Positions 1 to 64,000 of a stretch of 64,000 nucleotides of DNA are shown one piece after another. The notes below the pieces were generated by a model. The model did not search any database and had not been told where the DNA came from. It saw only the letters and a list, made by a program, of their open reading frames with translations. Source of the stretch: Candidatus Bathyarchaeota archaeon (lineage in GTDB: Archaea; Thermoproteota; Bathyarchaeia; 40CM-2-53-6); assembly GCA_963833125.1 (NCBI GenBank), contig CAWHWX010000005.1:71506-135505 (forward strand). Reading direction: 5' to 3'. Numbering within the stretch: position 1 is the stretch's first letter; the number at the start of each line of letters is the position of its first letter. The translations under genes were made by a program, and so were the position numbers.

Positions 1-304
1 GGATGTAGGTCTTTTCGAGCTCCTGGGGCGTCTTCCCCATAAGGCCGGATGCACAATCGATGAAGTACATGTTCTCAGTCGGAATCCTTTGGGCCTGCAT
101 TATCTCCGTTAGTGAGAAGTATGGTTTGTTCACGGAGATGTAAACCCCCGTTGTTTGAGGGGTTACGACGTGTTGCAGCACCGAAAGAATCGTAGCCACA
201 TATTCCTCCGGCGGGCTGGTTACCATGATCAAGTAATTTGAAGGGAGTCCGACGAGGCCTTGCTGTACGGCCTCATCAATCGTGATCTGTTGTGCCGTGG
301 GTGG
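1..304 (-). CDS. KaiC/RecA-like (DUF835/DUF7504-type) inactive ATPase-fold protein, runs off the window edge; start codon unclear
   Basis: Manual translation gives ...NYLIMVTSPPEEY...GVYISVNKPY...MYFIDCASG, typical of archaeal KaiC-like/DUF835 domains. Open frame continues to position 1. Confidence 0.6.
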
Positions 305-592
305 TCACCGTATGACCATCGCACCCTTCAGGAAGCAAGCAACTGCTGCGATGTCGAATACCCGGGCGGCAAGCGTGATGAAGAGAAGATCCATATGAAG
401 TGGGAATGCAATCCAATTGAATATGCTCAAGGCTAACATTGAACCGAGGCCCATGGAGTACCAGAACATTATCTTTCCAATCACACCGCTGAATCGTCGC
501 CTCACTCGGAACTGGTAGTAATTGGCTAGAATAATCAGGACAAGAATGATGACCCCTGTGCCAATGTTGAAGAAGTCTCCCACGGGAAACAT
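305..592 (-). CDS. small 3-TM membrane protein (possible sensor)
   Basis: 95-aa ORF with three hydrophobic helices, directly upstream of the KaiC-like gene. Confidence 0.6.
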   Translation of the reverse strand: MFPVGDFFNIGTGVIILVLIILANYYQFRVRRRFSGVIGKIMFWYSMGLGSMLALSIFNWIAFPLHMDLLFITLAARVFDIAAVACFLKGAMVIR

Positions 593-654
593 GAAAATCG
601 TTGATGCAAGCTTGCTAAGAGAATAAATGCCTATTGCCTTACGGGCGCCCAGTT

Positions 655-1203
655 CTAGATTGTGCTAGAACGAAGACGCTTACCAAGCCTGTGGTCCCGA
701 AGGACCTTAGCTCCTAATCTTGCCCACTTAACGAATGATTTTGGCTTCTTTCGGATCTCCTTCAATACTTCACCAAAGGTCGCCCATTTGTACCCATAAG
801 CTACTTTGGGATTTGGTTTCACTTTTCCATCGTACTTGCCAACGATTACTGCGCAATGTTCGTTCTCACACTTCTTTCCCTGTTGGGCGAAGTAGTTGAA
901 TGCCCCAATCTTTCTAAACGATATCCCACCGACTCCGAATTCCTGTCGCACGCAGCGGGCGGCGGCTTCAGAATAGGACTCGTTTCTCCTCTTCAATCGT
1001 AAGGGGTGGCTTGCACCCGTCAGGTCCCACCGATTGGAAAATAGATCATGCTTTCTTCTTTGCAGAAGTAGCTCGCCTCTATTATTGTACAGTGCAACCA
1101 CGAAAGCCCTGTGACGCTTCCCCTTCCCTGTGTGACAGAGGCTTCGCGGGGCGTACCCCAGTATCCTATCGTTGTTATTCACAAGGATCAGTGTTTGTTC
1201 CAA
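655..1203 (-). CDS. idi: type 1 isopentenyl-diphosphate delta-isomerase-like NUDIX protein
   Basis: Motifs CH..GKRHRAF, LLLQRR, W...SHP, FNY and CENEHC match IDI-1. The catalytic Cys position reads Ala. Confidence 0.7.
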   Translation of the reverse strand: MEQTLILVNNNDRILGYAPRSLCHTGKGKRHRAFVVALYNNRGELLLQRRKHDLFSNRWDLTGASHPLRLKRRNESYSEAAARCVRQEFGVGGISFRKIGAFNYFAQQGKKCENEHCAVIVGKYDGKVKPNPKVAYGYKWATFGEVLKEIRKKPKSFVKWARLGAKVLRDHRLGKRLRSSTI

Positions 1204-1400
1204 AAACTGTCACGCTTACCTCGGCAAGTTTGGCGCGGTAAGCAGCTGAGCGAATATTAAGATTGCCAACTCTGCAGTCAAAGAGAAGATAGAAGGGAGT
1301 GTAAGGAGTAGGTTTCTACTGCAGGAAACCACAGCCTTAATTGCGTCTCGGAAACCGGAGAGCTTTACAGCAACCAAAACTCTGAGGATATGAGATTAGT

Positions 1401-2306
1401 TTGAAACTTGCACATTATGTTAGAGACGGCTCAACTCGGGTCGGAATCGTGCAGGACAAACGCATTTTCGACCTTCAAGATGCTGCGAAGAAGTTGAAGT
1501 CGTCTGCCCTCAACGAAATGTTGACAATCGATTCGCTTCTTGCAAACGGTACCATTTCTTCGTTACTGGCTGCTTCGAATCTTACGGGGGATGTCCAAGG
1601 TGTGCCGGTTGAATCGGTAAGGCTGCGCAGCCCGATCCTTAACCCTGAGAAGATCCTACTGATGGCCGTGAACTATCATTCCCACAGCAAGGAATGGCAG
1701 AAGGATAGCACGCCTACAGAGCCGTACCTTTTCACGAAATTTAGAAACAGCCTAATCGGACCGGGGGATCCGATCCTGATTCCAAAAGTATCACAGAAAG
1801 CCGACTGGGAAGTTGAACTCGCAGTAATCATAGGCAAAGCCGGCAAGAACATTCCCAAGAAGGACGCGATGAGCTACGTTGCAGGCTACGCTGTCTCCAA
1901 TGATGTCAGCTTTAGGGACTGGCAATTCTCCACCCGCCAACCCGACGGAACAACCAAGCTTGGATTGAATTGGGTGAAGGGTAAGGGGTTGGATTCCTCG
2001 TTCCCTCTCGGCCCCTGCTTGGTTACTGCCGATGAGGTACCGAACCCTCACGACCTGGGAATCTCTCTCACCGTCAACGGGAAAACGAGACAGCAATCAA
2101 CTACCGGAGACATGGTCTTCCGTATAGACTCGATAATTGAATACGCTTCAAAAGGCATGACTCTATCCCCAGGTGACATTATCTCAACGGGGACACCCGA
2201 AGGAGTTGCAGCGTTCACCGGCGGCCCATACCTCAAGGACGGCGACGTTCTCGAAGGAACTATAGACCGAATCGGGACATTGCGCAACCCAGTACGGGCA
2301 GAATAG
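1401..2306 (+). CDS. fumarylacetoacetate hydrolase family protein
   Basis: NYHSH, P.LFTK, DWEVELAVIIGK, NDVSFRD, KG.D...PLGP, GDIISTGTPEG. Confidence 0.92.
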   Translation: MKLAHYVRDGSTRVGIVQDKRIFDLQDAAKKLKSSALNEMLTIDSLLANGTISSLLAASNLTGDVQGVPVESVRLRSPILNPEKILLMAVNYHSHSKEWQKDSTPTEPYLFTKFRNSLIGPGDPILIPKVSQKADWEVELAVIIGKAGKNIPKKDAMSYVAGYAVSNDVSFRDWQFSTRQPDGTTKLGLNWVKGKGLDSSFPLGPCLVTADEVPNPHDLGISLTVNGKTRQQSTTGDMVFRIDSIIEYASKGMTLSPGDIISTGTPEGVAAFTGGPYLKDGDVLEGTIDRIGTLRNPVRAE

Positions 2307-2843
2307 GCTTAGAGCACGTTTACCGCTAGTACTTGCTCAATACTTTCACTGTCAAATCCTGGTCTTAAGCTAGGAATTCAAGGAACGATACCCATGGCCG
2401 ATCCTTGACATCTCCGCAGCATTCCTTAGATCCTTAGAAAAATGGTCGTGCTCAGACTTTCCATGAAAACGTCCTCAATATCGTTTCAAGTTGCGCTGCG
2501 CTGGTCCATTCTCTCCGGAGTCGAGCACTTTCACGCACGTCTCCAGAATATCGTTAACGCCGCCGTACTTGTTGGTAGGTGAATGATTTGAAACATTTCG
2601 ATGTCGTAAAGGTTTGCACGCACCCGAAGAAGATCCGTTACCTATTCAGGAATGATCTTTACGAGTTTCTCAGGTGTGAGGGATGCGGGCAGATCGTACG
2701 CCTACCCCTCTAAACGGTCGCTGAACCCTGAACCCCGCGCCACACCGTTGGTGAGGATAGCCCCTTTTTTGTGAGATTCAGCTTGGTTCGTTCACAGCAA
2801 CGCATAAAAGAGGATATGTAGATTCTACTTCTGGTAATGTTTC

Positions 2844-3170
2844 TTGGTGGAGGTCGAGTTGGGTGACCTCAAAAAGGTCGGCAAGGATATCGCCGAAATC
2901 TTAGACAAGAGATTGAAGACAGAGGTCCAGGTGAAAGGAAAGATGCTCCTCGTTCCTGACACGGTGAATGGGAAAAGTTGTGGCGTAAAAGATGTAAAGA
3001 TGCACGTAAAGCATGCATTGCATCAACTTGGTCTCTCAGGACAGTACAGGGTTCTAACGGAGCATCATCTAGTTCGCATAGTCAAGATCGAAGAGAAGGC
3101 ACATTATGCAGACCGTGCTGGGGCGGCACCGCCTCCATCGCAAAGCTTGCCCTACTTCTTTCCGGGCTAA
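2844..3170 (+). CDS. divergent ribosomal protein eL22-like protein
   Basis: Size and pattern (IAEILDKRL...VKMHVKHALHQLGLSGQYRVL) resemble archaeal eL22 homologues. Judged by eye only. Confidence 0.45.
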   Translation: MVEVELGDLKKVGKDIAEILDKRLKTEVQVKGKMLLVPDTVNGKSCGVKDVKMHVKHALHQLGLSGQYRVLTEHHLVRIVKIEEKAHYADRAGAAPPPSQSLPYFFPG

Positions 3171-3805
3171 GATGATTCGGCTAGGTCTGTTAGAGTAATC
3201 TGCTTGGCCCCTTTCGACACCATTTCCTTCACTGCAAGTTTCGAGTCCTCGGGTTTCACATTTACACCCTTCGACACGTCATCTAGGTAGTAGACTTGGA
3301 AGCCGAGGTTTAATGCGTCCAGAACGGTTTCCCTAACACAGTAGTCGGTTGCAAGGCCTCCAACAAAGAGCGCTCGGATTCCACCTCTCAATCCAAGCCG
3401 TAACTTCAGACGCCTCAACCGATGCGCCAAGTCGGTACCTTTGAAGAAAGAGTATGCCTCATCTTTCCTCTCTGCCTTTGAAACAATTTCCCCTTCATTT
3501 GGGGGTAAGAGGTCTGAGCGAAACTTTGCGCCCTCGGTTCCTTGGACACAGTGGGGAGGCCACAGTCCGCCTTGGGCTTTGAATGAGCTATGGTCGGGTG
3601 GATGCCAATCTCGAGTGTAGATGACTGGCGCGCTTGCGCCTCGGAATAGTTGGATGTACTTGTTGAGGACAGGAACTACTCTGTCGCCATCAGGAACTGC
3701 GAGGGCTCCGCCTGGACAGAAATCATTCTGGATGTCCACTACGACCAGTGCTGTGTGCTTGTCGAGTTTGATTGCCAACTTTGTTGCGTTCTTCCGTGCG
3801 TCCAT
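3167..3805 (-). CDS. pncA: nicotinamidase/pyrazinamidase (isochorismatase family)
   Basis: VVDIQNDFCPGGAL, RDWHP..H.SF, WPPHCVQGT, GLATDYCV. Confidence 0.92.
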   Translation of the reverse strand: MDARKNATKLAIKLDKHTALVVVDIQNDFCPGGALAVPDGDRVVPVLNKYIQLFRGASAPVIYTRDWHPPDHSSFKAQGGLWPPHCVQGTEGAKFRSDLLPPNEGEIVSKAERKDEAYSFFKGTDLAHRLRRLKLRLGLRGGIRALFVGGLATDYCVRETVLDALNLGFQVYYLDDVSKGVNVKPEDSKLAVKEMVSKGAKQITLTDLAESS

Positions 3806-3897
3806 CCTTGAAAAAGGATTCCCTAAATTGAATCGTCTGCAACCGTAATACTAATCTACCGTCAATTGGTTCACGACGAGAATCTCTAAGAAACGTC

Positions 3898-4674
3898 GTG
3901 TCTAGTTTGGACCTGATTGACGCGATTATACTGGCGGTAGTTGAGGGACTGACTGAGTTCCTGCCCGTTTCGTCAACAGGCCACACAATTCTTGCAGCCG
4001 CGCTGCTGAACATCGCCCAGACGCCATTTGTTAAGAGTTTCGAGCTCTCACTCGAGTTTGGTTCAATCCTCGCAGTCGTAGTGCTCTATTGGAGATACTT
4101 CTTGGATCTTGAAGTTCTCAAACGTCTGGTCGTCGCCTTTATCCCCACGGGCATAGTTGGGTTACTGATTTACAATTTCTTCAAGGACGTGCTTTTCGGA
4201 AATGAACAAATCGTTTTGTGGGCGTTACTCTTGGGAGGTATTTTCATTATTCTATTCGAATGGCGGTACAAGGAACGTGCAGGGGTCGATGACATATCTA
4301 AAATTCCATACCGAGATTGCCTGCTCATCGGCCTATTTCAAGCGGTGTCTGTGATACCTGGCGTTTCCAGGTCGGCCCCCACGATCATGGGCGGTTTAGC
4401 TTTGGGTATGAAGCGGCAAACAATCGTCCTATTCTCATTTCTGCTCGCGGTGCCGACTATGATAGCGGCTTCAGGGTTTGACCTTGTAATGTCCTACAAC
4501 GAATTCTCGTCCGGCCAAGTGGAGCTGTTGCTCGTCGGATTTGTTGCTTCCTTCCTCGTCGCCATACCCGCCATCAAACTGTTTCTAGGCTATGTAAGGA
4601 AACATAACATCATTCCGTTCGGCATCTACAGAATTTTATTGGTTATCGTGTTTTACTTCTTCGTAATCCTCTAA
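3898..4674 (+). CDS. uppP: undecaprenyl (polyprenyl)-diphosphate phosphatase
   Basis: EGLTEFLPVSSTGH and PGVSRS motifs in a multi-TM protein. Confidence 0.93.
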   Translation: MSSLDLIDAIILAVVEGLTEFLPVSSTGHTILAAALLNIAQTPFVKSFELSLEFGSILAVVVLYWRYFLDLEVLKRLVVAFIPTGIVGLLIYNFFKDVLFGNEQIVLWALLLGGIFIILFEWRYKERAGVDDISKIPYRDCLLIGLFQAVSVIPGVSRSAPTIMGGLALGMKRQTIVLFSFLLAVPTMIAASGFDLVMSYNEFSSGQVELLLVGFVASFLVAIPAIKLFLGYVRKHNIIPFGIYRILLVIVFYFFVIL

Positions 4675-4742
4675 CCCAATTGGGGTTACGCGATCTGATT
4701 CGGTACGGTAATCTATTCGGTTTGATATGCGTGGCTTGGTTT

Positions 4743-4874
<132 letters not shown>

Positions 4875-5076
4875 ATACCACACCCTATTTCGCGCTGTTT
4901 ATGCGCAGATTTTACGCAACCGGGGCGAGTTTTAAACTGCGGGTTTCCTGCTCTAGTTTTCATTTCCAACGAGCGTTTGAACCCACATATCCTGTTACAG
5001 AAACGAGTTACTCGGAGCCTCTTGAGCAATGCTCTGAGCGTTGAATCTTGGGATTTCGAACCTGGGAACGACGGAG

Positions 5077-6061
5077 TTATTGGTAGCTCGTAAGTGGCCT
5101 ATGCTTGCCTTCAATTTCCTCAATGATGTTCTTCAGGGAGACGATATTCGTTGCATCCAGTCTCTTCTTCAGATCGTATATGATGTTCGGCGTAACCAGT
5201 GCTTCCAGTTGCGATCAATAAACCGTACAATGGATGATTTCCTTCGTCTCTGATGTCGATTCGAAACACTGTTCTCCTAATTCGATTTACGACCTGGAGT
5301 TTGGATTCAAAGTATTCGACTATAGGGCCGTAGCCTTCAAGCTGAAGCCAAGCCTCATGAGGGTCTCCAAAGTACTTCTCCAGAAACGGAACGTACGAAG
5401 CATCAGTTCTTGCTTTCTGAACATTTCTTGCGACGCCTTCGGTGAAGTTGAAAACCAAATCCCCTTTTCCTCGACCAAGAAGTGTCACAAGGGTCTCCCA
5501 TGCAGTTTCGGTGTACCCTTCGGGATCAAAGAGGGCAAGGAAGCAGGTTTGGTCCGGGTCGTTCTCATAGATCTCGCTTAGAATGTTGGGAAGTACCGTG
5601 TTGCAGTCGCCTCTCGCAACGCTATATTGCCTATTCGTTGATTTGCTGATTCCAGAAAGCCGCCCATCCAACAAATCGGCTTTGGCGGCGTTGTCTTCGA
5701 CAAAGAAGTATTTCTCAAAATGGGGAGGGGTGGTTTCGGCTGCGAGCGCCACCATCGCTGACCCCGGCACGACATTCTTGTCATCCAGTTTTACTAGCCC
5801 TGAACCAGCGAGCAAATCGAGGTAGAAGCAATGGGAATAATGCCCTGTACGCGCAAGACGGCCGAACTGTGGGATCAAGTAGTTAATCGCAATGAGTTTC
5901 TTGAGAGACCAAAACCCGTACTCGACGTCTTGGGGGGACGCGGTGTCGGCTCCGACATATTTCTTCTTGAGGTCAAAAAGGGTGGCTAGATGTTTTTTCA
6001 TCCATTCATACTGGGTGAGTCTTTTGCGCTTCAAACGCTTGTCAGGGCTGATGGAGCGCAT
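5077..6061 (-). CDS. tcmP: three-Cys-motif partner protein TcmP (SAM methyltransferase-like); frameshift near 5190
   Basis: YLDLLAGSG, FFVED, GDCN, FDPEG motifs. Overlaps the DUF5131 gene. Corrected C-terminus ...NIIYDLKKRL...SYQ* ends at 5077. Confidence 0.82.
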
Positions 6062-6822
6062 AATTCACCCCTCGAGGGAAGCTCAGTTCGAGGCAGAGGT
6101 ATCGACACGTGTGTGGGGTATTCGTTCCATTCTCGTCCGTCGAGCAGTCTACCCCCTGATTTTGGTGTTGGGCCGCCAACTTGTTTGAAGAAGAAAGATA
6201 CTTCCTCTCTAACGCATTGTTCTCTGATTTCTCGCGCCCATTCGCTATTGAATGGCCTGTACCCTGGTCCTGATTCGCCCCCTACTATGACCCAATGGAT
6301 TCCCCGCAGATCGAGTTTTCCTACGGGTCCTATCAATGGTTCAATGCTCAAGAATCGAACATTCGCCTTCACTTTCCTTAGATGGTCGATCCTAAACTTG
6401 TATGAACTGGATTCGACGGATACTCCACACCACATGTTCGCTGGGAAACTGCCGACACGTTCTCCGTATTTCATCATCCGCCACGAGCGCTTCGTAAGCA
6501 CCTGATAGGAATGCTGCGGTGTACGCCGCATGATTTCCAATACCCTGTCAAGGAATTCAAAAGGGATCTTCTCGTGGAAGAAGTCGCTCATGGAGTTTGT
6601 GAAGACAAGTTTTGGTTGATGCCACGTTAGCGGCTTTTCCAACATTCCTTCGTGCAAGTGGATCTCGCTGGGTGCCCATTGATACGTGAGCGAACCCATC
6701 TTCTTGAGCCTAGGATATAGTCGGAACATGTAGCAGTTCTGGCAGCCTTCGGAGATCTTGGTACAACCCGTAGCCCAATTCCAAGTCGCAGTAGTCCACT
6801 CGATAGATGATCGGTCGGCCAT
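6031..6822 (-). CDS. DUF5131 / phage Gp37-Gp68 family radical-SAM-like protein
   Basis: SSIEWTTATWN..TGCTKISEGCQNCY, FTNSMSDFFH, RFLSIEPL, WVIVGGESG, FFFKQ.GG. Confidence 0.93.
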   Translation of the reverse strand: MADRSSIEWTTATWNWATGCTKISEGCQNCYMFRLYPRLKKMGSLTYQWAPSEIHLHEGMLEKPLTWHQPKLVFTNSMSDFFHEKIPFEFLDRVLEIMRRTPQHSYQVLTKRSWRMMKYGERVGSFPANMWCGVSVESSSYKFRIDHLRKVKANVRFLSIEPLIGPVGKLDLRGIHWVIVGGESGPGYRPFNSEWAREIREQCVREEVSFFFKQVGGPTPKSGGRLLDGREWNEYPTHVSIPLPRTELPSRGELCAPSALTSV

Positions 6823-6866
6823 AGGCTACGTCACCGACCTCTATCCCTATCGGCTTATGGCTTTTA

Positions 6867-7823
6867 TTAGCTGGAAGGCGTCTGAGGAGAGATGGTCGGG
6901 GCCGGGGTCCTATCAATAATAGATGTTGGCATTGCGAGTTTGTGTTCCAATTCGAATACCGGCCTGTTTTTGGAGGCGATTTTGTTCAAGACGAAGGCAG
7001 CGTCCTTTGGCGAATCCCAGATCGCGTCCAAGACTTCTTTGACTTCTTCCTCGTTTCTGCAATCTCGGCAAATCCGTTGTACCGTAATTTGATGGTCGAT
7101 CCCTCGTTGCACTAGTTTTTCATTCAAATCTGATGTCCGGATGAGTTGAATGTTACATCTCGCGGCGTATTGGCTTAGAGTTAAGATTCCTCCATCCTTC
7201 AGTCGGATCCTCTCTTTTGGATCAAAGGTTCCTCCAGCGAACACCCCGACGACGCCGTTTCTCATTGCTCGGCCATCGGGGGTGTCGACTCCAAAGTCCA
7301 TGCTGTAGCGAAGTATGTTCTGAAATTCATCAAGGGTTCGTTTCGTTACTAGGCTGCTCTTGCACTCCAGGCAAAATGTGATTGGCGATTGCAGCGGGCC
7401 TGGCGAGACTTCCCAAACCCGGTCCAATTCAGCGTTCGTTCTTCGATCGCCGACGCTACGTATGAGATGGGTTGTGATTCTGCGTGGGTGCATTCCTTTT
7501 CCACGATGTTGTTGGCTCCAAAACTTCGCTCCAGTCGCAGTCCGTTCGATGAACCAACCTACTACAGATTCAAAGTTGTGCCCCGTTCTGTTCGCGGCGC
7601 CTTTCGATCTTCGGATAAAGTTCTCTCGAAGTTGAATTGCCGAAAATGTCCAACCATGTACTATATCGCAGATCTGCAATGAACTGAAGGCATTACCGCG
7701 CAAAGATATTCTCTCGTCTTTGAACTTCCTTGAAGAACAGGGCAAGCTCGACAAGACAACCGATAGGCAGTACCTAATCCCAGGCGAAGAGGAACTCGAA
7801 CAGTCAACAGATGAAGAAACCAA
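6867..7823 (-). CDS. PD-(D/E)XK restriction-endonuclease-like protein, N-terminus uncertain or truncated
   Basis: GHNFE...ELDRVW...LECK catalytic pattern. The N-terminal ~30 aa look non-native. Confidence 0.6.
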   Translation of the reverse strand: MVSSSVDCSSSSSPGIRYCLSVVLSSLPCSSRKFKDERISLRGNAFSSLQICDIVHGWTFSAIQLRENFIRRSKGAANRTGHNFESVVGWFIERTATGAKFWSQQHRGKGMHPRRITTHLIRSVGDRRTNAELDRVWEVSPGPLQSPITFCLECKSSLVTKRTLDEFQNILRYSMDFGVDTPDGRAMRNGVVGVFAGGTFDPKERIRLKDGGILTLSQYAARCNIQLIRTSDLNEKLVQRGIDHQITVQRICRDCRNEEEVKEVLDAIWDSPKDAAFVLNKIASKNRPVFELEHKLAMPTSIIDRTPAPTISPQTPSS

Positions 7824-8089
7824 CTCAAAGAACTAACCAGCTCAAGAACTCCAAGGATGTGAATTCGATGGCTGCTGAAATCCCACGATTCAAAGTCGAC
7901 GTAATCCTCTGGCATGCTATCGAGCGACTCAATAAGAGACAGCAAACGGCCGACTTGTGGAATATTCTGAAGGAACTCAAATCAAACGGTCGAATGCTAA
8001 CGGAGAAGGAGATCTTGGCGTCGCTGGAACATCATAACGCATATGGTCAAAATACTAAAAACGGCAACAAGCAATATGCTGTCGCATAA
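7811..8089 (+). CDS. small putative winged-helix protein
   Basis: Helical pattern ILWHAIERL..ADLWNILKELK..LTEKEILASLE. Confidence 0.35.
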   Translation: MKKPTQRTNQLKNSKDVNSMAAEIPRFKVDVILWHAIERLNKRQQTADLWNILKELKSNGRMLTEKEILASLEHHNAYGQNTKNGNKQYAVA

Positions 8090-8117
8090 TCCAACACCAC
8101 CTACTTTCTCGGTTTAC

Positions 8118-8527
8118 TTAGCTTCTTGGAGGTGCAATGACCGCAGCAATAATTCCTAGGATAACATTCGCTAAGTTGTCTGATAGGAACTGCCCTACTA
8201 CGTGATGCCAAATCTCAAGCTCCTCATGGAGGCGAGTTGTATCAATCAGCTCGCCTAGGATTGACTTCAGATTTCCTATGAATTGTTCTTGTCCAAACAT
8301 TGCATACCGTCGATAATCAGCTGAATTTGGTTGGAAACCGTAACGGTCTTATCGTTCTGACCCGCCACAAGATTCAAGGCAATTGGCCTGCAGAATCTCT
8401 CTAAATCGCGGATTCCGAAGCGAGCTGTCCTTTGCAAAAGCTTGTTGTATAACAGAAGTCCGTCCAGGCATAGCTTAGATGTTGTATCAATATTGTGGTT
8501 ATCCTTCACCGTGAAGTGCTTGGCCAA
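8118..8527 (-). pseudogene. fragmented hypothetical protein (two short ORFs)
   Basis: Overlapping ORFs 8276-8527 and 8118-8300, co-oriented downstream of parB. Confidence 0.3.
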
Positions 8528-8551
8528 ATCAGTATGAATTCAAGTCTCCCA

Positions 8552-9491
8552 CTAATGCGCGACGATGGGATCTTCAGTACGGTTGTTTGATGCAAGGATT
8601 CGCTCAAACGGGCTTTCCCCGGTATCCGAAAGGCTCTCTCGCACAAATTCATCGATGAGGTTGTGAAAGACAAGCCTCTTTGCAATTAAGAAGTGCTTCA
8701 ATCTTTCTGTTTTCGCTCTGGAGATGACGGCATCCAGCCGTATGAGGGCGATTCGCAAAACTAAGATTGACTCGCCCAACACTTCTCCAGGACGATCGTC
8801 GGTCAACTCTTTGGAGCAAGAGAGCTTGGTCATATGCAGATGCGTTTTCTCAATTGCATTCATTGAACGAATATCTCGTATTGTGTGTCTCAATTCATGT
8901 GTGTTCATCTTCTCTTCAGCAATTATCTTGAGAGCCTGTCGTTGTTGCTCATCACTGTCAAGAGAGAGAATTTCTCCAGCAGCCGTAACCGTTATTTCAT
9001 TCTCTCTAAGCTGCGTGTTGAACATCATCTGGCAGATCAAGAAGAGCAATTCGATGGGATATGTATTCTTGACTCTTCCCAATCTTCTTTGCGAGTTCGC
9101 TTTGACCTCCCCACCCGAGCTCGTCGCAATATCGCTTGAATGCAACGGCCTCCTCAATTGGGTCAAGTGTCTTTCTTTGAATATTCTCGGTGAGAGCAAT
9201 TTCAAAAGAAGATTTGTCGTCTAGATCTAGCACCATACACCTTATTCGTTTATGCCTGAGCAATTTGCATGCTTTCAATCGCCTGTTACCCGCAACTACC
9301 TCGAATCTTCCTTTCACAGGCCTAACAACGATTGGCTCTAGCAAACCGTGTTCACGTATGGACTCTACTAGTTGAACCACGTTGGTAGTCGTAGGATCAC
9401 GAAGTGGTTTCGGTGGAGAACTGGTAAGCGATATCGCTATGTTGTCAAAAACGGCAAGGGAGTACAAGTACCTGTTCATTCTATTGACCAT
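8552..9491 (-). CDS. parB: ParB/RepB/Spo0J family protein; frameshift near 9010
   Basis: LVESIREHGLLEPIVVRP, VVAGNRR, ENIQR.TLDPIEEA and HTH SQSELAKKIGKS. Continues in the 8552-9205 frame. Confidence 0.8.
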
Positions 9492-9558
9492 TACATGAGC
9501 CCAGTGGTCGCAAAATGCCCTGCGATGACATCGCCCTTTTATCTACAAAAGGATAAGT

Positions 9559-10411
9559 GTGTGTTTTGTGACACACACGAGCCACGTCGAACTAGTCAAG
9601 TCTTTGCTCGATTTCGGCCTTACAAACACTGAAGCCTTCGTATTTGAAGCAGCTCTAAACCTGGGAGAAGCGACCACTAGACAGATTTCTATTGCTGCTG
9701 GAAAGGAAAGAGCACAAACATACCACGTAGTTGCGCAGACTCCAACGACTAGGTCTTGTAGACGTGACGTTGTCGGCACCTGCTCGGTTTAGGCCAGTCG
9801 AGCTGAAATACGCGTTAGACCGTCTTTACCTTCACCAGACCGTCAAACTTAGCAAGCTCGATGAAATGCGCAATAAAATTGTGAAAGTTCAGCATTCGGA
9901 TGTCAAAATACCGTTCGCCGATTCTTATTCGGTTGTAAAGGGCCGAATCAATGTGTATCTTAAGACAATTGAAGCATTGAAGCAGAGTCAGACCAGCGTC
10001 TCAATGATGCTATCGGCGCAAGGCCTAACTCGATTTAGGTGCTTCCCCAATATGATGAACACTATTCGATCACGAGCTAGAAGAGGTGTCGAATTCAGGA
10101 TAATTGCACAAGTCAACTCACGCAATATAGACGATGCGAAGACTTTCTCGAAATTCTGCGAAGTAAGGCACGTTAATAATCAATTCACCAACGCTTCGGT
10201 ATATGACGAGAGGATCGGATCCATAGCGCTTTCACTGAACGAAACACTCGATGTCGACGAAGCCGAGCATGTCTCTTTTTGGACAACTGCGAATGGGTTC
10301 GTTGGAACTCTCGTTAGTTACATTAATTCGGCGTGGTTCATCGCGGCACCGCTAGATCTTGTAAAGGTCGAATCTGATCTCGAATCTAGTGCATTACATC
10401 CAAGCTCTTAA
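9559..10411 (+). CDS. trmB: TrmB family transcriptional regulator; frameshift near 9730
   Basis: FGLTNTEA.V..A.L..GE.T..QIS....RAQTY HTH, then L.RLGLV...P.RF and a C-terminal PLD-like effector domain. Confidence 0.85.
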
Positions 10412-10470
10412 CGTGTCTTCCTACCCATAACTCCCAAGGGGAGATCGTTCCAGGGTTGTTGTTGTACGCG

Positions 10471-11715
10471 TCATCGTCGAGCTTTCCTCTCAACTACCTT
10501 TCGAATGGCTACAGCCTGCGCAGCAATGACTTCGGGTTGTATTCCATGATGCACTGGGATCACAATAGAGCGGGGAGCCACGTTTTCCAGTTTTGGACAA
10601 ATTCCCCTCTCGTATCTAACGTAGTCAGGTAAGACTGTTCCTAGCGAGGTTCTTCTCTTCACATTCATTTCACGAAAAACAGGTTCCAGATAACTCGGGG
10701 TTCTGTGCCAAAATGCGTTTTCTAGCCACAGCTCCGTTTGCTCCTCTTCTTTACATAACCGAACGACCTCCTCTGCTAGCAGGTTAACCTTTTCATCTAT
10801 CACGATATGATACCCCCAGTAACTAGGCACAGTCTCTGGGTAAACATAAGGCAAATGAATGCCCGGTACCGCGCCAAGTTCTTTTGAAAGAATGTCCACT
10901 AGATGCTGACGCCTCGCGTTGAATGTCTCAATTTTAGATAGCTGGGCCAATCCAACAGCAGCCTGCAACTGCCCCATTCTATAGTTATGGCCAAAACTAA
11001 AGAAGTGAAAATCAGGTTCTGGTTTCTTCGCACCTCTTATCGCCCCTACGTTCGTGAACGTGGCGGCTTTTGAGAAAATGTCCGAATCATTCGTTACTAC
11101 TATTCCACCTTCGCCGGTCGTGAAATGCTTTGTCTGCTGCAGACTGTAAGCGGCCACATCTCCTATAGTCCCTGCTAATCGTCCCTTGTAAAATGCATCG
11201 TAGGCTTCAGCAGCGTCCTCGATCACGAATAGGTCGTGTTTTCCAGCGATTTCCATTATGGGATCCATATCTGCTGGTTGACCATAGATATGGACAGGCA
11301 TTATTGCCTTGGTGTGTTCGGTTACCTTCCGGCCCACGTCGGTCGGGTCAAGGCACCCATTTCGCGGATCGACATCAGCAAAAACTGGAACGGCGCCCAT
11401 GGCAACAACTGAGATTGAGGAAGCGATAAACGACTTACCTGTGACGATAACCTCGTCACCAGGCCCTATCTCACATCCAGCCATAGCAGCTTCAAGCGCC
11501 GATGTACCAGAGTTCACAGCGAGAGCATGTTTGAGCTTCATTCGCGCGGCGAATTTATCTTGAAACTCGGTAATGTAATATCCAACTCCGACCGGATTCA
11601 AAGAGTCATTGTAATCGTAATAGCAAAGTTGCTGCCTCTTCAACACGTCGTCGAGAATCTTCCTTTCTTCTTCACCCAAAAATCGTAGGTTTTGATCATA
11701 GTTGATTGTTTTCAT
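10471..11715 (-). CDS. DegT/DnrJ/EryC1/StrS PLP-dependent aminotransferase
   Basis: NSGTSAL, GPGDEVI, PVHIYG, IEDAAEA, SLQQTKHFTTGEGG, NYRM. Confidence 0.93.
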   Translation of the reverse strand: MKTINYDQNLRFLGEEERKILDDVLKRQQLCYYDYNDSLNPVGVGYYITEFQDKFAARMKLKHALAVNSGTSALEAAMAGCEIGPGDEVIVTGKSFIASSISVVAMGAVPVFADVDPRNGCLDPTDVGRKVTEHTKAIMPVHIYGQPADMDPIMEIAGKHDLFVIEDAAEAYDAFYKGRLAGTIGDVAAYSLQQTKHFTTGEGGIVVTNDSDIFSKAATFTNVGAIRGAKKPEPDFHFFSFGHNYRMGQLQAAVGLAQLSKIETFNARRQHLVDILSKELGAVPGIHLPYVYPETVPSYWGYHIVIDEKVNLLAEEVVRLCKEEEQTELWLENAFWHRTPSYLEPVFREMNVKRRTSLGTVLPDYVRYERGICPKLENVAPRSIVIPVHHGIQPEVIAAQAVAIRKVVERKARR

Positions 11716-11864
11716 GAAAGTCGCGAATGTGGGGACAAACTGCGATTAATATATTGATGCATTTTGTCGTTAACTGGGCAACTACGCCGTTGCGGTATTC
11801 TGCAACGGTTATCCCTTAGTAACCTCTTAGGATTCCTAGCCTGCAAATCGGGAAGCGAACTCTC

Positions 11865-12695
11865 ATGTCGATTAAGTTGTCATGCCACACAATAGCATTT
11901 CACTCGCAGCCGTTTGAGTATGCTGTGAAGAAGATAGCTCAAATTGGATATGAGGGTATCGAGCTAAATGCTGAGACTAACTGGGCCAAGCCGCACATCA
12001 CCCCTGAAACTCCTAAGGTGCAGAGGAAAGCAATGGCAGAACTGGTCAGGAGACATGGGCTGCTGGTTTCTTCGATGTGTGCCCATACGTCCCTAATCGA
12101 GCCATCGCCCGAGAAACGTAAACAAGGAGTACAATACACAAAGGCATGCATCGAAATCGCATTGGAGTTCGAGACAAACATCGTACATGTGATTTCCGGC
12201 AACCTCACTAGGGGAGTTCAGAAAGAAATGGCGCTAGAGTGGTTAGTCTCCGAACTCTCAGAGTTAATAGATTTTTCAAAAGAAAGAGGGGTGAGACTCG
12301 CATTTGAAGCTGCTGTGAATCAACTCGTCGCAAATGGCATTGATCTGGATAATCTTATCCACGAGGTCGGCAGCAAAAAACTCTACGTCAATTTTGATCC
12401 CAGTCACTTGGTTCTTTATGGAGAAGCTGCAAGCGATTCCGCGATGAGGTTTGCTGATCGTATTGTTCATGTGCACGCCAAGGATGCCAAGGGGCGCCCA
12501 AATAATTTTGAGTTTCCACCTCTTGGAGCTGGTGTCGTCGATTTTCGCAGCCTGATTCGGGTGCTAACGAAGATACGATACGACGGATTCATCTCAGTTG
12601 AGTATGAGGGGGAATTATTTGGGTATGGGAACGATCCTGAGCCTGCAATAATAAATAGCAGAGCTTTCTTGAAAGATCTCATTGACGCTGCCTAG
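11865..12695 (+). CDS. sugar-phosphate isomerase/epimerase (xylose-isomerase-like TIM barrel)
   Basis: GYEGIEL, AFE, NFDPSH, HVHAKD, G.G.VDF, SVEYE. Confidence 0.88.
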   Translation: MSIKLSCHTIAFHSQPFEYAVKKIAQIGYEGIELNAETNWAKPHITPETPKVQRKAMAELVRRHGLLVSSMCAHTSLIEPSPEKRKQGVQYTKACIEIALEFETNIVHVISGNLTRGVQKEMALEWLVSELSELIDFSKERGVRLAFEAAVNQLVANGIDLDNLIHEVGSKKLYVNFDPSHLVLYGEAASDSAMRFADRIVHVHAKDAKGRPNNFEFPPLGAGVVDFRSLIRVLTKIRYDGFISVEYEGELFGYGNDPEPAIINSRAFLKDLIDAA

Positions 12696-12767
12696 GTTGT
12701 TGCTCCTGATTACGCGTCGGAATGTGAAAAAATGAAGCGTCACCGGAAGGGAAGCTGACTTCTGTAG

Positions 12768-12791
12768 AATTTAGTCGGCGCCGACTAAATT
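12768..12791. promoter_or_regulatory. perfect 24-bp palindrome, candidate operator or hairpin
   Basis: AATTTAGTCGGCGCCGACTAAATT is its own reverse complement; lies ~90 bp upstream of the APC permease. Confidence 0.5.
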
Positions 12792-12880
12792 TTTGAAGCT
12801 TCATTTCAAGATCGAAGTTTCCCGTAGATTCTCTAATTGTTTTATTCTGAACATGGCGTACGGCGCCTACGGGTTTGTAG

Positions 12881-14500
12881 ATGACAACGTCTAAAACAAC
12901 CTTCATTCGTGACGCCACCGGTCTTGTCAGGCAATTCACGCTGGCAGATGCGTTCGGTTTGAGCGTGGGGTCATATGTCATAATGAACATGCTGCTTTGG
13001 CCAATATTGGTGGGGTTATACGCGTTCCCAGGTTTCGATTTTATTTTGTGCCTGATTATAGGTACGGTTTTTTGTGTTTTCTGGGCTCTAATCTTTGGAT
13101 TGTTTGGTCAAATCATGCCGAGGTCAGGTGGAGACTACACGTATGTGACTAGAACATTCAATCCTGCCATAGGATTCGGCAGTAGTTTTGCCTTTACAAT
13201 GATTGTCGTCATAACTATACTTGGTATAGGTGGCACAACTTGGACCGGGTTATCGTTCGGGCTTTCCTCATATCTTGACGCTGTAGGGAGAATGACCTCG
13301 AATCCAGGACTAGTGACGCTTGGCGAGAGCATAGTGACTGGCTACTCGGGTTTCTTGATCGGGACAGTTATCATTCTGATCGGAATTGCAATCAACATGT
13401 TTTCTGCACGGCTTACTTCATGGTGTATCAGAATATTACTAGCTACCTCCATGATAACCATGCTTATTCCATTTGTGATTTTTGCCACATCAACGAATGC
13501 CCAGTACATCGTATCGTTCAACTCATTTGCTACCCGATATTACAACGGGACAACATATCAGGGAATTTTGACGGCCGCCCAGAGCAAAGGTTGGACACCC
13601 AGTTCCTTCAGCATGACCAACACTCTCTTAGCATTACCTTTAGTTTTCCTAGGTTATCTTGGCTTTGGAGCCGTTTCCGCAGCAGGATCAGAGATTAAAA
13701 GGCCTCAAAAAACTCTGATGGCAACGGTAATTCTTGCGATCGTTGCCGGGTTCGCGTACTCCGCGTTCGGATGGACAGTTATGCAGAATGCAGTGGGGTA
13801 CGACTTCATGAGTGCTGCATCGTATCTTTCGAATACCGGCTATTTGCCCCTTCCCGCCTATTTTGCAACCCCTTTCTTCTTGGCTGCGCCCATTTACCCT
13901 AATGTGTTAGTGATAACCCTAACCGTATACGCTTTCGTAGTCCAAAACACGATATTGTATTGCCTGGTTCTAGCACTCAATGCCTCACGATATATGTTCG
14001 CATGGTCATTCGACAGAATTTTGCCTGCAGCAGTGGCGGACGTGAGCGACCGATTCCATACACCAATCAAGTCCCTTATAGTTGTCGCAATCCTAGCAAT
14101 CGGTACGCTGGCCCTTTTCGCATTCGAACCATTTCTGACAGTTTATTTCAACGTACTGATTACCGTGTGGATCAGTCAAGTAATCCTAGGGGTTGCCGCG
14201 GCAGTATTTCCTTATTGGCGAAAGGACATTTTCAACTCGGCTCCTTCCAGCGCTCGGATGAGGGTTGGCAAGGTTCCATTTCTTACTATATGCGGGATTG
14301 TAACCGCAGTGGGCATGTCCATTGCAGCAGTGACATCCTTCTTCAATCCACTGGTAATAGGGCCCACAGGACCGTCAGCATTTGCACTGGGCGCTGCGCT
14401 GTATGTGGGAGCCATCGCTTGGTACTACATCATCAAGTATTACAGGAGAAAGCAGGGCATAGACCTCGGAATGATTTTCAAGGCGATTCCACCCGAGTAA
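12881..14500 (+). CDS. APC family amino acid/amine permease
   Basis: FIRDATGLVR, MPRSGGDY.Y..R, SRYMFAWSFDR.LP, ~12 TM helices, C-terminal IPPE. Confidence 0.92.
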   Translation: MTTSKTTFIRDATGLVRQFTLADAFGLSVGSYVIMNMLLWPILVGLYAFPGFDFILCLIIGTVFCVFWALIFGLFGQIMPRSGGDYTYVTRTFNPAIGFGSSFAFTMIVVITILGIGGTTWTGLSFGLSSYLDAVGRMTSNPGLVTLGESIVTGYSGFLIGTVIILIGIAINMFSARLTSWCIRILLATSMITMLIPFVIFATSTNAQYIVSFNSFATRYYNGTTYQGILTAAQSKGWTPSSFSMTNTLLALPLVFLGYLGFGAVSAAGSEIKRPQKTLMATVILAIVAGFAYSAFGWTVMQNAVGYDFMSAASYLSNTGYLPLPAYFATPFFLAAPIYPNVLVITLTVYAFVVQNTILYCLVLALNASRYMFAWSFDRILPAAVADVSDRFHTPIKSLIVVAILAIGTLALFAFEPFLTVYFNVLITVWISQVILGVAAAVFPYWRKDIFNSAPSSARMRVGKVPFLTICGIVTAVGMSIAAVTSFFNPLVIGPTGPSAFALGAALYVGAIAWYYIIKYYRRKQGIDLGMIFKAIPPE

Positions 14501-14515
14501 ATGCAAATTCAATGA

Positions 14516-15355
14516 TTGCCTATGAATTCAGTAGATTCAAAGCTGATAATAACTGCAACTGTCGCCCCCTCGTGGATTTATCCACAATTGCGAAGATGGC
14601 CCCAGACTGCCGAGGAATATGCAACAGAGGTTGTCGCTGCCTATGAGGCGGGTGCTAGTGTTGCACACATTCATGGAAAAGAAGTGTGGACAAAGGAATT
14701 TTACCAGAAAGTGTTCGACCTCATACGAGATGATTGCGACATTATCCTTCAGATGGGTCTATCCGCCCTGAAAATCGAACAGAGAATAAACCTGCTCGAA
14801 ACTAAGCCTGAGATGTTGTCGATTATTCTGAATCACCATGACGAATACTTTCCTGAGTTGAAGCTTCGGATGATGCACACTCAGGAGGAACTCGTCGAAT
14901 ATACCGAACTCTGCAATAAATTCAAGATCAAACCCGAGTTCGAGCAATGGCATCAAGGATCAAACTGGAACCTTCGCTTCTTGGCGGAGAGAGGCCTTAT
15001 CGAAAAACCATATTTCTTAAGCATGTTTTTCGCGTGGCCCGGAGGAATTTGGTCTCCTCCAACAGTAGAGGAGGTCATGTATCGATTCAAGACTGTACCA
15101 GACGGATCAATGTGTACCTTGAGCTGCATGGACGATGAACAGACAAAACTGGCAACGATGGCAATTTTACTCGGAGGACATGCAAGGGTTGGCTATGAAG
15201 ACAATCCATATTACGCCCCCGGAGTGCCCGCGAGGAGTGTCTCAGAACTAGTCGCAAGAATCAAGAGAATAGGAACAGAGCTGAATCGTAAGGCGGCTGA
15301 CCCCACAGACGCTAGGAAAATGATTGGATTGAAGCAAATGGCACTTATTTCCTGA
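14516..15355 (+). CDS. beta-keto acid cleavage enzyme (BKACE / 3-keto-5-aminohexanoate cleavage, DUF849)
   Basis: LIITA, AGASVAHIH, IKPEFE, GGHARVGYEDN. Confidence 0.88.
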   Translation: MPMNSVDSKLIITATVAPSWIYPQLRRWPQTAEEYATEVVAAYEAGASVAHIHGKEVWTKEFYQKVFDLIRDDCDIILQMGLSALKIEQRINLLETKPEMLSIILNHHDEYFPELKLRMMHTQEELVEYTELCNKFKIKPEFEQWHQGSNWNLRFLAERGLIEKPYFLSMFFAWPGGIWSPPTVEEVMYRFKTVPDGSMCTLSCMDDEQTKLATMAILLGGHARVGYEDNPYYAPGVPARSVSELVARIKRIGTELNRKAADPTDARKMIGLKQMALIS

Positions 15356-15548
15356 GAAGGCGTGCCGGACCATTCTTAGGTACCACCCAATCTTTGGTTC
15401 ACGATCGAACAACTCCTTAAGGACACATGGACTAGCGTTGAATAGTCTAATTTTGAAGACCTAGGATCACGGAACACATGCTAATTTAGAATCATGTTGC
15501 TTAGATTCACGGCTGGCCAAGACAAGTGGTTAGGATGTGTAGAGGCCA

Positions 15549-16595
15549 TTGACTGAAGCAAAAATGAAAGCCGCGATTCTCAAAGAACTTAGAAAGCCTC
15601 TGAGTGTGGAGGAGGTTGATGTCCCAGAACTCGGTCCTGGAGAAGTTCTAGTGAAAACCATGGCTTGTGGAATATGCGGCACCGACTTGCATATTATCGA
15701 CGGAACTGGCTACAAACCTCAATTGCCACATATCCTAGGGCATGAACCGGCAGGTATTGTTTCAGAAGTCGGAATAGGCGTCTCTCGCATCAAAACAGGT
15801 GACCGCGTTCTGCCAAACATCTTCTTCACATGTGGAGAGTGTTATTACTGTCGTACAAACCGCGAAACACTCTGCACAAACTTCACCGGCGCGTCGCCTG
15901 CGCTTGGTGTTGGAAGGGCCGGGGGATATGCTCAGTATTTCAAAGCTCCGGCCAAAAATCTCTTCGTCTTACCGGGAAAGATCGGCTTTCCTCAAGGGTC
16001 CGTCATCGCAGACGCCGTGGTGACGGCAGTGCATGCAGTTTATCGTCGCGCTCACACAAAGGCAGGGGACACACTGCTCGTAATCGGACCTGGTGGCATC
16101 GGTCAAACGGTTATTCAAATAGCCAAGCATGCGGGTGCGCGCGTTATCGCGACCGGACGTCGGCCAGCCCGGTTGGATCAAGCGCTAAAGCTCAATGCGG
16201 ATGCAGTCATTAATTCCACGGAACAGAACGTCCCGGATACGGCAAAGGCCTTAACCGGGGGCGTAGGAGTCGATGTTGTCATTGACAATGTTGGCTCTAA
16301 CGAAACTCTTCTCCAAGGAATTGGGTCTTTGAGACCTGGCGGTAAGATTGTGATGATTGGGGAGACAGAAGATACTATTCCACTTTCGACATTTCATCTA
16401 TGTGTAAACGAGTTCGAAATAGTAGGATCTAGGTCCGGAGGGCGTCAGGACACGGTGGAAGCGATAGACCTCGTGGCTAGTGGAGTGGTCACCCCTTACA
16501 TCAGTGATATTCTCCCGCTGTCTAGGATTAACGAATTGATCGAACGAATCAGACTGGGGAAGGTAATGGGCAGAGCCGTCGTTACAATGGATTAG
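15549..16595 (+). CDS. Zn-dependent alcohol dehydrogenase (MDR family)
   Basis: CGICGTD, GHE, CGECYYC...C, GPGGIG. Confidence 0.93.
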   Translation: MTEAKMKAAILKELRKPLSVEEVDVPELGPGEVLVKTMACGICGTDLHIIDGTGYKPQLPHILGHEPAGIVSEVGIGVSRIKTGDRVLPNIFFTCGECYYCRTNRETLCTNFTGASPALGVGRAGGYAQYFKAPAKNLFVLPGKIGFPQGSVIADAVVTAVHAVYRRAHTKAGDTLLVIGPGGIGQTVIQIAKHAGARVIATGRRPARLDQALKLNADAVINSTEQNVPDTAKALTGGVGVDVVIDNVGSNETLLQGIGSLRPGGKIVMIGETEDTIPLSTFHLCVNEFEIVGSRSGGRQDTVEAIDLVASGVVTPYISDILPLSRINELIERIRLGKVMGRAVVTMD

Positions 16596-16653
16596 CCTTC
16601 ATGGTCCAGGTCAAACTATTCCCTTACCGAACCACTCGCGGCTACACATGAGG

Positions 16654-17655
16654 TCACGTACGTTTGAAGCACGGAAGCAAATCTCTTTCACACATTCCCA
16701 GAAACTCCTCTTCAGATGGACTCGCACTGTGAAGTTGAATCTCATTATACCCCAAGTCGATTGCGTTTTTCACTTTCTTTACTATGTCTTCCGGGTCGGA
16801 TGTGATAGTCCATGCTTTCGTGAGTTCCGAATCTGAGATCTGTTGCCCCAATCTTTCGAGTTCTCGCGGATCTGCAATGGGGAGGTTCCAGATATTTGGT
16901 ATTAACGCTGATTTCCATTTTCTCGCTGAAACAAGTGCATCATCGTAGGTCTTGGAGTAGGACACGAAAAGCTCGACGTTCTTATCCAATTTGCTTGCAT
17001 CGCAACCAGCATCCTTCGCTGCATGATCAATTATTGGCCAGAGACGTTTTATGTCGTCTTTGGCAGAATCCACTGTGGCGTAACCATCTGCATACCTACC
17101 TACCAATGTTGCGGTCTGAGGACCATTCGCCGCAATGTAGATTGGGATGGAGCTTTTGGGCTTAGTGTAAAGTTTCGCGCCATTCAGCTTGTAAAAGCTG
17201 CCAGAGTAATTCACAAAATCAGATGTCCAAAGTTGACGAATTATCTCAACAGACTCCTTGATTCTCTGTAGTCTTTCCTGAAATTTCGGCCAAGGATAAC
17301 CTAACGGTGAATCATTCATAGCCTCGCCAGTTCCTAGAGCGATGAATATTCTTCCAGGAAACATCCTATCCATTGTGGCAAAGGCTTGAGCGACGACCGC
17401 GGGGTGGTATCTTCCTATCGGGGCGGTCACTATCGTTCCGAACCTGACGGCCGGGATGGTTGCTGCCGCGGCTGGAATCCATGACCAGGCAAATGGGCAA
17501 GCTGCCTGCGTGTTAAACCAAGGATGAAAGTGGTCGCTTATAGGGATAAAATCAAAGCCAGCTCTCTGAGCACGAGCGGCGTATCGTAGAAGGTCTTCGG
17601 GCTGATGACCTTCAGCTTCAACTCTATAGCCAAACTGATTTCGCATGTGAATCAC
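16654..17655 (-). CDS. F420-dependent LLM oxidoreductase (G6PDH-F420/TIGR03557-like)
   Basis: SDHFHPW, RYHPAVVAQAFAT, GTGEAMND. Confidence 0.88.
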   Translation of the reverse strand: MIHMRNQFGYRVEAEGHQPEDLLRYAARAQRAGFDFIPISDHFHPWFNTQAACPFAWSWIPAAAATIPAVRFGTIVTAPIGRYHPAVVAQAFATMDRMFPGRIFIALGTGEAMNDSPLGYPWPKFQERLQRIKESVEIIRQLWTSDFVNYSGSFYKLNGAKLYTKPKSSIPIYIAANGPQTATLVGRYADGYATVDSAKDDIKRLWPIIDHAAKDAGCDASKLDKNVELFVSYSKTYDDALVSARKWKSALIPNIWNLPIADPRELERLGQQISDSELTKAWTITSDPEDIVKKVKNAIDLGYNEIQLHSASPSEEEFLGMCERDLLPCFKRT

Positions 17656-17679
17656 ACAAAGCTACTGTTTGGCGTGAGT

Positions 17680-17717
17680 CTTTTCTAATCTTTCTTTCTT
17701 TTCTAATCTTTTCTAAT
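17680..17717. repeat. three copies of CTTTTCTAAT in a divergent intergenic region
   Basis: Copies at 17680-17689, 17698-17707 and 17708-17717. Confidence 0.7.
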
Positions 17718-17858
17718 AACATGTATGGCTCCACTGGCTTTGGAGTCAACTTTCAGTAGCTTAGGTTGAGTTTGCCGAATAAAGAATGGGCGATGTCGCA
17801 TTAATCATTATTATAGAGTTAGGAGGACCATGCAACCATTAGAAGGGATGCATGAGCT

Positions 17859-18701
17859 TTGGTAGTAAAACTCAGCTGTTGTACCCTTGGCTACTTTAGA
17901 AGCACCACTGTTGAGGATGCGATCAAAAGAATAGCGAACATAGGCTACAAAGGAATAGACCTTTACACAGGAGCACCGCACCTTTGGCCCAGCGACTATT
18001 CCCGACAAGATAGACAGAACGTTAAGAAGTTAATCGATCAACATGGCCTTAAACTGACCGGCTTTGCTCTTTCAGGCGGCTTGCTTGGGTTACAATATAA
18101 TTTCGGTTGTCCTAGAAGCACTATCCGCAAATTGACACTCCAGTATTATCTTGACCACGTTGAACTCGCCAGCGAATTAGGATGTCCGCTCTTCAACGTT
18201 CTAACAGGCAACGTGTTACACGGAACGACAAGAGAACAGGCACGAAAATGGACTATGGAAGCTCTCCACGAGTTGACTGCAGAAGCCGAAAAGAAGAAGG
18301 TGATTTTAGGACTGCACCCGCAATACATCGCTGAAAGCACTCTAATGCTCACTGTTGATGACGCACTAGAGATGATTAAGGAATTGAGTTCGAAGTGGGT
18401 GAAGATAATCTACGACACTGCTCAGCAGAACATCGTCTATCGAAATTTCATGGACGACATACGTGCATGTGGCGATAAGTTGTGCTATGTTCACGCAGCT
18501 GACAACGATGGTATTCGTTGGACTCACGACGCAATAGGTAGAGGTACTGTCGACTGGGAAGGAATCCTAAGAGCACTGAAGGAGATAGGATTTGAGGGGA
18601 GCATGTGCGTCCAATGCTTTTCAGACCTTCCGAACGACGCTGACTCCGTGCTGCGAGAGTCGAAAAATTACTTGGAGAAACTAATCAAAGAGATCGCCTA
18701 G
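17859..18701 (+). CDS. FrlC-like TIM-barrel isomerase/epimerase with substituted catalytic glutamates
   Basis: G.KGIDL...PHLWP, QYN, YDT, YVHAADND..H..IG.G.VDW. Reads LHP and VQC where the family has LEP and VE. Confidence 0.8.
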   Translation: MVVKLSCCTLGYFRSTTVEDAIKRIANIGYKGIDLYTGAPHLWPSDYSRQDRQNVKKLIDQHGLKLTGFALSGGLLGLQYNFGCPRSTIRKLTLQYYLDHVELASELGCPLFNVLTGNVLHGTTREQARKWTMEALHELTAEAEKKKVILGLHPQYIAESTLMLTVDDALEMIKELSSKWVKIIYDTAQQNIVYRNFMDDIRACGDKLCYVHAADNDGIRWTHDAIGRGTVDWEGILRALKEIGFEGSMCVQCFSDLPNDADSVLRESKNYLEKLIKEIA

Positions 18702-18802
18702 GAAAGCTAAGAATCCGTATTACATTTCCGGCCACCAACACAAAAACAATGGGCGCCGAATTTTAGGACGATTATGAGGGTTCAAACGAGGGTGTAAAGC
18801 TA

Positions 18803-18815
18803 CTCCCCCGCACCA
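18803..18815 (+). repeat. attR-like copy of the tRNA-Leu 3' end
   Basis: CTCCCCCGCACCA identical to 4862-4874; a T-loop-like GGGTTCAAA lies just upstream. Confidence 0.65.
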
Positions 18816-19159
18816 TCTAGTCATTAATGCATAGACATTTGGAGAAAGCGAGCGGTTCAAATCTGGCTGCCCGCACCAGGTGACCCGCCGCCGCCCGTGA
18901 CGAAGCACGCTTCGCTCGCTTACTTGGTTAGGATGGTGCTCGCTTCGCTCGCACAACATTCTGTACGCTAGGAACCTGAACGGTTGGGAATGCTTTTCTC
19001 ATCGTTTGTAAAATATGAGAAACGCTAGGGCTACGAATCCAATACTAGATTCAAGGAAAGCGGAATATGAACCACAATGCCGAAAAGAGAGAGAATTCTT
19101 CAAGAAAGACTAGACGTGTGATAGATAGATTTTCTCAGCCAAGATAAGGGTGCCGCGCA

Positions 19160-20065
19160 TTGAAGGGGAGTAAGTGGACCTATGCTATCCCAATAGGTGT
19201 GTGTGTACTGGCTCTGCTCGCGCAAATGCCTCTGAATGCTCTTGGTCAGTGGCCACCGAATGAGAATACATTGACCGTAAACATCTGGCTTAGTCCTCCA
19301 GCACAACTTTCACTTGGGATGTACGATACACGCTCACCGATTGAAATCTTCACACTCGTTACCAACAATTCCCCAAACGATTTCCCCGGTGGAAACCTAA
19401 CTGGTTCAATATTGCCTCCGTCAGCGACCAGATATGTCTTTCCGGTTATCTATGATGTGCCGCCGCTAGCGCGAAACGAAAGTAAACTCTTCAATTTGAC
19501 CGCTTTTCAACCGCCCGAGCCCGGTATATACGTTGTAAGCTACGACAAGTACTTACAGACCAAGTACCTAGCAAATCCCGAATGGCAAGCGTCCGGCGGG
19601 TTCTCCGAATTCTATGTTGAGTCAGCATCAACACTAATCGAATTCTGGTCAGTCATAACTGTGGTGACAGTAGGCGTTTTTTCAGTTGTTGCATCCATCA
19701 CTGTACCTGCCCTGGCCGAACGGCGAAGAACACGCAGACTCAACGAGAGACGCAAAATTGCCGCCTACAGACTACTAAAGGGGTTACTAACACCAGTAGA
19801 GAGCAGGTCAAGGACACTTGCACCACCTCAGGCAGCGCCCTTCCAGCAGGCATATCTGACTCAACATGAACTTGACAGAATCAACCAAATCATTGCCGAC
19901 TATCATGACGTGCTAGAAGATAGTACCGCGCAGCTGTGGGACAGAACAAATGTCTCATCTGTAACGACACGCAAAGCCGCTGGAATCTCAGCGCCTTACG
20001 TCATGGACCTACGGACATTTGCGGAAAATGTGCACACTCGATACGCATCGCTGATCGTCCCTTGA
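19160..20065 (+). CDS. hypothetical secreted/membrane protein (Ig-like ectodomain, TM, cytoplasmic tail)
   Basis: Signal peptide, beta-rich domain with PGIY, then a TM followed by basic residues. Confidence 0.65.
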   Translation: MKGSKWTYAIPIGVCVLALLAQMPLNALGQWPPNENTLTVNIWLSPPAQLSLGMYDTRSPIEIFTLVTNNSPNDFPGGNLTGSILPPSATRYVFPVIYDVPPLARNESKLFNLTAFQPPEPGIYVVSYDKYLQTKYLANPEWQASGGFSEFYVESASTLIEFWSVITVVTVGVFSVVASITVPALAERRRTRRLNERRKIAAYRLLKGLLTPVESRSRTLAPPQAAPFQQAYLTQHELDRINQIIADYHDVLEDSTAQLWDRTNVSSVTTRKAAGISAPYVMDLRTFAENVHTRYASLIVP

Positions 20066-20091
20066 ACTCACTTTGTTTGGTTTGAAGACTT

Positions 20092-20751
20092 TTGTCAAAT
20101 GAGAAGAAGCCCGTTCTCCGAGAAACGTGGAAGATTATCAAGGATATTCTTGCAGTAATCTCTGCAATTGCAGCAGTTACTGACTTGTACCAATCGCGCA
20201 TGATTCTGTGGCAGGCAATCCAAACAGGAGAACCATTGCTAGTGACCGTTGTCCTACTGCAGACCTCATGGTTTTTGTTTGGCGTCTTCTTGTTGTGTGC
20301 AATACTTGTATTCCATCACAATGACCGGTTGACCAAGGACAATTTGATTCCTTCAACCGTGGCTCTTCTAATCGCGAGTTTTCTGCTGACGTGGGGTATC
20401 CGAGCATCATACTTCGGTGTAACTGGACACATATACCCGGGCCAAAACCTGCTTGAGTTTAGGGTTGAGACAATAGTTGCTGCTGCTGTGCTTTTCGTCT
20501 GCGGTATTATCCTTGTGATTATCCCGATCTGGGCAGAGTCCGAAGGTGAAATTCCTGAGCTTGTCTTTGATAGAAAGCCCGTAACAGACCCAAACCAGAT
20601 AGCGAAATTGCAAGAAAATCTGCGGTCAATATTGGACGAAAAGCACACGCCTTCTTGTAACGTTCAAGAGAGGAAGTGCCAAAAATTACGAATGTTTCAC
20701 TATGGCCTAGCCAAATCTGAAGCGAAGTGTAAATGCTCATGCCACAAATGA
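20092..20751 (+). CDS. hypothetical membrane protein with Cys/His-rich tail
   Basis: Four TM helices; C-terminal H..C...C...H...CKCSCH. Confidence 0.6.
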   Translation: MSNEKKPVLRETWKIIKDILAVISAIAAVTDLYQSRMILWQAIQTGEPLLVTVVLLQTSWFLFGVFLLCAILVFHHNDRLTKDNLIPSTVALLIASFLLTWGIRASYFGVTGHIYPGQNLLEFRVETIVAAAVLFVCGIILVIIPIWAESEGEIPELVFDRKPVTDPNQIAKLQENLRSILDEKHTPSCNVQERKCQKLRMFHYGLAKSEAKCKCSCHK

Positions 20752-20908
20752 CAAATCCGTCAATCCGTCAGGGCATCAGTTACGTCACTTATCCACGCAC
20801 GAGACCGAACTAAACCTGCAAGCTCTAAGCCAGCAAGTGTCCCAAAGCACAATCAAATAGAACTTTCTCGGGGTACTTTCATTCGCAGTCATACGTTAGG
20901 CAGCCCAT

Positions 20909-21310
20909 TTGTATATTCGGTACGTAACTGTTGACAAGAAGGCCCGTCTCTTGACACGAAGAAAACGAATACCTTTCACCCCAACCCTCGTTGCGCTTAT
21001 TGGGCTAGCTCTAAGCATATTTCTGATGGCGTCCAATTCTAGAGGTACAATCGTGATGAAACTTGGCGAGTTTGAACTGCAAACTGACATGGTGGGTTTT
21101 GCAGTCTTTGTCGCCGTGCTTGGATACGTGGCATACATCGTCCGAGTTACGTACAGGAATGGAAAAAGTGGACGGCGAGAAATCCCTTTTTACGACCCTC
21201 CCTCGCCGCACGATACGAGCGGAACCATTGAGTGTTACAGGTGTGGCAAGAAGATGTCTCGGTCACTGCCAGCATGTCCCTATTGCGGTCATAAGCGACC
21301 GCTGTACTAG
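20909..21310 (+). CDS. 2-TM protein with C-terminal zinc ribbon
   Basis: CYRCG...CPYCG. Confidence 0.65.
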   Translation: MYIRYVTVDKKARLLTRRKRIPFTPTLVALIGLALSIFLMASNSRGTIVMKLGEFELQTDMVGFAVFVAVLGYVAYIVRVTYRNGKSGRREIPFYDPPSPHDTSGTIECYRCGKKMSRSLPACPYCGHKRPLY

Positions 21311-21368
21311 GTGATAACTACTTTTCCCTATCATTCTCATCATCAGCGAGCCGAGTGATAGTCTATGA

Positions 21369-21902
21369 TTAAGGGCCGTTCTTAATCAGGTCGACTAGCT
21401 TGCCATAAAGGACATCAAAGACTATCTCAACCGTTTCTTCGACAGACTCAAGGTATTCCTTGCTAGTCTGAACGCCTGACCAAAGGCGCAGATTTCTGCC
21501 GGGATGAACCAAGTCTCTTACCTCTCGAACAACATCTGCAAAGTACCACACATCACCTTGCTTTAGAGCGTCATCTGAGTCGATCTCCGACTTTCGTGCA
21601 ATCTTGTCAATAGGAACTTTCGTAGGCAACCATTTCATTTCATTCGCCAAAACTAGAAGGTCATAAAGATTCCATTCCCTGAGATCTGGCTTCTGTTTCG
21701 TTCGGAAGGTCTCCGAACGAGACACTTCGTCTTCACAACAGTAGGCCATTCCCAGCAGACCCGCTTCCATTGCCGCACCAATCATCACGCAACTAGCTAA
21801 TGACGCACCAGCCTTCTTGCATTTGTCTACTTCTAACCTATTTTGCTCGATAAGTTTCAAAAGAGAGTTGAATTCGTCATCGCTAACGCTTAACATGGGC
21901 AT
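21369..21902 (-). CDS. HEPN-like (DUF4145-type) protein
   Basis: A..VMIGAAMEA.L helix and REVRDLVHP Rx-H motif. Confidence 0.6.
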   Translation of the reverse strand: MPMLSVSDDEFNSLLKLIEQNRLEVDKCKKAGASLASCVMIGAAMEAGLLGMAYCCEDEVSRSETFRTKQKPDLREWNLYDLLVLANEMKWLPTKVPIDKIARKSEIDSDDALKQGDVWYFADVVREVRDLVHPGRNLRLWSGVQTSKEYLESVEETVEIVFDVLYGKLVDLIKNGP

Positions 21903-22053
21903 CTAACTCTTCAACCAGAGTTTGAATGCTTCCTCTAAGGTCTTGGTTGCTGCATCTTTCAAGGGCGTACCCTAAACTAGAGTTGCCCTATGGAGCATCA
22001 TCGCATTGAACTCTTCGCACTTTGACTCGGATCCAGGCTTGAGCTGGTCTAGA

Positions 22054-22981
22054 ATGATGCCTAGCGGGGAATCAGTGGGCCTGTCAAGACACCGACAGCA
22101 GATATCGTTCGATCGCGGAGCGATTGATGCGAGTATCGGTTATCTGAAGAATAGGACAAATGGGAACTTTGAAGGGATCATATCGACGCCCGGAGGCAAG
22201 CTTGCGTACAGGCATCATCTATGGTCCTCAATTTCGTCAAGATTGGCCATTAGGGAATTTTGGAAGAAGCAATTGGAGGGACTCCAATGGAGCCAACAGC
22301 TGGAGACCGCAATTACAGACATTATTCAATATTTGTCTGATCGGAAAAGAGACTGGCTTCCTGCAACTCTGAGGTATGTTCCGCGAGGGCATGTCTTCAA
22401 TAGCACGATCTACCTGATCGGAGGCTACGACAACATCGTCTACGGCGAAGATGTTGCATTGAATCTCAACTTCAAAAAATTCCAGGCCGACCATCGAGAA
22501 GCCGTATACTACTTGATTCACGAGCTGGCACACGCAGGATATTTCAGGTACCGTCGAATGCCAAACCTTGTAAACCTCAAGACGTTGCGCGACCTATTGA
22601 ATTCAGTGAGGCTATTGACGCATCTTGAAGGCATGGGCGTTATTAGCCCATTCAAGCTAAGGATGAAGGAGGGCGGCCTCTCGGACTGCGGACTACAAAG
22701 TCCTGCTGAACCAAGAGGAAAGAGAGGCAAGGGTCCACGATTACTTCTCAAGACTGTCGAGCCTGGAGGATGCTCCGAACCGAAAACTGGACAAAGAGGA
22801 TTATCAGATTCTAGAAGATTGCAGCTGTCAACCCAAACGCCTATGGTACATAACGAGGGGCCACATGGCCTTGAAAATTGAAGACCGGTATGGGACCGCC
22901 AAATTAGGCAGGATCGTGAGAAAAGGTCATGAAGCATTCTTCAAATCATATTTGCAGATAGAGAATCCTGGGTTAACTTAG
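22054..22981 (+). CDS. DUF5700-like putative Zn-dependent protease; frameshifted near 22690-22860
   Basis: IHELAH followed by HLEGMG; alternate frames continue to TAG at 22979-22981. Confidence 0.7.
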
Positions 22982-23057
22982 CTTCCCCCCGTAACGCATG
23001 AAAACGGGTGAAGGAGGGCTCGAAACCCTGATTTGTTTGCAACATTAAGACCAGTCC

Positions 23058-23525
23058 ATGGCTAACAAAAACCTGAGAATCGTTAAGGCGAATGCGAAAC
23101 ATTCAGCATTGGCTTCGCCCCTCTTTGATGCGTACAGGCAGTTTTACAAGAAAAAGTCTGACGTGACAACCGCTCGGAAATTCCTGAACCGACGGCTGAA
23201 GAATAGAGAGTCGGTTCTATTCCTGGCCATCGCGGACCGGGGAAGGCATGGGAAACCGGTGGGGTTCGTGCATCTGTATCCGACTTTCTCATCCCTAACT
23301 CTTCGGCGAGAATGGATATTGTCCGACCTCTTCGTTATTCCGGAAGCGCGTCGCGGAGGGGTTGGTGAGGCTCTAATGGATCATGCTCGTCAGTTTGCCA
23401 GAGAAACCAACGCCGATGCTCTTCTCCTTGAGACGGCTATGGACAACTTCAGAGCTCAGAAGTTATACGAGAAACTCGGATACGTCCGTGACGAGGTATT
23501 CTATCGTTATGCGTTGGCAATCTAA
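23058..23525 (+). CDS. GNAT family N-acetyltransferase
   Basis: LFDAYRQFY, DLFVIPEARRGGVG, N..AQKLYEKLGY. Confidence 0.92.
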   Translation: MANKNLRIVKANAKHSALASPLFDAYRQFYKKKSDVTTARKFLNRRLKNRESVLFLAIADRGRHGKPVGFVHLYPTFSSLTLRREWILSDLFVIPEARRGGVGEALMDHARQFARETNADALLLETAMDNFRAQKLYEKLGYVRDEVFYRYALAI

Positions 23526-23532
23526 TCCTACC

Positions 23533-23886
23533 CTAAGCGGCGCGGATTATGGGCGTGCGTAAGTTCTTCTCTAGAATTGGTGGGACCTTCTTCTTCAGTA
23601 GGCTGACGAGTTCTGGATCCCCTCGGAAGAATCTGTCCGGTATGTTTAGAATTCGTATCTTGGCAGGGTTACATTGAAAGTGCGATCGTATGTAATCGCT
23701 GTGGTGTCCCTCCATGACTAGGATTAGATCTGCCCAATCGACGAGTTTCTGAGTCAATAATTTCCCCGATGGTTCTGGCATGGTTCCAGCTGACTTAGCT
23801 TCCCATCCTTTCCAGCCTTGGAATAGGTTCTCGCCGGTTGGACTGCGTTGAAGATTCGCTGTACAAACGAATAGTACTTTCCGCAT
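23533..23886 (-). CDS. low-molecular-weight protein-tyrosine-phosphatase-like protein
   Basis: FVCTANLQRS P-loop, SAGT, WADLILVME, IPD. Start placed at MRKVLF. Confidence 0.85.
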   Translation of the reverse strand: MRKVLFVCTANLQRSPTGENLFQGWKGWEAKSAGTMPEPSGKLLTQKLVDWADLILVMEGHHSDYIRSHFQCNPAKIRILNIPDRFFRGDPELVSLLKKKVPPILEKNLRTPIIRAA

Positions 23887-24112
23887 GGTTAACCCGTGGG
23901 CGTTGGATTGATGTAATCGTTCTTCAACGAACCTGTTGAACTTGGGCCACATATGTGTGCTGGTACATTACGGTTTGACTTCCCGCGCCACAAGCCGTGG
24001 GCGTTTGATGTTTGTGTCGACACTCTAGCAAGGTCTTTTGTGTTAGACTGCTTCTGTTGGCGTGCCCGGTAGTGGTCTGCGGTTCGTGTTTCCAGTAGTA
24101 GGTTTACAGTCT

Positions 24113-25271
24113 TTGAAGTTATCAACTTCATCATTGTTGGCGTTGGGTCACGGGGTCAATGATCTATTCTCGAACAGTCTTTCTGGCTTACTACCGATAA
24201 TCACTGGATTGTTCGGTCTCTCGTATCTGCTTGCGGGAGTCGTCGCAATGGTCTTCAACGTGACCTCATCGATCATGCAACCGTTGTTCGGTCATTGGTT
24301 CGACCGCTCGCACATCGCGTGGCTCATGGAGGCTGGGTTGGCGTTGAACTGCGTCGGCATGAGCTTGCTTGGTTTTTCCTCAAGCTATGTCCTACTGCTA
24401 TTTTTCGTGGGGTCCGCTGGGTTGGGAACAGCAGCTTTCCATCCGCCCGCGTTTTCAGCAGTCGTGAAGTCGGGCAGGTCATCGCCAGGTAAGGATATGG
24501 GCGTCTTTCTCTCAGCGGGAAATACCGGCTTCTTTCTCGGACCATTCGTTGCTGGTGCACTGGGCTCGGCGTTCGGTTTGCGTGGGATGGTGTTGTTGCT
24601 TCCGGTTGGTTTGGTGGTTGCGGTTGTTCTCTTCAGAGCGAAGATTAACCCTAAGAATGTTGAAGAGAATATTTCGAAAGAGTCATTTCCCTGCGAATAA
24701 ACGGATTCTGAGCATACTGGCCGGCATAACTGCCCTTCGCTCCGTAACGCTGCAAACCGCCGTGACTTTCCTTCCACTATACTTTGTGGCACGCGGTGAT
24801 TCGCTCTTGCTGGCAACTGCGATTGCGTCCATCTGGCTCGGGGTAGGTGTGCTGGGGCAGGTTGGAGGCGGTTACGTCTCAGACCGGATTGGGAGGCGGC
24901 TAATAATAGTGACCTCGCTTCTGTTCGGCGGCCTATTGTTCTACGGTTTTCTTTTGACGAATGGTTTCATTTCGCTAATTCTACTTGCCTTGTCCGGCGC
25001 CGCACTGTACGCAAGTTGGTCGGTGATCGTCGTGATGGCTTCAGAAGCCGCCCCCAGTAACATTGGAGCAGTTTCGGGGTTCATGCTAGGTTTCTACGTT
25101 GGAATCGGGGGCATAGCCGCTTTGGGCTTCGGAGCGTTAGCGGATAGTATCGGCTTAGGCGCCGCTTTCGAGATAATCGCGGGTTTTGCGCTTATCGCTG
25201 GATTGCTCGCTCTATTTCTACCCAAAACCAGCGCAAGCGTGACTCCTTTGCAGTACGCGGATTCGAATTGA
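24113..25271 (+). CDS. MFS transporter (Fsr-like); frameshift near 24690
   Basis: GHGVND, QP.FG..FDR, AFHPP, SDRIGRR; two overlapping ORFs join into 12 TM helices. Confidence 0.85.
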
Positions 25272-25393
25272 CGTATCAGTTCTCGAAGGTGTGTAGTAAT
25301 ATTCAAGAAATTTAAGTACGAATCCTGCGGGTAACGCGCTATTCCCTCCACATCCTAAATACGCTTGAGGCGGAAGCTTCTCCGAGTCGGGCC

Positions 25394-26293
25394 ATGAAGC
25401 GCGGAGCAAGTAGCATTCGATATGGGCTCTACGTACCAAACTTTGGCAAAGCCTGTTCCCCTCAGGCGCTTGTTCAGTTGGCAGGTGAGGCGGAGGATTA
25501 TGGGTGGGACGGGTTCTTCCTTTGGGATTCTATATCCGGCGAGGACAGAAAGCTCCCGACCGTAGACGCCTTCATCACACTCGCGGCAGTGGCTGCGAAT
25601 ACTAAGAGAATCCGGCTTGGCACAACCGTCACAGCACTTCCACGACTGAGACCATGGAAGGTCGCTCGCGAAACAGCAACACTCGACCATCTATCCAATG
25701 GACGATTAACCTTGGGCGTCGGACTTGGCTTTCCACCCGATCAAGAGTTCAGCAGGTTCGGTGAAGACCCGAATAACAAAGTGAGGGCAGCGAAACTGGA
25801 CGAGGCACTCGAAATACTCGTGGGTTTATGGAGTGGCGAACCGTTCGCGTACCGAGGGACATACTTCACAGTTAAGCGCACACAATTCCTCCCACCATCA
25901 AAGCAGAAACCCCGCGTACCCATTTGGGTGGGAGGCTTCTGGCCCCACAAACGACCCTTCATTCGCGCAGCCAAGTGGGACGGCGTAATCCCTCTGATAA
26001 CTCCAATGAGGCTTCCTCAGTCAGATGACCTGCGCACAATCCTAAGCTACATCAACAGGCATCGAACCAGTGAAACCCCATTTGATGTAGTCAAGATCGG
26101 CTGGACTTCCGGCAAGTTCCCAAAGAAAGATGCTGAGAAGATTAGGTTCTTCGCGGAAGCAGGGATGACGTGGTGGCTTGAGAGTCTCTACGGAAAGACG
26201 AATTCTCTGGAAAAGATGCGTCAGAGAATTCGAATGGGCCAACCCGGGAAGACCCGCCTAGCTGGCTTGAAAAAAGGTGTGATGGGACGCTAA
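25394..26293 (+). CDS. LLM-class flavin-dependent oxidoreductase
   Basis: AE..GWDGFFLWD, RIRLGT.VT, DHLSNGRL.LGVG, PIWVGG. Confidence 0.9.
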   Translation: MKRGASSIRYGLYVPNFGKACSPQALVQLAGEAEDYGWDGFFLWDSISGEDRKLPTVDAFITLAAVAANTKRIRLGTTVTALPRLRPWKVARETATLDHLSNGRLTLGVGLGFPPDQEFSRFGEDPNNKVRAAKLDEALEILVGLWSGEPFAYRGTYFTVKRTQFLPPSKQKPRVPIWVGGFWPHKRPFIRAAKWDGVIPLITPMRLPQSDDLRTILSYINRHRTSETPFDVVKIGWTSGKFPKKDAEKIRFFAEAGMTWWLESLYGKTNSLEKMRQRIRMGQPGKTRLAGLKKGVMGR

Positions 26294-27324
26294 GGCCCTG
26301 TAGTCGTAGTCGCGTTTACTGTTGTCGTAACGTTCCCTTGGGTTATTGTGGTGTTGGCTACAGTAGATGTTACCGTATAGCTGATAGTCACATTAGCGAC
26401 AGTTTGAGTTTGAGTCACAGAAATTGTCTGATTAAGGTACCGAGTCACCGTGACGGTGACGTTTGACGGAGTTTGTATGACCGACGGAGGTATGTTGCTC
26501 GAAGCCATGACCGTCGAATTAGTCGAATTACTGAGAGTCATGGACGAAGTTACATTGACGACAGCTGTCGAGGTCATGTTTCCAGACTCAATGCTTGTTG
26601 TGTTTTGCAGCTGGACGGTTGATGATGTGGTTGTGGAATTGGTGGTTTGAGTATTGTTTTGTGGAATCGTAGTTAGAGAGGTAGACGAAGTTACTGTGGC
26701 GTTGGTTGTTGTCATGTTTACAGGTTGTATACTTGTAGTGTTTTGAAACTTGACCGTTGATGAGGTAGCTGTTGAATTGGTTTGAGTACTATTTTGCGGA
26801 ACCGTTGTCACCGATGTAGAATTCGTATTGGTGTTCCCAGAATTCATGACCAAGTTGCCATTGGTTTCATTGACCGTACCGGAAAGTGTGAGGTAGGAGG
26901 TTGAAGCAAGTTGGCTTTCTGGTGAGTTGAACGTAACAGTGTTGTTATTGGTCATTGTCCCAATAAGGATCAGTTGACCCTTCCCGGAGTTCGTGTCAGC
27001 GAATATTGCTGTGGCTCCAGCGTTCTTTACGCTTCCTTGACCACCGGTTATTTGGATGGTCGTAGAGCCAATTTGAAGGGATCCTGTGACGTTTTGTATC
27101 ATGAGCCACTGGTTAGAGGTCACGTTGGCATCGCCAGTGAGCTTTAGCGTGCATGCGCCTGAGAGGCCGTTACCAATTGCGGTAGCCTGACCATTCAAGT
27201 CGAGGGTGATGGTCTTGGTTTGGACTTGTTGATCTCCGGCTGCCAGCGCGGGAGTCAGGGCGAGAATTGCTATCGTTACGAACAGCGCAGCGAAAAGGTG
27301 TTGTTGGGTGGGAGTTGGTTTCAT
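26290..27324 (-). CDS. secreted Thr/Ser/Asn-rich glycoprotein with an internal duplication
   Basis: Signal peptide, many N-x-T/S sequons, two copies of TT.PQN.TQT.NST.TSSTV..QNTTSI...NMT. Confidence 0.7.
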   Translation of the reverse strand: MKPTPTQQHLFAALFVTIAILALTPALAAGDQQVQTKTITLDLNGQATAIGNGLSGACTLKLTGDANVTSNQWLMIQNVTGSLQIGSTTIQITGGQGSVKNAGATAIFADTNSGKGQLILIGTMTNNNTVTFNSPESQLASTSYLTLSGTVNETNGNLVMNSGNTNTNSTSVTTVPQNSTQTNSTATSSTVKFQNTTSIQPVNMTTTNATVTSSTSLTTIPQNNTQTTNSTTTSSTVQLQNTTSIESGNMTSTAVVNVTSSMTLSNSTNSTVMASSNIPPSVIQTPSNVTVTVTRYLNQTISVTQTQTVANVTISYTVTSTVANTTITQGNVTTTVNATTTTGP

Positions 27325-27516
27325 TTCTTTCGTGCCTGTTGAATGATTGCTGGTATATCAATGTTCTTTCTGCGAAACATCACCGTTTCATTGCAAATCT
27401 ACGAGAGGCAAGTACCACAATTATCGCCGCTAATGTCTTTAGGGATAGGGGTGGACGACCAATTGGGCTGAGGCTATATCCCGCGATTATGTAAGTAAAC
27501 TAAGGCGAGATGACCA

Positions 27517-27909
27517 GTGCGAAATTCCATCTACATGATTGCCCTGTCAGTTCTCCTCATCGGCATTTGCATGGGTGGAGTTGCTGGACTGGGAGTTACC
27601 GCTGGGTACACGGTTTACGTGAGCTTCTTCTATCCGCTTCACTTCTTGTATAACCTGCAAGTTACAATTCGGGATCAGACCGGCCGTGTCGTTGGGTCCG
27701 GAATTAGTTATGACGGAAGTATGGTTGTAATTCCGGCTCGAACAGAGGCGTCGACAGTATGGTTGACCGTAAGCGTGTCGGGGTATGCCAGCGGTCCTTT
27801 GACCTATTACATGACCAATCCGCCCTTCTGGGCGATACATGGCGCTTCAATATCACCAGTTCAAAGCAATGGCGGCGATTACTGGGTTACCGTAGACTTG
27901 TCACAATAG
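27517..27909 (+). CDS. hypothetical secreted protein
   Basis: Signal peptide followed by a beta-strand-rich domain. Confidence 0.6.
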   Translation: MRNSIYMIALSVLLIGICMGGVAGLGVTAGYTVYVSFFYPLHFLYNLQVTIRDQTGRVVGSGISYDGSMVVIPARTEASTVWLTVSVSGYASGPLTYYMTNPPFWAIHGASISPVQSNGGDYWVTVDLSQ

Positions 27910-27989
27910 GAAGCAACCAATCTAACCCGGTCTCCAAATCCATTCATTGCAGATTAATCTGCGAACTTCCGAAGTTCCGCGGTGATAAG

Positions 27990-28391
27990 TCAATGCTTAG
28001 TCGTCTTTCTTAGCCGGGATCCTAATTCGATCCAGTTCCCATCTGGATCCCTGACGTAAGCCAAGAACCATTTGCCTTCTTTGAATGGGGCGATGGCCCC
28101 TTTCCGGTTTTTGGTTAAGGTACGGTATGCGGTGGGTGCGTCTTTCACTTCGAAAGCTAAATGGTCAAGCCCTGATTTTCCGCCATGCGGGTATCTCTTT
28201 GGGTACCAGTTAAGTTCTAGAATTTGCCTTGTTCCCTTAGTAGTTAGCCATGCGACGCGTCCTCCGGTTTCCTTTATTGGAGTCTTGAAGAGCAATTTCA
28301 TTCCCAACGCTTTTCTGTAGAACGTGATTGACCGTTCCAGGTTGGAAACGTGGATTCCGGTGTAGATGAATTTTGATTGCAAATTCATCAC
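27990..28391 (-). CDS. VOC/glyoxalase family protein
   Basis: V.NLERSI.FY...LG, LEL, HLAFEV, DPDGNWIEL. Confidence 0.9.
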   Translation of the reverse strand: MMNLQSKFIYTGIHVSNLERSITFYRKALGMKLLFKTPIKETGGRVAWLTTKGTRQILELNWYPKRYPHGGKSGLDHLAFEVKDAPTAYRTLTKNRKGAIAPFKEGKWFLAYVRDPDGNWIELGSRLRKTTKH

Positions 28392-28449
28392 TCGAACACA
28401 TCCATCCGTTGCCGATATAAGTTCGCAGAAGCGGGGGGAGGCGACTTGC

Positions 28450-28806
28450 TCACTCAGTTACGCCGATAAAGTCGATTGGTGCAGAAGGTCGTCCCTTTCG
28501 GATGGCGTTGCTCTCGCTCTCCAAATAGGTCAGCAGGTCCTGAATTTTGCGATAAGCCTCCAAGAATTCCAGTCCTTTCCTGGTTACGTAGTAGAATCGA
28601 CGTTGGACTAGGCTGGATTGCAATGGATCGCCCTTTACACGAACAACAACCAGCTCACAATGTGCCAAGCCATCAAGCATCGGCTTGATTCGGTCTAGCG
28701 GAAGACCGGCTCCGTAGGAAAGTCTAGTGATGAGAACACCTTCGGGTTGCCGTTTCAGGACTTCTAGGATGTCACGGTAGATATCCAGTCTGGCGCGTTT
28801 CTTCAA
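28450..28806 (-). CDS. archaeal winged-helix transcriptional regulator
   Basis: KRARLDIYRDIL...ITRLSYGAGL...YYVTRKG.EFL. Confidence 0.85.
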   Translation of the reverse strand: MKKRARLDIYRDILEVLKRQPEGVLITRLSYGAGLPLDRIKPMLDGLAHCELVVVRVKGDPLQSSLVQRRFYYVTRKGLEFLEAYRKIQDLLTYLESESNAIRKGRPSAPIDFIGVTE

Positions 28807-28858
28807 GGTGCTTGCTGTCCCAAGGAAGGTAAATCACAGGTTCTCAGCCGAGTCATTT

Positions 28859-29329
28859 CTACTTCTTCTTTATAGGAACCTGCACTTCCGTGTTCGCCCA
28901 CGCTCGACGGCTCGTCCAAGGGCTCGCAATGTAGACCTCCCTATGTCGACCCGCCTCTCTGAAAGGGTGGTATTGGAGCCAGCCCTCGATGCCATGGTAA
29001 ACAAGTGAGTCTGAGAATTTGTCTGGGTCAAACGTAACGCTTGCTACACGTTGCCTTGGCAAAGTCATGATCTTGATCCTTCCCTCAGGCTTTGCATTTC
29101 CCTTAATTTCAAGGCAGGCTACTGAACGCCGCTTATGTTGAGGGCGTTTTCCCCATTCATCAATGAAGTACATGATCCACTTTCCAGTGCGCAGTTTCCT
29201 CTTCTTTGCCCACTTTACAAGTTGACCAAATTCCGCCCGCCACATATTCTGACCACTGTACGGGCCGATGTGGACAAGGTAAGCAACTTTGTAGCTTGGG
29301 GCCACTTTCACTTTGATGTCGACGAACAA
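28859..29329 (-). CDS. GyrI-like small-molecule-binding protein
   Basis: VAYL.H.GPY, REVY, TEVQVPI. Confidence 0.8.
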   Translation of the reverse strand: MFVDIKVKVAPSYKVAYLVHIGPYSGQNMWRAEFGQLVKWAKKRKLRTGKWIMYFIDEWGKRPQHKRRSVACLEIKGNAKPEGRIKIMTLPRQRVASVTFDPDKFSDSLVYHGIEGWLQYHPFREAGRHREVYIASPWTSRRAWANTEVQVPIKKK

Positions 29330-29496
29330 CCTTGGTCACTTAAACGCGTGTGTACGATTTTATTTTAAACCTTGCTCACGTGACTTGGGCTACAACAAGA
29401 GGTCCCACTCTTGCTTTCATCCCTCAGAAGCGACTGCGCACTAATCGTAAATAGCTGACGCGAAATCTTGGCGTCGCAAATAAGTCGGTCTGGCAT

Positions 29497-30730
29497 ATGA
29501 CCAAGGCTTCACAAAATCCATCGGACAAGCCTGGGACCGGAGGAGAGCTTGACTCTGAACCTCAGCCAGAGTTGGCTGGCTTCAAGAACGTTGTGAGGCT
29601 TGGCTATGTGAGCCTCTTCACCGACCTTTCAACCGAGATGATCCTAAGCCTTCTTCCCGTATTCATCCACGACCAGCTTGGGGCATCTTACGCCATAGTT
29701 GGGCTGATAGAAGGAAGCGCAGATGCGGCGAACGACTTTTTCAGAATCTTGACCGGAGTCCTCACGGATAGGATCGCAAGGCGCAAACCTTTGGTGCTAT
29801 TAGGATACGCCCTCTCTTCCTTCGCGAAACCACTCTTCGCTTTTACGACAACCTGGGGCCAAGCCTTCATTGTCAGAGTGACCGATAGAGCGGGAAAAGG
29901 AGCACGGACATCCCCTCGTGATGCTTTAATTAGCGATTCAATCGCGAAGTCACAGGCAGGAAAGGCATTCGGTGTCCAGAGCTCATTAGATCAGGTAGGA
30001 GCTGTGCTTGGGCCGTTATTGGCTTTCTTTGTGTTTCCTCTGATTGGCTTTAAAGGAATATTCTGGTTATCTTTCGCTCCCGCAATAATTTCTCTGATAA
30101 TCCTCCTGTTTTTCGTAACGGAAACCGTTGGGCTGAAGAAGCAGAAACACTTCTTCGAAAACGCATCCGCAGTATTGAACCGACGTTTCATCTATTTACT
30201 AGCGGCAATGGGCATATTCTCAATAGGTGCCTACAACTTCTCCTTCATACTCCTGAGGGCATCATCGCTCGGCATCCCGGACAGTCAGATACCACTAGTC
30301 TACGTGACCATCAATGCCCTGTCAGTCGTGGCTGCATTCCCATCAGGCGTGCTGGCAGATAAGATTGGTAAGATTCCAGTCCTTCTTCTGAGCTACATTC
30401 CCTTCCTTGTTACGTCTGTTACTGGCATCATGCTTGTTGGAAACTGGTCATACGGCTTCATAATCGGCGAGCGTATTCGGAATCTATCTCGGAATATCGG
30501 ATACAGTTCAACGTGCGGTAATCCCTGATTTCACGAAGACTGAACTAAAAGGAACAGCGTACGCGATCTACTACCTCATGGCGGGTGTAACTTCATTGTT
30601 GGCCAATTCAATATTCGGATATCTCTGGACTACCGCCACTTCTTCCCTTGCCTTTCGGTATGCTCTCGCAACCTCGATCGCAGGAGCAATCGCTCTCGTA
30701 CTCTTCCTCATGGTGGATCGGAAGAGTTGA
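29497..30730 (+). CDS. MFS transporter; frameshift near 30470
   Basis: VSLFTDLSTEM, DRAGKGARTSPRDALI; corrected frame ends at TGA 30728-30730. Confidence 0.88.
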
Positions 30731-30745
30731 GGATGGGGGGAGAGA

Positions 30746-32166
30746 TCAGTTCGATCCTTTTCCCTCGGAGCCGCGTAGGCTTGAGGCGAACATGCCCGCG
30801 AAAGTAATGATTGCTGCTACGATGAATGCCCTGCCCATACCTGTAACAAAGCCTACGGACTCGATGGCGGTTAATGAAATGTAACCGCCAATAATTATCC
30901 TGGAAACAACTTGGTAGGGGATGGCGGTTGTGATGATGTATGCTACTAGGCCGATGCTTACTACGTTGCCCGTGTTAAAGACCGTCGCTCTAATCGCGGA
31001 TGCGACACCCGTCGTTGGGGAGGGACAGAGCCCATGACTGCACTGATGTTTGGCGAGGAGAACAACCCTATCCCAAGCCCGATTACGACGAGAAGAAGCT
31101 CAACGATCCAGAGTGGCGTAGTCGCGGTCAGCAAGAAAGCTGAAGCCAGATAGGCCACTGCCCCGATCCCCATTCCAAGCGTCGCAAACAAACGCGTCCC
31201 ATAGCGATCTGATAGTCGTCCACTTATCGGTCCAATCGAGACGAACGCTACATCGAGGGGTAGGAAGAGAATACCGGCCGTAAGGGCGCTATAACCGCGA
31301 ATCAGCTGGAAGTAAATGATCATGATCAGACTTAGAGCCCCAAACCCTAACGAATACAAAAGTTGGCTGACGTTACCCAAAGAGAACTGGCGTATCTTGA
31401 AAAGGCGCAAATCAAGAAGCGGTTCTGCAGTACGTCGCTCGACAAGGAAGAATAATACGAACAGAACCAAACTCGACAGGTAAAGTACCCCCGCTGTCGG
31501 TCTGTCGATCGCATCCATAGTATCGAGGCTGATCGCTATGAGAAGCAGGGTGAGGGAAGTCGTGAACAAACTGAGTCCTCGATAATCAAACCCAGAGTGC
31601 GGTTCTCTCTTGGAGGTTTCATGAAGACGGTGACGCGCCCAGAGAGTAGCGAAGATACCTATGGGCACGTTCAAGACGAAGATCACCCTCCACCCCAGCG
31701 TGTCAATAAGCACTCCTCCAACCGTTAACCCAAGAACTGCTCCGACTGTAAACGCGATCTGGTTCACTCCGAGAGCGAAACCAAGCTCCTGGGAAGGAGT
31801 CGAATCCGTGATAAGCGCTGCACTGTTGAGAATGAGAACCGCAGCGCCGAAGCCCTGAATTATCCTGAAAATTATCAGCTGCTCACCAGTTTGGGAGATA
31901 ACAGAGAGCCCTGAACCGAGCGTGAAAATCGCGAAGCCCACGACGTAGATCTTTACCCTCCCGAAAATATCCGTAAACCTGCCAAGAAACAAGAGACCAA
32001 TTGCTATTGCAATTTGGTAGCCCTGAGTTATCCAGAGGAGGGTCTCGAGGTCAGATCCAAGAGACTGGGCGATCGTGGGTAGTCCTATCAACACAATTCG
32101 TGTGTCAAGGCCGGCCATGAAAATGCCGACCGTAGTCACTGAAAGGACAACCCACTGGTACTTCAA
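30746..32166 (-). CDS. MFS drug/H+ antiporter (DHA2-like); frameshift near 31010
   Basis: FMAGLDTRIV, GR..D..GR, FRIIQG.G, WR.IF.LNVPIG, SSPN. Confidence 0.88.
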
Positions 32167-32382
32167 CCCGAGACCATGCCTCAGAAAACGTTCGACGAAT
32201 CTACCGAGCTGAGTTTAGAGGGTTTCGAGTTATCTCCTAGTGTGGTTCGAGAGAAGTACCCGGTTGCAGAATCCTGATTCGAACTTTCTGTTAGGAGATT
32301 TTCAAGGGCTGATCTGACAGACCTATTCAGTCGCGGACAGCCTACTGAGGGCGCCACAGACATGCCCGATGGCAGGCGACAG

Positions 32383-33759
32383 CTATGGTGCTGGCACGAT
32401 ATTCTGGTTGATTCGGAAGACATTGCCTGGGTCGTACTTCTTCTTTACTTCGCGGAGCCGATCGAAGTTCATTCCAAAGTTGGCTCCGACTCGATCGGTG
32501 TCATCGCCAGCGGCGAAGTTGATGTATCCTCCTCGTTCGGAGTGAGGCGCCAAGGCGGCGTAGTAGTCTTTGACCCAGCGGATGTTTGCTTCGTTCGTTT
32601 TCGGGTCGGGCCACATGCCTGCAATGACAGTGGCATACTTTGCGTCGCGGTGGCCAAACGCGGTGGCTTCAGGTGCCACGTCATGTACGGCACCATTTAT
32701 GGAGTAAATGTGCATGGTCGAGCTCACGACTGGGACCTTGGGGCCGAATTTCAAGTGTGCTTCGATCGCTCCCTCCGTAAGATTTCGCACGTAGACGGCT
32801 TTCCAGTAGTGTTGGAGACCGGGGGGATAAAATGGGTCAAAGAGGCTGTTAAGAGCGGGGTAAGGCATGGGTGCAACGTACTCTGCGACAACATGGGCTG
32901 CGTCTCGGAGTGGTGCAAATGCTTTGGCTGCTTGATCGGGCGGACCGGTCCAGCACACCACTATCGCGCAGAAGGTGTCACCGTGTCGGTTCTCAGGAAT
33001 GAAGGGGAGTGGAGGTGCGATTTGCCACGCGAAGAACGCTCCGAGTTCCCGAGGCGCATCGGTGATGTACTTGTCGTATGCCGTCATCACCTTCTTGGCA
33101 TCCTCGACCTCGAAGAACATTATTCCTCCCACTATGTCCTTAACCTCATGCAACCTGTACTGGAAACTCGTCACGACACCGAAGTTTCCTCCGCCACCTC
33201 GTAGCGCCCAAAGGAGGTCCGGATTATGCTGCTCGCTCGCAGTCATGAATGAGCCGTCGGCAAGGACAACGTCGGCAGAAACCAGATTGTCCAAGGACAA
33301 ACCGGCTCCTCGAGTGAGGTAGCCGATTCCCCCACCAAGCGTGAGTCCCGCGATACCGGTGGTTGAGATAATTCCACCCGTAGTAGCCAAGCCGAACCCA
33401 TGTGTTGCATGGTTGAAATCTCCCCAAGTACATCCACCCTCGGCCCACACGGTCTTCGAGGCAGGGTCCACGCGAACACCCTTCATCCGACCAAGGTCCA
33501 CAACCAGGGCATCGTCCGCTGTGCCGAAACCTGGCACACTATGCCCTCCACCACGGATCGCGACAGCGAGGCCCTGTGTCTTGGCCATCTTTACGGCGGC
33601 GATGACATCCGCGACATCGACACAACGGATGATAATCGCTGGCCGCTTGTCGATCATTGCATTGTAAACCTTGCGTGCTCCGTCATACCTTTCGTCCCCC
33701 GGCGGGATCACGTCGCCTCTAATTTGACTCCTCAGATCCGCGATTGCCTTTGCGTCCAT
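32383..33759 (-). CDS. FAD-binding oxidoreductase (BBE/VAO family)
   Basis: RGGGHS covalent-FAD motif, GGGIG, LRGGGGNFGVVT, Y.N, KKKYDPGNVFR. Confidence 0.93.
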   Translation of the reverse strand: MDAKAIADLRSQIRGDVIPPGDERYDGARKVYNAMIDKRPAIIIRCVDVADVIAAVKMAKTQGLAVAIRGGGHSVPGFGTADDALVVDLGRMKGVRVDPASKTVWAEGGCTWGDFNHATHGFGLATTGGIISTTGIAGLTLGGGIGYLTRGAGLSLDNLVSADVVLADGSFMTASEQHNPDLLWALRGGGGNFGVVTSFQYRLHEVKDIVGGIMFFEVEDAKKVMTAYDKYITDAPRELGAFFAWQIAPPLPFIPENRHGDTFCAIVVCWTGPPDQAAKAFAPLRDAAHVVAEYVAPMPYPALNSLFDPFYPPGLQHYWKAVYVRNLTEGAIEAHLKFGPKVPVVSSTMHIYSINGAVHDVAPEATAFGHRDAKYATVIAGMWPDPKTNEANIRWVKDYYAALAPHSERGGYINFAAGDDTDRVGANFGMNFDRLREVKKKYDPGNVFRINQNIVPAP

Positions 33760-33791
33760 TTGCTGATTCCTACCTTTCTCCTGTTGACCCT

Positions 33792-34526
33792 CTACCTCTG
33801 AAACGCAACCTCAAAGTTATCTCTTGTCATTAGCGTATGCCACTTTGAGTCGAAGCCCACGGGTCGCATACTTTTAATCCGAATAAGGTTTCTAGCCTCA
33901 TCCCCCGTCTCGTCTAGCTTGAAATCGATCACACCATCGCTGGCCGCTTCTAGGTTCTTGTAGGCCCAATCGCTATGAACACCTCGCATAATTCCCCCGA
34001 TCCCAGTAGACTTCCAGAGAGATCCAATAGGAATTATTCTCGTTCGTACAAACTCGACCCAGCTTTTCTCTTCATTGAACCTCGCAAGACATGAGACATC
34101 ATCCAAGATCCTCAACCAGTCGGGTGAGGGTTGAGGAGGTATCGCGTCCACCGAAAAATCGCCGCCCGGGCTTGCCATCAGGTACTTTGAGAAGAGTACG
34201 CTCAGATCTGCAGCCTTCAAGGAGTAGAAAGCGTATTTTTCATTTGACTTACGGCCGAGCGTGGCGGTGTACCAATCAAACACTCTCAGCTTTTCCTCCG
34301 CTTCGAGCTTCTCAACATCCAACCCCATTTGTGTGAGCTGTGAACGGATGTTCTCAGGTGGCTGTGCGGAAACATGGTAGCTAACAACTCCGCCTGTTCT
34401 CAACCATTCCGCTGCCATACAGAGGGATGCTTGGTACCAGGTTGATGTTGGATCATACTCGACTAGGAGCGTTGACCCAGGGGGCAATGGTCCCTTGAGC
34501 AACTCTTGGATGAGAGCAACTTGCAT
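33792..34526 (-). CDS. RAD55/KaiC-like ATPase with degenerate Walker A
   Basis: LPPGSTLLVEYDP.S.W, FDWY, DGVIDFK, RNLIRIKSMR. Confidence 0.8.
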   Translation of the reverse strand: MQVALIQELLKGPLPPGSTLLVEYDPTSTWYQASLCMAAEWLRTGGVVSYHVSAQPPENIRSQLTQMGLDVEKLEAEEKLRVFDWYTATLGRKSNEKYAFYSLKAADLSVLFSKYLMASPGGDFSVDAIPPQPSPDWLRILDDVSCLARFNEEKSWVEFVRTRIIPIGSLWKSTGIGGIMRGVHSDWAYKNLEAASDGVIDFKLDETGDEARNLIRIKSMRPVGFDSKWHTLMTRDNFEVAFQR

Positions 34527-34639
34527 TTAGTTCAAAACCTCTGTCCTTTTCATCAATTTGGAGAAAATTTAGTGAAATTAAGAGTCCCAAAACATAAATC
34601 TGCCAGCATCCCACAGAGTGGAACTGAGGACACTAAAAA

Positions 34640-34891
34640 ATGCCACTCTACATGGACATACACTACAAAATTAGTGGGCTTACGGCGGAAGCTATTATGG
34701 CCGCACATGCCAAGGATCTTGCGGTTCAAGGAAAGTACGGAGTAAAGTATCTGAAATACTGGTTCGATGAATCCTCGGGCAAAGCATTTTGCATGGTAGA
34801 TGCCCCAAGTAAGGAAGCCGCTATAGCCGTTCACCGAGAGGCGCACGGGCTCGTAGCGGATGAGATCGTTGAGGTCAAAGAAGGCGCCTAG
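34640..34891 (+). CDS. DUF4242 (SCO4226-like nickel-binding) protein
   Basis: MPLYMDIH, AAH.KDL.VQ.KYGV, FC..DAP, VHREAHG..ADEI.EV. Confidence 0.88.
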   Translation: MPLYMDIHYKISGLTAEAIMAAHAKDLAVQGKYGVKYLKYWFDESSGKAFCMVDAPSKEAAIAVHREAHGLVADEIVEVKEGA

Positions 34892-35139
34892 GCGCGGGCC
34901 ACATACTGAAAGTTAACGGGCCTCCATTGAAGAAAGACGCACGGGTTTGAATCGCTCGATTTGTAAATCTACCAGTCTTCGCATCTAACAACGTAATTAC
35001 AAGATCTTCTTCTTGTTAGGCAACTCTTCCCCTTACCGTAATCAGGTTCGTCAGCGGGCTGCCGCCCTCTTTATGGTTCTGCATCGGCACGTCCAAGATT
35101 TGAAGAGCAAATTCTTAACCTATGGTGAGTAAGACTTGG

Positions 35140-36024
35140 ATGAAGTCCTTGGGTCCTTCAACATTCTCGATTGTCGCTCTTGACCGTAAGAACGGAGACT
35201 ATGGGTGTCGCGGTTCAATCTAAGTTCATAGCCGTAGGCTCGGTCGTGCCTTCTGCGAAGGCCAGAGTAGGAGCCGTTGCAACACAAGCCTCTGCCAATG
35301 TTAGTTACGGCCCGAGGGCGATCAAGATGCTCGAGGAGGGACTGACTTCCTCTGAAGCGCTTCGGCGGCTGTTGGCGGAAGACGAACAGAATCAAAGCCG
35401 TCAGGTTGCTGTAGTCGATGCAAAGGGTCGGGTGGCAGTTCATACTGGGACCGGGTGTATGGAGTGGGCGGGGCATGTGACGGGTGATGGGTACAGTTGT
35501 CAAGGAAACATTCTCGTCGGAAGGAATGTAGTGGAATCGATGGCACGAGCATATGAAGACATCTCGGGCGACCTCATCGATCGGCTCCTTGCTGCTCTTT
35601 CAGCAGGCCAAGAAGCTGGAGGCGATCGCAGAGGACAACAGTCAGCAGCACTTCTGGTGGTTAGAGAGAAAGGGTGGATACGAAGGGTTCACCGACAGAT
35701 ACGTGGACCTAAGAGTAGACGACTCACCACACCCGATCGACGAGCTCAAACGAGTCTTCAAGATTTACGACATGACAATGCTTTCACGCGAGGATCCAAG
35801 CAACCTTGTCCCGATAGCAGGCAACATCGCCGTAGATGTTGCAGAGAAACTTGGAGAGGCTGGGGTTTTACAAAGGCTCAATCAACGGCGGGTATGACGA
35901 ACCGACAAGGAAGGCTTTGCGAGATTTCGTGAACGTCAACAACTTCGAAAACCGAATGCATCAGGACGGCTTCATCTGGAAGAGCATACTCCAATACATG
36001 GACGATATGGCCCAGAAGGCCTAA
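35140..36024 (+). CDS. DUF1028 Ntn-hydrolase-like protein with C-terminal PG-binding-like domain; several frameshifts
   Basis: STFSIVA, GVAVQSKF.AVG, ATQA, QGNIL, GGDRRGQQSAAL, DLRVDD, NFENR. Confidence 0.85.
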
Positions 36025-36025
36025 T

Positions 36026-37138
36026 CTAGCGATTCTGAATTGGGATAACTTTTCGGTCCCGTGGCCCTGTGTACTCTGTTTGAGGTCGAATCAGCCTATT
36101 GTTAGCTACTTGTTCAAGCACGTTCGCTGACCATCCAACGCTTCGGCTTGCGGCAAACGTAGCGGTGAACAGGTCGGGTGGCAGTCCGACTGAGTCCATT
36201 ACGACTGCTGAATAGAATTCGACATTAGTGTACAGTTTTCGTTCAGGTTGCTTTTCTTGCAGAAGCCGAATTCCAGTTTCCTCGACCTTGCGCGCAAGCT
36301 CAACGAAGCCTTTGTCAGCGGTCTTGCCAGCGATCTCTCTGAGGATTTCAGCCCTTGGATCCGTAGTCTTGTACACTCTGTGCCCAAACCCCATGAGCCT
36401 TCTTCCAGCTTTCAACTCGTTCCTCATCCACGCCTCAGCGCGTTCAGGTTTTCCAATGTCCTTCAACATTTGGAGAACAGGTGCAGGGGCGCCGCCGTGC
36501 AACGGGCCTTTCAAGGCTCCGATCGCGGCCGTTATGGCGGAGTGCATGTCCGACCAGGTTGACGCGACGACTCTGGCTGCGAACGTCGATGAATTCATTC
36601 CATGATCGGCGAGAGCGATGAAGTACTTGTTCATGGCATCAGCCTTGACCGGGTCCGGTTCTCGGCCGGTCAACATGTACAGGTAATTAGCGGCATGGCT
36701 AAGACCGTTGCGTGGGTCTACGGGTTCTTGGCCTTTGCGAATCCGGTCGAACGCAGCGTTGATCGTGGGAATCTTGGCAGTAATGGCGACAGCATCAGCC
36801 ATATCGGGTGTCTTGAGGGGGATACCTGTTCCAAGAATGGAAATTGCCGTTCGAAGAACATCAAGTGTATTTGATGAAGTGGGAAGATTGCGTATGGCCG
36901 CCTTTAGGTTAGAGGGAATGGGTCGTTGATCATCCAGGCGGGTCCTCAGCTCTTTCAGCTGGCTTTGATTGGGTAAGTCGCCGTTCCAAAGAAGGTAGGC
37001 TACCTCCTCGAAGGTCAGGGTCGAGGCTAAATCGTGAATGTCATAACCTCGATAGATGAGTCGTCCAGCATTACCGTCTATCAGGCAAATGCTACTGTCG
37101 TCAACGACGACGCCTTCCAGCCCTTTAGCAACAATCAT
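36026..37138 (-). CDS. citrate synthase / 2-methylcitrate synthase
   Basis: GLEGV, DHGMNSSTF, GPLHGGA, GFGHRVYK..DPRA, NVEFY. Confidence 0.95.
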   Translation of the reverse strand: MIVAKGLEGVVVDDSSICLIDGNAGRLIYRGYDIHDLASTLTFEEVAYLLWNGDLPNQSQLKELRTRLDDQRPIPSNLKAAIRNLPTSSNTLDVLRTAISILGTGIPLKTPDMADAVAITAKIPTINAAFDRIRKGQEPVDPRNGLSHAANYLYMLTGREPDPVKADAMNKYFIALADHGMNSSTFAARVVASTWSDMHSAITAAIGALKGPLHGGAPAPVLQMLKDIGKPERAEAWMRNELKAGRRLMGFGHRVYKTTDPRAEILREIAGKTADKGFVELARKVEETGIRLLQEKQPERKLYTNVEFYSAVVMDSVGLPPDLFTATFAASRSVGWSANVLEQVANNRLIRPQTEYTGPRDRKVIPIQNR

Positions 37139-37194
37139 TTAGCGATCACCGACTTCCTCATTGCACTTGCTTATTACCGCGCCTCTATCCTGTT

Positions 37195-38409
37195 CTATAT
37201 CCTACTCTTGTTGCTGCCCCCAACCTTGAAGATGATGGCAAGCACTATCGAGACAGCAGCATAAAGTGGGCTCAGTAACCAAGGTAGGTTTGCGTTTCCT
37301 GTTAGTTGCCAAATTGTTCCTCCGAGCAAGGGAGAAATGTTAGCTCCCATGCTAAGGAAGAGGTTCAGGACACCAACGTACATTCCACGCTCGGATTCCG
37401 GCGAGATCTCCGTTACCATCGTGGAGGCTATTGGGAAGAACATGTTCTCCCCTAACGTCATGATCACGACTGCGAGAAGAAGCCAATAGAACGTTGGGGC
37501 CAACGCAAGGCTCGTTATGCCCACCGCCATTACGACGACTCCCAAGATGTAACCTGTCTGATCTGGAACTCTTTCTAGCCACCTTGACGTTGGAAATTGA
37601 AACAATACAACTGTGACCCCAGAAATAGAGAATAACGCCCCTACCTCCAGGCTATTCAATCCCTTGACTTGGACTGCGAAAATTGGCAGGAGGGAATAGA
37701 ACTGAGTATAGAATAGCATTGCAAAGAGCGAAGCCACACAGAGCACAAGCAGTTCCCGGTCCCTTAGTACGCCCAACTTTGGAAGCTTCGGTTTCTCCAA
37801 ACCAATTTTGCGAGACTCAGGCACCAGTCCGACGAAGAGTGCTAGGCCGGCGATGCCAAGCAACGATGAGATCAAGAACAGACCTTGGAAATTGTTTCTA
37901 GTAGCGAGTATCGCGCCGCCAAGTATCGGCGCAACTATCCACGAACAGTTCGCGACAATTCGGCTGATTCCGTAGGCGGTGGTTCTCTTGCCCTCCTCAA
38001 CCTGGTCGGCTATGATTGTGGTCTGTGAAGTTCGTGAGGCAGCATCCATAACCCCGGACAGTGAGATGACGGGCAATGCCTGGTTGAACGTCTTAGTAAG
38101 GGAGAGCGCGGCCGGGATTATGGCTGAGCTAGAGTCTCCGAATACGTACACCTTCCTTCTTCCAACCCTATCAATAAGCCAGCCCACGAGAACGACCGTG
38201 ATCGTTCCGACAAGTCCGCTGACGAAGTAAAGGAATGAAACCTTACCAACCGAGATTCCTAACTGCCGGTAAAGGAAGACGGGAAGGAATGGACTTAGCA
38301 TCGTAGACGCTAATCCCGTTACAGCGATGTTTGACATCAGGAACCAGAAATAGCGGCCTCTAGGCATGCTGGAGAGGTGCTTTCGAAGCATGGAACGCAA
38401 CCGTCCCAC
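37195..38409 (-). CDS. MFS transporter
   Basis: DRVGRR motif A; 12 TM helices. Confidence 0.88.
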   Translation of the reverse strand: MGRLRSMLRKHLSSMPRGRYFWFLMSNIAVTGLASTMLSPFLPVFLYRQLGISVGKVSFLYFVSGLVGTITVVLVGWLIDRVGRRKVYVFGDSSSAIIPAALSLTKTFNQALPVISLSGVMDAASRTSQTTIIADQVEEGKRTTAYGISRIVANCSWIVAPILGGAILATRNNFQGLFLISSLLGIAGLALFVGLVPESRKIGLEKPKLPKLGVLRDRELLVLCVASLFAMLFYTQFYSLLPIFAVQVKGLNSLEVGALFSISGVTVVLFQFPTSRWLERVPDQTGYILGVVVMAVGITSLALAPTFYWLLLAVVIMTLGENMFFPIASTMVTEISPESERGMYVGVLNLFLSMGANISPLLGGTIWQLTGNANLPWLLSPLYAAVSIVLAIIFKVGGSNKSRI

Positions 38410-38468
38410 GAAAGTCGCTTACAATGATTCTTAAACAGGGTGGGGACTCTATGGTACCGGGTTGAAGC

Positions 38469-39497
38469 ATGACCCATCCAATTCCCGGACGTGAGTCCGG
38501 AGTAGTGACCTTCAAAGAAAATGATCAAGTTCGGATCAACGACGACGCAGTCCTTGCACCCGACGCGATCAGGGGCGAAATTGGAACCGTAACTAAGATT
38601 GACCGATTCCTAAGTCAACCGGCTCAAGTCTCGGAGCGACTCGTAGCCGTTGACCGGTACCAGCAGCTCGTCAAACAACCGAGAGAAACAGACATTCTGG
38701 GTTTTGCACTTCAAGTATACTTTCCCAAGATAGGAGACTCAGTTCTTGTGGCCTCAAATGAGGTAACCCTCCTGTCAAAGTTTCAGGAGCGAGCAAGGAA
38801 CCTAGAAGAGAGGTTAATCGCTCATCTAACAGATCCACAACAATTCTCAGTTCTCGCCGACGGCGGGCTTGATGTACCTTTCATTAACCAAAATTTCGAC
38901 GCTCCGTTTTTCGGAGAACTTGTAAGGTACGTTCTCAGGCCCAAGCTTGGCAGGACCGCAACAAAAGTACTCTCCCCCGAATCTTCCGGACCTCCACTAG
39001 CGGCTGTATATGCGAGCACCGCTGGACTCAGTTTTGTCCGAGCGGTGAAAGTCTACAACAGGTTGCAACCTCAAGTTCCCGCAACTTGGCGCGGAACAGT
39101 TATCGGAGATCTACAGGTACTGTCCGCGACAAAGAAAACAGAACACTACTTTGCTGTTCCGCAAGGGTCGATCGTTGAAGGTGACAGAGTAATCATATTC
39201 GATGATGTTGGATTCACCGGAAGAACTCGCAATGCCTGCATTCAACTAGTCGAGAAGATGGGTGCAAAAGTCTCAGCGATCGTTAACGTAATAGAAAAAT
39301 CGTATGGGCAACCAAAGAACGTGGCAATGGATTGCAAGGCCGTGCTCGGAATAATGGGATATGAACAGGAAACCGCTGAAACATGTACTCTCAGCATAAA
39401 TGAGCTATTGATGGAACCCTTAGCATCTCCAAGAGTCGTTCACGGCGTAAGGTATGAACCTAATCGATTTCTATCTACGATTCGAGGCCAGGAATAG
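38469..39497 (+). CDS. type I phosphoribosyltransferase (APRT/Xpt-like) with N-terminal SH3/KOW-like extension
   Basis: PESSG.P.A, RAVK, VIIFDDVGFTGRT PRPP-binding motif. Confidence 0.78.
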   Translation: MTHPIPGRESGVVTFKENDQVRINDDAVLAPDAIRGEIGTVTKIDRFLSQPAQVSERLVAVDRYQQLVKQPRETDILGFALQVYFPKIGDSVLVASNEVTLLSKFQERARNLEERLIAHLTDPQQFSVLADGGLDVPFINQNFDAPFFGELVRYVLRPKLGRTATKVLSPESSGPPLAAVYASTAGLSFVRAVKVYNRLQPQVPATWRGTVIGDLQVLSATKKTEHYFAVPQGSIVEGDRVIIFDDVGFTGRTRNACIQLVEKMGAKVSAIVNVIEKSYGQPKNVAMDCKAVLGIMGYEQETAETCTLSINELLMEPLASPRVVHGVRYEPNRFLSTIRGQE

Positions 39498-39515
39498 GGA
39501 ACAAGGAAGAGACGA

Positions 39516-40184
39516 TTGCAGATCGAATACTGCGAGTTCCCAGAGGACGCGCTGTACGATCTCGAGAACAACGTTTGGGTGAGGATGGAAGCACCGAATC
39601 GAGCGAAGTTAGGTATCACTAGTGTTTACGCGGCACTCGCTGGCAGACTCAACAAGGTGAACTTCAAACCCTCCGGCACGGACCTCAGAAAAGGCCAAAG
39701 CGTCGCCACTATCGAGAGCCCAAGATATTTCGGCGTAGTTCGAACACCAGTTACAGGCAGGTTGACCACTATCAATACCCAACTACAGCATGATCCCAAG
39801 CTTGCGAACGACTCGCCTTACACCCTCGGATGGTTTGCAGAGATTCAGCCAGCTGCTCCAGATACTGAACTAGGATCACTTGTGGAACCAAAGAACGCTG
39901 CAGAGAAGATAAGGGAGCAGATCCGCGAACTAAGAGTTAGATGCTTCAAAGCCTATCCGGATTATGACATGTGGGAGATCGGTGTAGAATGCGCCGCCGT
40001 TCTGGTCCGGTTAAACGAGCTAATGGAACGTCTCAAGGTGAATGAGGTCGTTCACGTAGTTTCCGACGACCTCACAGCAGATATTGAAATGGAGAGGTGG
40101 TCAGATGAAACCGGTCAGGCCGTACTTGAGTCGAGGAAGGAAGGAAAGTTGACGCACTTTATTGTAAAGAAGGTCAAAGCCTAG
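39516..40184 (+). CDS. GcvH-like / TusA fusion protein
   Basis: N-terminal WV...GIT....G, IESPRY, P..G, N..PY..GW (GcvH fold); C-terminal VECAAV, V.SDD..AD.EM.RW...G, F.VKK (TusA fold). Confidence 0.82.
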   Translation: MQIEYCEFPEDALYDLENNVWVRMEAPNRAKLGITSVYAALAGRLNKVNFKPSGTDLRKGQSVATIESPRYFGVVRTPVTGRLTTINTQLQHDPKLANDSPYTLGWFAEIQPAAPDTELGSLVEPKNAAEKIREQIRELRVRCFKAYPDYDMWEIGVECAAVLVRLNELMERLKVNEVVHVVSDDLTADIEMERWSDETGQAVLESRKEGKLTHFIVKKVKA

Positions 40185-41050
40185 GGTTTCTGTATTGGGT
40201 TACGAACCATGTTTCCCCATTCAGTCCATGAACCGTCATAGTTCTTGACGTTAGGATATCCGAGTAGATATGTCAAGACGAACCATGAGAAAGATGACCG
40301 CTCACCGATTCTGCAGTAGGTGATGACGTCTTTATCTGGCGTTACACCTTTGCTTTGGTACAATTTTGCAAGTTCTTCTGCTGGTTTGAATGTTCCGTCT
40401 TCCTTAACGGCTTGGGACCAGGGTATGTTTGCGGCACCGGGGATGTGGCCTCCTCGTTGGGCGTGTTCGTTCGGGTATTCGGGAGGTGCGGTAATCTCTC
40501 CTGTGAATTCCGCGGGGCTTCTAACATCTACGAGCGCTCTGTTGCGCTGCCCGAGTCCTTTCTTCACGTCGTCGAGGTAGGTTCTGATTGTTTCGTCCGG
40601 TCCCTTCACCTTGTATGTCCCTTTGGCGTAGTTGGGCAGCTCTTTCGTTACCTCTCTATCCTCAGCTAGCCATTTCTTCCGGCCGCCGTTCATCAAGACA
40701 ATTTTCTCTACTCCGTAGTATTTCAGGATCCAGAATGCGAAAGCAGCAAACCAGTTGTTGAAATCCCCATAGAGCACGATGGTGGCGTTGGAGTTCACAC
40801 CAGTTCTCGAGAGCAAGTCTTCGAGTTGCTTCATGCTCAGAATATCACGTGAAAGGGGGTCGTTCATGTCATTTCTCCAGTCGAAGAGAACTGAGCCTGG
40901 TATGTGACCGAGATTGTAGTTGGCTGTTGGATCGTAGTCGACCTCAGCTATTCGGATATTCGAATCTTTCAGATGTTCGCTAACCCAGCTGGTTTCAACG
41001 AGAACTTCAGGATGCTTGTATGCAACTGCTGAATTTACCTGAGACATCAC
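40181..41050 (-). CDS. tandem-domain rhodanese/thiosulfate sulfurtransferase
   Basis: GHIPG, LVDVRS..EF.G, YCRIGERSS, YDGSWTEW. Confidence 0.93.
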   Translation of the reverse strand: MMSQVNSAVAYKHPEVLVETSWVSEHLKDSNIRIAEVDYDPTANYNLGHIPGSVLFDWRNDMNDPLSRDILSMKQLEDLLSRTGVNSNATIVLYGDFNNWFAAFAFWILKYYGVEKIVLMNGGRKKWLAEDREVTKELPNYAKGTYKVKGPDETIRTYLDDVKKGLGQRNRALVDVRSPAEFTGEITAPPEYPNEHAQRGGHIPGAANIPWSQAVKEDGTFKPAEELAKLYQSKGVTPDKDVITYCRIGERSSFSWFVLTYLLGYPNVKNYDGSWTEWGNMVRNPIQKP

Positions 41051-41285
41051 AGCTCACGAGCGTGAACATGACGTATGTAATATTTAACCTAAACTGCTCG
41101 GTATTGCTAACGTCAACAGAATTGCAAATCGTCGCTTAGTTTAAATTTGGACACAAGGCTGAGGCTTAGTAACGGGCATGTTATTGAGGCCCGGTGAATC
41201 GAGACTTCTCCCGTTTCTCGCGGATCCAGGCGCTAGGTATGTCCTCGAATGCAATCATTGCGGTAAGATAGGTCAGGTTTCATAA

Positions 41286-42739
41286 TTGTCCTTCAAAGTT
41301 GTTGATGGTTTAACTTTCGACGACGTTTTACTTGTCCCTAAGAAAACTAGCGTTCATTCTCGAAAAGACGTGCACACGAATACTAAACTTTCCCGGCACA
41401 TCGCAGTTGAACACCCCTATCGTCAGCGCACCAATGGATACGGTCACCGAACATGCGATGGCCATTACCATGGCACGCGCAGGCGGAATCGGAATCATCC
41501 ACCGATTTATGTCAATTGAGCATCAGGTTGAGGAAGTTCTGAAAGTCAAGCGTTCCGAGAGCATTGTGATTGATCAGCCCTACAGTTTCACAGGAAACGA
41601 GAAACTGAAAGACGCAAGACGCAGTAATGTCCCAACGCGGCGTATCCGGGCTATTGATCCTGGACGAAAGCGGTCATTTGAACGGAATCCTAACTGCTCG
41701 GGACATACTCTTCGAGCGTGATCCAGAGAAGAAGGTCGCGGAAATGATGACGCCCGTTAAGGATATGGTGACTGCTCCTTCGGGCACGACTCTTCAGGAA
41801 GCTGAACGGATTCTTCACAAACACAAGGTCGAGAAGTTGCCTCTTGTTGACAAAGATGGGAGGTTGCGAGGTCTCATAACAAGTCGAGATATCCTCAATC
41901 TCGAACAGTACCCGAATACATCAAAGGACGAAAAAGGACGGCTTATGGTCGGCGCAGCAATCGGCGTTAAATCCGATTACATGGAGCGAGCTAAAGCCCT
42001 TCATCAAGCCGGTGCCGACATCCTCGTGCTCGATATCGCCCACGCACACTCTGATATCACCTTGGACGTTATCCGTACGATTAAGAAATCCATACCAAAT
42101 GCAGAACTGATGGCAGGAAACGTTGCCACAAAGGAAGGAACCAACGATCTGATCAAAGCCGGAGCCGACGCTGTCAAGATCGGAATTGGCTCTGGGTCAA
42201 TATGCATTACCCGAATTGTAACTGGTGCAGGGGTTCCTCAACTCACTGCTATAATGGAATGTGCGAAAGTCGCAGATGATGCGAACGTGCCCGTAATTGC
42301 GGACGGCGGCATACGCAATTCTGGAGATATCACAAAGGCAATCGCGGCTGGAGCTTCTACAGTCATGGTCGGTAGCTTGTTAGCTGGTACCGAAGAAAGC
42401 CCTGGCATTACGGTAATGAGAGAGGGAAGGAAATACAAACTCGTTCGCGGCATGGCTTCGGTAGCCGCATCGTATGATAGGGCAGCTCGTGAATCGGAGC
42501 AACTCGAAAACGACGATGCTGCCGGGTTGCTTGATTATGTTCCAGAAGGAGTTGAGGCCTTTGTCCCATTCAAAGGCACTGCTTCCGAGCTCATCAATCA
42601 GCTCGTGGGTGGTTTGAGATCGGGACTCAGTTACTGTGGTGCAACGGAAATCTCTCAACTGCGCGGGAAAGGCGAATTTGTACGGATCTCCCCCGCAGGG
42701 CTAAAGGAAAGTTATCCCCACGACGTTGAAGTGATGTAA
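41286..42739 (+). CDS. guaB: IMP dehydrogenase with CBS pair; frameshifts near 41400 and 41625
   Basis: [46 protein letters not shown]. Confidence 0.93.
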
Positions 42740-42773
42740 GCTTCCACAACACTCTAAGCCCATCGAGTTCAAC

Positions 42774-43307
42774 TTGCGAATCCTCACAATAGGGCATTCT
42801 ACTCGTCCCATTGACGATTTCTGCAAAATACTCTCAACATATCAAGTCGCGACCTTAATTGACGTCCGCAGATTCCCTCGTTCCTTTAGAAACCCGCAAT
42901 TCAACACAGATGTAATCGGACTAGCGCTATCGAAGCATGGGATTCAATATGTATGGTTGGAGAAGCTCGGGGGGAAAAGGAAAGGGCTCGGTCAGTTATC
43001 CAAGAACACGTGCTGGAAAAACACATCGTTCAGAAATTACGCAGATTATATGGAAACGGAACAATTCATGGAAGGGATTGGACAACTACTTCAGCTAGGC
43101 AATAGTGGAACGATGGCGTTGATGTGTGCCGAGAGCCTGTACTGGAGGTGCCACCGCTCCATGATCGCGGATTTTCTGAAATCAAAAGGGATCGAAGTCA
43201 CGCACATCTTCGATGGAAAGCATACCCAAGAGCACGAGTACACTCAATGCGCCAAAATTATCGACGGACAATTAAGTTATCGTGAACGGACTATTCTTGA
43301 GTACTAG
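42774..43307 (+). CDS. DUF488 family protein
   Basis: TIGHSTR, DVRRFP.S, MCAE..WRCHRS. Confidence 0.88.
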   Translation: MRILTIGHSTRPIDDFCKILSTYQVATLIDVRRFPRSFRNPQFNTDVIGLALSKHGIQYVWLEKLGGKRKGLGQLSKNTCWKNTSFRNYADYMETEQFMEGIGQLLQLGNSGTMALMCAESLYWRCHRSMIADFLKSKGIEVTHIFDGKHTQEHEYTQCAKIIDGQLSYRERTILEY

Positions 43308-43311
43308 ATCC

Positions 43312-43639
43312 CTAGGGTACCTCGATCATCACGTCGTCCCCCTGAACCTTGACCGCGTGCGTCTTCTCCGCCGGAATAGTGTCCGCAGGCTCTCCATCCG
43401 GCCCTCCTAGAACCTTGCCGAGTCTTAACGTCGAACTGTGCTCCGTGATCGGGGCAGGTTAGGACGTTCGCCTTGAGTTGTCCTTCGCTCAAGTTGCCCT
43501 GCTCGTGGGTGCACCAATTGTCCATCACGTATAACGTGCCTTCGACATTGGAGACCACCAAATCCTTACCGCCAGCACTGACAAACTTGACCGTGCCTGG
43601 TGGTACTTCAGATTGTTTGCATGCCCTGACTAAGGTCAT
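43312..43639 (-). CDS. Rieske [2Fe-2S] ferredoxin; frameshift near the C-terminus
   Basis: CTH...CPDHGAQFD; corrected frame ends at TAG 43312-43314. Confidence 0.88.
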
Positions 43640-43684
43640 TTGCGGACCTGATTCTAAAATGATTCAATGTTTTTAAGCTCTTTG

Positions 43685-45529
43685 TCAATGGCTCCCAACA
43701 ATTCGCTCCTTGACTCTGCCCAATTCTTCAGTTAGCAAAGGAACGACCTCCGCATAGTCACCAATGATTCCGTAGTCACAGTTCTTGAAGATCGGCGTGT
43801 TGGGGTCGTTGTTTATCGCCACGACGGTCCTCGCACGCCCAACGCCAACCATGTGATTGAACGCTCCTCGAATCGCTACCGCGAAGTATAGCTTCGGACC
43901 AACTGACTTCCCGGTTAGGCCCACTTGCAGTTGGCTCGGGAGCCATCCGAGGTCAACGACCTTCCTGGTCGTAGCGATCGGCGCATCTAGTACGCTCGCA
44001 AGCTCGTTTAAGCGCGAGAGGTTTTGTGGGCCTCCAACTCCAGCTCCAACCGCAACGATTACCTCTGCGTTGTCCAATCTGAGGGCGTCGCGATCGGATC
44101 GAAATTCTTCCTTGACAACGTGGGAGACTGGTCTAATTCCAGTTAGCTCCACCTCCACAATGTCCCCTTTGCGAGATTGATTTGCCTCTGATGGGAGTAG
44201 CATGCCTGGGCGGATGGTTGCCATCTGGGGTAGGGTGTTGCTAATTATCGGTGCAACAATATTTCCTCCAAATGCGGGTTTCAGTTGAATCAGCTGTTGC
44301 TGATCGTTTAGCTCCAACCCTATGCAATCACTCGTCATCCCGAGCTCGAGACGCGCGGCAACTCTCGGCATCAAGTCTCGGCCAAAAGAAGTTGAAGCTG
44401 CGATCACCGCGTAGGGGGCAAACTTCTTTATCGTTTGAGCTAGGGCGTTCGCATATGCATCATTCGAGTACTGAACTAACCGCTCATTCCTTAGAACGTA
44501 AACCTTGTCGGCTCCGTGAGTTACAAGGCTTTGAATCTGGGCTTCGGTTCCATTGAAAACCAGGGCGCAAAGTTCACTCCGGAGTTTTGTTGCGAGCTCC
44601 ATTCCTTTACCTAACAACTCATATGTTACGGGTCGAACTTGCCCCTGAACAATTTCCGCTACTACCCAGAACGCCTTCTTTTCAGTAATTTTGCGTGTTT
44701 CTTGAGGCATGGTTTTGGTTGCGTTTTCACCTTTCCATCCTGTGAAGAGGCCTTGGTCGCTGAGGTTCTTAGCGAGTCTCTGTGTTTTTTCGTGCATTGT
44801 TTCACCTGCGACTATCTCGCACTTTCTTTTCGTTTCAATGGAGTAGATCTCTGAAACAGAGGTAGGTGAACCTTTGAAGCCGAATAGTGAGTCCTGGCCG
44901 AGTTCTACTGCCTGAACAATTTTGTAGGGTTTGTTTTTCGCATTTTCAACTTCTTCGGGCTTTGGAGAATAGGGTTTGATGAGTCTCTCGGCTGTGGTAA
45001 TGAGTAGTGGCAGGTGTGTATCGATCGTTTGGACGCCATAATCCGTTTCGGCTTCAACTGTAACAGGGTCAGGGGGACTTTTCAGTTCCACTTTGATGGC
45101 GCCCGAAACATGCGGTATGTCTAGCAGCTCAGCAACTTCGGGTCCGATATGCCCTGTTTCCGCGTCGACGCTGTATTTGCCGCACAGGACAAGGTCGATC
45201 GGCATCTCTTGTCTAATGGCTGCGGCTAGCGCTCTAGCGGTCGCAAGTGTGTCTGAGCCGGCAAACGCCTTGTCCAGGAGATGTAAACTCCTATCGATGC
45301 CCATCGCCATCGCTTCAAGAAGGGCTTCCTTTGCTTGGGGTGGACCCATGGTAATGACTACGGTCTCCCCACCGTACTTCATCTTGGACTGAACGGCGAA
45401 GGTAATGGCACGGCGGTCGAACGGGTTGATTTCATTATGCACCCCTTCCCGGATCAAGGTCTTCTTGGCGGGGTCGAATCTTAGCTCCTCAACACGTGGG
45501 ACCTGTTTTATGCAAACTATGATCTTCAA
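43685..45529 (-). CDS. fused electron transfer flavoprotein beta-alpha
   Basis: ETF-beta (CIKQVP, GSDTLAT, D.ETG..GP) fused to ETF-alpha (PAFGGN, QVGLTGK, HMVG, AINND). Confidence 0.92.
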   Translation of the reverse strand: MKIIVCIKQVPRVEELRFDPAKKTLIREGVHNEINPFDRRAITFAVQSKMKYGGETVVITMGPPQAKEALLEAMAMGIDRSLHLLDKAFAGSDTLATARALAAAIRQEMPIDLVLCGKYSVDAETGHIGPEVAELLDIPHVSGAIKVELKSPPDPVTVEAETDYGVQTIDTHLPLLITTAERLIKPYSPKPEEVENAKNKPYKIVQAVELGQDSLFGFKGSPTSVSEIYSIETKRKCEIVAGETMHEKTQRLAKNLSDQGLFTGWKGENATKTMPQETRKITEKKAFWVVAEIVQGQVRPVTYELLGKGMELATKLRSELCALVFNGTEAQIQSLVTHGADKVYVLRNERLVQYSNDAYANALAQTIKKFAPYAVIAASTSFGRDLMPRVAARLELGMTSDCIGLELNDQQQLIQLKPAFGGNIVAPIISNTLPQMATIRPGMLLPSEANQSRKGDIVEVELTGIRPVSHVVKEEFRSDRDALRLDNAEVIVAVGAGVGGPQNLSRLNELASVLDAPIATTRKVVDLGWLPSQLQVGLTGKSVGPKLYFAVAIRGAFNHMVGVGRARTVVAINNDPNTPIFKNCDYGIIGDYAEVVPLLTEELGRVKERIVGSH

Positions 45530-45566
45530 TGGTCAATCAACCTGAAAGCTTCATGAACCTATGCCG

Positions 45567-45766
45567 TCCGAAAAGGTAACGTCAAGTTAACGGTTGTTAA
45601 GGGATTTCCCCTGGTTTCGCTTCGGAATTAGAAGGGTGGATCCACCCCTCGAGGGGTGGTGCCAAACGGTGCCAAACGAAGGCAACCCTCGCCACATTTT
45701 ACGCCCCGATCCCCCCATACGAACCGGTTTGCAGCAGCAACCCCGACAAGTTGACGTTGCCTCGGG
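45567..45766 (+). ncRNA. candidate structured ncRNA of unknown family
   Basis: Long closing stem 45567-45598 / 45736-45766 with four G-U pairs, enclosing several hairpins; no convincing ORF. Confidence 0.5.
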
Positions 45767-45872
45767 AAATGCCAAGTTGGCCGGATAACGCACAGGTGGA
45801 AAAGTGGAAGTTTCTCCAAATTGATATTTTTCTCCAATGCACTATATATAGTTAGAAGACCCGAAACTCTGT

Positions 45873-46103
45873 TTGGTGTTCATTGTGGCTATCTACTTTT
45901 TGAGCGAAGGGGGCAACGTGGAGAGACATGACTTTCGGTGCTTATTCTGTGAGGCCGTTTTTGACGAGAGAAAGGTGTTGAACCTGCACTATATCGATAT
46001 CCATTCCGAGGCGTTTTCTACGGAAGAGTTGATTATGGCAGCTTCGCGGAGGGCCTATGAACTTGCACACGCGGATAGCTCCGCGTCTTTGACTGACGCT
46101 TGA
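45873..46103 (+). CDS. small C2H2 zinc-finger protein
   Basis: FRCLFCEAVF.....L.LHY..IH; TATATA box at ~45843-45850. Confidence 0.65.
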   Translation: MVFIVAIYFLSEGGNVERHDFRCLFCEAVFDERKVLNLHYIDIHSEAFSTEELIMAASRRAYELAHADSSASLTDA

Positions 46104-46155
46104 AGGTGTCCTCTTGCCCGGGTGGATGCCCATCTGCTTGCCTTGATCTTTGAGC

Positions 46156-46539
46156 TTACCCAATTTTCTTCCCGGTATTCGGTCCGAAGCTAAGCGACTG
46201 CACTTCATCGACCTTGATGCTAACAACCGCTTTGGGTTTGAAACCCATACTTTGAAGTTGGCTTGCCGCCTGTTGAAAGAGTGGCCCGAACGTTTCGAGA
46301 GTCGCGTTTCCGCTCATTCTGAATCCAATGACAGCTTGTGGGTCGAAGAAGACTACGGTAACAGCCGGCATCTTCTTCAAGACATCGCCAAGTGTTTGCG
46401 AGAACACATCCGTAAACTCTAGGTGCTCGTCATCCCTCATTCGGAAGTGTTTCGGCGACGCGCCTGGCGATCCATCAACTCGCAAGGAAGCGAGAACGCC
46501 AACGCAGCCGTTGTATTCCTTATCAAATCTCTCTGACAT
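46156..46539 (-). CDS. hypothetical protein
   Basis: 127-aa ATG-initiated ORF with globular composition. Confidence 0.5.
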   Translation of the reverse strand: MSERFDKEYNGCVGVLASLRVDGSPGASPKHFRMRDDEHLEFTDVFSQTLGDVLKKMPAVTVVFFDPQAVIGFRMSGNATLETFGPLFQQAASQLQSMGFKPKAVVSIKVDEVQSLSFGPNTGKKIG

Positions 46540-46607
46540 GAATTTCTTCAGGTTTTCAGGAAGTAAGAGCTCAATCCTCCAATTTCTCGTGGGAATTTAA
46601 CAGGTTA

Positions 46608-46976
46608 ATGTCATTAACCATATTTGAATACCTTTCCCAGTTCAGAAATTTCTTGTGGGGAAAATTCAATAAGCTACCTTGTGGGAAAGCGGGCCTAGAG
46701 GCGCGAATTTCAAGCGTGAAGAATGGCATTTACGTCTCCGGGTTGAAATACGCCGCGACCTTTGACCATAAGGCCCTTGTTTCGGGTCTCGTGCGGACCT
46801 ATTCTCAGCGAGGCATTGCAGTCAAGCCTGAACTCGCCCTTCCAGGCGGTAAGCATGCCGACCTTGCTGTATCCTTGGGTAATTCTTGGACCTACATCGA
46901 AGTCAAAACAGGATCTTCGCACCCTTCAAAGGTCCAGTCAGTTCCCCGCCGGGTTGGCATTACGCGTCTACTTTGA
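46608..46976 (+). pseudogene. PD-(D/E)XK nuclease-like fragment
   Basis: PE..LP.GKHADL...YIEVKT; short and appears truncated. Confidence 0.45.
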
Positions 46977-47101
46977 TAACAAACCTTATTCTAGACGAGA
47001 ACGATGGCGTCGATCAGCTCTCTAGTGTTCAGCTTTAAGCACCCTACCGCCAAGCTGTAGGGTTTTATTTACTTCCATCAGTAAATCATGAATAGAGACC
47101 G

Positions 47102-47668
47102 TTGCAGGCGCTTTCCTCATTCCAAGACAGATTGAATGAATCTGTTAGCACTTTTCGTAAGAAATATCCAAATTTCGAAGAAGCCTACTCTTCCTATACC
47201 TCACAATACGGAGATGATGCGGTAAGGGTTCATGAACCATTCAAAATCAGCAACACGATCGATCCAGTAAGCATAGTCCTCGGACGAACTACAAGCCTGT
47301 TTTACCGTGACACGCTAAGGGCACTGACCGGTAGTTTAGGGTCAATTGAACTTCAAAAGGGACTCGTGTACATCATAGGTAGGCGTCAAACTTCCGATTC
47401 AAAGCTGGTTGTTTGGTCGAGCAACAGTGAGAGCGAAATCGAACAATTCGACAGCCGAGTAAGAACAATCCCCTCACGAATCCACGCCGCGCTCTTCGCT
47501 TCGGGAAACGGCGAGGTCTCATTTGACGATCTCGGAAGTTCCTCCGGATCCATTTTGGCTGGAGAGACGACAAAACCGGAACCATTCATAACCTTGTATG
47601 CAACACCACGGATCATCGTTCACAGAGTTGCAATTAGGACAAAATACTCTGGTCCAATCAGTAAATGA
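47102..47668 (+). CDS. FHA domain-containing protein
   Basis: IIGRR, PSRIHA, DLGSSSGS match the FHA GR / SRxH / DLxSxNG motifs. Confidence 0.75.
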   Translation: MQALSSFQDRLNESVSTFRKKYPNFEEAYSSYTSQYGDDAVRVHEPFKISNTIDPVSIVLGRTTSLFYRDTLRALTGSLGSIELQKGLVYIIGRRQTSDSKLVVWSSNSESEIEQFDSRVRTIPSRIHAALFASGNGEVSFDDLGSSSGSILAGETTKPEPFITLYATPRIIVHRVAIRTKYSGPISK

Positions 47669-47734
47669 AACAGACTCGGTCTTGAGCCTTAGACGAGAAA
47701 GCTAAATCGGACTATTATTACGGTTCTGGGTGAA

Positions 47735-47830
47735 GGTACCGGGGGAGCTGGGTGTCCCGGCTGAGAGGACGGCTAGAGCCGTCGACCCCGTTAACCTGAT
47801 CCGGGTAATGCCGGCGTAGGGAGTGTGCTA
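47735..47830 (+). ncRNA. TPP riboswitch (THI element)
   Basis: GGGGAGC...GCTGAGAGG...GACCC...AACCTGATCCGGGTAATGCCGGCGTAGGGAG, upstream of thiT. Confidence 0.95.
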
Positions 47831-47926
47831 ACAGCAAATGCGAAAATCTTGTGTTTTCGAACCAACGATAATCGACCTCACGATCCTCGGTGACCTTCAC
47901 ACAACTATCGGAGGTGAAGTTGACTA

Positions 47927-48463
47927 GTGAAAATATCAACGAGGATTCTGACCGAGGTCATTGCTATGGTCGCGCTCGCCGGCGTCCTCGAATTCATTTC
48001 GGGATTCATGCCTTTCCTACAAATGCCTCAAGGTGGTAGGGTTACCTTCGCCGCTATGGTCCCCATCTTCTTTGTCGCATTCAGGAGAGGCCCGCGCGTT
48101 GGCATTCTGGCGGGAATTGCATTTGGCTTAGTAGTACTTGTCGAAGAGCCATTCATCTATAACCCAATCCAATTCCTACTTGATTACCCCCTAGCTTTTG
48201 GGGCTCTTGGCCTCTCTGGTTTCTTCCGAAACCTGCATTGGCCTGCGATGCCTTTGATCGGAGTTGCTGTGGGGATCGGTGGCCGTTTCATTTCCCATTT
48301 CATCTCCGGTCTTGTCTTCTTTGCGTCATACGCTCCGGCAGGTATGGACCCTGCAACTTATTCAGCCATTTACAACGCTTGGTATCTAGTACCAGAACTA
48401 ATTGTCAGTGAAATAGTAATGCTCATACTAGTGCGCCGCGGAATCCTACAGCTTTACCTCTGA
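47927..48463 (+). CDS. thiT: ECF-type thiamine transporter S component
   Basis: MPQGG.V...MVP, R.G...G, PIQ.LLDY, RF..HFISG.VFF, YS.IYN; preceded by the TPP riboswitch. Confidence 0.9.
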   Translation: MKISTRILTEVIAMVALAGVLEFISGFMPFLQMPQGGRVTFAAMVPIFFVAFRRGPRVGILAGIAFGLVVLVEEPFIYNPIQFLLDYPLAFGALGLSGFFRNLHWPAMPLIGVAVGIGGRFISHFISGLVFFASYAPAGMDPATYSAIYNAWYLVPELIVSEIVMLILVRRGILQLYL

Positions 48464-48542
48464 TCACCGAAGAATTCTACTGATAGCCAACCCCCTTTCT
48501 TTGTATCGGGAAAAGATTATCGCGTTGTTAGATGGAGGTGTC

Positions 48543-49594
48543 TTGCTATTTTTCTAGGGAAACCTAACCGCTCCTTTCTGGAGAGTGTGATCTATCAGCA
48601 ATTGGGCGCTAGGAAGCGCGGTGTCATAGTCGGGCCCAGGTTTGGAGTGGACAATGCAATTGTCCGACTTGTGACGAAGAAGGTTATGGTAGCCACAGCC
48701 GATCCTTTGTCATTCATACCGGCGTTGGGTGCTCGCGACTCTGCTTGGCTTTCGGCGAATCTGATCGCCTCAGATCTCACGACGAGCGGATTTCAGCCAC
48801 AGTATGGCATTTTCGACTTTAACCTTCCACCAAAGATGACCACCGCGCAGTTCACGAATTATTGGGCCCACTTTCATAACGAATGTAGAAAACTAGGATT
48901 GGCAATAATCGGCGGCCATACCGGTAGGTATGAAGGATGTGACTACACAGTGATCGGTGCGGGTATGATGTTCGCTGTAGGCGACGAAAATAAGTATTTG
49001 ACCTCAGAGATGGGACAGAAAGATGATGACATCATACTCACTAAGGGCGTTGCGATCGAAACCACCGCCGTCCTAACGAGAGCATTTCCCAAAACCGTGA
49101 GGAGAGCCTTGGGTGCGAGTATGTTCGAGCGAGCTCGGAATTATCTTAGGAAGGTGTCAACCGTCGAGGAGGCCCTCACAGCGGTGACCGTGGGTGTACA
49201 CCACAACGGGGTTACTTCGATGCACGACGCTACCGAGGGAGGTGTAATCGCAGCGATCTCTGAGCTTGCGGCGGCGTCTGGGCGTGGCGCTGAGCTGGAT
49301 CTCGAGGCAATGCCAATCTCCCAAGAGACAGAGGAAATCTGCAAGGTCTTCAACATAGATCCATTCACCTCTTTGAGCGAAGGGAGCTTAGTCATAACAT
49401 GCAGACCAAGAAAGACTGGAAAAGTCTTAGCCAAGCTTAGAGAGGCGAAGATAAACTCGAACGTAATTGGGCAGCTAACCAAGTCTAGTGCGGTATACGC
49501 AACCGGACCTAATGGTAGAAGGAGAATAAAGTATCCGAAGTTTGATCCGTACTGGAGAGCCTACTGGAAAGCCACAAGCAGGCACTGGAAGTGA
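48543..49594 (+). CDS. AIR synthase/HypE/ThiL-superfamily (PurM-like) protein; probable 5' frameshift
   Basis: GP..GVD, DP, N..ASD, GGHTG, MHDATEGG, SEG.L. GGAGGTG RBS precedes TTG at 48543. Confidence 0.82.
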
Positions 49595-49611
49595 ATGCGT
49601 ACCTTTCGTGA

Positions 49612-49917
49612 TCACGCAGGAGATCTGAATCTAAGATAACCGATTTCTCCAATGCAGTTCTTGCACCAGAATTGGTTTCTTTCGGGAGAGTATTCGGCGT
49701 AGGCGTCAACAACCACTGTACCGCAATTCCAACAGCGTAGCAAGAACATGTGCTTCATTCTGTGAAACTTGAGCTGAGCCTGATGCTCCTGCCAAAGAGG
49801 GTCGTCATACTCGCAGACTAGATTGCAGATTTCACAAAAGAAGAAACTCCCGGCTACCGCTAATTCACGCGATTGAAAGTCTACAATTTCTGCTGATTTA
49901 TCCATTGTTATAGCCAC
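49612..49917 (-). CDS. small Cys-rich zinc-finger protein
   Basis: Three CxxC pairs plus HxxxH. Confidence 0.55.
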   Translation of the reverse strand: MAITMDKSAEIVDFQSRELAVAGSFFFCEICNLVCEYDDPLWQEHQAQLKFHRMKHMFLLRCWNCGTVVVDAYAEYSPERNQFWCKNCIGEIGYLRFRSPA

Positions 49918-49947
49918 CCCGCCGGGATTCGGACCAGACCGCAGGCA

Positions 49948-50455
49948 TCAATGATATTCTTTTGGTTTAACAGACCCAGTTTTGGCCCTTGAGGGCGTTG
50001 CTTTCCAGGCAATTGTCCGAAGTGGCTTGATCTTGATAATCGGTCTGTTTTCGAGATTCATGCTACGATACTGTCGGTACTTCCTCCTAAGAAGCAACAG
50101 AGCCGCCCTGTGCTCTCGGCCTCCATTGAGAAGAGTAGCCGTACCCTGGACTATCACGTACTTCAATTTCCTCCAATTTTCATCATAATCATCGACGACC
50201 AGACAAACATTCGGGTTCTCAACAATGTTCAAAACTGCGGCGCAAGCCATCCGGCTTTATTCTCTTGGGCTTCCGGTCGATGGCGCTATAGATGGCAGTG
50301 GTTCGATACGCGAAACAGATTGGGACCACCAGGGGTTTTCCATTTCTTGTGGCTGAGGCCAGGTGTCCCACTCGAGCATTGGTCAGGGAATTCAGTATCC
50401 AGCTTTTGCTAGTCGGAGTAGATTTCCGGGATCCTATCAATTGTTGAGCGCACAC
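49948..50455 (-). CDS. PPOX-class F420-dependent oxidoreductase (TIGR03668-like); frameshifted
   Basis: ARVGHLA, P.VVPICF, AIDRKPK, NP.V.LVVD.Y.E.W..L, L..KY.QY. Confidence 0.82.
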
Positions 50456-50604
50456 TCAGGGTTACCAAGCCTGATAACTTACCTATGTATTCTCCTTAGA
50501 CTTCGTCACTTCATCGTTTCTGAGGTCATGCTCTCCACTTCTGCGGGGCCGAATAGACTTTCGATGTAAGACTCTTATTCTAATTATGAGAGACTAGAGG
50601 CGAA

Positions 50605-51009
50605 TTGCCTTTGCCTCTATTCTTCACTCCCAAACACGCTGACCAGGTTTTGCCCGAGGTCAAAGAGGTGGTGCAGCGAGTAGTTGCGATTAAGAACGAG
50701 GTGGATGGCGTGACAAATGACGATCAGATGACGGAGACAATGGAGAGGCTGGAGAAGGAGGTCAAGAAGCTTGAGGAGCTGGGATGCATTCTGAAGGACA
50801 TGAGTATTGGATTGCTCGATTTCCCCGCTGTTAGACTTGGAGAACGTGTTTGGTTGTGTTGGAAGCTTGGTGAAGAGCACGTGACTTTCTGGCACTCGCA
50901 AAACGAGGGCTATGCTGGCAGAAAGCCTGTAGTGGAGAAGGAGTTCTATGATGATGATCTTGCCATTAGATCGTTAAATCGAGAGATCGTTTCGAAGGCG
51001 CACCCGTAA
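50605..51009 (+). CDS. DUF2203 family protein
   Basis: FT...A...LP, KD...GL.DFP, LCWK.GE....WH...G.AGR. Confidence 0.88.
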   Translation: MPLPLFFTPKHADQVLPEVKEVVQRVVAIKNEVDGVTNDDQMTETMERLEKEVKKLEELGCILKDMSIGLLDFPAVRLGERVWLCWKLGEEHVTFWHSQNEGYAGRKPVVEKEFYDDDLAIRSLNREIVSKAHP

Positions 51010-51612
51010 GATCTTGAGTTCCTCGAAAAACAACGCTCGATGATCAACCGTAGAGAAGTCGAACATATCGTACGTTTGACGCAGCGCCTCGGGGCTGTTC
51101 AGGCTACTGACCAGGACCAGAGCCTCACCGCTCTTCCGAAGATGACGAGAGAGTTCTCTGAGAAACCTATCGATGAGATTCCTACCTTCCTGGCCCCCAT
51201 CAACTGTCTTGTCTTGAATGTCTGTGCTCGGCAGGTAGGGGGGATTGAACAGGATTAGATCATATTGATCGGGTAGGTTGGAAAATAGGTCGGATACTAC
51301 GAGTTTCAAATCAACTCCAAGTGCACGTGCGGCCTTAGCTGTATGATCGATAGCTGTTTCGTCGATATCGGATGCGGTGACGTGTGCAGAGCGGAGAGCA
51401 CAATAGAGCCCCAACACCCCTGAACCAGTCCCCAAATCCAAAACTTCCTTCCCTTCGACTGAAAGTGGCGCAACTGCGTCGATCATCAGAAAAGTATCGT
51501 CGCTCGGTGCGTAGACTTGAGATGGAATACTGGTCGTTGCGCTCAAAATCCTTCTAAGGATTTCATTTGAATTTTGAGCTTTCAATGCGAGTGCCTTTGC
51601 AAAGGGAGGCAA
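50974..51612 (-). CDS. HemK2/MTQ2 protein-glutamine methyltransferase
   Basis: VY.P.DDTFL, LDLGTGSG, FNPPYLP, DGG..GR, FFEEL. Confidence 0.88.
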   Translation of the reverse strand: MPPFAKALALKAQNSNEILRRILSATTSIPSQVYAPSDDTFLMIDAVAPLSVEGKEVLDLGTGSGVLGLYCALRSAHVTASDIDETAIDHTAKAARALGVDLKLVVSDLFSNLPDQYDLILFNPPYLPSTDIQDKTVDGGQEGRNLIDRFLRELSRHLRKSGEALVLVSSLNSPEALRQTYDMFDFSTVDHRALFFEELKILRVRLRNDLSI

Positions 51613-51614
51613 GC

Positions 51615-52230
51615 TTATGGCTGTGCCATGAATTTGATGAATTCTTCTTTTGTGCGAGGTTTTAGCGTGTAATTGCTCTTTCGTTCATCTCCAATTGTTG
51701 ATGATGGTTTGCTTCCGTAATCGTGGCCAGGATATACTTGGGTAGAATCATCTAAAACCATGAGCTTGTTGAAGAGGCTGTCGTACATTTCACTTGCACT
51801 GCCCCCTGCCAAGTCAGTTCTTCCGCATTCTCCAATGAATAGAGTGTCACCGGTCAAAACGATACCGTTAACGAGTAAACATATGTGATCGGGACAATGG
51901 CCAGGCGTATGAATCACCCTAACCTTCAACGAACCAATCGATACTGTATCTCCGTCTTTGACAGCGACGTCTTTCCGTGAAGGTGACATTTCGTGCATTA
52001 TGATCTTCGCACCAGTCCGTTTCGCGACAGCCTCATTTCCCTCAACATGGTCGTGGTGTGAGTGTGTATTGATCACGTATGATACATTCAAACCGAGCTC
52101 CTTGCATTGTCTGAGTATTTTGTCCACTTCCCATGCCCGGGTCGACAATGGCGGCTGACTTCGTCTCTTCGTCTCCAATCATGTATGCGAAGTTCTGGAA
52201 TGTTCCGACAGGGATCTGTTTGAAGATCAT
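51615..52230 (-). CDS. MBL-fold hydrolase (glyoxalase II-like); frameshift near 52140
   Basis: NFAY.IGD, THSHHDH, TPGH, TGDTLF, GRTD, PGHDY. Confidence 0.9.
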
Positions 52231-52297
52231 GGTAGAGAGTGAGGGCGCTGGGTAACTTTAATGACTTGCGCTGTGGCAGCCAGCCACCTGACGTATC

Positions 52298-52654
52298 ATG
52301 ACTTCGTTGGTTCTGGTTTACGAGCCGGACTTGTTATTCTCATCGAGAATAGAGAGCGTTGGCGCGAAGTTTGGCCTCGAAGTCAGAACAGTTACCACGG
52401 CTAATGCGCTTCGAGAGGGTTTGAAGGGAGTATTGCCAAAGTTGTTACTTGTGAACCTCGATGCCCTAGACGAACGACACGAATCATTGAAAGAGCTTGT
52501 TTCGCCGGGAAGCTGTAGATTGTTAGGTTACTATTCGCATGTGGACGCTGAATCTGCTGAAGAAGCCTTGAGGTCTGGGTTTGAACTTGTGATTCCACGT
52601 AGAGCGTTTGCAGTCAAGCTCAACGAAATCTTCGCTAAGGTCAGCTCAAGCTGA
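52298..52654 (+). CDS. receiver-domain-like protein (degenerate)
   Basis: DLLFSSRI, LLVNL, GYYSHVD, G...V.PR..F. Confidence 0.65.
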   Translation: MTSLVLVYEPDLLFSSRIESVGAKFGLEVRTVTTANALREGLKGVLPKLLLVNLDALDERHESLKELVSPGSCRLLGYYSHVDAESAEEALRSGFELVIPRRAFAVKLNEIFAKVSSS

Positions 52655-53497
52655 TAGTTCTCTCACTTTTCGAATATTACCGGCTTCATCTCGTCGTTCG
52701 TCAATAGGAGTTTCCATTATTAATGGAAGGTTTCTGACTGTTTCATGCTTGAGTAGGGTTTTGAAGCCCTTCTCTCCAATGTACCCCATTCCAATGTGTT
52801 CATGTCTATCCCGCCCGGATCCGAGGCCGTACTTCGAATCATTCAGATGAATCACTTTCAATATTCCCAATCCCAAAACCGAATCGAACTTGATCAGAGT
52901 TTCGTCAACTCCTCGAGGGCTGTGTAGGTCGTAGCCTGCGGCGTAAGCGTGTGCTGTGTCGAAGCAAATCCCAACTCTCTTCCGATCATCAACACGGGCT
53001 AGGATTTTCTTGAGATCCTCGAAAGATGAACCCATGCTATTCTTGGTGCCAGCCGTATTCTCCAATAGCAGCATAACCTCATTCGGGTTCTCCGAGACAG
53101 CTTGGTTAATGGCGCCACTAATCCTCTCAAGGCCCAGATCTTGGCCCTTGCCCATATGACTGCCCAAGTGCGTAACTACATATTTGACGCCTAGGGTTCC
53201 GCATCGGTCAAGCTCAGCTGAGAGGGACTTCACCGATCGATTGTAGATCGATTTCTTTGGTGATGATAAGTTAGGCAGGTACGGCATGTGAGCTACCACT
53301 GGAGTCATCGAGTCCGACTCGTTCTTGCGCTTGAACTCATCCACTTCCTCTCGATCGAGTTTCTTGAATTTCCATCCCCGCGGGTTCCTCGTAAAGATCT
53401 GAAAAGTGTCACACTGTAATTCACGTGCGCGGTCTATCGCTTGGTCCATCGTACCTGAAATTGAAACATGCACACCAACCCTCACCAATGAAATCAC
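52646..53497 (-). CDS. nfo: endonuclease IV
   Basis: GVHVSI, FQIFTRNPR.W, H.PY..NL, LENTAG, CFDTAH, HLNDSK, DRHEHIG, ETP. Confidence 0.95.
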   Translation of the reverse strand: MISLVRVGVHVSISGTMDQAIDRARELQCDTFQIFTRNPRGWKFKKLDREEVDEFKRKNESDSMTPVVAHMPYLPNLSSPKKSIYNRSVKSLSAELDRCGTLGVKYVVTHLGSHMGKGQDLGLERISGAINQAVSENPNEVMLLLENTAGTKNSMGSSFEDLKKILARVDDRKRVGICFDTAHAYAAGYDLHSPRGVDETLIKFDSVLGLGILKVIHLNDSKYGLGSGRDRHEHIGMGYIGEKGFKTLLKHETVRNLPLIMETPIDERRDEAGNIRKVRELSA

Positions 53498-53597
53498 CTA
53501 GCCGCAATGAAGAGGTAAGAAAAGAAAAGCTGTTCGATTACTCCCGAGGGTTAGTCGGAAAGGTTGATATGAGCACAGGCTCGCACGGTGAAACGAT

Positions 53598-53736
53598 GGC
53601 CGCCGTAGCGTAGAGGAGACCACAATCTCCACGCAACTTGGTAGCGTATAGACCGCAAAACGGGTACAAGGCTGTGGACCCTACGGGGCGGGTTCAAAGC
53701 GCCTCTGGAAACGGCGTGAAAATCCCGCCGGCGGCC
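53598..53736 (+). tRNA. tRNA-His(GUG) with three BHB introns (53614-53636 at 15/16; 53652-53669 at 29/30; 53699-53722 at 59/60); encoded G-1
   Basis: Spliced product G GCCGCCG UA GCGU AGCUUGGUA GCGU A UAGGG CUGUGGA CCCUA CGGG GCGGG UUCAAAU CCCGC CGGCGGC C. Every intron forms hairpin + 3-nt bulge + 4-bp helix + 3-nt bulge. BRE/TATA-like GAAAGGTTGATATG lies ~27 nt upstream. Confidence 0.92.
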
Positions 53737-53737
53737 C

Positions 53738-54707
53738 TCAATTCTCATGTAATCTGTCAAGCACTCTCATTGCTGTCAAAGTGATCATCTTGCTTGGTTT
53801 TCCTGGTTGTTCAAGTGAGAATGGGGTAGGATTCTCTTTGGGATGTTTCAAGAACCATTCCGCCATTCCTCCCTCAACATCGGGGTGGATTGCATCAAGA
53901 TTCCACTTCCCATCACTTCGCCTCTTCTTTTTCAGCAACTTCACCGCGTAGCCGAGTCTTCTGTCGCTCCCGTATCCTAGAGCAGTCATGAAATCGAGGC
54001 CGACAAGCAAATCATAGTAGTAGTGCACGGGGTAGTGGAAACGGTACCAGGGTCGGTAGCGCACCCCCTGCTTATGCAGCTCCCGCTCAAGAAAGAATTC
54101 CGCACCGTGCTCGACACCTCGTTTGATGCTCCTCGTCCACTTCTGCTTAGGGTAGACCGCAAAGGCGCTCATAGGTTCCCAAGAATCTAGATTCCTACCA
54201 CTCCCAAAACAACTCCACCCGCCTTTCTTGCTCTGGTTCTTGAGGAGCCAGTCAAATGAGCGCTTAACTTTCGGGTGGTCAGCGTAGCCGAACTTAACAA
54301 GAGCTCTTGCTGTGTTTCCTACTGTGCAAAGGTGTCCCTTGCTCCACCTCTCAGAACCGAATCCGCCGTCCTTCTTAGCAAACCGCCTCATCCACAAATT
54401 ACAAGCCTTGCTAATCTGAGGGTTCGCCTTAGTGAGCCCTAGATCTGACAAGATGAGAAGCATCCAATTCGTCGACAGATATTTGGGTCTGTAGAGGCTT
54501 TCACCATCAACCCACCAACCTTCGGGATGTTGCTTGGCAAGAATCTCAGCCGCCCAACCCACGTTAGAAATCAGCTGTTTTCGCTGATTGAACTTCAGGA
54601 TCATTCTCAGGCTTTCCCAATAATTGTGTGAGTGCTAGGTACTTGATTGAGGGTTGATTTTCTTCCAACAGCCAGTTCAGAGTACTCAAGCGCAGGCTTT
54701 CATTCAC
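53738..54707 (-). CDS. prenyltranserase/squalene-cyclase-repeat (alpha/alpha barrel) protein; frameshift near 54570
   Basis: WLLE..PS..YL, Q...G.W, Y.PKY.ST.W, Q..KGGW.C, F.YP.HY.YD.L, KPSKMIT. Confidence 0.75.
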
Positions 54708-54866
54708 CGCCTCTCGTGTCCGAAGCGGGATGGCCGGACGCGGATAATAAGAATCGCAGTGCGTGAGGGGCCGATAAGTGGTGTAAGACAGCATCGTGCG
54801 AAGGTCCGACGGAGAATTAAATACCAAAGGTACCCTGGTAGAAGGTGAGAGGGAAAGTATCTCGCA

Positions 54867-55010
54867 ATGAAAAATGATGAGGAAGACGATAATTTGGAAA
54901 AAATCGCCAAACTGCAAGTTTCTCTGGAAGGTAAAGACTACATCGCTCTCATCATTGCGGCGCTGGAAACAATCTTTCTGCCTCTTCTCATCTTGGTTGT
55001 TGTGATGTAA
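54867..55010 (+). CDS. small membrane protein
   Basis: MKNDEEDD...LEGKDYIALIIAALETIFLPLLILVVVM; below the ORF-track size cutoff. Confidence 0.5.
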   Translation: MKNDEEDDNLEKIAKLQVSLEGKDYIALIIAALETIFLPLLILVVVM

Positions 55011-55079
55011 TCCTGGTATTGCTACTGCGCTGAGTCGCGCCCCATTCGTAGGCCTTTCAGCGACTGTCTTTGAAAGAAA

Positions 55080-56053
55080 GTCAATTCTGTAATGGCATCT
55101 AACTAAGTGACCTGGCACATTCGCTTCTAGCTCTGGTTCTATCTCGGCGCAATAGGTTCGTAGCAAACTGACAGCGTGTTCGAAATCTGCAACCCGATGG
55201 GATATTGATCGGGCTTGGTACATCTCCTTGAAGGACGGGAGTGCCCTTTCGCTGGTCTGGATCCGGGATAGGTGCGGATGCTAGAAGGGCATACGTGTAA
55301 GGGTGCATCGGCCTCTCGTAAACACCCAGAGTGTCGGCTTCTTCGACTATCTTTCCCAGATACATGACCAGTATTCTGTGGCACATGTACCTGATTACCG
55401 ACAGATTGTGCGAAATGAAAAGGTACGTTAAATCGAACTCTTTCTGCAAATCCTTCAACAATTCCAGAATCTGAGCTTGCACAGACACGTCCAGCGAGGA
55501 CGTTGGCTCATCCAGCACGACGAATTTGGGCTCGACCGCGAGCGCTCTGGCGATGGCTATCCTCTGCCTTTGCCCTCCACTAAATTCATGCGGAAACCTG
55601 GCAAGATGATCGGGGTTAAGTCCAACTACTCTGATCAGCCTCTTCGCTTCATCATAAGCCTCACCTCTGCTCCGGACAATTCGATGGATTCGCATCGGCT
55701 CGGTAAGCGCAGAGCCAACGGTTTGTCGCGGGTCAAGAGAGGCATATGGGTCCTGAAATACGATCTGCATCTTCCGCCGGAATGGCTTGAGCCTTCTACC
55801 TTTCAGTTTAGTGATATCCGTACCGTCAAAATACAATTGCCCTTTTGTAGTGTCGAGCAGTCTCAGGATTAAGCGCGCAACAGTTGTCTTGCCGCATCCT
55901 GACTCGCCAACAATCCAACAGTTTCTCCCTTCTTTACGCCGAACAGAAACCCCCTCGACGGCTTTTACATAACCGACAGTTTTCCCTAAGCACGCCGCCT
56001 TTTATCGGGAACCATTTGTAAATGTCGTTCGTCTCTACTAGAAAATCTGTCAA
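55080..56053 (-). CDS. oppF: oligopeptide/dipeptide ABC ATPase (OppF-like); frameshifted, 3' end approximate
   Basis: VGESGCGKTT, FSGGQRQR, DEPTSSLD, HPYT, GCRF..RC, CH. Confidence 0.88.
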
Positions 56054-56059
56054 TAGGAT

Positions 56060-57192
56060 TCATCCGTAAAGTAGGCATTCGACCTCATGGCCTTTTCTCA
56101 ACTTCAACCAGCTGGAGGTTTTGTCAATGGGCACTCCGCAAAGGCTTTGGGGCATCGTGGATGAAATCGGCAACCAGTTGGAGGGTAAATAAGGTCCGGC
56201 ACCGAACCCTTGATTGATTGAAGCTTAACAGTGGACCTGTCAGGCCTGGGAACTGCGGCCATTAAGCCCTGCGTGTAGGGGTGAAGTGGGATTGGCGAAA
56301 AGCTCGCGAAATTCTGCCACTCGACAACGTTGCCTGCGTACATCACAGCGACCCGATCACAAACTTCCGAAACAACACCCAAATCATGGGTGATCAAGAT
56401 GATTGAGGCATCGATTTTGTCTCTTAATTCCGCTAGTAAGGCGAGAATTTGCGCTTGGACGGTGACGTCAAGAGCCGTGGTAATCTCGTCTGCTAACAAA
56501 ACCTTCGGTCTTCTAACAAGCGCCATTGCAATCATCACGCGTTGTCGCATCCCGCCCGACAGTTCGAAAGGATACATTTTGAAGATTCTCTTGGGATCGG
56601 GCAACTGGACAATGTTGAGGTATTCCAAGGCAATGTCTCTTGCAAGTGTCTTGGCCTCTCCTTTACTCAGCTTGCCAGAACGCAAAGAATCCTGAAGCTT
56701 TGTTCTCTCGGTCTCCAAATCCTGAAAGGCACGATCTCCTCGTTTGTCGTGTCCTTCGATGTCTCGTAGCCGGTCCTCAATCATTTGTTGTTTGTAGAAT
56801 TGTCTCTCTGAGATTAAAGCCTCAGTAATCTGCGCTCCGACTTGAAAAACAGGGTTCAGGTACGTCATAGGATCTTGAAAGACCTGAGCAATATCCTTCA
56901 GCCGGACCTGCCTCATCTCCTCTTTGCTAAGTGTCGACAGATTTCGGTCTCCAAGTGTGATCCGTCCGTTAACTGAAGCGTTTTCAGGTAGTAGCCCGGC
57001 AATTGCGAGCGCTGTTACTGACTTGCCGCATCCGCTCTCACCTACCAGGCCCAAAATCTCGCGTCGATTCAGGGTAATGTTCACTCCATCCAGTGCCTTC
57101 ACGTCGCCTGCGTATGTGTGAAAGACTACTCGCAGGTCTCTAACTTCGAGGACTGACGTCGTAATGGGTGGTGGTCTGGGCGCTTCGAGCAA
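56060..57192 (-). CDS. oppD: oligopeptide/dipeptide ABC ATPase (OppD-like); 3' frameshifts
   Basis: GESGCGKS, LSGGMRQR, ITHDL, HPYT, GCRFHPRC. Confidence 0.9.
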
Positions 57193-57213
57193 GCTTACTC
57201 CACGCCACTATCC

Positions 57214-58167
57214 TTAGCGCCTGAGCCTTGGGTCGAGGACATCTCTGATGCCATCGCCGAGCAAGTTGAAACCCAATACTATGACCACGATTGTTAAACC
57301 TGGGAAGATTATCAGCCATGGAGCGGTGAAGACATAGTTTATTCCATCTGTAATTAGGTTACCAAGTTCCGGGAGCAATGGGTTCGGCGAAAACCCCAGG
57401 AACATCAAGGCAGAGAACGTGAGAATAACCGAGCCTATGTCGAGTGTCATTTGGACCAGCATGGGGTAAATTGAGTTTGGCAAAATATGCAGGAACAGAA
57501 TCCTCAGCGGGTTCGCTCCGGTTGACCTCAGAGCTTCGACGTAGGGTTTCTCTTTCTCGCTAAGCACTTGTGATCGGATCAACCTGACGTAAAACGGCCA
57601 CCATGTGATCAAAACTGCGACTGTAAGGTTCAAGATCGTCCTGCCCAGCACGACCATAAACAGGATGGCGAGCACGAGCGCTGGTAATGCAAGGAAAACG
57701 TCGGTAACCCTCAAAATTAGCTCGTCAATTTTGCCGCCAGCGTACGCGGCTAGTGAACCGAAAACGACGCCAATCAGGGTAGCTAGCAGTACTATTGCCA
57801 ATGAGATTTCCAAGTCAAGGGGAAGAGCTAGGATTATCATCTGCAGCAGATCGCGGCCGTATGCATCAGTTCCAAGGGCGTACGTCGGTCCAGGGCAACT
57901 GTATAGATTCGGAACTGGCCAGCTAAAAGCCGGATTGTTCCAACAAAGGCGCTGGCTTAATTGCTGAACTTTCCAAATATTCGGATTAACTATAACTCCT
58001 GAAAGAAGCGCCATGAGAATCGAGCCAATCGCTATAACCGACCCAGCTACGACCACCGGGTTTTTCTTATATAGCGAGTACAGGTGCTTCAGTTCAGCTC
58101 TTCTGCCGGTAAGACTCCTTCCCTCGCCTTCTTGCAAAGCAACAGAGGTAGTTTCTTCCATTGACAT
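57214..58167 (-). CDS. oppC: oligopeptide ABC permease
   Basis: LGTDAYGRD, EAA-like motif, HILPN, FNLLGDGIRD.LDPR. Confidence 0.92.
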   Translation of the reverse strand: MSMEETTSVALQEGEGRSLTGRRAELKHLYSLYKKNPVVVAGSVIAIGSILMALLSGVIVNPNIWKVQQLSQRLCWNNPAFSWPVPNLYSCPGPTYALGTDAYGRDLLQMIILALPLDLEISLAIVLLATLIGVVFGSLAAYAGGKIDELILRVTDVFLALPALVLAILFMVVLGRTILNLTVAVLITWWPFYVRLIRSQVLSEKEKPYVEALRSTGANPLRILFLHILPNSIYPMLVQMTLDIGSVILTFSALMFLGFSPNPLLPELGNLITDGINYVFTAPWLIIFPGLTIVVIVLGFNLLGDGIRDVLDPRLRR

Positions 58168-59285
58168 CAGTACCTGATCCTCGGATCCAAAACCGCGTAA
58201 AGAATGTCAACAGATAAGTTTGTAACGACAAGTATCAACACGATTACGAGGGAATATAGTTCCAGAAAGTTTATGTCAAGTACAAGGCTCGCGGCCACAA
58301 GGGCCTGCCCTATTCCGGGGTAGGCGAACACGAATTCTACCAGAACAACCCCGCCCAGTAGACCGGAGAAAAGGAATCCTGAAACTGTAATTGCGGGGAG
58401 CATGGCGTTTCTAAGAGCATGTCGATAGACGACGATCCTTTCGCGAAGACCCTTTGACCTAGCTAGCAAGACGTAATCCTGCCTAAGCGCCTCCATCATG
58501 CTTGATCGCACGATTCTAGTTAGCAAAGCTATCAGCCCCAGGCTAAGAGTCAAGGTGGGAAGAATCAGGCTTACAAGACTGTCCCAAAAGTATGGTACGT
58601 TTCCTGACAAAAGAGAATCTATCAAAGGTAACCCCGTGATTGCAGCTATGGTTCCGGGCGAGTAGACGCAGATAGCGCATTCTGTCGCAAGTGCGCCTTG
58701 ACTTGGAAGCAAACCTCTGCCATTCACGGAGAGATAGATCACGAAAACTATCTGAACCAAATATCCAAACCAATAAGTTGGAAGTGAATAGCTCGTCAGC
58801 GATATCAGTCTAGAAGCGTGGTCTGGAAGTTTGTTGTTCTTTGTGGCGGAGATGATCCCCATAGGAAACGCGATGACGAACGTCACTATCGAGGAGATGA
58901 CTGCAAGCTGTGCGGTGTACGGAAAACGAGCTGAAAAAACATCCCAAGTCTTCGCTGTTCCAGCAAGGCCTGGAAGTTGAGAGTAACCCCAATCGCCTTT
59001 CAAAACCAACCCCAACCAACCGGCGTACTGCGACCAAATTGGTGCAACACAACCGGGCGCATGTGACGTGAAGGCTTGATATGATGCACAGGCGGAAGTA
59101 GCCACACCTAATCCTTGGGCTAAACCAAGTTTTTGCGCATCGGTCATCCTGGGAGTAATGTACGCAGATAGCGCATACTCAGGTGGAAGTGCCCCACGCG
59201 AAAGGTAGAAGACGATTAGACTGACGGCAAAGAGTACGAACGTGAGTAGAAGCATTCGCCTTAATGCGTACTCGTAGAGTTTCAT
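58167..59285 (-). CDS. oppB: oligopeptide ABC permease
   Basis: GDWGYS, FP.T..L, DYV..ARSKGL, HALRNA, LYA.LDPR. Confidence 0.92.
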   Translation of the reverse strand: MKLYEYALRRMLLLTFVLFAVSLIVFYLSRGALPPEYALSAYITPRMTDAQKLGLAQGLGVATSACASYQAFTSHAPGCVAPIWSQYAGWLGLVLKGDWGYSQLPGLAGTAKTWDVFSARFPYTAQLAVISSIVTFVIAFPMGIISATKNNKLPDHASRLISLTSYSLPTYWFGYLVQIVFVIYLSVNGRGLLPSQGALATECAICVYSPGTIAAITGLPLIDSLLSGNVPYFWDSLVSLILPTLTLSLGLIALLTRIVRSSMMEALRQDYVLLARSKGLRERIVVYRHALRNAMLPAITVSGFLFSGLLGGVVLVEFVFAYPGIGQALVAASLVLDINFLELYSLVIVLILVVTNLSVDILYAVLDPRIRY

Positions 59286-59380
59286 CTAAGCCACTGGAGG
59301 TATGCGCCCCTCGGATTCAAAACCTTTGGCAAACGTCTTCTTGTGAAAGCGAGTTCAAGGACTTTTGTGGCAAGCTTTAA

Positions 59381-61654
59381 ATGCAGTTTGAGACGCCAGA
59401 AGCAACTATGTCAAATTCTAGATCTAGAGCAGTAACGTTAATGCTTCTATTAGCACTGACAATTTTCGGCTCAGTCTACTTCGCAGCCAGCAATCTTCCG
59501 CCAGTTTCGGCCCAAACTTCATCGGGTCCATCCATTACTTGGGAAACACTCAACACGCCACAGTACATTGATCCGCAAGTCTCATACTTCTCGTACGACT
59601 TCGGCGTCATGCAAAATGCGTACGAACCACTCCTCTGGTACAACGGCACATGTTCGACCTGCGTAATTCCTTGGCTAGCTCAGAGCTATACAAGTTCATC
59701 CGACCTCAAATCCTACCAATTCACGCTACGGTCCGGGGTAACATTCGCTGACGGAGAAACCCTAGACTCTACAGCTGTCTACTTTAGCCTAAACAGGTTG
59801 CTCGTTATGGACGGCAGCACACCTGTGGGACACGGAACACAAGCATCATGGATCGTTCAACAGCTGCTTGACACGTCTTACAGTACAACCCTTGGGGGAC
59901 ACGTAACCTACAACTCCGCATACGTCGATAAGATTCTCGCGGAGAACTTCGTGCAAATAACCAGTCCGACTACATTCACGATAAACGTGATGAACCCCAA
60001 CTCTGCGTTTCCATACCTACTCGCTAATGAGTGGGCAAACATCGTCGCTCCAAACTATGTGATGCAGCACGATGTTGCCCTCTGGAACCAGTCCAGCACA
60101 GGGTACAATCTGCCTTATCCATCATTGTCAAGTGCACCCGATATGATGACAATGATCAAGGACTACTTCTACGATGAAGTAGCTACGTGCAACTCGGGAC
60201 TCACACCGGCAGGATGTGGAACAACCTACCTAGACCACTCATACCAAGGATCAATGGCAGGGACAGGTCCATACTGGATTCAGAGTGTAGGTCAGACGAC
60301 CAACGACATCGTTTACCAAGTGAACCCGAACTACTGGGGCGGCCCATACGCAACCAAAATCACGCCACAATATACAACAGTCACAATCAATTACGTTCCA
60401 GACCAGGCAACTCGTGAGATAGACCTACGAAACGCAGCCAGATCTGGACAAGCAATGACCATAGACGTAACAGGCGACCACCTCTACGATGTAGCGGATC
60501 GGAACATGTGGATCAACAATAACACAATCCAATCAACGATCCAAGGTGTCACTCTATACGGACCCTACAGCAGCTACTCGACTCTCTTTGACCCCTTCGA
60601 CACCAACGTGACAAACATTTTCACAGGTAAGCCATACTCATTCCAGCCCTTCGCCGACAGAAGATTACGGCTCGCATTCGCCGACGCAGTAAACATGACC
60701 ACGATCAATACGTCTGTCAATAACAACCTCGGCCAAGTAGCTCTGAATGTCATTCCACCAGGCCTACCACCTCAAGGCGCATACAATCCGATGAACACAC
60801 CCGTCTACAGCTACAACCTTGACGCCGTTCAAAGCCTCTTGCTCGACGCCATGATGAACCCCATAACCTCCTTCACGTTAACAAACGGCAACCCAGCACC
60901 AGCAGGCGAATTCAACAACGCATTCGGATGCTCAACGCTATCATCATCAGGGAAATGTGCGAACCCAATCAGTCAATCGATCACCCTTGTCGCTCCGACG
61001 GGAGACACTGTAGACCTAGCAATCCTGAACACTATCGCTGGCAACGTGAACAACGTAAGCACAACTTACAACATGGGACTAACGGTAACCGTTGAACCCA
61101 TCCCAATTGGCACAATGATCACCGAAGCTTTCTCAGGGAACCTGTACATGTACGCACTAGGATGGTTTGACGACTACCCATGGGCAATAGACTTCCTCGG
61201 CCCAATGTACGCCCCATCACAAACCTACCCAGGACCTGATGGCTGGAACCTTCCAGCTCTTGGAGCATTGTACCAAGACGCAGTCAAGTCAAGTGGAACC
61301 GGTGACGTGGCCACGCTAAACAAAGACACCGACTCAATGAACACTATCGCCAATCAGGCAGTAATGTACCTCTGGACGTTCTACCCGCTAGGAGGATGGG
61401 ATGGAACCAGTGATGCCGTCGTAACTTTCACATCCAACGTCGCAGGCTTCACATGGAACCCGTCCGTTCAACCAGATGGCCCATACTTCCCAGCACTAGC
61501 ACCATCAAGCGCGACTATGACAACAGCATCGTCATCGGCAGCAGGAGCACCAAGCTCAAGTCTAACAACAGCGGCCGCAGCAGTTGTAATAATAATCGTC
61601 GTCGCCATAGCCGCAATAGTCCTCCGAGGCCGTGGCAAGAAGACTAAAACATAA
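59381..61654 (+). CDS. oppA: ABC peptide substrate-binding protein (family 5) with C-terminal S/T linker and TM anchor
   Basis: IDP, YEPLL, F.LR.GV.F.DG, GTGPY, NPNYW, GW..DY. Likely start at 59408. Confidence 0.88.
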   Translation: MQFETPEATMSNSRSRAVTLMLLLALTIFGSVYFAASNLPPVSAQTSSGPSITWETLNTPQYIDPQVSYFSYDFGVMQNAYEPLLWYNGTCSTCVIPWLAQSYTSSSDLKSYQFTLRSGVTFADGETLDSTAVYFSLNRLLVMDGSTPVGHGTQASWIVQQLLDTSYSTTLGGHVTYNSAYVDKILAENFVQITSPTTFTINVMNPNSAFPYLLANEWANIVAPNYVMQHDVALWNQSSTGYNLPYPSLSSAPDMMTMIKDYFYDEVATCNSGLTPAGCGTTYLDHSYQGSMAGTGPYWIQSVGQTTNDIVYQVNPNYWGGPYATKITPQYTTVTINYVPDQATREIDLRNAARSGQAMTIDVTGDHLYDVADRNMWINNNTIQSTIQGVTLYGPYSSYSTLFDPFDTNVTNIFTGKPYSFQPFADRRLRLAFADAVNMTTINTSVNNNLGQVALNVIPPGLPPQGAYNPMNTPVYSYNLDAVQSLLLDAMMNPITSFTLTNGNPAPAGEFNNAFGCSTLSSSGKCANPISQSITLVAPTGDTVDLAILNTIAGNVNNVSTTYNMGLTVTVEPIPIGTMITEAFSGNLYMYALGWFDDYPWAIDFLGPMYAPSQTYPGPDGWNLPALGALYQDAVKSSGTGDVATLNKDTDSMNTIANQAVMYLWTFYPLGGWDGTSDAVVTFTSNVAGFTWNPSVQPDGPYFPALAPSSATMTTASSSAAGAPSSSLTTAAAAVVIIIVVAIAAIVLRGRGKKTKT

Positions 61655-61678
61655 CAGCATACAAGCGACCGACCAAAC

Positions 61679-61720
61679 CTCCCCTTCCTTTTTCTTCTTT
61701 TTTCTCTCCTTTCTATCCTC
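61679..61720 (+). terminator. pyrimidine/T-rich archaeal terminator
   Basis: CCCCTTCCTTTTTCTTCTTTTTTCTCTCCTTTC immediately after the oppA stop. Confidence 0.6.
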
Positions 61721-61967
61721 TAACGTTATCTAGGTCGACCACTCCGCGAGACCTTTGCGATTTTTCACTTCGACGGTTGAATAACGAGTCGTGAAATAAC
61801 CTATCTTGTAATCGGAAAAAATCATCGACGAACCAAGATTATGCCTTGCGTAATAGCGGACAACAATCCACCGCGCGTTTTGGCGTGTCTTCCAGCCTTA
61901 GCCCGATTGTGCATCGCTTTGTGGGAGCTTTTATATTGCGCAAAGAGTGCAGTGAGCACTCCGAATA

Positions 61968-63701
61968 TTGGAGGAAAATATCTTAATGTCAACCACATCA
62001 AAGAAGAACACAAAGTATGTTGCAGCAGCCGTGCTGATAGTTATCATATTGGCCGGCATTGGATACTACTTCTACCAGTCATCCACGGTACCCCCCACCA
62101 TGACGACCTCGACATCACAATACAAAGATACAATTGTGATGGGAACGACCGACGCCGTCCAGACCACCATCGACCCCGCCGACGCCTATGACTACTTTGG
62201 CATTAACATGATTAACAACCTAGGCGCGCCGCTCGTCGACTTCGCGCCCGGAACTAACAACACAAGCCCGTCCGGCCTTCAGCCGGCATTAGCCACAAAC
62301 TGGTCACAAAGCTCGGACGGCATGACCTACACCTTCACCCTCCGCTCAGGGCTGAAGTATGATGACGGCACTCCGTTCAACTCCACCGACGTCAAGTTCA
62401 GCGTGGATAGAGGAATAGCCATAAACGACCCCAATGGCGCGTTTAACGGTCTCGGCGTCTCATCGATAATCGACTCCGTAACAACACCCGACACGAATAC
62501 GGTGGTCTTCCACCTGAAGGCACCGTTCTCAGGGTTCCTAAACATGATGACCTTCGGCATTATGTATCCAGTGAACCCGAACAAGGTGCCGCAGGGGACA
62601 TGCAACCCCTGCAACGCTATGACTGGAATAGTCAACTTCACAGCCAACAACGCAGCAGCTAGCAACCCCAACGGCCTCGGCCCCTACACTCTGACCACGT
62701 GGACCAGATCGGGCACCAAGGACACGGAGATGGTTCTGACTGCCAATCCCAACTATTGGAACTATCCAGCCTACCCGAAGACCCAGACGATAATAATCAA
62801 ATTCTACCCTGACGCCACCTCGCTTGCAGCCGCCATCAGGTCAGGCGACGTTGACCTTGCCTACAGGCAGTTCACAACGTCCGACATCCGGAGCTTGATG
62901 ACAACGACCGGGCTTAAGGTGTACTCAAGCCCCGGTGCCTTCATCCAGTATCTCGTCATCAACGAGAACAAGGCTCCGTTCAATGACATCAACGTTAGGC
63001 AGGGTATAGCTGCAGCCATCAACAGAACCGACCTTATCGACACCGTCTTCGCTGGCACAGCCACACCTCTCTACTCGCAAATACCTCTTGGCATGGGGTA
63101 CCACACAGATGCCTTCGAAACGGCATATGGCGCCGGCCCCAACTACGCTCTCGCTCAGCAGCTTTTGGCGAAGTCGGGCTACAATGCCAACAACAAGCTA
63201 ACGGTCGACCTGTGGTACGAGACCACCGGGCACTATCCCCAGAGTTCAGACCAAGCCCTTGTCCTGAAGAAGGACTTAGAGGCGAGCGGTGTGATTACCG
63301 TCACGCTCAACGGGGTTGACTGGCCCACAATGCACTCGAACGTTAGAGCGGGCAGCATGGGCACGTTCATTTACGGCTGGTACCCTGACTTCATCGACCC
63401 CTTCGACTACACCACACCATTCCTATCCTCAACGGGCGCTTCGTGGCTCAATGACGGCTATAACAGTACAGCCATGGATTCCCTGTTGACCCAGTCACTC
63501 TCAGCCACGCCTTCCAACGCCGCGTCGATCTACGGCCAAATTCAGACACTGCAGGCTCACGATGTCCCGATGGTTCCATTGTACCAAGGCGGCTCCAACT
63601 GCTGCGGTGCGGTGACTAAGACTTCGGTGGGCGGCGTCTACTTGGACGTTACCCTGATCTTCAGGCTTTCGACAATCTACGAGACAACAGAGACAACATA
63701 A
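61968..63701 (+). CDS. second ABC peptide substrate-binding protein (family 5), N-terminal TM anchor
   Basis: IDPADAYD, YTFTLR, GLGPY, NPNYW, GWYPDF.DP. Likely start at 61986-61988 (MSTTSKK). Confidence 0.9.
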   Translation: MEENILMSTTSKKNTKYVAAAVLIVIILAGIGYYFYQSSTVPPTMTTSTSQYKDTIVMGTTDAVQTTIDPADAYDYFGINMINNLGAPLVDFAPGTNNTSPSGLQPALATNWSQSSDGMTYTFTLRSGLKYDDGTPFNSTDVKFSVDRGIAINDPNGAFNGLGVSSIIDSVTTPDTNTVVFHLKAPFSGFLNMMTFGIMYPVNPNKVPQGTCNPCNAMTGIVNFTANNAAASNPNGLGPYTLTTWTRSGTKDTEMVLTANPNYWNYPAYPKTQTIIIKFYPDATSLAAAIRSGDVDLAYRQFTTSDIRSLMTTTGLKVYSSPGAFIQYLVINENKAPFNDINVRQGIAAAINRTDLIDTVFAGTATPLYSQIPLGMGYHTDAFETAYGAGPNYALAQQLLAKSGYNANNKLTVDLWYETTGHYPQSSDQALVLKKDLEASGVITVTLNGVDWPTMHSNVRAGSMGTFIYGWYPDFIDPFDYTTPFLSSTGASWLNDGYNSTAMDSLLTQSLSATPSNAASIYGQIQTLQAHDVPMVPLYQGGSNCCGAVTKTSVGGVYLDVTLIFRLSTIYETTETT

Positions 63702-63758
63702 CATAGCGGGGAAGTCTACAGCAGAGCTTCCCCCTCTCCCTATTTTTGGGATGAGCAA

Positions 63759-64000
63759 TTGAGCTTAAAGAGTTACATCGTCACGCGTGCCCTCCTCACA
63801 ATTCCGACTGCGTTCCTTCTAGTAACGATAGTTTTTCTCATCGTGCGGGTGCTTCCAGGGGATCCGGTTCTCCTCCACTTCGGAAAGCAGGTCAATCCCA
63901 CCGCCTTGGCCGCGGTCAGGCATTCGCTCGGCCTGGACGTCCCCATCTACGTCCAGTACTACAACTACATCATCGGTCTGTTTCATGGGAACTTGGGCAT
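63759..64000 (+). CDS. ABC peptide permease (OppB/DppB-like), partial
   Basis: MSLKSYIVTRALLTIP...LPGDP...GLD.P.YVQY..Y...L.HGNLG; runs off the window edge. Confidence 0.85.
   Translation, partial: MSLKSYIVTRALLTIPTAFLLVTIVFLIVRVLPGDPVLLHFGKQVNPTALAAVRHSLGLDVPIYVQYYNYIIGLFHGNLG

Follow-up and report, generated by a model that had tools for sequence, protein, structure and literature searches.

A histidine tRNA gene with three predicted BHB introns at non-canonical positions in a Bathyarchaeia genome

Layout of the interrupted gene and its spliced product

The window, by which we mean the whole 64,000-nt stretch of DNA that was analysed, carries on its plus strand a 139-nt sequence (53598–53736) that reads as a pre-tRNA-His(GUG) gene, from G-1 through to C73. 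It occupies a 240-nt gap between two protein genes on the minus strand, one for a xylose-isomerase-like TIM barrel and the other for a protein with prenyltransferase/cyclase repeats. Two small ORFs overlap the tRNA locus, and neither has a match in Pfam.

The gene is divided into four exons by three introns, all on the plus strand. Sites are numbered by Sprinzl position, and cuts are placed between the second and third bases of each 3-nt bulge. Exon 1 (53598–53613, 16 nt) provides G-1, the 5′ strand of the acceptor stem, U8 and A9, the 5′ strand of the D stem, and A14 and G15. Intron 1 (53614–53636, 23 nt) follows in the D loop, at site 15/16. Its BHB motif has the central helix GCGT/ACGC, bulges AGA and AAC, and an intron helix of 5 bp, and is of the HBh′ type, without an exon-side outer helix. 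Exon 2 (53637–53651, 15 nt) runs from C16 to G29 and contributes the remaining D loop, the 3′ strand of the D stem, A26 and the initial 3 nt of the anticodon stem. Intron 2 (53652–53669, 18 nt) interrupts the anticodon stem at site 29/30; its motif, of the hBHBh′ type, consists of the central helix GTAT/GTAC, bulges AGA and AAG, a 3-bp intron helix and a 4-bp exon-side helix. Exon 3 (53670–53698, 29 nt) extends from G30 to A59 and contains the anticodon loop with GTG at 53674–53676, a 4-nt variable loop, the 5′ strand of the T stem and most of the T loop. Intron 3 (53699–53722, 24 nt) lies in the T loop at site 59/60, with central helix TTCA/TGAA, bulges AAG and AAT and an intron helix of 4 bp; the T stem itself serves as the exon-side helix, making this motif also hBHBh′. 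Cuts at 57/58, 58/59 and 59/60 give the same product here, within a run of A. Exon 4 (53723–53736, 14 nt) completes the gene with U60, the 3′ strands of the T stem and acceptor stem, and the discriminator C73. CCA is not encoded, and the 3′ trailer CTCA (53737–53740, plus strand) is kept in all 18 genes from the same genus.

In all three introns the central helix is paired at four of four positions and flanked by 3-nt bulges, as the BHB 3-4-3 rule describes. Outer helices of at least 2 bp are present on both sides in introns 2 and 3, while intron 1 has h′ only, which is the accepted HBh′ form. There is no intron at the canonical 37/38 site. The gene belongs with the multiple-intron tRNA genes, defined by at least two BHB introns at non-canonical positions in a colinear gene, as it has three. 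It is not a split or permuted tRNA gene, since its four exons are colinear on one strand within 139 nt. This is the layout proposed in the initial annotation, and every helix and bulge described there is present.

Splicing in silico gives a 74-nt product, which ARAGORN calls as tRNA-His(gtg), with G-1 paired to C73; the product was scored with ARAGORN alone. The GUG anticodon sits in a 7-nt loop on a 5-bp stem. The extra G-1 opposite the discriminator C73 is an identity element for HisRS. Both bases are encoded, as had been claimed, and none of the 16 distinct sequences departs from this pair.

The product was compared with six uninterrupted 74-nt tRNA-His genes from other orders of Bathyarchaeia. 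The alignment is gapless, with 63–65 of 74 bases identical, and most of the differences are compensated stem pairs. Closer relatives have natural intron-free alleles at individual sites: the D arm is uninterrupted in one genome of the same family, where it is identical to the predicted junction, the T loop is uninterrupted in one genome of the same genus, and the anticodon arm is contiguous (17 nt) in another. The predicted junctions are thus supported without recourse to the BHB motif.

The 4-nt variable loop, CGGG, had been described correctly but suspected of containing a base error. This suspicion is mistaken: all 75 products of 74 nt have a loop with GG at its end, and 74 of them, the six intron-free genes among these, have G:G at positions 15:48. 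Tertiary pairing of G15 with G48 is unusual; the G48 variable loop is a lineage trait and not an error.

Upstream of the gene is a box, GGAAAGGTTGATAT (53557–53570, plus strand), which ends 27 nt before G-1. It is kept in 18 of 18 genes from the same genus, while the sequence farther upstream diverges. It resembles an archaeal BRE/TATA element and is a putative promoter. With no mismatches allowed it occurs in this genome at the tRNA-His locus alone, and the idea that it is a general promoter of the genome was rejected on that ground.

Detection of interrupted tRNA genes in the genome

Standard tRNA searches do not report this gene. ARAGORN with default settings finds no tRNA in the 64-kb window. 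Run on the genome with introns allowed, it makes 35 calls, none of them His; several have implausible introns of 545–1870 nt, and this output was rejected as a gene list. The Rfam tRNA model (RF00005) gives 35 matches genome-wide at E ≤ 10, with none at the locus, and a permissive search of 261 nt with the same model left the locus unmatched in its unspliced form. This is expected for a gene carrying three inserts. The suggestion that annotation would under-call such genes therefore holds for the two finders used, ARAGORN and Rfam/Infernal. At gathering thresholds the only Rfam match in the window is a TPP riboswitch aptamer (47731–47840, plus strand; 74.2 bits against a gathering score of 54.3), here in an archaeal genome.

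A genome-wide search for non-canonical introns had been proposed, and was done with our own scan for BHB motifs coupled to ARAGORN. A strict motif required 4 bp in the central helix and 3 bp in the intron helix, no more than one G-U pair being allowed in either, and an intron of 12–130 nt. The genome contains 342,652 such motifs, a density of roughly one per 18 nt, with 10 starting inside 53590–53740. A lone BHB-like motif is therefore no evidence of an intron. The strict scan started from T-arm-like anchors, with BHB jumps limited to three before the T arm, one inside it and one beyond it, and every path was tested with ARAGORN. In the real genome, 143,775 paths yielded 96 solutions, which group into 37 clusters. 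The reversed, non-complemented genome, with a similar stock of 344,049 BHB candidates, gave no solutions from 94,992 paths. Combinations of BHB motifs that leave a tRNA are hence not produced by chance. The only His call of the strict scan, genome-wide, is the locus in the window. The shortest product was taken in each case, which leaves a messy table with products of 67–100 nt, and hence no exact count of introns per gene across the genome. A relaxed scan, accepting three of four central-helix pairs, was discarded: it yielded 2114 solutions at 118 loci in the real genome but still 68 at 29 loci in the reversed one, and the cloverleaf score failed to separate the two sets.

The wider claim, that this lineage has a tRNA set riddled with introns, is upheld by these scan results and by the Rfam matches. 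Outside one contig (C28), 14 of the 16 tRNA matches at E ≤ 0.001 are full-model matches that span 90–152 nt, and there is one uninterrupted gene of 73 nt. Solutions with at least two introns occur in the strict scan at loci called as Phe, Tyr, Lys, Glu and Gly, among others. The three tRNA genes that score highest genome-wide, all uninterrupted, are on contig C28, which lies outside the window; this contig has a GC content of 0.52, against about 0.49–0.50 elsewhere, and may belong to the 7% contamination. Near-identical two-intron solutions were found at C6:3380-3539, C18:125837-125996 and C29:4456-4616, which read as Gly(gcc) or as Val/Ile depending on the choice of splicing; the gene seems to be repeated on the three contigs.

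The window contains a second interrupted tRNA gene, for tRNA-Leu(UAG), at 4743–4874 on the plus strand, in which CCA is encoded. The best solution has two introns, at 4757–4783 (27 nt, with a 4/4 central helix and a 7-bp intron helix) and at 4802–4818 (17 nt, relaxed). It replaces a strict-scan solution with a single 60-nt intron, which left a mismatched acceptor stem. This gene is also missed by ARAGORN at default settings, and Rfam gives only a partial, sub-threshold match at 4795–4863.

No second tRNA-His was called by ARAGORN, Rfam or the BHB scan in this genome, which is 87.8% complete with 7% contamination. Another functional tRNA-His gene, combined with the lack of a spliced product, had been named as what would count against the proposed gene, and within these searches no such second gene appeared.

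Conservation and intron content among relatives

When the 139 nt were searched by BLAST in 40 relatives, full-length matches appeared in 16 genomes of the same genus (78–98% identity) and in one sister genus (70%). In the alignment of the 17 sequences the exons are almost invariant, exon 1 being unchanged in 16 of the 17 genes, and the intron loops are variable. The pairs of the mature cloverleaf are kept in 100% of 352 cells, in line with the perfect stems described earlier, and five of these pairs have changed on both sides. Among them are 49:65, 50:64 and 27:43, the last being CG in nine sequences and UA in seven, and spanning intron 2. Of 639 cells in the precursor structure, scored as acceptor stem, T stem and the three BHB motifs, 96.9% are paired, and 10 pairs show changes in both partners. 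None of 500 shuffles reached the observed value, although the aligned sequences are kin and such counts are not to be read as probabilities. When the partner was slid by 1–3 columns, pairing fell to 36–46% of cells. A weak point is the central helix of intron 1, whose first pair is unpaired in 8 of the 16 distinct sequences.

A 19-nt exact pattern, spanning exon 1 and intron 1, was found in 24 records of the genome collection, 16 of which are MAGs assigned to Bathyarchaeia or Bathyarchaeota. A complete interrupted gene of 114–157 nt is present in 18 of the 24. Three of the records (L055, L059 and L061) are MAGs labelled Acidiferrales, Methylomirabilota and Chloroflexota, yet hold a complete interrupted tRNA-His of archaeal type, 116–141 nt long, which suggests that these contigs are mis-binned or mislabelled. 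Records labelled Arthrobacter, Casimicrobiaceae and Alphaproteobacteria have the 19-mer alone. The locus is also covered by DNA contigs from public runs, which retain the introns; one of the runs may be the source sample. A single RNA run, examined in the same way, contributed no sequence at the locus.

The density of single BHB-like motifs, one per 18 nt or so, is what could lend credit to the idea that the gene is a chance resemblance, or else an artefact of assembly. To this we assign a negligible probability. The reversed genome gave no solutions, and the gene is present in many separate genomes and in the contigs of public runs; the explanation is refuted by the controls that were run.

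The locus might also be a decaying or silent copy, with the working tRNA-His encoded in the unassembled 12% or so of a genome that is 87.8% complete and 7% contaminated. This too is very improbable. Against it stand the nearly invariant exons, the stems that covary across 17 genomes and the conserved promoter-like box. The same gene is the match found in genomes of the genus that are 96–100% complete, and neither ARAGORN, Rfam nor the BHB scan makes a further His call. We consider it highly probable that the locus is a functional tRNA-His(GUG) gene, and the only one found in this genome; on the sequence evidence its function as a tRNA-His gene is almost certain.

The occurrence of introns in tRNA-His was then followed across the class. 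The 16-nt pattern of the 5′ exon is present in 92 of 301 sampled genomes of Bathyarchaeia, and the reversed pattern was found once. From the pattern-bearing genomes 86 complete genes were taken, to which were added six from genomes of the same genus matched by BLAST, making 92 in total. Genes cut by the end of a contig (G012, G180, G027) were dropped, as were the gene of G170, for which 420 nt contained no 3′ end, and those of G115 and G041, which lie too near a contig end; second matches in G296 and G180 were also left out. Inserts were located by a motif-free alignment to the predicted product, followed by a relaxed BHB search and confirmation with ARAGORN, and 91 of the 92 genes were resolved in this way. 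The sample is conditioned on the exon 1 pattern and its genomes are related, and the following counts are to be read accordingly.

Six of the 91 genes have no intron, 13 have one, 40 have two, 30 have three and two have four. Five sites recur: 15/16 (55 genes in 10 families), 59/60 (47 genes, 5 families), 34/35 (46 genes, 8 families), 29/30 (24 genes, 4 families) and 44/45 (9 genes, 5 families). Ten further intron calls, at six other positions, are regarded as uncertain. Introns at 29/30 and 34/35 do not occur together in any of the 91 genes. The combination of 15/16, 29/30 and 59/60 is found in 15 genes, all from the same genus as the window; the 18 genes of this genus comprise these 15, two that lack one intron and one with a fourth. 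One of the four-intron genes (L030:1501-1657, minus strand) has its BHB introns at 15/16, 29/30, 44/45 and 59/60. Another tRNA-His, of 189 nt (L109, in genome G036), also has four, at an uncertain D-arm site and at 34/35, 44/45 and 59/60.

Within one genus there are thus alleles with and without a given intron, with exact junctions. It is possible, and we propose it tentatively, that the tRNA-His genes of Bathyarchaeia form a natural series of gain and loss of BHB introns at five recurrent sites, with zero to four introns per gene. If true, with insertions that are frequent, recent and independent, deletions that are precise, and both constrained by the BHB motif, this would be a tractable system in which to follow the entry and exit of protein-spliced introns.

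Predicted processing and relation to known systems

The genome encodes the enzymes that such a precursor would need. Two genes match PF01974 (EndA fold; 84.1 and 52.3 bits), and RtcB is encoded once (574 bits). The EndA-fold genes are located in the regions of C34:61341-61595 and C14:18748-18987. The candidate EndA alpha subunit is a protein of 185 residues, whose best solved relative is the alpha subunit of Aeropyrum pernix (E = 7.8e-40), the alignment spanning residues 5–184. It contains motifs with Tyr, His and Lys, which we take to be the catalytic residues, and has K/K aligned to K44 and R46 of the Crenarchaea-specific loop (CSL). The second EndA-fold protein, of 190 residues, has no His at the place aligned to the catalytic His of M. 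jannaschii, and for this reason is read as a putative structural beta subunit. The genome is accordingly predicted to encode an alpha+beta EndA of crenarchaeal type.

The A. pernix enzyme is among the nearest known systems (alpha2-beta2; PDB 3P1Z, 3AJV). In the available excerpts of PMC3241643, loop residues K44 and R46 confer its broad substrate range, and in vitro cleavage of D-loop and relaxed introns is reported for EndA enzymes with the CSL. The predicted Bathyarchaeia pair shares with it the catalytic subunit, the loop region, where K/K aligns to K44/R46, and a separate gene for the second EndA-fold protein. It differs in that its beta-like protein is closer to the enzymes of M. kandleri and M. 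jannaschii than to the crenarchaeal beta subunit. This broad-specificity type of EndA has been linked to non-canonical and multiple introns (excerpts of PMC5829648 and PMC4033280).

From these components we infer the following pathway for transcription, cleavage, ligation and the order of splicing. Transcription, probably from the conserved BRE/TATA-like box, would produce a pre-tRNA of about 139 nt, in which the D arm, the anticodon stem and the T loop would each take part in a separate BHB motif. The three motifs could coexist, because they occupy non-overlapping parts of the precursor. An EndA of the heterotetrameric (alpha-beta)2 type would cut each motif inside both of its 3-nt bulges, and RtcB would join the four exons. 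The D stem, anticodon stem and T loop would form once the introns had been removed; the D and anticodon stems are expected only after introns 1 and 2 have left, as their strands are used in the BHB helices. RNase P would leave the encoded G-1 in place, and CCA would be added post-transcriptionally. The three BHB motifs together with the acceptor and T stems evaluate to −47.6 kcal/mol, and the minimum free energy fold of the precursor, which differs from this structure, to −59.2 kcal/mol. Given this joint structure and the separate positions of the motifs, a fixed order of splicing would not be required. Intron 1 is the predicted relaxed substrate, which would rely on a broad-specificity enzyme, since it has no exon-side helix and its first central pair is often unpaired.

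It may instead be that the gene is real and at least one of the inserts is processed otherwise, for example by cuts elsewhere, in an obligatory order or, for intron 1, by another enzyme. The HBh′ form of intron 1, with a central helix of 3/4 in half of the relatives, the three equivalent cuts at intron 3 (57/58, 58/59 and 59/60), and a minimum free energy fold that lacks all three BHB motifs together are each compatible with this. We nevertheless judge it very unlikely. In this genome all three motifs follow the 3-4-3 rule with a 4/4 central helix, they lie in non-overlapping parts of the precursor, and cutting of D-loop and relaxed introns in vitro by a CSL-bearing EndA is described in the excerpts of PMC3241643. 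Splicing of all three introns by the predicted EndA and RtcB remains the preferred reading.

Genes of this kind have been described before. Thermoproteales (Pyrobaculum, Thermofilum and others; Sugahara 2008 and Fujishima 2010, via excerpts of PMC8450103 and PMC4033280) likewise carry as many as three short BHB introns in a gene, placed at non-canonical positions; their (alpha-beta)2 EndA also has a specificity loop, and their tRNA genes are hard for finders. The present gene differs in coming from MAGs of uncultured peat and soil Bathyarchaeia and not from a hyperthermophilic crenarchaeon, and in its set of sites, 15/16, 29/30 and 59/60 without a canonical intron. With split and permuted tRNAs (Nanoarchaeum and Caldivirga; excerpts of PMC3218864) it has in common the processing of BHB motifs by EndA, but its own four exons follow one another in order on a single strand at one locus. 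The same excerpts of PMC8450103 and PMC4033280 state a maximum of three introns for archaeal tRNA genes, with Thermoproteales as the extreme; the Bathyarchaeia relatives with four introns in tRNA-His exceed this.

The initial annotation had placed triple-intron tRNAs mainly in Thermoproteales, which is too narrow. A 2026 preprint on Asgard archaea reports that genes of its focal families average more than two intervening sequences, with as many as five in a single gene. It also reports that D-arm introns are often missed by annotators, that the introns lie at BHB sites, and that gains have been repeated and lineage-specific. Asgard tRNAs resemble those described here in having many BHB-site introns per gene, and belong to a different phylum; neither Bathyarchaeia nor Thermoproteota is mentioned in that preprint. 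In the literature outside subscription journals and supplements we found no paper describing tRNA introns in Bathyarchaeia, and the terms co-occur there solely in a footnote of PMC7714728 and in an rRNA paper (PMC12918454). The three-intron layout is thus already known from other archaea, and knowledge of the mechanism is unchanged.

The decoding of His in this archaeon appears to need three splicing events in one gene of 139 nt. As ARAGORN and the Rfam model are both blind to the gene, annotations and completeness estimates for Bathyarchaeia may report as missing tRNAs that are in fact present. The heavy interruption of tRNA genes is extended to a lineage that is widespread in peat, soil and sediment, and the predicted presence there of a crenarchaeal-type, broad-specificity EndA fits the idea that this type of enzyme permits introns to spread. 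The gene is useful mainly for annotation and for studies of intron turnover, for which the mosaic of tRNA-His genes across the class offers comparative material.
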